Under the pieces are notes generated by a model. It worked only from the letters and a program-made list of their open reading frames with translations, did not search any database and was not told the origin of the DNA. A program made the translations under genes and the position numbers. 12,193 nt of DNA from Candidatus Aenigmatarchaeota archaeon. GTDB lineage: Archaea > Aenigmatarchaeota > Aenigmatarchaeia > Aenigmatarchaeales > JACQIB01. Where the stretch lies: positions 4,295-16,487 of the forward strand of contig JAWABM010000005.1 of assembly GCA_038999215.1 (NCBI GenBank). Direction: 5' to 3'. Each line of letters opens with the position of its first letter. Within the stretch, counting starts at the first letter, position 1. Of the stretch, positions 1 through 12,193 are shown in pieces.

Positions 1-95
1 GGGTTTCTATTCCGCCGCTTTCCGCTCCCTGCGGCCAAAGCGCAGCCGCCGCACCGTTTAAATCCTTTCCGTCCCGAATATTATCAGGTGCTCTC

Positions 96-674
96 ATGCC
101 GGACGAATATAGGCAGATAAGGGAAAGGTTCAAGGAGGACTATGACAAGCTCCTCATGCTTGTGCAAAGGGTCGCTAGAGGGAGCTATGTGGAGGACGAC
201 GTCAAGGAAATTGCCTATGTCCTCAACGCGTTTGACAAGTCATTTGGCGTTTTAAAGGCCATGCCGGACGGCCTCCTTTCCGAAGTCGAAAGGGCCGACA
301 GGGAAAGGGTCATAGCCAAAGTCACGAAAAGCTATGAGACCGTGCTCAAGGTTGTAAACAGCTTCGATAGCAAAAGGGAGGGGAAGGGCATAGCCGATTA
401 TCGCAAGGAGATTGCCGAAAGCGGACCGACCGATGAAACCAAGGTGGCCGACATCGAACTGTACCGCAGCGATTTCAAGGAATGGGTGGCGCAGAGGAAA
501 AAGAGGGTGGCCGAACTTGACGTTTACGCAAGCCAGCTCGAAGGCGAGATCGCGGAAATTGACAGAAGGTTGGAGGAAAGCGCGCCGAAGCTGGAAGCGG
601 CCAAGGCAGAAGTCGACAAGATTTGGGCCCGCCTGAAGGGGCTTTCTGAAAATGTAAATGAATCTGGTTCTTAG
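96..674 (+). CDS. Hypothetical alpha-helical/coiled-coil protein (192 aa)
   Basis: Long ORF rich in E/K/R with a heptad-like C-terminal half. AGGTG SD-like motif at 86-90 and TTTAAA TATA-like box at ~57-62. No family recognised. Confidence 0.8.
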   Translation: MPDEYRQIRERFKEDYDKLLMLVQRVARGSYVEDDVKEIAYVLNAFDKSFGVLKAMPDGLLSEVERADRERVIAKVTKSYETVLKVVNSFDSKREGKGIADYRKEIAESGPTDETKVADIELYRSDFKEWVAQRKKRVAELDVYASQLEGEIAEIDRRLEESAPKLEAAKAEVDKIWARLKGLSENVNESGS

Positions 675-684
675 AAACGGCATA

Positions 685-692
685 TTTTTAAG
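685..692 (+). promoter_or_regulatory. Archaeal TATA box for tRNA-Gly
   Basis: TTTTTAAG ends 25 nt upstream of the tRNA 5' end. Confidence 0.7.
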
Positions 693-717
693 ATATGCGC
701 CGCATATTCCTAGCTAG

Positions 718-792
718 GCGCGGTTAGTCTAGTGGCCAGGATACAAGCTTGCCAAGCTTGCGACGCGGGTTCAAATCCCGCACCGCGCACCA
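718..792 (+). tRNA. tRNA-Gly(GCC), CCA encoded
   Basis: Acceptor GCGCGGT/ACCGCGC; anticodon arm CAAGC-TT-GCC-AA-GCTTG (GCC at 751-753); T arm GCGGG-TTCAAAT-CCCGC; ends A-CCA. Confidence 0.97.
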
Positions 793-828
793 TAAATCTT
801 TTTATTTATGCTCTGCGCTTTAGCTCTT

Positions 829-1176
829 ATGAAAACCTACAATGCTGGCAATTTCAGCGAGGCGTTCCAGACAAGGAAGCTTGTGATAGCCTGCTTCTAC
901 ATGGAAACATGCCCCTTCTGCAGGAAGTTCCTGCCCATCTTCGAGAAGCAAAACGGCATGACTGGCATGGAGTTCGTCAAGGTAGACATAACGGACGAGA
1001 ACAGCCCGCTCTGGGATGAATATAAGATACAACACGTGCCGTCGGTGATAGTTTTCAGGAACGGCAGACCGCTCATCCAGATGGATGCCCGGCCGAACGT
1101 GGGCCTGCGCGAGCAGGACATCTACGGCCTGCTGTCAAGGGTCATGGCAAAGGAAGTAATGCAGCCCAGGCAGTGA
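829..1176 (+). CDS. Thioredoxin family protein
   Basis: CPFC active site, FVKVDI strand, and IQHVPSVIVFRNG cis-Pro loop. Start at 829 preferred over 808 because TTTATTTA (801-808) fits a TATA box for a leaderless start. Confidence 0.9.
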   Translation: MKTYNAGNFSEAFQTRKLVIACFYMETCPFCRKFLPIFEKQNGMTGMEFVKVDITDENSPLWDEYKIQHVPSVIVFRNGRPLIQMDARPNVGLREQDIYGLLSRVMAKEVMQPRQ

Positions 1177-1228
1177 TTTTTTTCGCCGATTCCGAATAAT
1201 CGATTTTTAAGCATTATTTTCTTATTAA

Positions 1229-1272
1229 TCCCCGTGAGAAAGGCATGCGAATCCGCATCGCGCTGAAGGGGG
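1229..1272 (+). ncRNA. Candidate small structured RNA (C/D-box-like motifs)
   Basis: TTTTTAAG box at 1204-1211, terminal TCCCC/GGGGG stem, GTGAGAA (box C-like) and CTGA (box D), internal ATGCG-AATC-CGCAT hairpin. Speculative. Confidence 0.3.
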
Positions 1273-1311
1273 CCGAAGCTATTTAAGCTGCGTTCCTGAA
1301 TTCTTACTTGG

Positions 1312-1400
1312 GCGGAGGTCGCCAAGCCAGGTCTAAGGCGTCAGGCTTAGGACCTGATGGGTTAGTCCCTTCGTCGGTTCGAATCCGACCCTCCGCACCA
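1312..1400 (+). tRNA. tRNA-Leu(TAG), CCA encoded
   Basis: Acceptor GCGGAGG/CCTCCGC; anticodon arm TCAGG-CT-TAG-GA-CCTGA (TAG at 1348-1350); long variable arm; T arm GTCGG-TTCGAAT-CCGAC; ends A-CCA; TATTTAAG upstream at ~1280-1287. Confidence 0.97.
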
Positions 1401-1433
1401 AATTATTTATTCCGGCCCCGCCAAATGTTTTAC

Positions 1434-1631
1434 ATGTCCGATTCTTTTCCGAACAGACATAAGCAGCTCAGGATAGTCGGCAGTCCTGAGGACGCCGATA
1501 TCTGCAGAGTAGAAGGCTGCAAAATCATGTACCTCAAGAGGGAGCGTGAAGAGGATTTTTACAGCGGCGCTTATGCCGTGCCGCCGAAGGGCGCCAGACC
1601 GAAAGGAGAAAGAAAGATTGACGATTTCTGA
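1434..1631 (+). CDS. Small hypothetical protein (65 aa)
   Basis: MSDSFPNRHKQLRIVG...KIDDF. TTATTTAT at 1403-1410 is spaced for a leaderless start at 1434 (alternative ATG at 1425). Fills the gap between the two tRNA-Leu genes. Confidence 0.55.
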   Translation: MSDSFPNRHKQLRIVGSPEDADICRVEGCKIMYLKREREEDFYSGAYAVPPKGARPKGERKIDDF

Positions 1632-1682
1632 AGGATATGAAGCATTTATATAAATTGCGGAGAAGAGTAAGTATTTTTGTGA

Positions 1683-1771
1683 GCGGGAGTTGCCAAGCCA
1701 GGTCCAAGGCGCAAGGCTCAGAACCTTGTGGGTTAGTCCCTTCGCAGGTTCAAATCCTGCCTCCCGCACCA
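1683..1771 (+). tRNA. tRNA-Leu(CAG), CCA encoded
   Basis: Acceptor GCGGGAG/CTCCCGC; anticodon arm CAAGG-CT-CAG-AA-CCTTG (CAG at 1719-1721); long variable arm; T arm GCAGG-TTCAAAT-CCTGC; ends A-CCA; TTTATATA upstream. Confidence 0.97.
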
Positions 1772-1808
1772 TAAAAAACTATTTATTTGCATCCGGCGTA
1801 TTACGTGC

Positions 1809-2459
1809 ATGTTCGACCTGTTTGGTCCGCCGGACATTCAGCTCGTCACCGCGCTGACGTCGCTGATAATAGGGGCCATTATATGGAGGAGCGAGCGCGG
1901 CGTCGAGGGCAGGCTTTTCGCGCTGTTCTTCTTCACGGCTTCTGCATGGGCGGTGATGATGGGAATAGCGCTGGTTTCCGCCCCTGAAATTGCCATGCCG
2001 CTTGCGCGCTTCTGCGTGCTTGTGGTATCCGTGGCCGGAGCGTTTTTCTGGGCATCGGCCTATAGCCTCGCGCATAAGGCGTCCGCCAAGCTGATCGGAA
2101 CAATCACAGCGGCATCGGCCCTGTTAGGCGCTGTCGTGGGCTTTGTTGTCGGAGAGCCTGCGTTTCATACCGGCGGCTCAAACCCCTTCGTTTACACCGG
2201 TATGATTTATGTTTGGATGGCTCTGCCTGTGGGACTTGCGGCAATGGCGTTTTATCATATGTTTTCCGTGATAAAGCGCCTGCCCAAGGACAAAATGAAA
2301 ATGAGGTTTAGGCGCTTTACGTTCTGGATAGGCGGGGCGTGCGTTGCCGCGGTTGTTCTGAATGTGGTTTCAACGATACCAGATATGCCGCAGGTGGGCG
2401 TGATTGGGCTGCTTTTGGTGGCTTATGCCACTTACCACACATTCATACGGCCGGCATGA
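1809..2459 (+). CDS. Integral membrane protein, about 7 TM, resembling the N-terminal 7TM domain of histidine kinases (stand-alone)
   Basis: About seven hydrophobic segments. 'GRLFALFFFTASAWAV' and 'KMRFRRFTFWIG' resemble HisKA_7TM-type sensors. No kinase domain. ATTTATTT at 1781-1788. Confidence 0.75.
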   Translation: MFDLFGPPDIQLVTALTSLIIGAIIWRSERGVEGRLFALFFFTASAWAVMMGIALVSAPEIAMPLARFCVLVVSVAGAFFWASAYSLAHKASAKLIGTITAASALLGAVVGFVVGEPAFHTGGSNPFVYTGMIYVWMALPVGLAAMAFYHMFSVIKRLPKDKMKMRFRRFTFWIGGACVAAVVLNVVSTIPDMPQVGVIGLLLVAYATYHTFIRPA

Positions 2460-2534
2460 AGTTCAGAAATATGGACATCGCCCTTTTCGTGCGTCATGCC
2501 AACCTTTTTAAAAGGGCTCCCACAATTAATTGCT

Positions 2535-2978
2535 ATGAAATGCTACAAGCACCCCAAGTCTGCCGCGGTCGGCGTCTGCCATGAATGCGGCGAGGGAATC
2601 TGCGGCAAGTGCGCTGTCAAGATCGGCGGAAAGCTCTACTGCAAGTCCGACGCCGACAAGGTGTTCGGAGAAAAGAAGGCCGAATCCGCCCCTGCTGCCC
2701 AGGCGCCGAAGCAGTCTGCCAAGGCCATGAGGAGCAGCGTGCTCGGCATGTCGTCCACCGCATGGATGCTCGCCATCGCAGGATGGTTCATTTTCCCGGC
2801 CGTATGCTGGGGCCTGGGGCTGATACTGGGATACGTCGCCCTCAGCAAGGCCAGCGATAATCTGAACGTCTTTTCAAAAAGGGACGTGGCTGTCTGCGGC
2901 ATCGGAGCCCTGATGAACCTGGCGTTCCTCATCTGGTGGGGGGTTTTCATGGTCGACCTCATATCGATGTTCGACTAG
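2535..2978 (+). CDS. B-box-like zinc-finger protein with two C-terminal TM helices
   Basis: CYKH..CHEC..CGKC..YCKSD at the N-terminus, an Ala/Pro linker, then two hydrophobic helices. TTTTTAAA at 2505-2512 supports the start at 2535. Confidence 0.85.
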   Translation: MKCYKHPKSAAVGVCHECGEGICGKCAVKIGGKLYCKSDADKVFGEKKAESAPAAQAPKQSAKAMRSSVLGMSSTAWMLAIAGWFIFPAVCWGLGLILGYVALSKASDNLNVFSKRDVAVCGIGALMNLAFLIWWGVFMVDLISMFD

Positions 2979-3027
2979 GGGGCGCTTTCCGAGCCGTTTT
3001 TAAGCTTTCTCTTTCGTTATCATAGGC

Positions 3028-3660
3028 ATGAACATCAAGGACAGGCTGCTTGCGGCCTATGTGAAGAGCACGGACAGCGAGGACGCCCGCGTGCGCGCGC
3101 TCATGGACAGCGAAAGGCCCTATTATGAGTTCGGCAGGGTGTGCGGAGCGAAGCATATGAAGGACCCGTCCAAGATTATCGAGGACGCGGCATCGGCGTC
3201 GATAGCCAAGAAGATGTTCGGGGAGTACTGCAGGCGGCGCGGCGAGAAGTTCATCGACCCGAAGGAGATAATGAGCGTGACGGGAAAGAAGGACGCGATA
3301 GGCGAGCGCATGCTCGAGCTGCAGAACGGGCTCGCTTCCGACTATCTCGCCGCGATAGCGGACTTCAGCCTCGGCTACAGCAGTGCGGTCGGCGAGACGG
3401 CCTATGACAGCGTTGTCCAGGCGTTCGACTTCAGCGTGCAGGTGCTCAATTCCTTCTCGAACGGCTTCCTGAAATTCCCGACCGTCAACAACTACGCCGA
3501 CAGGTTCCTGAAGATGCTGGACAACAGGGACGTCGAGGGCATGATAGACCTTTACGGCATGCATTGGAAGGCCATAGACGAGAAGCTCCCGGATGCGGGA
3601 AAGCTGGTGGGCTTCCTGCGCGCGATAAGGGAGCCTAAGAAATCCGATAGGCAAGCGTAG
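3028..3660 (+). CDS. Hypothetical protein (210 aa)
   Basis: Long ORF with host-like GC-rich third codon positions. TTTTTAAG at 2997-3004 fits leaderless spacing. Confidence 0.8.
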   Translation: MNIKDRLLAAYVKSTDSEDARVRALMDSERPYYEFGRVCGAKHMKDPSKIIEDAASASIAKKMFGEYCRRRGEKFIDPKEIMSVTGKKDAIGERMLELQNGLASDYLAAIADFSLGYSSAVGETAYDSVVQAFDFSVQVLNSFSNGFLKFPTVNNYADRFLKMLDNRDVEGMIDLYGMHWKAIDEKLPDAGKLVGFLRAIREPKKSDRQA

Positions 3661-3692
3661 GCCGATCGCCCCGCTCCGGGCGTTCCGTCCGC

Positions 3693-3941
3693 CTACTTCT
3701 TGCGCATGAAGTACTTCTTGAAGTTGGCCGCCGCCTTCTTGTCGTATTTGCCAAGCTGCTTTATGACCATCAGCCCTATGGCTTTGGTCTTTACGCCGCT
3801 CTTGCATTTCCCGGCAACAGCGTTCGCCACCTTGATGGCGACAGCGGGCTTGGCTCCGGCCTTCCTGCAGCCCTTGGCTATCTTGGCTTTGCTGAACCTT
3901 TGCTTCGAGCCGTCCTTCTTGATGACGTACTTATAAGCCAT
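3693..3941 (-). CDS. Stand-alone ATP-cone domain protein, highly basic
   Basis: VIKKDGSKQRFSKAKI matches the ATP-cone VxKRDG..F...KI signature; C-terminal AANFKKY. TTTTAAG on the minus strand ~22-28 nt upstream. Confidence 0.85.
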   Translation of the reverse strand: MAYKYVIKKDGSKQRFSKAKIAKGCRKAGAKPAVAIKVANAVAGKCKSGVKTKAIGLMVIKQLGKYDKKAAANFKKYFMRKK

Positions 3942-4052
3942 ACAGAAAATTGTCGTAGCCTGCTTAAAAGAATTTGGATGCCCTACGCTGATCAGCGAAA
4001 TAAAAAGAAAATTAGCTAAGTTGCTCTATTTGCGGCGCCGCACCAAAGGACT

Positions 4053-4349
4053 TCAGAGCTTGTAGGCCTTTACCAGGGTCCTCATCTTGCCAGCGATCGC
4101 CAAGCCTTCGTTGACTGCGGCAGTGAGCTTGGCTATCGAGGCCATCTTCTCCTTGTCGAACTTCGCGTTCACGTCCTTGAAAGCCACCCTCTGTATTGAG
4201 CCTGCCTTGTAGTCGGTAAGGTTTCTCTTCTGCTCTATGAGCTCGAGCTCTATGCTATCCTGGAGCTCCCTTATCCTGCTTCCTATGTTTATCATTTCCC
4301 TGGTCAACGCCTCGACTTCGGGTATTTCTATCTTTTTGATGAATGCCAT
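4053..4349 (-). CDS. Hypothetical helical protein, paralog of the upstream gene
   Basis: Shares MAxIK, (Y/F)xAGxI...FK, AVNEGL and LVKA with 4355-4762. GAGGTAAGGT SD-like motif upstream. Confidence 0.85.
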   Translation of the reverse strand: MAFIKKIEIPEVEALTREMINIGSRIRELQDSIELELIEQKRNLTDYKAGSIQRVAFKDVNAKFDKEKMASIAKLTAAVNEGLAIAGKMRTLVKAYKL

Positions 4350-4354
4350 TTACC

Positions 4355-4762
4355 TTACCTCTTCCTGTGGTGTTTCGCCTTCTTTTTCTTCTTCGCCGCC
4401 TTCTTGTGCTTCTTTTTGCGCGCCTTCTTTTTCGGCTTGTTCGCCGGCATGCCGGGCAGGCTTATTTCTTGAGCCTTCACGAGCATCTTGAGCGCGTGTA
4501 TCTGCTCAAGCCCCTCGTTTACCGCATCGTTTATCGCCTTCCTTGCATTGGCCTCGTCCGCGCTGTACTTCGCGTCGTCCACCTTGAAGGTGTCCTTCGC
4601 TATCCTTCCTGCCCTGAACTCCTTTTTGTTCGCTTCAGAATTGTTCAGGATGTCCTCCAGTTCCTTCTCCCTTTCCTGGACCTTGTTCACCGCCTCTACG
4701 AGCCTTTGGCACAAGATTTCAAGCGTCGATTGGTCTAATTTCTTGACCTTTATGAGTGCCAT
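4355..4762 (-). CDS. Hypothetical helical protein with Lys/His-rich basic C-terminal tail (135 aa)
   Basis: Start moved to MALIKVKK (4762) based on alignment with the paralog and CTTATAAG at 4792-4785. Tail is KPKKKARKKKHKKAAKKKKKAKHHRKR. Confidence 0.85.
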   Translation of the reverse strand: MALIKVKKLDQSTLEILCQRLVEAVNKVQEREKELEDILNNSEANKKEFRAGRIAKDTFKVDDAKYSADEANARKAINDAVNEGLEQIHALKMLVKAQEISLPGMPANKPKKKARKKKHKKAAKKKKKAKHHRKR

Positions 4763-4784
4763 AAATTTACTATGCCGTAGCCCG

Positions 4785-4852
4785 CTTATAAGCTTTTGGA
4801 GGATTACCGGAATGCCGCCGGGATAAGGCAGCGAAAGCGTGAGGTTTTTAAG
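4785..4852. promoter_or_regulatory. Divergent TATA promoters
   Basis: Minus strand AAAAG-CTTATAAG (4792-4785) for the paralog pair; plus strand TTTTTAAG (4845-4852) for the helicase. Confidence 0.6.
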
Positions 4853-4881
4853 CTCCACTCCTTTACTATAAGCAGATTGGT

Positions 4882-6211
<1,330 letters not shown>

Positions 6212-6231
<20 letters not shown>

Positions 6232-6964
6232 GAACGCCTAGAGCGAAGCAGTACGGCGAGAACCAATGGAACTTCCCGGTCTTGACTATCTTAAGGAGCG
6301 TGCCTATTGCGAGGTAGCCTGTGGCGAAAGCGAAGGCGGCGCCTGCCATAGCATCGGGAGTGAGCGCAAGCGGCTCCCATTCCATTATTGTGGCCCCGAT
6401 TATGGCCGGTATGGAAAGCAGGAACGAGAATCTGGCGGCCTGTTTCTTTTCCATGCCTGACATCATGCCTGCGGCTATGGTCGAGCCGCTCCTGGAGATG
6501 CCCGGTATTACCGCTATCCCCTGAGCAATCCCTATTAATATAGGCGGTTTCAGGTCTGTTTTTTGCCCGTTTCGACCTATGAAGCGGGTCCCCAGCAGCA
6601 GCATGCCGGTGGCCAGGAAGGCGTATCCGACACTATGCGCATTGCTGAACATTGCTTCTGCCGTGCCTTTGAGCAAGAAACCGGCAGCGCCAGAAACCAG
6701 CAGGGCCAGCAATATGTGGGGCACCATCCTCCCCTCTCCCTTGAAATCCGCCCTGGCCGTCAGCCTTGCGAGCGCTGCAATGTCTTTCCTGAAGTAAAGC
6801 GCGACAGCGGCAAGCGTGCCCATGTGAAGCAGGAGGTCGAAAAATACCGGCGGGCTTACGCCGAACGCTGACTGAAGCAGAACGAGATGCCCTGAGCTCG
6901 ACACCGGCAGCCACTCGGTCGCTCCCTGCAGCGCTCCTAGCGCCGCGGCCTGAAGCATGTCCAT
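6212..6964 (-). CDS. uppP: Undecaprenyl/polyprenyl-diphosphate phosphatase (BacA family)
   Basis: QGATEWLPVSSSGH, PGISRSGSTI and ARFSFLLSIPA motifs. Start at MDMLQ (6964) with TTTTTATT about 25 nt upstream. Confidence 0.95.
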
Positions 6965-7000
6965 ATCATAGCTTATGCTGGCTGGAATAAAAAACAACTA

Positions 7001-7013
7001 GAAAAAGAAAAAA
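7001..7013 (-). terminator. Oligo-T terminator after the zinc-ribbon gene
   Basis: Reads TTTTTTCTTTTTC on the minus strand, about 30 nt after the stop at 7042. Confidence 0.5.
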
Positions 7014-7041
7014 CAGGGTTGCTTGAACACAGTTGAAGTTT

Positions 7042-7209
7042 TTAGAACTTCTTATGCTTCTGGAAGCAATCCCTGCAGTACACAGGCTTTCCCTCGGTTG
7101 GCTTGAAAGGAACCTCGCATTCCTTCCCGCACTCCGAGCAGACGGCCTTGTGCATCTCTCTCGGTCCGCCGAAGCTCCTTCTTGGCGGCCCTCTGCCGAA
7201 ATCTCTCAT
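7042..7209 (-). CDS. CxxC-x17-CxxC zinc-ribbon domain protein (55 aa; not in the ORF track)
   Basis: Translated by hand: MRDFGRGPPRRSFGGPREMHKAVCSECGKECEVPFKPTEGKPVYCRDCFQKHKKF. Matches the typical REMH.A.CSECGKECEVPFKP...PVYC.DCF pattern. Strong SD GAGGAGTGA at 7222-7214. Confidence 0.95.
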   Translation of the reverse strand: MRDFGRGPPRRSFGGPREMHKAVCSECGKECEVPFKPTEGKPVYCRDCFQKHKKF

Positions 7210-7296
7210 TTATTCACTCCTCTTTTTTAGATACCACTCAGAAGCCCTTTACGAAACCCCCTGTGCTATCTCTTGATGGAGATTAGCTTCCCGAAG

Positions 7297-7326
7297 CTTA
7301 TAAACGTTCCGCCGAAGGTTTTTAAA
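7297..7326. promoter_or_regulatory. Back-to-back TATA boxes
   Basis: Minus strand TTTATAAG (7304-7297) for the zinc-ribbon gene; plus strand TTTTTAAA (7319-7326) for tRNA-His. Confidence 0.65.
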
Positions 7327-7355
7327 CTATCGCGCCGATTTCTTATTGGCGGCAT

Positions 7356-7469
7356 GGCTGGGATGGTGTAGCCTGGCAACATGCGGGCCTGTGGGGCACT
7401 TTTTGTGCAATCCACGAAAAGGCGCGCAGAAAGCCTAAGTCCCGGGTTCAAATCCCGGTCCCGGCCCCA
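7356..7469 (+). tRNA. tRNA-His(GTG) with encoded G-1, encoded CCA and a 37/38 intron
   Basis: G7356 is G-1 opposite C73 (7466). Acceptor GCTGGGA/TCCCGGC, anticodon GTG at 7391-7393, T arm CCGGG-TTCAAAT-CCCGG, CCA at 7467-7469. Confidence 0.93.
7395..7431 (+). other. 37-nt tRNA intron at position 37/38 with bulge-helix-bulge motif
   Basis: CUGU (32-35) pairs with intron GCAG (7426-7429). The 3-nt bulges are GG^G and AA^A. The outer intron helix includes TTTT/AAAA. Confidence 0.88.
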
Positions 7470-7506
7470 TTTAATCCTTTTCGGCGAGGAAGCCCGCCAA
7501 GAAAGC

Positions 7507-7971
7507 TTATTTTTCCAGAGCCTTCACCAGGTCGGCCCTGGCGATTATGCCGACAAGCCTTCCGTTCTTCAGGACCGGAAGGCGGTTGACCTTGTGCTTG
7601 AGCATGAGCCTGGCCGCCTTTTCGACCGTCTCGTCCGGCCCTATGGTTATCGGGTTCCTCGTCATGAATGCTTTGACCTTCAGTTTCCTGCTTCCGAGCA
7701 TCTCCTTTTTGGCCGCTTCGAAGCAGCTGCCGCACTTAAGCGCCGCGAGTATCACCCCGAAGCCCGTCGCCCTGTCGTAATGTATTTTCGGCGAGAAGGC
7801 GTCTATTGTGCCGATTATGTCGCTTTCCGTGACGATGCCTACGAGCTTCTTCCCCCTCATCACAGGCACGCCCGAGATGTTGTATTTCACGAACTTCTTA
7901 AGGACGTGGAAGAGCGTTTCGTTCTCTTCCGTTGTTACGACCCTTTTTGACATGATCCTGCCGACGAGCAT
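7507..7971 (-). CDS. CBS-pair (Bateman) domain protein (154 aa)
   Basis: IMSKRVVT...NISGVPV...KLVGIVTESDI and FMTRNPITI...VNRLPV...LVGIIARADL. True start is MLVGRIMS (7971), 5 nt after the permease stop. Confidence 0.93.
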   Translation of the reverse strand: MLVGRIMSKRVVTTEENETLFHVLKKFVKYNISGVPVMRGKKLVGIVTESDIIGTIDAFSPKIHYDRATGFGVILAALKCGSCFEAAKKEMLGSRKLKVKAFMTRNPITIGPDETVEKAARLMLKHKVNRLPVLKNGRLVGIIARADLVKALEK

Positions 7972-7976
7972 AAGAA

Positions 7977-9776
7977 TTATTTCCTTGCCGTGATATAAAT
8001 GTGCTCCTTCCCTAACATCTTCTTCCTGCTGACGTGCACAGACGTGAAATGGGCCTTTCTGAACGAGCTCTTTAGCAGGCCGTCTGATGAAAGGAACTTG
8101 TGCAATGGTATTCCCGGCGCCTTTATGGCGAGGAAGCTTGCTACGCCTCCTTTCTTGAGCGTCCTGCGCAGCGCCTTCAGCTCCCTCTCGGGGTTCACGA
8201 AGTAGTTTATCGCGACCGCGCACACTATCCTGTCGAACGTGCCGGCCGGGAACGGCGCCGGCCTGCTGACCTTCACGAACATAACGTTCGGCAGGTCCTT
8301 CATTTCCGCCCTCTTCACCGCCTTCTTCAGCTGCTTTACCGACAGGTCCGCCGCGACCACTTTCCCGTCTCCGACCGCCTCGGCCACCCTTTCGGTCATT
8401 TTTCCGGTCCCGCAGCCGTAATCGAGCACGGTCATCCCTCTGCCGAGCTTCGCATTCCTGAGCAGATGGCGCATATCGCCTTGGCCGTACAGCAGGGTCA
8501 TGTAGGCATTCATCGCGAAATTCATCCTGTCCCAGAACTTCTCGACGAACCTCCTGTCCGTGAGTAGCTTCACCGCGACATATCCTGGCACGCCGAGCGC
8601 CACGAGCACGAGCCCTGTAGCTATCGTTTCCGGGCTCACTTGGACGAAAAGGAACACCAACGCCGCTATCGAGACGTGCGGGAACCACCATGGTGCCTTC
8701 GACTCCGACCTTATGCTCTTCCTGAGCATTATCAGCGAGGCGAAGCACAGGATGTACATTATGAACACGGACGAAAGCAGGAGCAGTATGGCGCCCTCGT
8801 AGCTCCCCGGCAGCACTATCAACGAAGCTATCGCTGCCTGGAGCAGGAGCGACCTGCCCGGCGTGCCGAATCTGGACAACCTGCCGAAGTATTTCGGGAA
8901 CAGCTTCTCGCCCGCGAGGGCGTACGGCACCCTCGAGTTTGTGAACACCTCGGCGTTGAGGTTGGCCATATTCACCACTATGGCTGACACTATCAGGAAT
9001 CCGGCCGCAGCCTCAATGACCTCGGTTATCGCGACCGCTTCGGACAAATTGGACCAGCCAGCCGAACCTATTGCCACGAAGACCATGACAACGAACAAGA
9101 GGGCCACAGTGATGGTCGTGGCCTTCACGACCTTCGGCACGGTTTTCTTCGGCCTGGCGACCTCGCCTGAGACCAAGGAGGAGGACTCCCAGCCCTGGAA
9201 GGACTCGAAGCACATGGCCATCGCGAGGCCGAACGCGCCTATGCCCAGCGGGAAAAGCGGCTCGAAATTGGATAGCTTCACTCCTGGAGTCCCCAGCGCT
9301 ATGAACGTGCCTATTATCGCTATTGTCGACGCCGTGAGTAGTATCTGTACATTCGCCCCGACCTTTGCGCCGAGGTAGTTTATCAGCGTGAAGGCGGCTA
9401 TGAGAATGAGCGAAAAGGGCGTGACAAAACCCCCTATCTCGGGCACTATGACCATTGTGAAGAACGATATGGCGAGCGCCAGCGAGCTTATGGCTATGGT
9501 GTTCTGCGCCCACATCGTCCAGCCTGCCAGGAATCCCCAGAAGTCTCCGAATGCCTTTTTTGCGTAGAGCACCGGCCCCCCGCTCTTCTCGAACATGCCG
9601 CCGAGCTCGGCGAAGCAGTAGCCCATCGGTATCGTGAGCAGCGCGACCGCAGCCCAGACCAGCATCGAGCCGGGACCGAGCATCCCGGCTATTGTGCTGG
9701 GCATTATGAATATGCCAGTGCCTATGATGCTCCCGACAGCCAGCGCGAAAAGCTCCCAGAAGCCCAGCTTTTTCAT
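7977..9776 (-). CDS. APC-family amino-acid permease fused to a C-terminal class I SAM-dependent methyltransferase
   Basis: GSIIGTGIF, FAELGGMFEKSGG, FQGWE..GEVARPKKTVP and SRVPYALA motifs with about 12 TMs, then VLDYGCGTG, VVAADLS and PFPAGTFDRIVC in the same frame. Confidence 0.92.
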   Translation of the reverse strand: MKKLGFWELFALAVGSIIGTGIFIMPSTIAGMLGPGSMLVWAAVALLTIPMGYCFAELGGMFEKSGGPVLYAKKAFGDFWGFLAGWTMWAQNTIAISSLALAISFFTMVIVPEIGGFVTPFSLILIAAFTLINYLGAKVGANVQILLTASTIAIIGTFIALGTPGVKLSNFEPLFPLGIGAFGLAMAMCFESFQGWESSSLVSGEVARPKKTVPKVVKATTITVALLFVVMVFVAIGSAGWSNLSEAVAITEVIEAAAGFLIVSAIVVNMANLNAEVFTNSRVPYALAGEKLFPKYFGRLSRFGTPGRSLLLQAAIASLIVLPGSYEGAILLLLSSVFIMYILCFASLIMLRKSIRSESKAPWWFPHVSIAALVFLFVQVSPETIATGLVLVALGVPGYVAVKLLTDRRFVEKFWDRMNFAMNAYMTLLYGQGDMRHLLRNAKLGRGMTVLDYGCGTGKMTERVAEAVGDGKVVAADLSVKQLKKAVKRAEMKDLPNVMFVKVSRPAPFPAGTFDRIVCAVAINYFVNPERELKALRRTLKKGGVASFLAIKAPGIPLHKFLSSDGLLKSSFRKAHFTSVHVSRKKMLGKEHIYITARK

Positions 9777-9798
9777 GCATTCTGTATGGGAGAGCCTG

Positions 9799-9835
9799 TT
9801 AAAAAAACCGCTCCTGGTCGAAAAACTTTATATGC
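9799..9835. promoter_or_regulatory. Divergent TATA promoters for the permease operon and the antiporter
   Basis: Minus strand TTTTTTTAA at ~9807-9799; plus strand CGAAAAAC-TTTATAT (BRE+TATA) at ~9819-9833. Confidence 0.6.
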
Positions 9836-9854
9836 GGCAAACCTTATGTTTGGT

Positions 9855-11129
9855 ATGGTAGTCGAGGCGTTCGGCATTCTGCTGCTGCTGAGCATAACGA
9901 TAATTTTGGGTTACATAGGCTCCGTGATATTCGAGCGCACCAAGATACCGGACGTCATCTGGCTCCTGCTGCTCGGCCTGCTGCTCGGCCCCGTGTTTCA
10001 TGTGTTCCCGACCGAAGCCTTCATGGGAATATCCTCGCTGATGGCCGCCCTGGCCCTGATAATCATACTTTACGACGCCGGCCTGAACATGGAGTTCTAC
10101 CAGGTCATCAAGGAGGTGTCTAGGGGCATGCTCCTCAACGTGGTCAACATAGTGCTGACCACCGTTTTCGTGGCCTTTTTCGCCATGCTGGTGTTCAATT
10201 TCAGCTATCTGCAGGCGTTCCTGCTCGGCGTGCTGCTGAGCAGCACTTCTTCCGAGATAATAATCACGACGATGAAGGGCCTGAACGTCAGAGACAGGGT
10301 CAAAATGCTGCTGGACGTGGAGTCCGTGCTCAGCGACCCGTTCGCCATAGTGGCGACCCTTGCGCTCACCCAGGTGATGATGTCCGGCGCCTCGCTCTCC
10401 GCCACTGCGAGCAGCATAGCCGCCGCCTTCTCCATAGCCATAGTCATAGGCTCCGTGGTCGGCATGGCCTGGCTGATGGTGCTCGACAGGCTCAGGGGAA
10501 GGCCCTTCGACTACATGCTCACGCTCGCCGCGATATTCATACTCTATGTCGTCTCCGAATCCGTGGGAGGCAGCGGGGCCCTTTCCGTGCTCGCGTTTGG
10601 CATAGTGCTGGGCAACGCGAAGACGTTCTCCGAGATGTTCAGGTTCAGCAAGGTCCTCACTGTCGACGAGCTCCTGAAGAAGTTCAACATGGAGATAAGC
10701 TTCTTCGTGCGCTCGTTCTTCTTCGTCTATCTTGGGCTCATAGCCTCGATAAACCCGCAGTACGCGCTCTACGGCCTGGGCGTGGCTGCCATGCTCATCC
10801 TCGCGAGGCTCATAGGCGCCGAGCTCGCCACCTTCGGCATGGGGATGACCGATTTCGAGGAGAAGATAACAGGAATAATGGGCCCGAGGGGGCTCGCGAC
10901 CGCAGTCCTTTCGCAGCTCCCGCTGGTCTTCGGCCTTCCCGGCGCCGAAATTTATTCGAACGTGGCTTTCGTCGTCATCTTGGCGACCGTCATATACACC
11001 GCCGTCATGACCAGCGTGCTTTCGAGGAAGATGGGCAGGGCGCCCGCGCCGCCGCAGCCGGCTGCCGTGACGGCAAAGCCTGCCGAACCCAGGAAAAGGC
11101 AGGCAAGGAGGCCGGCCCGGAAGAAATGA
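9855..11129 (+). CDS. CPA1/NhaP-type cation:proton antiporter
   Basis: KIPDVIWLLLLGLLLGP, ILYDAGL, ESVLSDP, GGSGALSVLAFG, FFFVYLG and GPRGLA motifs. Start at 9855 (or 9846) from TATA spacing. Confidence 0.92.
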   Translation: MVVEAFGILLLLSITIILGYIGSVIFERTKIPDVIWLLLLGLLLGPVFHVFPTEAFMGISSLMAALALIIILYDAGLNMEFYQVIKEVSRGMLLNVVNIVLTTVFVAFFAMLVFNFSYLQAFLLGVLLSSTSSEIIITTMKGLNVRDRVKMLLDVESVLSDPFAIVATLALTQVMMSGASLSATASSIAAAFSIAIVIGSVVGMAWLMVLDRLRGRPFDYMLTLAAIFILYVVSESVGGSGALSVLAFGIVLGNAKTFSEMFRFSKVLTVDELLKKFNMEISFFVRSFFFVYLGLIASINPQYALYGLGVAAMLILARLIGAELATFGMGMTDFEEKITGIMGPRGLATAVLSQLPLVFGLPGAEIYSNVAFVVILATVIYTAVMTSVLSRKMGRAPAPPQPAAVTAKPAEPRKRQARRPARKK

Positions 11130-11130
11130 T

Positions 11131-11412
11131 TCAGCGCCTGGCTTTCTCCTCTTCTTCGAACCCGAAAAGCAGGGCCTTTATCACGAGGAATATCGCTATC
11201 GTCCCTGTCGGCACGAACAGCAGGTAGGGGAACGGCGTCGTGAAGATGAGCTCGAGCCTGAAGGGCCACGAGTAAAACGAATGGTGCACGTCAAAAAGCA
11301 GGACGGCCGCGAAGGATATCAGCGCCGAGACCGCCAGGAACACCGCGTCTGCTATGAGCTCGTCCCTTGTCACCGCCGACCTCCTTATTTTGCGCCTCAT
11401 TTTCGCTGCCAT
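11131..11412 (-). CDS. Small two-TM membrane protein
   Basis: Basic N-terminus, two hydrophobic helices and an acidic C-terminus. TTTTATTA on the minus strand ~24 nt upstream. Stop abuts the antiporter stop. Confidence 0.75.
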   Translation of the reverse strand: MAAKMRRKIRRSAVTRDELIADAVFLAVSALISFAAVLLFDVHHSFYSWPFRLELIFTTPFPYLLFVPTGTIAIFLVIKALLFGFEEEEKARR

Positions 11413-11460
11413 TCAAAACGATTCGCTTTCCCGGCTAATAAAAGTTACGGCGATTGCCAT

Positions 11461-11475
11461 GAAAAGCTTTAAATA
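11461..11475 (+). promoter_or_regulatory. rRNA promoter (BRE + TATA)
   Basis: GAAAAGC-TTTAAATA is near the archaeal consensus and lies about 255 nt upstream of the 16S 5' end. Confidence 0.8.
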
Positions 11476-11499
11476 GGTTAAAATAACGTAATTGTATAA

Positions 11500-11729
11500 C
11501 AGGTAAGAATTCGTTTCTTACCGCGGGGGAAGTAACATGGCGCCGCTGTGTTACGTTCTTGCGGTCACGGAAGTGCCCGCGGTATCGGCTTGGCTCGAGC
11601 TCAGCCATGAGGCTGCTATGACAGGCCAGTTTCCAGTCCCCCGTTCAGGTGAAGGCAAAACATTGCGCTTTTGTCCGATGTTGGCGAGTCGGTGAAACTC
11701 CGAGAAAGGGGAAATTGTGTTTTTCCGCA
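11500..11729 (+). other. Structured 5' external transcribed spacer of pre-16S rRNA
   Basis: Hairpins include GGTAAGAA/TTCTTACC (11502-11522), GTAACATGGC/GCTGTGTTAC and GGCAAAA/TTTTGTC. Confidence 0.7.
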
Positions 11730-11866
11730 ATTCCGGTTGATCCTGCCGGAGATCACCGCTATCGGATTCCGACTTAACCATGCGAGGCGAGAGGTGCAAG
11801 ACCTCGCCGTACTGCTGAGTAACACGTGGTTAACCTGCCCTTGGGTGGGGAATAATCTCGCGAAAG
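11730..11866 (+). rRNA. rrs: Archaeal 16S rRNA, 5' exon
   Basis: ATTCCGGTTGATCCTGCCGGA...CCATGC...AGTAACACGTGG..AACCTGCCC..GGGAATAATCTCGCGAAAG. Similarity to 16S stops at the helix-8 GAAA loop; the boundary is uncertain by a few nt. Confidence 0.95.
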
Positions 11867-11878
11867 ACAAACCGTACC

Positions 11879-11913
11879 TTTATATGTAATCTCATGTAGC
11901 TTGAGATTATATG
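11879..11913 (+). promoter_or_regulatory. Candidate internal TATA box and start-codon-sequestering hairpin
   Basis: TTTATA at 11879-11884. TATGTAATCTCA (11883-11894) pairs with TGAGATTATATG (11902-11913), which includes the ATG. Confidence 0.6.
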
Positions 11914-12193
11914 AAACCTGAATACTTGGCTGGATTTTTCGATGGTGAAGGGTCTTTGATTTTCAGACTTAGAAAAGACCCCAGATACAAAAATGGATAC
12001 CAAATAAAACCGCATTTGGACATCACGCAAAAAGATCCAGAGGTGCTAAAAATAATACAAAAAGAATTTGGTATGGGCAAACTCTATAAAAATAAGGATG
12101 GGACATTTCATCTGTGCGTATACAAGACTGATGACATTGTCAAATTCTTGAAAATTATAGAGAAACACAGTGTAGTGAAGAAAGTTAACATTA
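11911..12193 (+). CDS. LAGLIDADG homing endonuclease, I-CreI-like (3'-truncated by the window; not in the ORF track)
   Basis: Translated by hand: MKPEYLAGFFDGEGSLIFRLRKDPRYKNGYQIKPHLDITQKDPEVLKIIQKEFGMGKLYKNKDGTFHLCVYKTDDIVKFLKIIEKHSVVKKVNI. Shows the YLAGFFDGEG motif, ITQK, and G.G. Confidence 0.95.
   Translation, partial: MKPEYLAGFFDGEGSLIFRLRKDPRYKNGYQIKPHLDITQKDPEVLKIIQKEFGMGKLYKNKDGTFHLCVYKTDDIVKFLKIIEKHSVVKKVNI

What the first reader, a model, noticed from the sequence alone, without database searches (positions are those of the whole stretch)
11851..12193. Homing-endonuclease intron inserted at the helix-8 tetraloop near the 5' end of an archaeal 16S rRNA
Seen: 16S sequence runs to ...GGAATAATCTCGC-GAAA-G, then is replaced by AT-rich DNA encoding a LAGLIDADG protein (YLAGFFDGEG, ITQK). 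Known: this loop corresponds to about E. coli 159-163. The archaeal 16S intron sites I recall (mainly Thermoproteales) all lie further downstream, from about 374 onward. Inference: this may be a rare or undescribed insertion site. The apparent exon does not end in U, as group I introns require, so a BHB-type intron spliced by the tRNA endonuclease is more likely; the same genome has a BHB tRNA intron. The intronless helix-8 DNA would be a pseudo-palindrome, a suitable target for a single-motif homodimeric enzyme.
Basis: partly seen in the sequence, partly recalled or inferred. Interest (0 to 1): 0.85.

Follow-up and report, generated by a model that had tools for sequence, protein, structure and literature searches.

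The report
Mobile intron in 16S helix 8

Summary
The window's 16S gene breaks off in the GAAA loop of helix 8 (E. coli 159-162) and resumes 419 nt later in the same contig. The window ends at a 10-N scaffold gap inside the insert.

The insert encodes a small single-motif LAGLIDADG endonuclease of about 132 aa. Its ends form the core of an archaeal bulge-helix-bulge (BHB) intron: a 4-bp helix between exon and intron 3' end, two 3-nt A-rich bulges, and a long intron stem. No group I or II core is detectable.

I found 19 distinct insertions at exactly this site:
- 16 species genomes, titled Aenigmatarchaeota, Bathyarchaeia or "Thermoproteales"
- 3 metagenome contigs

They run from 29 to 452 nt. 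Eight carry the endonuclease gene, one carries a remnant, and the rest are mini-introns. The central helix is kept through compensatory changes in 19 of 19.

The motif is relaxed on the exon side. Splicing in this organism is inferred, not shown.

The site is absent from the 13 published Thermoproteales loci, and 8 literature searches found no record of it. Earlier reports of this scan describe similar 16S introns at other, known sites. Verdict: a real, new member of a known kind, of moderate interest.

The parts
11730..11864 (+). 16S rRNA exon 1 (Rfam model position 1 to the second A of the helix-8 GAAA loop, E. coli ~161). The exact boundary is ambiguous within 11858-11866.
   Evidence: cmscan; E. 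coli alignment. The 8-nt repeat CGCGAAAG stands at both junctions ('both = 8').
11859..11862 (+). 5' strand of the central 4-bp helix H (CGCG, exon). It pairs with the last four intron nucleotides before the 3' bulge (CGCG, L002 2049-2052, outside the window).
   Evidence: H fully paired in 19 of 19 same-site introns, with five sequence types.
11863..11865 (+). 5' three-nucleotide bulge (AAA). The predicted cut AA|A makes 11865 the first intron base.
   Evidence: The position of the cut follows the canonical BHB rule (recalled) and was not measured.
11866..11876 (+). 5' arm of the intron-closing stem h'. It pairs with L002 2038-2048, outside the window.
   Evidence: Cofold; 11 consecutive pairs. 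Own versus cross-locus pairing 7.26 versus 3.87 of 8.
11883..11913 (+). Predicted 12-bp hairpin whose 3' arm contains the endonuclease start codon.
   Evidence: MFE fold, (L002 1654-1684). Conservation in relatives not tested.
11911..12192 (+). N-terminal 94 codons of the LAGLIDADG homing endonuclease gene. The gene continues beyond the scaffold gap (L002 1977-2072) and ends at a TAG inside exon 2.
   Evidence: Alignment with four full-length homologues: about 6 residues hidden by the gap, total about 132 aa.

Best explanation
This is a protein-spliced archaeal (bulge-helix-bulge) intron carrying a homing endonuclease gene, inserted in the GAAA tetraloop of helix 8 of the only 16S rRNA gene found in this assembly of an Aenigmatarchaeota-type genome.

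Proposed mechanism:
1. In the pre-rRNA the two intron ends pair (stem h').
2. The four nucleotides at the intron's 3' end pair with the exon's CGCG. That stretch is otherwise the top of helix 8 plus the first loop G. The result is a 4-bp helix flanked by two AAA bulges.
3. The splicing endonuclease cuts in both bulges (predicted AA|A). Two adjacent EndA paralogue genes encode it.
4. RtcB joins the exons, which refold into helix 8 with its GAAA loop, and probably circularises the intron.
5. The intron-encoded ~132-aa single-motif LAGLIDADG protein acts as a homodimer. It cuts the pseudo-palindromic intronless helix-8 DNA of other cells or copies, and repair copies the intron in (homing).
6. Once every copy is occupied the endonuclease gene decays, leaving the 29-257-nt ORF-less introns seen at the same site in relatives.

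Shown from sequence: position, protein family, conserved and co-varying BHB core, presence of the enzymes, and the size series. Inferred: splicing itself, the exact cut sites, endonuclease activity, and homing.
For: - Full 16S with a single 420-nt insertion in the helix-8 loop. Only one SSU match in the genome.
- LAGLIDADG_1 E = 4.6e-13.
- The four closest endonuclease homologues in 371 class genomes (37-49% identity, 130-140 aa) all sit at the same 16S position.
- In the metagenome scan, 3 of 80 kept loci lie in archaeal 16S. They are the 3 best protein matches and lie at the same site.
- A 3'-junction pattern scan of one genome per species gave 16 stretches. Fourteen are archaeal 16S genes with an insert at this site; 2 are bacterial chance hits.
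- Across the 19 distinct inserts, H is 4 of 4 paired in 19 of 19. The types are CGGG/CCCG x14, UGCG/CGCA x2, CGCG/CGCG, UGGG/CCCA and CGGG/CUCG.
- Bulges are AAA/AAA x16, AAA/ACA x2 and AAU/AAA x1.
- h' pairs 7.26 of 8 on average, against 3.87 for arms swapped between loci.
- No group I or II match at E <= 1 in four complete introns, or at E <= 10 in this one. Inserts of 29-35 nt cannot be ribozymes.
- Two EndA paralogues, each with N- and C-terminal domains, and RtcB are present.
- Relatives without the insert read ...AUCUUGC GAAA GUGAGGCU..., the predicted ligated form.
- One RNA contig of a peat metatranscriptome (298 nt, 10 mismatches) joins 1629|2049 exactly.
- The homodimer model of the G335 homologue scored 0.66 against a best control of 0.10. 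The mark was reached by 20 of 30 proteins solved as pairs of one chain and 1 of 23 solved as single chains. Runs agree in at least 96% of contacts, pLDDT at least 87, interface on the LAGLIDADG helix. I-CreI dimers are solved, so this pass may come from memory.
Against: - The motif is not a strict hBHBh'. After the 3' bulge, three more nucleotides (GUG or CUG) stay unpaired before the 3-bp remnant of helix 8.
- Predicted MFE structures show H formed in only 6 of 16 loci. The other 10 prefer the mature helix 8 with a 4x7 internal loop. For this genome the two forms are -38.2 and about -37.5 kcal/mol.
- There is no RNA from this organism. The joined RNA contig is about 97% identical and could come from an intronless relative.
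- The only DNA run holding near-identical sequence covers the gene's start but not the intron.
- The endonuclease gene is interrupted by the 10-N gap, so its intactness here is unknown.
- 14 of the 19 loci were found with a pattern that fixed CCCG, so covariation in H rests on the 5 loci found otherwise.
- My parsing expression allowed only some letters in H, under which about 3 in 8 combinations pair by chance.
Confidence: 0.8

Rival explanations
1. An intervening sequence or expansion that is not spliced. Either it is kept in the mature 16S, or it is cut out at the long stem without ligation, leaving a fragmented 16S as with bacterial RNase III-processed IVS.
For: The long terminal stem h' resembles IVS stems. 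The strict BHB outer helix is missing, and 10 of 16 MFE folds prefer the mature helix 8. No RNA evidence from this organism.
Against: The 4-bp helix and the two 3-nt bulges are kept in 19 of 19 inserts through compensatory changes. An IVS stem does not require that. The genome encodes EndA and RtcB. An RNA contig with the exact ligated junction exists in a close relative. From recalled ribosome literature, the helix-8 tetraloop makes a tertiary contact, so a retained 420-nt insert is unlikely to be tolerated.
Confidence: 0.1
2. A self-splicing group I (or group II) intron carrying a LAGLIDADG gene, as found elsewhere in DPANN rRNA genes.
For: Group I introns with LAGLIDADG genes do occur in archaeal rRNA genes, including one Aenigmarchaeota LSU (Nawrocki et al. 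2018, PMC6125680, passages and Table 1 read). Several relatives of this genome have an insert near the 3' end of 16S (reference position 1427). That insert may be the published SSU/1498 group I site.
Against: No Rfam intron family matches at E <= 1 in four complete same-site introns or at E <= 10 here. The ORF fills all but about 50 nt of the intron and runs past its 3' end. Within the 8-nt ambiguity, an exon ending in U forces an intron ending in C, not G. Homologous inserts of 29-35 nt at the same site keep the same junction structure.
Confidence: 0.03
3. Assembly artefact: a chimeric scaffold joined across the 10-N gap, or a 16S pseudogene.
For: There is a scaffold gap inside the intron, directly after the window end. 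No public run covers the intron.
Against: The two sides of the gap pair with each other over 11 consecutive bp at the intron ends. The two ORF pieces align to adjoining parts of the homologues, with about 6 residues missing. The same architecture occurs in 18 other assemblies. The exons score 1379.9 bits as a complete SSU rRNA.
Confidence: 0.02

Closest known systems
BHB introns with LAGLIDADG genes in the 16S rRNA genes of Thermoproteales/Desulfurococcales (Jay & Inskeep 2015, PMC4496867; 13 loci: 374, 548, 722, 781, 803, 901, 908, 919, 978, 1093, 1205, 1213, 1391)
   Same: Same kind of element. It lies in 16S, has a BHB core at the junctions, and carries one- or two-motif LAGLIDADG genes. 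Full-length, remnant and small (<50 nt) hairpin versions share one locus.
   Different: The site, E. coli ~161 in the helix-8 loop, is more than 200 nt upstream of the first listed locus. It lies in a region that paper describes as free of introns (V regions). The hosts here are mainly Aenigmatarchaeota. The motif is relaxed on the exon side. The endonuclease is small (about 130-140 aa) and its ORF ends in exon 2.
I-CreI / I-MsoI and the archaeal 'rRNA intron-encoded endonuclease' of PDB 3e54 (single-motif LAGLIDADG homodimers)
   Same: Sequence matches of the G335 homologue: I-MsoI 1.2e-13, I-CreI 1e-09, 3e54 4e-09. One LAGLIDADG motif, a predicted dimer through the motif helix, and a pseudo-palindromic rRNA-gene target.
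   Different: Only distantly related by sequence, with E-values of 1e-09 to 1e-13, and shorter (about 132 aa, against chains of 152-169 aa). Activity and target are untested. I-CreI and I-MsoI sit in group I introns (recalled).
Group I introns in archaeal rRNA genes (Nawrocki, Jones & Eddy 2018, PMC6125680)
   Same: rRNA-gene introns in DPANN lineages, many with LAGLIDADG genes. [quoted passage not shown]
   Different: Those are ribozymes. The only SSU site listed there is 1498. No ribozyme core is detectable here.
Insertion sequences in CPR bacterial 16S/23S rRNA genes (Tsurumaki et al. 2024, PMC11270868)
   Same: Many inserts per gene in small-genome organisms, with site-specific LAGLIDADG subfamilies. 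In this order, too, 16S genes carry inserts at many positions.
   Different: The hosts are bacterial, and the inserts are group I, group II or unclassified. Their site list is in a supplementary figure that I did not see.

Membership tests
Archaeal BHB (splicing-endonuclease-dependent) intron | Two 3-nt bulges on opposite strands, separated by a 4-bp helix | tested here: met
   H is 4 of 4 paired in 19 of 19 same-site inserts. Bulges are AAA/AAA x16, AAA/ACA x2 and AAU/AAA x1. In one locus (L055) the 5' bulge may be 4 nt.
Archaeal BHB (splicing-endonuclease-dependent) intron | Flanking helices directly adjoining both bulges (strict hBHBh') | tested here: not met
   The intron-side helix h' adjoins the 5' bulge (6-13 bp). 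On the exon side, 3 further unpaired nucleotides separate the 3' bulge from the 3-bp remnant of helix 8. This is a relaxed motif of the HBh' type; that naming is recalled from Marck & Grosjean.
Archaeal BHB (splicing-endonuclease-dependent) intron | Host encodes the splicing endonuclease and an RNA ligase | tested here: met
   Two adjacent EndA paralogues (162 and 179 aa), each with PF02778 and PF01974. RtcB 573.5 bits. A two-subunit enzyme with broad specificity is an inference from recalled literature.
Archaeal BHB (splicing-endonuclease-dependent) intron | Exons ligated and intron released (often as a circle) in RNA | tested here: inconclusive
   One RNA contig (~97% identical) with the exact joint, from another habitat. 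It could come from an intronless gene. No RNA of this organism was available.
Group I intron | Conserved catalytic core (P3-P9), detectable by covariance models | tested here: not met
   No Rfam intron family at E <= 1 (four complete introns) or E <= 10 (this intron).
Group I intron | 5' exon ends in U and intron ends in G | tested here: not met
   Within the 8-nt boundary ambiguity, the only U-ending exon gives an intron ending in C.
LAGLIDADG homing endonuclease, single-motif homodimeric type | LAGLIDADG domain with the acidic residue at the end of the motif | tested here: met
   PF00961 E = 4.6e-13. The motif reads YLAGFFDGEG, and its D-G-E-G is invariant in the alignment.
LAGLIDADG homing endonuclease, single-motif homodimeric type | One domain per chain, intact reading frame | tested here: inconclusive
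   Homologues are 130-140 aa with one domain. In this genome about 6 codons lie in the scaffold gap. One homologue (G069) lacks an ATG/GTG/TTG start near the motif.
LAGLIDADG homing endonuclease, single-motif homodimeric type | Forms a homodimer | tested here: met
   Model only. Score 0.66 against a best control of 0.10; the mark was reached by 20 of 30 solved same-chain pairs and 1 of 23 single chains; at least 96% contact agreement, pLDDT at least 87. A like complex (I-CreI) is solved, so the pass may reflect likeness.
LAGLIDADG homing endonuclease, single-motif homodimeric type | Cleaves the intronless target DNA | not testable with these tools
   The predicted target is a pseudo-palindrome: 6 of 9 outside the central four. 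1.5% of 22-mers in this 16S reach that.

The most novel reading that the evidence does not exclude
The helix-8 element may be a single intron lineage that has moved between phyla: Aenigmatarchaeota (DPANN symbionts), Bathyarchaeia and Thermoproteales-like archaea. If so, shared same-site introns would mark physical contact between symbiont and host.

The endonuclease gene also never has a stop codon of its own. In 8 of 8 genes the last 8-9 codons are spelled by the 3' arm of h', helix H, the 3' bulge and exon 2. The protein with its conserved exon-encoded tail can therefore be made only from unspliced pre-rRNA, so its expression would compete with splicing.
Probability: 0.15. Interest if true: 0.55.

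Novelty: new member of a known kind. Interest (0 to 1): 0.35.

Why it matters
- It adds a locus in the 5' domain (E. coli ~161, helix-8 GNRA loop) to the map of archaeal rRNA intron sites. Published 16S loci start at 374.
- The site has its own dedicated endonuclease subfamily.
- One site shows a full decay series, from 452 nt to 29 nt.

Practical consequences:
- 16S genes of these lineages grow by up to 450 nt inside the V1-V2 amplicon region. They tend to break assemblies, as the scaffold gap here shows.
- Annotation pipelines may truncate the gene, as the window's weak 51-bit match shows.
- The ~132-aa homodimeric enzyme is a compact candidate meganuclease with a defined 22-bp target.

None of this changes how such introns are thought to work.

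Tried and rejected
- **Group I or II ribozyme:** rejected.
- **Laying public runs on the locus:** the best DNA holder covers only the upstream region and the gene's first bases at near identity. It gives no cover of the intron, so it tests neither the junctions nor the gap. A hot-spring RNA run from the same study as that holder laid nothing.
- **Endonuclease remnants in the ORF-less introns:** clear only in G014 (1.2e-11) and doubtful in L058 (0.023). Nothing at E below 0.25 in the two Bathyarchaeia-titled loci, the Thermoproteales-titled locus or the other short ones. Transfer between phyla is therefore not shown.
- **First attempt at the metagenome scan:** alignment A1 failed because it had no conserved stretch. 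It was repeated with A2.
- **ARAGORN:** it did not report the 110-nt tRNA match of Rfam at window 7357-7466.
- **Literature:** 8 full-text searches gave no paper describing an archaeal 16S intron in helix 8 or near position 160. Subscription journals are not in the library, notably the CRW intron catalogue of Jackson et al. 2002 and the DPANN paper cited as reference 33 by Nawrocki et al. Supplementary Fig. S1 of PMC11270868 was not seen.

Full report
**What is there**

The window (contig C5 4295-16487 of a 571-kb, 24-contig, 88%-complete genome) holds the start of a 16S rRNA gene at 11730. Rfam's archaeal SSU model matches it only weakly there (51.1 bits, model 1-317).

In the parent contig the gene is complete: model 1-1478 at 1379.9 bits, and the only SSU match in the genome. 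The alignment shows a single large insertion of 420 nt in the loop of helix 8. After it the gene resumes as ...GUGAGGCUAAUGCCCCAUAG. The window ends exactly at a run of ten N (L002 1965-1974), a scaffold gap inside the insert.

An 8-nt repeat, CGCGAAAG, stands at both junctions (L002 1630-1637 and 2049-2056). The boundaries are therefore ambiguous by 8 nt and the insert is 419 nt as assembled. Alignment to E. coli rrsH places UCUCGC at 153-158, GAAA at 159-162 and GUGAGG at 163-168. My script dropped one base of exon 2, which shifts only the 3' side by one.

**The protein**

The ORF from 11911 (94 codons to the window end) matches Pfam LAGLIDADG_1 at E = 4.6e-13. Beyond the gap another frame reads MNLFQNKKHLTPAGFERIKRLWFVRESEANAP and stops at a TAG inside exon 2.

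Four full-length homologues (130-140 aa) were found in other genomes of the same class. Aligned with them, the two pieces abut with about six residues missing. The gap is therefore about 15 nt and the protein about 132 aa, with a single LAGLIDADG motif.

A homologue matches these chains by sequence:
- halves of I-OnuI-type enzymes
- I-MsoI (1.2e-13)
- I-CreI (1e-09)
- an archaeal "rRNA intron-encoded endonuclease", 3e54 (4e-09)

A two-copy model of the G335 homologue scored 0.66 against a best control of 0.10. The mark was reached by 20 of 30 proteins solved as pairs of one chain and by 1 of 23 solved as single chains. Runs agree in at least 96% of contacts and pLDDT is at least 87. The interface lies on residues 6-15, the motif helix. 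Dimers of I-CreI are solved, so this shows likeness more than it proves binding.

The predicted intronless target is symmetric at 6 of 9 positions outside the central four. That level is reached by 1.5% of all 22-mers in this 16S.

**The junction structure**

Cofolding the two ends shows 11 consecutive pairs between the intron's first and last bases (GACAAACCGUA with its complement), followed by further paired stretches.

Next to this stem the 5' strand reads CGCG-AAA and the 3' strand reads CGCG-AAA. The two CGCG can pair. That gives a 4-bp helix (H) flanked by two 3-nt bulges on opposite strands, which is the core of the bulge-helix-bulge motif cut by the archaeal splicing endonuclease.

By the canonical rule (cut after the second bulge nucleotide; recalled), exon 1 ends ...CGCGAA and exon 2 starts AGUGAGG. 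This restores UCUCGC-GAAA-GUGAGG.

The outer, exon-exon helix does not adjoin the 3' bulge. Three more nucleotides (GUG) stay unpaired before the remaining UCU/AGG pairs. The motif is therefore relaxed, not strict.

The alternative fold has the mature helix 8 with a 4x7 internal loop. It is about equally stable: -38.2 against about -37.5 kcal/mol.

**Relatives**

The 16S genes of this order are full of inserts at many positions. At the helix-8 site I found:
- a ~254-nt insert with a decayed endonuclease remnant in another family of the order (G014)
- a 29-nt hairpin insert in a genome of the same family (G004)

Thirteen other 16S genes of the order parsed there have an uninterrupted helix 8. 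Several of them read AUCUUGC-GAAA-GUGAGGCU.

A search of 371 genomes of the class with the 94-aa fragment gave 14 genomes at E <= 1e-6. The four best (37-49% identity) all lie in 16S at the same position. The weaker hits, other than G014's, showed no similarity to the 16S reference.

A pattern for the 3' junction was scanned over one genome per prokaryotic species and matched 16 stretches:
- 14 are archaeal 16S genes with an insert at this site
- 2 are bacterial chance hits without 16S similarity

Five of the 14 repeat loci I already had. Record titles name Aenigm(at)archaeota, Bathyarchaeota/Bathyarchaeia (two), and "uncultured Thermoproteales" (one). The others are titled only "archaeon" or "uncultured archaeon".

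A profile scan of metagenome contigs with the endonuclease alignment kept 80 loci. Only the three best matches (37-50% identity, full length) lie in archaeal 16S, again at this site.

In all there are 19 distinct inserts of 29, 34, 34, 35, 77, 94, 123, 139, 178, 254, 257, 419, 424, 431, 438, 439, 440, 443 and 452 nt. The eight longest carry the endonuclease gene.

**Covariation**

H is fully paired in 19 of 19. There are five sequence types: CGGG/CCCG (14), UGCG/CGCA (2), CGCG/CGCG (this genome), UGGG/CCCA (1) and CGGG/CUCG (1). When the exon changes, the intron's 3' end changes with it.

Two caveats apply:
- The 14 CGGG/CCCG cases were found with a pattern that fixed CCCG.
- My parsing expression allowed only some letters in H. 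The five independently found loci carry the weight here, at roughly 0.375 chance each.

The intron stem h' has no conserved sequence, yet it pairs 7.26 of its first 8 positions on average. Arms swapped between loci pair 3.87 of 8. In MFE predictions H is formed in 6 of 16 loci, and the mature helix 8 is preferred in 10 of 16.

**Other intron types**

No group I or II family matches at E <= 1 in four complete introns, or at E <= 10 in this one. The ORF leaves about 50 nt of non-coding intron. The 29-35-nt versions cannot be ribozymes.

**The machinery**

The genome has two adjacent, overlapping EndA paralogue genes (162 and 179 aa). Each has the N-terminal and catalytic domains, and their best solved relatives are splicing endonucleases. 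This fits a two-subunit enzyme. From recalled literature, that type tolerates relaxed motifs. RtcB is present.

**RNA evidence**

No RNA of this organism was available. One 298-nt contig of a peat metatranscriptome, with 10 mismatches, joins positions 1629 and 2049 exactly. The predicted ligated form therefore exists as RNA in a close relative, but that relative may simply lack the intron.

**Comparison and novelty**

This is the well-known kind of element described for Thermoproteales and Desulfurococcales. Jay & Inskeep 2015 (passages read) list 13 loci from 374 to 1391 and state that V regions are free of introns. Nawrocki et al. 2018 (passages and table read) list only SSU/1498 for archaeal group I introns in 16S.

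Eight full-text searches found no description of a helix-8 site. Several relevant sources are outside the library or were not seen. Earlier reports of this scan describe comparable 16S introns at known sites in other genomes and judged them ordinary. They also name this genome's lineage as Aenigmatarchaeota, which agrees with the record titles of same-class relatives.

I rate this a new member of a known kind. It has a new locus, its own compact endonuclease subfamily and a clear decay series, but no new mechanism.

Noticed in passing
L002 2038-2075 and the homologous ends in L034-L037, L061-L063: None of the 8 endonuclease genes has a stop codon inside the intron. The frame runs through the 3' arm of h', helix H, the 3' bulge and into exon 2. 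In 7 of 8 it stops at the conserved ..CAUAG/CAUAA, and in 1 of 8 at the UGA of CUGAGG. The last conserved residue (W) is encoded in the stem arm. An excised intron would lack that stop.
   Followed up: partly
window 11883-11913: Predicted 12-bp hairpin whose 3' arm contains the endonuclease AUG. A similar UGAGAUUA string lies near the start of the G335 and G069 genes, at different distances. Possibly a translational control or a leftover.
   Followed up: no
L002 2582-2629 (downstream of the window): A second insert of 48 nt, at Rfam model position ~668 (E. coli ~722 by my estimate). Its 3' end (GCCAC-AAA) can pair with the exon's GUGGC. It is probably a mini BHB intron at the published locus 722.
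   Followed up: no
L003-L026 (16S genes of the same order): 16S genes of this order carry inserts at about 17 different positions of a 1465-nt intronless reference: ~136, 240, 383-455, 510, 630, 658, 677, 716-735, 828-855, 885, 912, 931, 1001, 1143, 1301, 1427. Some genes are stretched to 3-4 kb. The common ~1427 site may be the SSU/1498 group I site of Nawrocki et al..
   Followed up: partly
G000:C9 (L027 779-1267 and 1264-1803): Two tandem EndA paralogues overlap by 4 nt. By eye, the first keeps a Lys in ..LAKNIR.. but lacks the His seen in the second (..EHTKW..). The second has His where the first has that Lys. The catalytic triad may be split or altered between the subunits.
   Followed up: no
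window 7357-7466: An Rfam tRNA match of 110 nt to a 71-position model (39.1 bits) implies an insert of about 38 nt. ARAGORN did not call it.
   Followed up: no
L035 1474-1896 (G069): This same-site endonuclease ORF has no ATG, GTG or TTG within 15 codons upstream of the LAGLIDADG motif. Either it uses an unusual start or it is an early stage of decay.
   Followed up: no

Follow-up and report, generated by a model that had tools for sequence, protein, structure and literature searches.

The window, a stretch of 12,193 nucleotides from an Aenigmatarchaeota genome (G000, 571 kb, taken as that of an aenigmarchaeon), ends within a 16S rRNA gene whose helix 8 is interrupted by what its predicted fold identifies as a bulge-helix-bulge (BHB) intron of ~420 nt. 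We consider it probable that the bases at 11887-11909 in this intron are an operator lying in an internal promoter, to which a dimer of the intron's own LAGLIDADG endonuclease would bind without cutting, blocking transcription of its own gene. An earlier note on this DNA had read these bases as part of an RNA hairpin that hides the endonuclease AUG and is bypassed by an internal promoter; it missed that the two arms are copies of the endonuclease's own predicted homing half-sites, a likeness that points to the other control of phage I-TevI, autorepression at the DNA level. The features concerned are as follows (window coordinates unless a contig is given):

11459..11476, + strand: likely host rRNA promoter, a purine-rich BRE followed by TTTAAATA, read from the sequence
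11730..11864, + strand: 16S rRNA 5' exon (Rfam RF01959), ending in the helix 8 loop after RF01959 model position 138
11853..11861, + strand: left half-site of the 22-bp homing target as predicted by junction reconstruction (right half in the 3' exon, G000:C5:16579-16587)
11859..11865, + strand: 5' strand of the BHB, a 4-bp central helix CGCG plus a 3-nt bulge AAA (central helix pair probability 0.98-0.99)
11866..11873, + strand: 5' strand of the intron core stem, whose partner is the intron 3' end at G000:C5:16564-16571 (pair probability 1.0)
11879..11886, + strand: internal TATA box TTTATATG with a weak BRE; predicted start ~11907-11909
11883..11913, + strand: predicted 12-bp RNA hairpin over the AUG, from the fold and from compensatory differences in the nearest relative, L031
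11887..11909, no strand assigned: homing-site look-alike and candidate autorepression operator, 23 bp (9+5+9)
11911..12193, + strand: 5' part of the single-motif LAGLIDADG gene (PF00961, E 4.6e-13)

The intron and its endonuclease gene

The 16S gene is broken after position 11864, which we take to lie near E. coli 16S position 161, by 419 assembled bases that include a 10-N scaffold gap just beyond the window end. Contigs that derive from intron-less relatives, found in RNA and DNA sequencing runs, omit exactly this 419-bp insert (three of the four runs examined); since one of the skipping runs is a DNA run, they fix the boundaries of the insert and do not demonstrate splicing. In each of 24 sequencing runs the fraction of words present is <=0.19; the four runs examined do not cover the intron, show neither a start site nor splicing, and leave unclosed the 10-N gap, where homology predicts about 15 nt.

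The 5' splice site is predicted between 11864 and 11865, and the BHB is made of a CGCG/CGCG central helix and two AAA bulges; in 18 of the 19 same-site introns considered below the central helix has all four pairs, and in L035 it has three. The adjoining core stem has 11 uninterrupted pairs, G-U included, in the window's intron (3-18 across the helix-8 introns), and the exon helix directly outside the 3' bulge is absent from the predicted fold, a relaxed motif compared with the canonical hBHBh'. The genome encodes two adjacent PF01974 (EndA-type) genes and RtcB, and the host's EndA and RtcB would be the enzymes that splice the intron. These two splicing-endonuclease genes lie side by side at G000:C9:9371-10395 and encode proteins of 162 and 178 aa, so the enzyme may be heteromeric. 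A group I intron was rejected, as Rfam gave no intron match in the part of the insert inside the window (all but its final ~90 nt). A transposon signature was also rejected: the flanking 7-bp direct and 8-bp inverted repeats that might suggest one are the BHB helix, bulges and core stem.

The LAGLIDADG frame occupies nearly all of the 419 nt. It runs past the 10-N gap, after which its homology continues, crosses the 3' splice site and ends at a stop codon that lies 18 nt inside the 3' exon. Homologs of 133 aa are 51-77% identical; as a protein query the window's 94-aa piece returned six homologs, without context. A structure model of the relative L031 (pLDDT 91) has an alpha-beta-beta-alpha-beta-beta-alpha fold with one LAGLIDADG motif, and the C-terminal tail encoded by the exon is predicted to be disordered. 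All 15 gap-free intact helix-8 frames end in the 3' exon, at +2, +8, +18 or +22; the genes of L116, L221 and L222 are broken, and the window's frame is interrupted by the scaffold gap. In the usual picture, which comes from I-DmoI, an archaeal intron endonuclease is translated from the excised circle. Here read-through of the circles would add tails of 1-30 residues, and this variation, set beside the shared use of an exon stop, speaks for our reading; because the exon-encoded tail is predicted to be disordered, a circle-encoded tail might serve equally well, which counts against it. The circles of L035 and L037 have no stop: both introns are 432 long, with no in-frame stop, so that the excised circle would be an endless reading frame. 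An in-frame ATG is absent from the usual place in L035, L040, L111, L115, L220 and L222, where the starts are TTG, GTG or possibly ATA/ATT. In L036 and L037 the ATG is shifted into the element, whose 3' arm is thereby coding.

Several other features of the locus were seen in passing. The rRNA leader of ~250 nt (window 11477-11729) contains several inverted repeats, and the 23S gene does not adjoin the 16S gene but lies on contig C6. A second insert in the same 16S gene, a ~45-nt hairpin at G000:C5 ~17104-17150 (near 16S position 722), is at or near a known mini-intron locus (16S ~722). At window positions 7357-7466 Rfam finds a 110-nt tRNA match, which ARAGORN does not find and which probably carries an intron in the anticodon loop.

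The internal TATA box and copies of the homing site

Does the gene have a promoter of its own inside the intron? TTTATA is at 11879-11884, where the earlier note had placed it, with its first base 32 nt upstream of the ATG. The note's further statement that the spacing resembles that of leaderless host genes needs a correction: in the host leaderless peak the first TATA base is 28-30 nt before the ATG (44 matches at -30..-28; a simple script had called the ORFs, of which 318 are operon-first-like), and there is a second TATA group at 36-41 and SD motifs at 8-13. A TATA box at 32 nt would instead give a 2-4-nt leader, with a start at ~11907-11909, and not a strictly leaderless mRNA. With a matrix built from 66 host promoters, the 8-mer TTTATATG scores 7.2 (host median 6.7) and its BRE side scores -1.8, which is under the host 10th percentile of -1.3. 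The leaders of the 19 same-site introns are enriched in TATA-like boxes (mean best score 5.11 versus 2.82+-0.64 when shuffled, with 0 of 300 shuffles reaching it; the mean in 112 ORF-body windows is 2.01), and this enrichment supports the predicted internal promoter.

The 19 distinct introns share the helix-8 site and the protein family, with duplicates of a locus counted once. They were drawn from 80 metagenome loci, kept of 225 confirmed, from 77 genome loci and from searches of 371, 401, 301 and 401 genomes, where the wider genome searches added members in 1 of 401, 4 of 301 and 1 of 401 genomes; LAGLIDADG loci that on visual inspection looked like group I introns, inteins or genes standing free were left out of the counts. 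The target predicted from their junctions is a 9+4+9 pseudo-palindrome centred on the insertion site, with the centre GAAA; it is 22 bp in 17 of the introns and 24 bp in the other two (L040 and L222), whose hosts have a helix 8 that is 2 nt longer on the 5' side and whose leader copy is still 22 bp.

At 11887-11909 all 16 scored arm positions carry a base of the intron's own half-sites, and the next best site in the genome has 14 of 16; the element is the best own-target match of 1,141,646 position-by-spacer combinations in the 571-kb genome. When the matrix for the whole family is used, the joint second-best match in the genome is G000:C15:5643-5664, which overlaps the TATA region of a tRNA-adjacent gene and is possibly an off-target binding site or a chance match.

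A matrix made from the exon half-sites alone was then scanned over the 19 leaders for inverted pairs at 21 spacings. Such pairs peak at the target spacing (z 6.7) and at that spacing plus one (z 7.9), with side peaks of z 4.5-4.6 at spacings 17-18. Individually significant copies (p <= 0.03) are present in 11 of the 19 leaders, all of them between the TATA box and the start, at the start codon; the other eight introns have no significant copy, and six of these eight have intact frames. The centre of a copy is never that of the target, being 5 bp in 7 of the 11 (the window included) and a changed 4 bp in the other 4. Among the 22 arms of the 11 positives A is present at +-10 in all and C at +-7 in 20, and the bases at +-9 are also kept, so the bases that are nearly invariant in the targets are retained in the copies as bases, beyond mere pairing. 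The copies also follow the helix-8 variant of their own host when compared with permuted hosts (p 0.012-0.019, n=11; p 0.007-0.012, n=9, without the near kin L031 and L222), a comparison in which helix-8 kin among the positives are not independent. Tracking of the right half-site was not significant in either arm (5' arm, p 0.80; 3' arm, p 0.08).

Is this arrangement peculiar to helix 8? A PF00961 search of 221 Thermoprotei-class genomes found seven BHB introns at 23S L1927, counted as six because L239 nearly duplicates L238; a re-search of 236 genomes added no further L1927 introns. Their proteins are of the I-Vdi141I family (E 1.2e-39). According to the available part of PMC2602781, I-Vdi141I is a homodimeric archaeal rRNA-intron LAGLIDADG enzyme whose pseudo-palindromic target is known experimentally and whose cleavage is intolerant of change at +-2 and -1. 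In four of the six introns a TATA-like box is followed immediately by a 22-bp copy of the intron's own target, which differs from that at helix 8 (p 0.002-0.008), and these copies give z 8.6 at the exact target spacing; a significant copy is absent from L232 and L238. When the matrices of the two families were swapped, each family's own matrix gave high values (z 8.6 and 6.3-8.8) and the other family's gave z <= 1.4, with side peaks in this two-family test of z 5.3 at spacing 2 and 5.7 at spacing 12. The four copies retain 10, 9, 7 and 10 of the 10 symmetric positions +-3,6,7,9,10 and alter three or four of the central four bases. Of their outer changes, 13 of 20 are on the best-tolerated list in that part of PMC2602781, a count to be read with the fact that most changes on that list increase symmetry, so that any palindrome of half-sites tends to match it. 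The copies in L231 and L236 have two arms that each correspond to the 3'-exon half.

These comparisons bear on the notion that the element is a neutral relic: an old duplication of the junction, corrected in part by palindrome-perfecting mutation and now without a role, the protein being made from the excised circle with the purine-rich arm as a weak SD. The absence of the element from 8 of the 19 introns and its retention beside the broken gene of L222 fit such a history, as do the anti-SD duplexes that many relatives can form (-5 to -6 kcal/mol; -10.7 in L114) and the stop present in most circles. Against it, the arms are 59% and 70% identical among the 11 positives, against 34-72% (median 45%) for the proteins and 39% for third codon positions; since these positives were picked with the pooled matrix, the later counts on them lean toward the operator idea. 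The same layout in the unrelated L1927 family with another target, and the tracking of host variants, also speak against a relic, and we regard it as distinctly improbable.

The hairpin over the start codon

The hairpin itself was found as the earlier note had drawn it: 11883-11894 pairs with 11902-11913 through 10 Watson-Crick and 2 G-U pairs around a 7-nt loop, and the AUG (11911-11913) is buried as its last three paired bases. The fold of 11871-11920 has -11.8 kcal/mol (z -4.7), and 0 of 200 shuffles are as stable. The note was also right that no SD is evident; the window's leader, hairpin stem included, forms an anti-SD duplex of only -2.8 kcal/mol. It had allowed that the arms might instead pair with the intron 3' end in a long intron stem; this pairing was rejected, because in the fold the 3' end takes 11866-11873 at probability 1.0 and the hairpin forms beside the core stem (terminal pair probability 0.66, the other 11 pairs 0.95-1.0). 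The predicted probability that the AUG is unpaired is 0.00-0.19 in the precursor and the excised intron and 0.88-0.98 in a transcript from 11909. The note's proposal of a silent precursor and an active short mRNA agrees with the folding of this intron and is not supported as a general mechanism of helix-8 introns: of the TATA-plus-hairpin arrangement that it suggested looking for in relatives, the TATA-like boxes are enriched, and only 5 of the 19 same-site introns form a local hairpin that is strong (z <= -4).

How far can the hairpin explain the element by itself? If the note's model is taken alone, selection acts on the element as an RNA hairpin, which conceals the AUG and which the internal promoter bypasses; its resemblance to the homing site would be left over from an origin by copying of helix 8. 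The five introns with a strong hairpin (the window's, L188, and L031, L040, L112 and L222; z -4.1 to -5.5) fall in three places of the protein tree, the predicted open and closed states of the AUG fit the model, and phage T4 offers a precedent (PMC2988022, in the part available). L031 differs from the window symmetrically in the two arms in spite of an identical target, and L112 has a perfect 10-bp hairpin with no match to the half-site matrix; these two cases favour selection on the palindrome as such. Fourteen of the 19 introns lack a strong hairpin, on the other hand, and the arms of the 11 clear-element introns make 70 Watson-Crick and 6 G-U pairs with 23 mismatches, an excess of mismatched over G-U pairs that tells against the model, as does the lack of flipped bases at conserved positions, the outer A included. 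These pairs were counted by a script on 11 of the 19 introns, since a MAFFT alignment of the 19 leaders left the arms out of register. The arms keep a constant spacing of 6-7 in leaders that otherwise differ in length, and folding of the L1927 copies is moderate (z -0.9 to -2.9). We think it unlikely that the RNA hairpin alone accounts for the element. L031, L040, L112 and L222 suggest that some lineages use the hairpin too, or that mutation perfected their palindromes.

A different RNA pairing was also considered, in which, in the nascent pre-rRNA, the start-proximal arm would pair with the helix 8 strand that lies in the 5' exon and so mask the start until the BHB forms. Duplexes of -7.8 to -13.3 kcal/mol are possible in 9 of the 19 introns, several of them without a local hairpin, and the 3' arm best matches the left exon half (68/88, p 0.036). 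In the window, however, this pairing has a probability of 0.00 against the local hairpin, and in most members the addition of the exon barely alters accessibility. It leaves the conserved 5' arm unexplained, and pairing with the 5' exon cannot account for the L231 and L236 copies, whose arms are of the 3'-exon half. This explanation appears very improbable.

The proposed autorepression and its relation to known systems

On the operator reading, a short transcript would start at ~11907-11909 and use the stop codon in the 3' exon, and we propose that it stays unspliced because the 5' half of the BHB is missing from it. Repressors that are bound between the TATA box and the start, for example archaeal LrpA and MDR1, exclude RNA polymerase. 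The endonuclease dimer, sitting on the copy over the start site, would do the same, and cleavage of its own gene would be prevented by the extra central base pair in the window's element and by the changed central four bases in relatives. Because the operator is a palindrome, it would in this intron fold as RNA as well, and the fold would silence the AUG in the pre-rRNA and the excised intron as a second, optional layer; such added silencing by the hairpin in the window's intron is plausible whether the element was selected as operator or as hairpin. More broadly, archaeal rRNA introns may repeatedly have made LAGLIDADG homodimers into autorepressors by means of a TATA box and an uncuttable, host-tracking copy of the target, sometimes, as in this intron, with an RNA lock, a generalization to which we give slightly less than even weight.

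The weak step of the operator reading is binding, and the literature on altered centres points both ways. In the available parts of these papers, LAGLIDADG enzymes are described as making few direct contacts at the centre, with binding selections lax there (PMC5388424), and their specificity as being enforced in both catalysis and affinity (PMC6007267); three uncleavable I-CreI centres gave no detectable binding either (PMC3413129). Our literature search found no source for a LAGLIDADG dimer binding a site that is one base pair longer, and the 5-bp centre of the window's element may hinder binding. The weak BRE, the eight helix-8 and two L1927 introns without a significant copy, and the side peaks at other spacings also count against the reading.

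The closest known parallel is I-TevI, encoded in the phage T4 td group I intron, where a copy of the homing site without the requirements for cleavage overlaps the intron-internal promoter and serves as operator (PMC2988022, PMC3943268), and where a hairpin additionally silences long transcripts (PMC2988022; available parts of both papers). The putative helix-8 operator likewise overlaps the predicted promoter and resembles the homing site, so that in both cases a target copy lies at the internal promoter of the endonuclease gene together with a hairpin, here a predicted one. I-TevI differs in being a monomeric GIY-YIG enzyme of a group I intron with a phage late promoter, for which the same sources report binding and repression as demonstrated; the helix-8 element belongs to a single-motif LAGLIDADG gene in a BHB rRNA intron with a predicted archaeal TATA promoter, and its putative operator and predicted hairpin are one palindrome. 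By its predicted parts the helix-8 system would work like I-TevI autorepression and is not a member of it, being LAGLIDADG and not GIY-YIG. Hairpins of the T4 type sequester the RBS of I-TevI/II/III, segB and Aeh1 mobE (PMC2988022, available part); here too long transcripts are predicted to have a paired start region, which an internal start would release, with the differences that the window's hairpin has no SD and that a strong hairpin is found in only those five of the 19 introns.

BHB introns with such LAGLIDADG genes are already known. The helix-8 introns resemble the HEG-containing archaeal 16S BHB introns of Jay and Inskeep 2015 (PMC4496867) in their BHB junction, core stem, LAGLIDADG frame and ORF-less short versions at the same site, and differ in position, helix 8 being a 16S intron site additional to the 13 loci (374-1391) catalogued in the available part of that paper, which mentions no promoter or operator. 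Hosts of helix-8 introns include Aenigmatarchaeota, Micrarchaeaceae, a record labelled Parvarchaeota, and Desulfurococcaceae. With I-Vdi141I and the 23S L1927 BHB introns (PMC2602781, available part) the likeness is in the layout of TATA box, target copy and start seen in relatives, and the difference is in the site and in the protein, which is distant (E 3.3e-8 to L031); 'promoter', 'operator' and 'repress' have 0 occurrences in the main text of that paper. Promoters are likewise not mentioned in the available parts of PMC6125680 and PMC11270868, and our literature search, which mostly did not reach subscription journals, found no report of a LAGLIDADG operator or autorepression, nor any of archaeal rRNA introns with a promoter of their own.

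For endonuclease genes buried in rRNA, feedback control of an internal promoter would offer an alternative to translation from the circle. If the operator reading is true, it shows a way for a nuclease fold to turn into a regulator of transcription, and the copies are natural meganuclease sites that are bound and not cut, including the geometry that is longer by one base pair. The protein family of I-Vdi141I has already been crystallised.

Three ORF-less mini-introns with BHB junctions were also seen at the helix-8 site, L009 (G040), L029 (G024) and L224 (G004), of which L009 looks like a deletion remnant that retains a TATA-like stretch. The L224 record, G004:C2 ~203180-203905, also holds a ~730-nt insert near 16S 65-73 (helix 6 region) that encodes a LAGLIDADG-like protein with two motifs; this site, too, is missing from the 13-locus catalogue as given in the available part of PMC4496867. 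Finally, many 23S introns near helix 69 (L193-L217 and L227-L229) look like group I introns and have LAGLIDADG genes, and some of these loci hold two.
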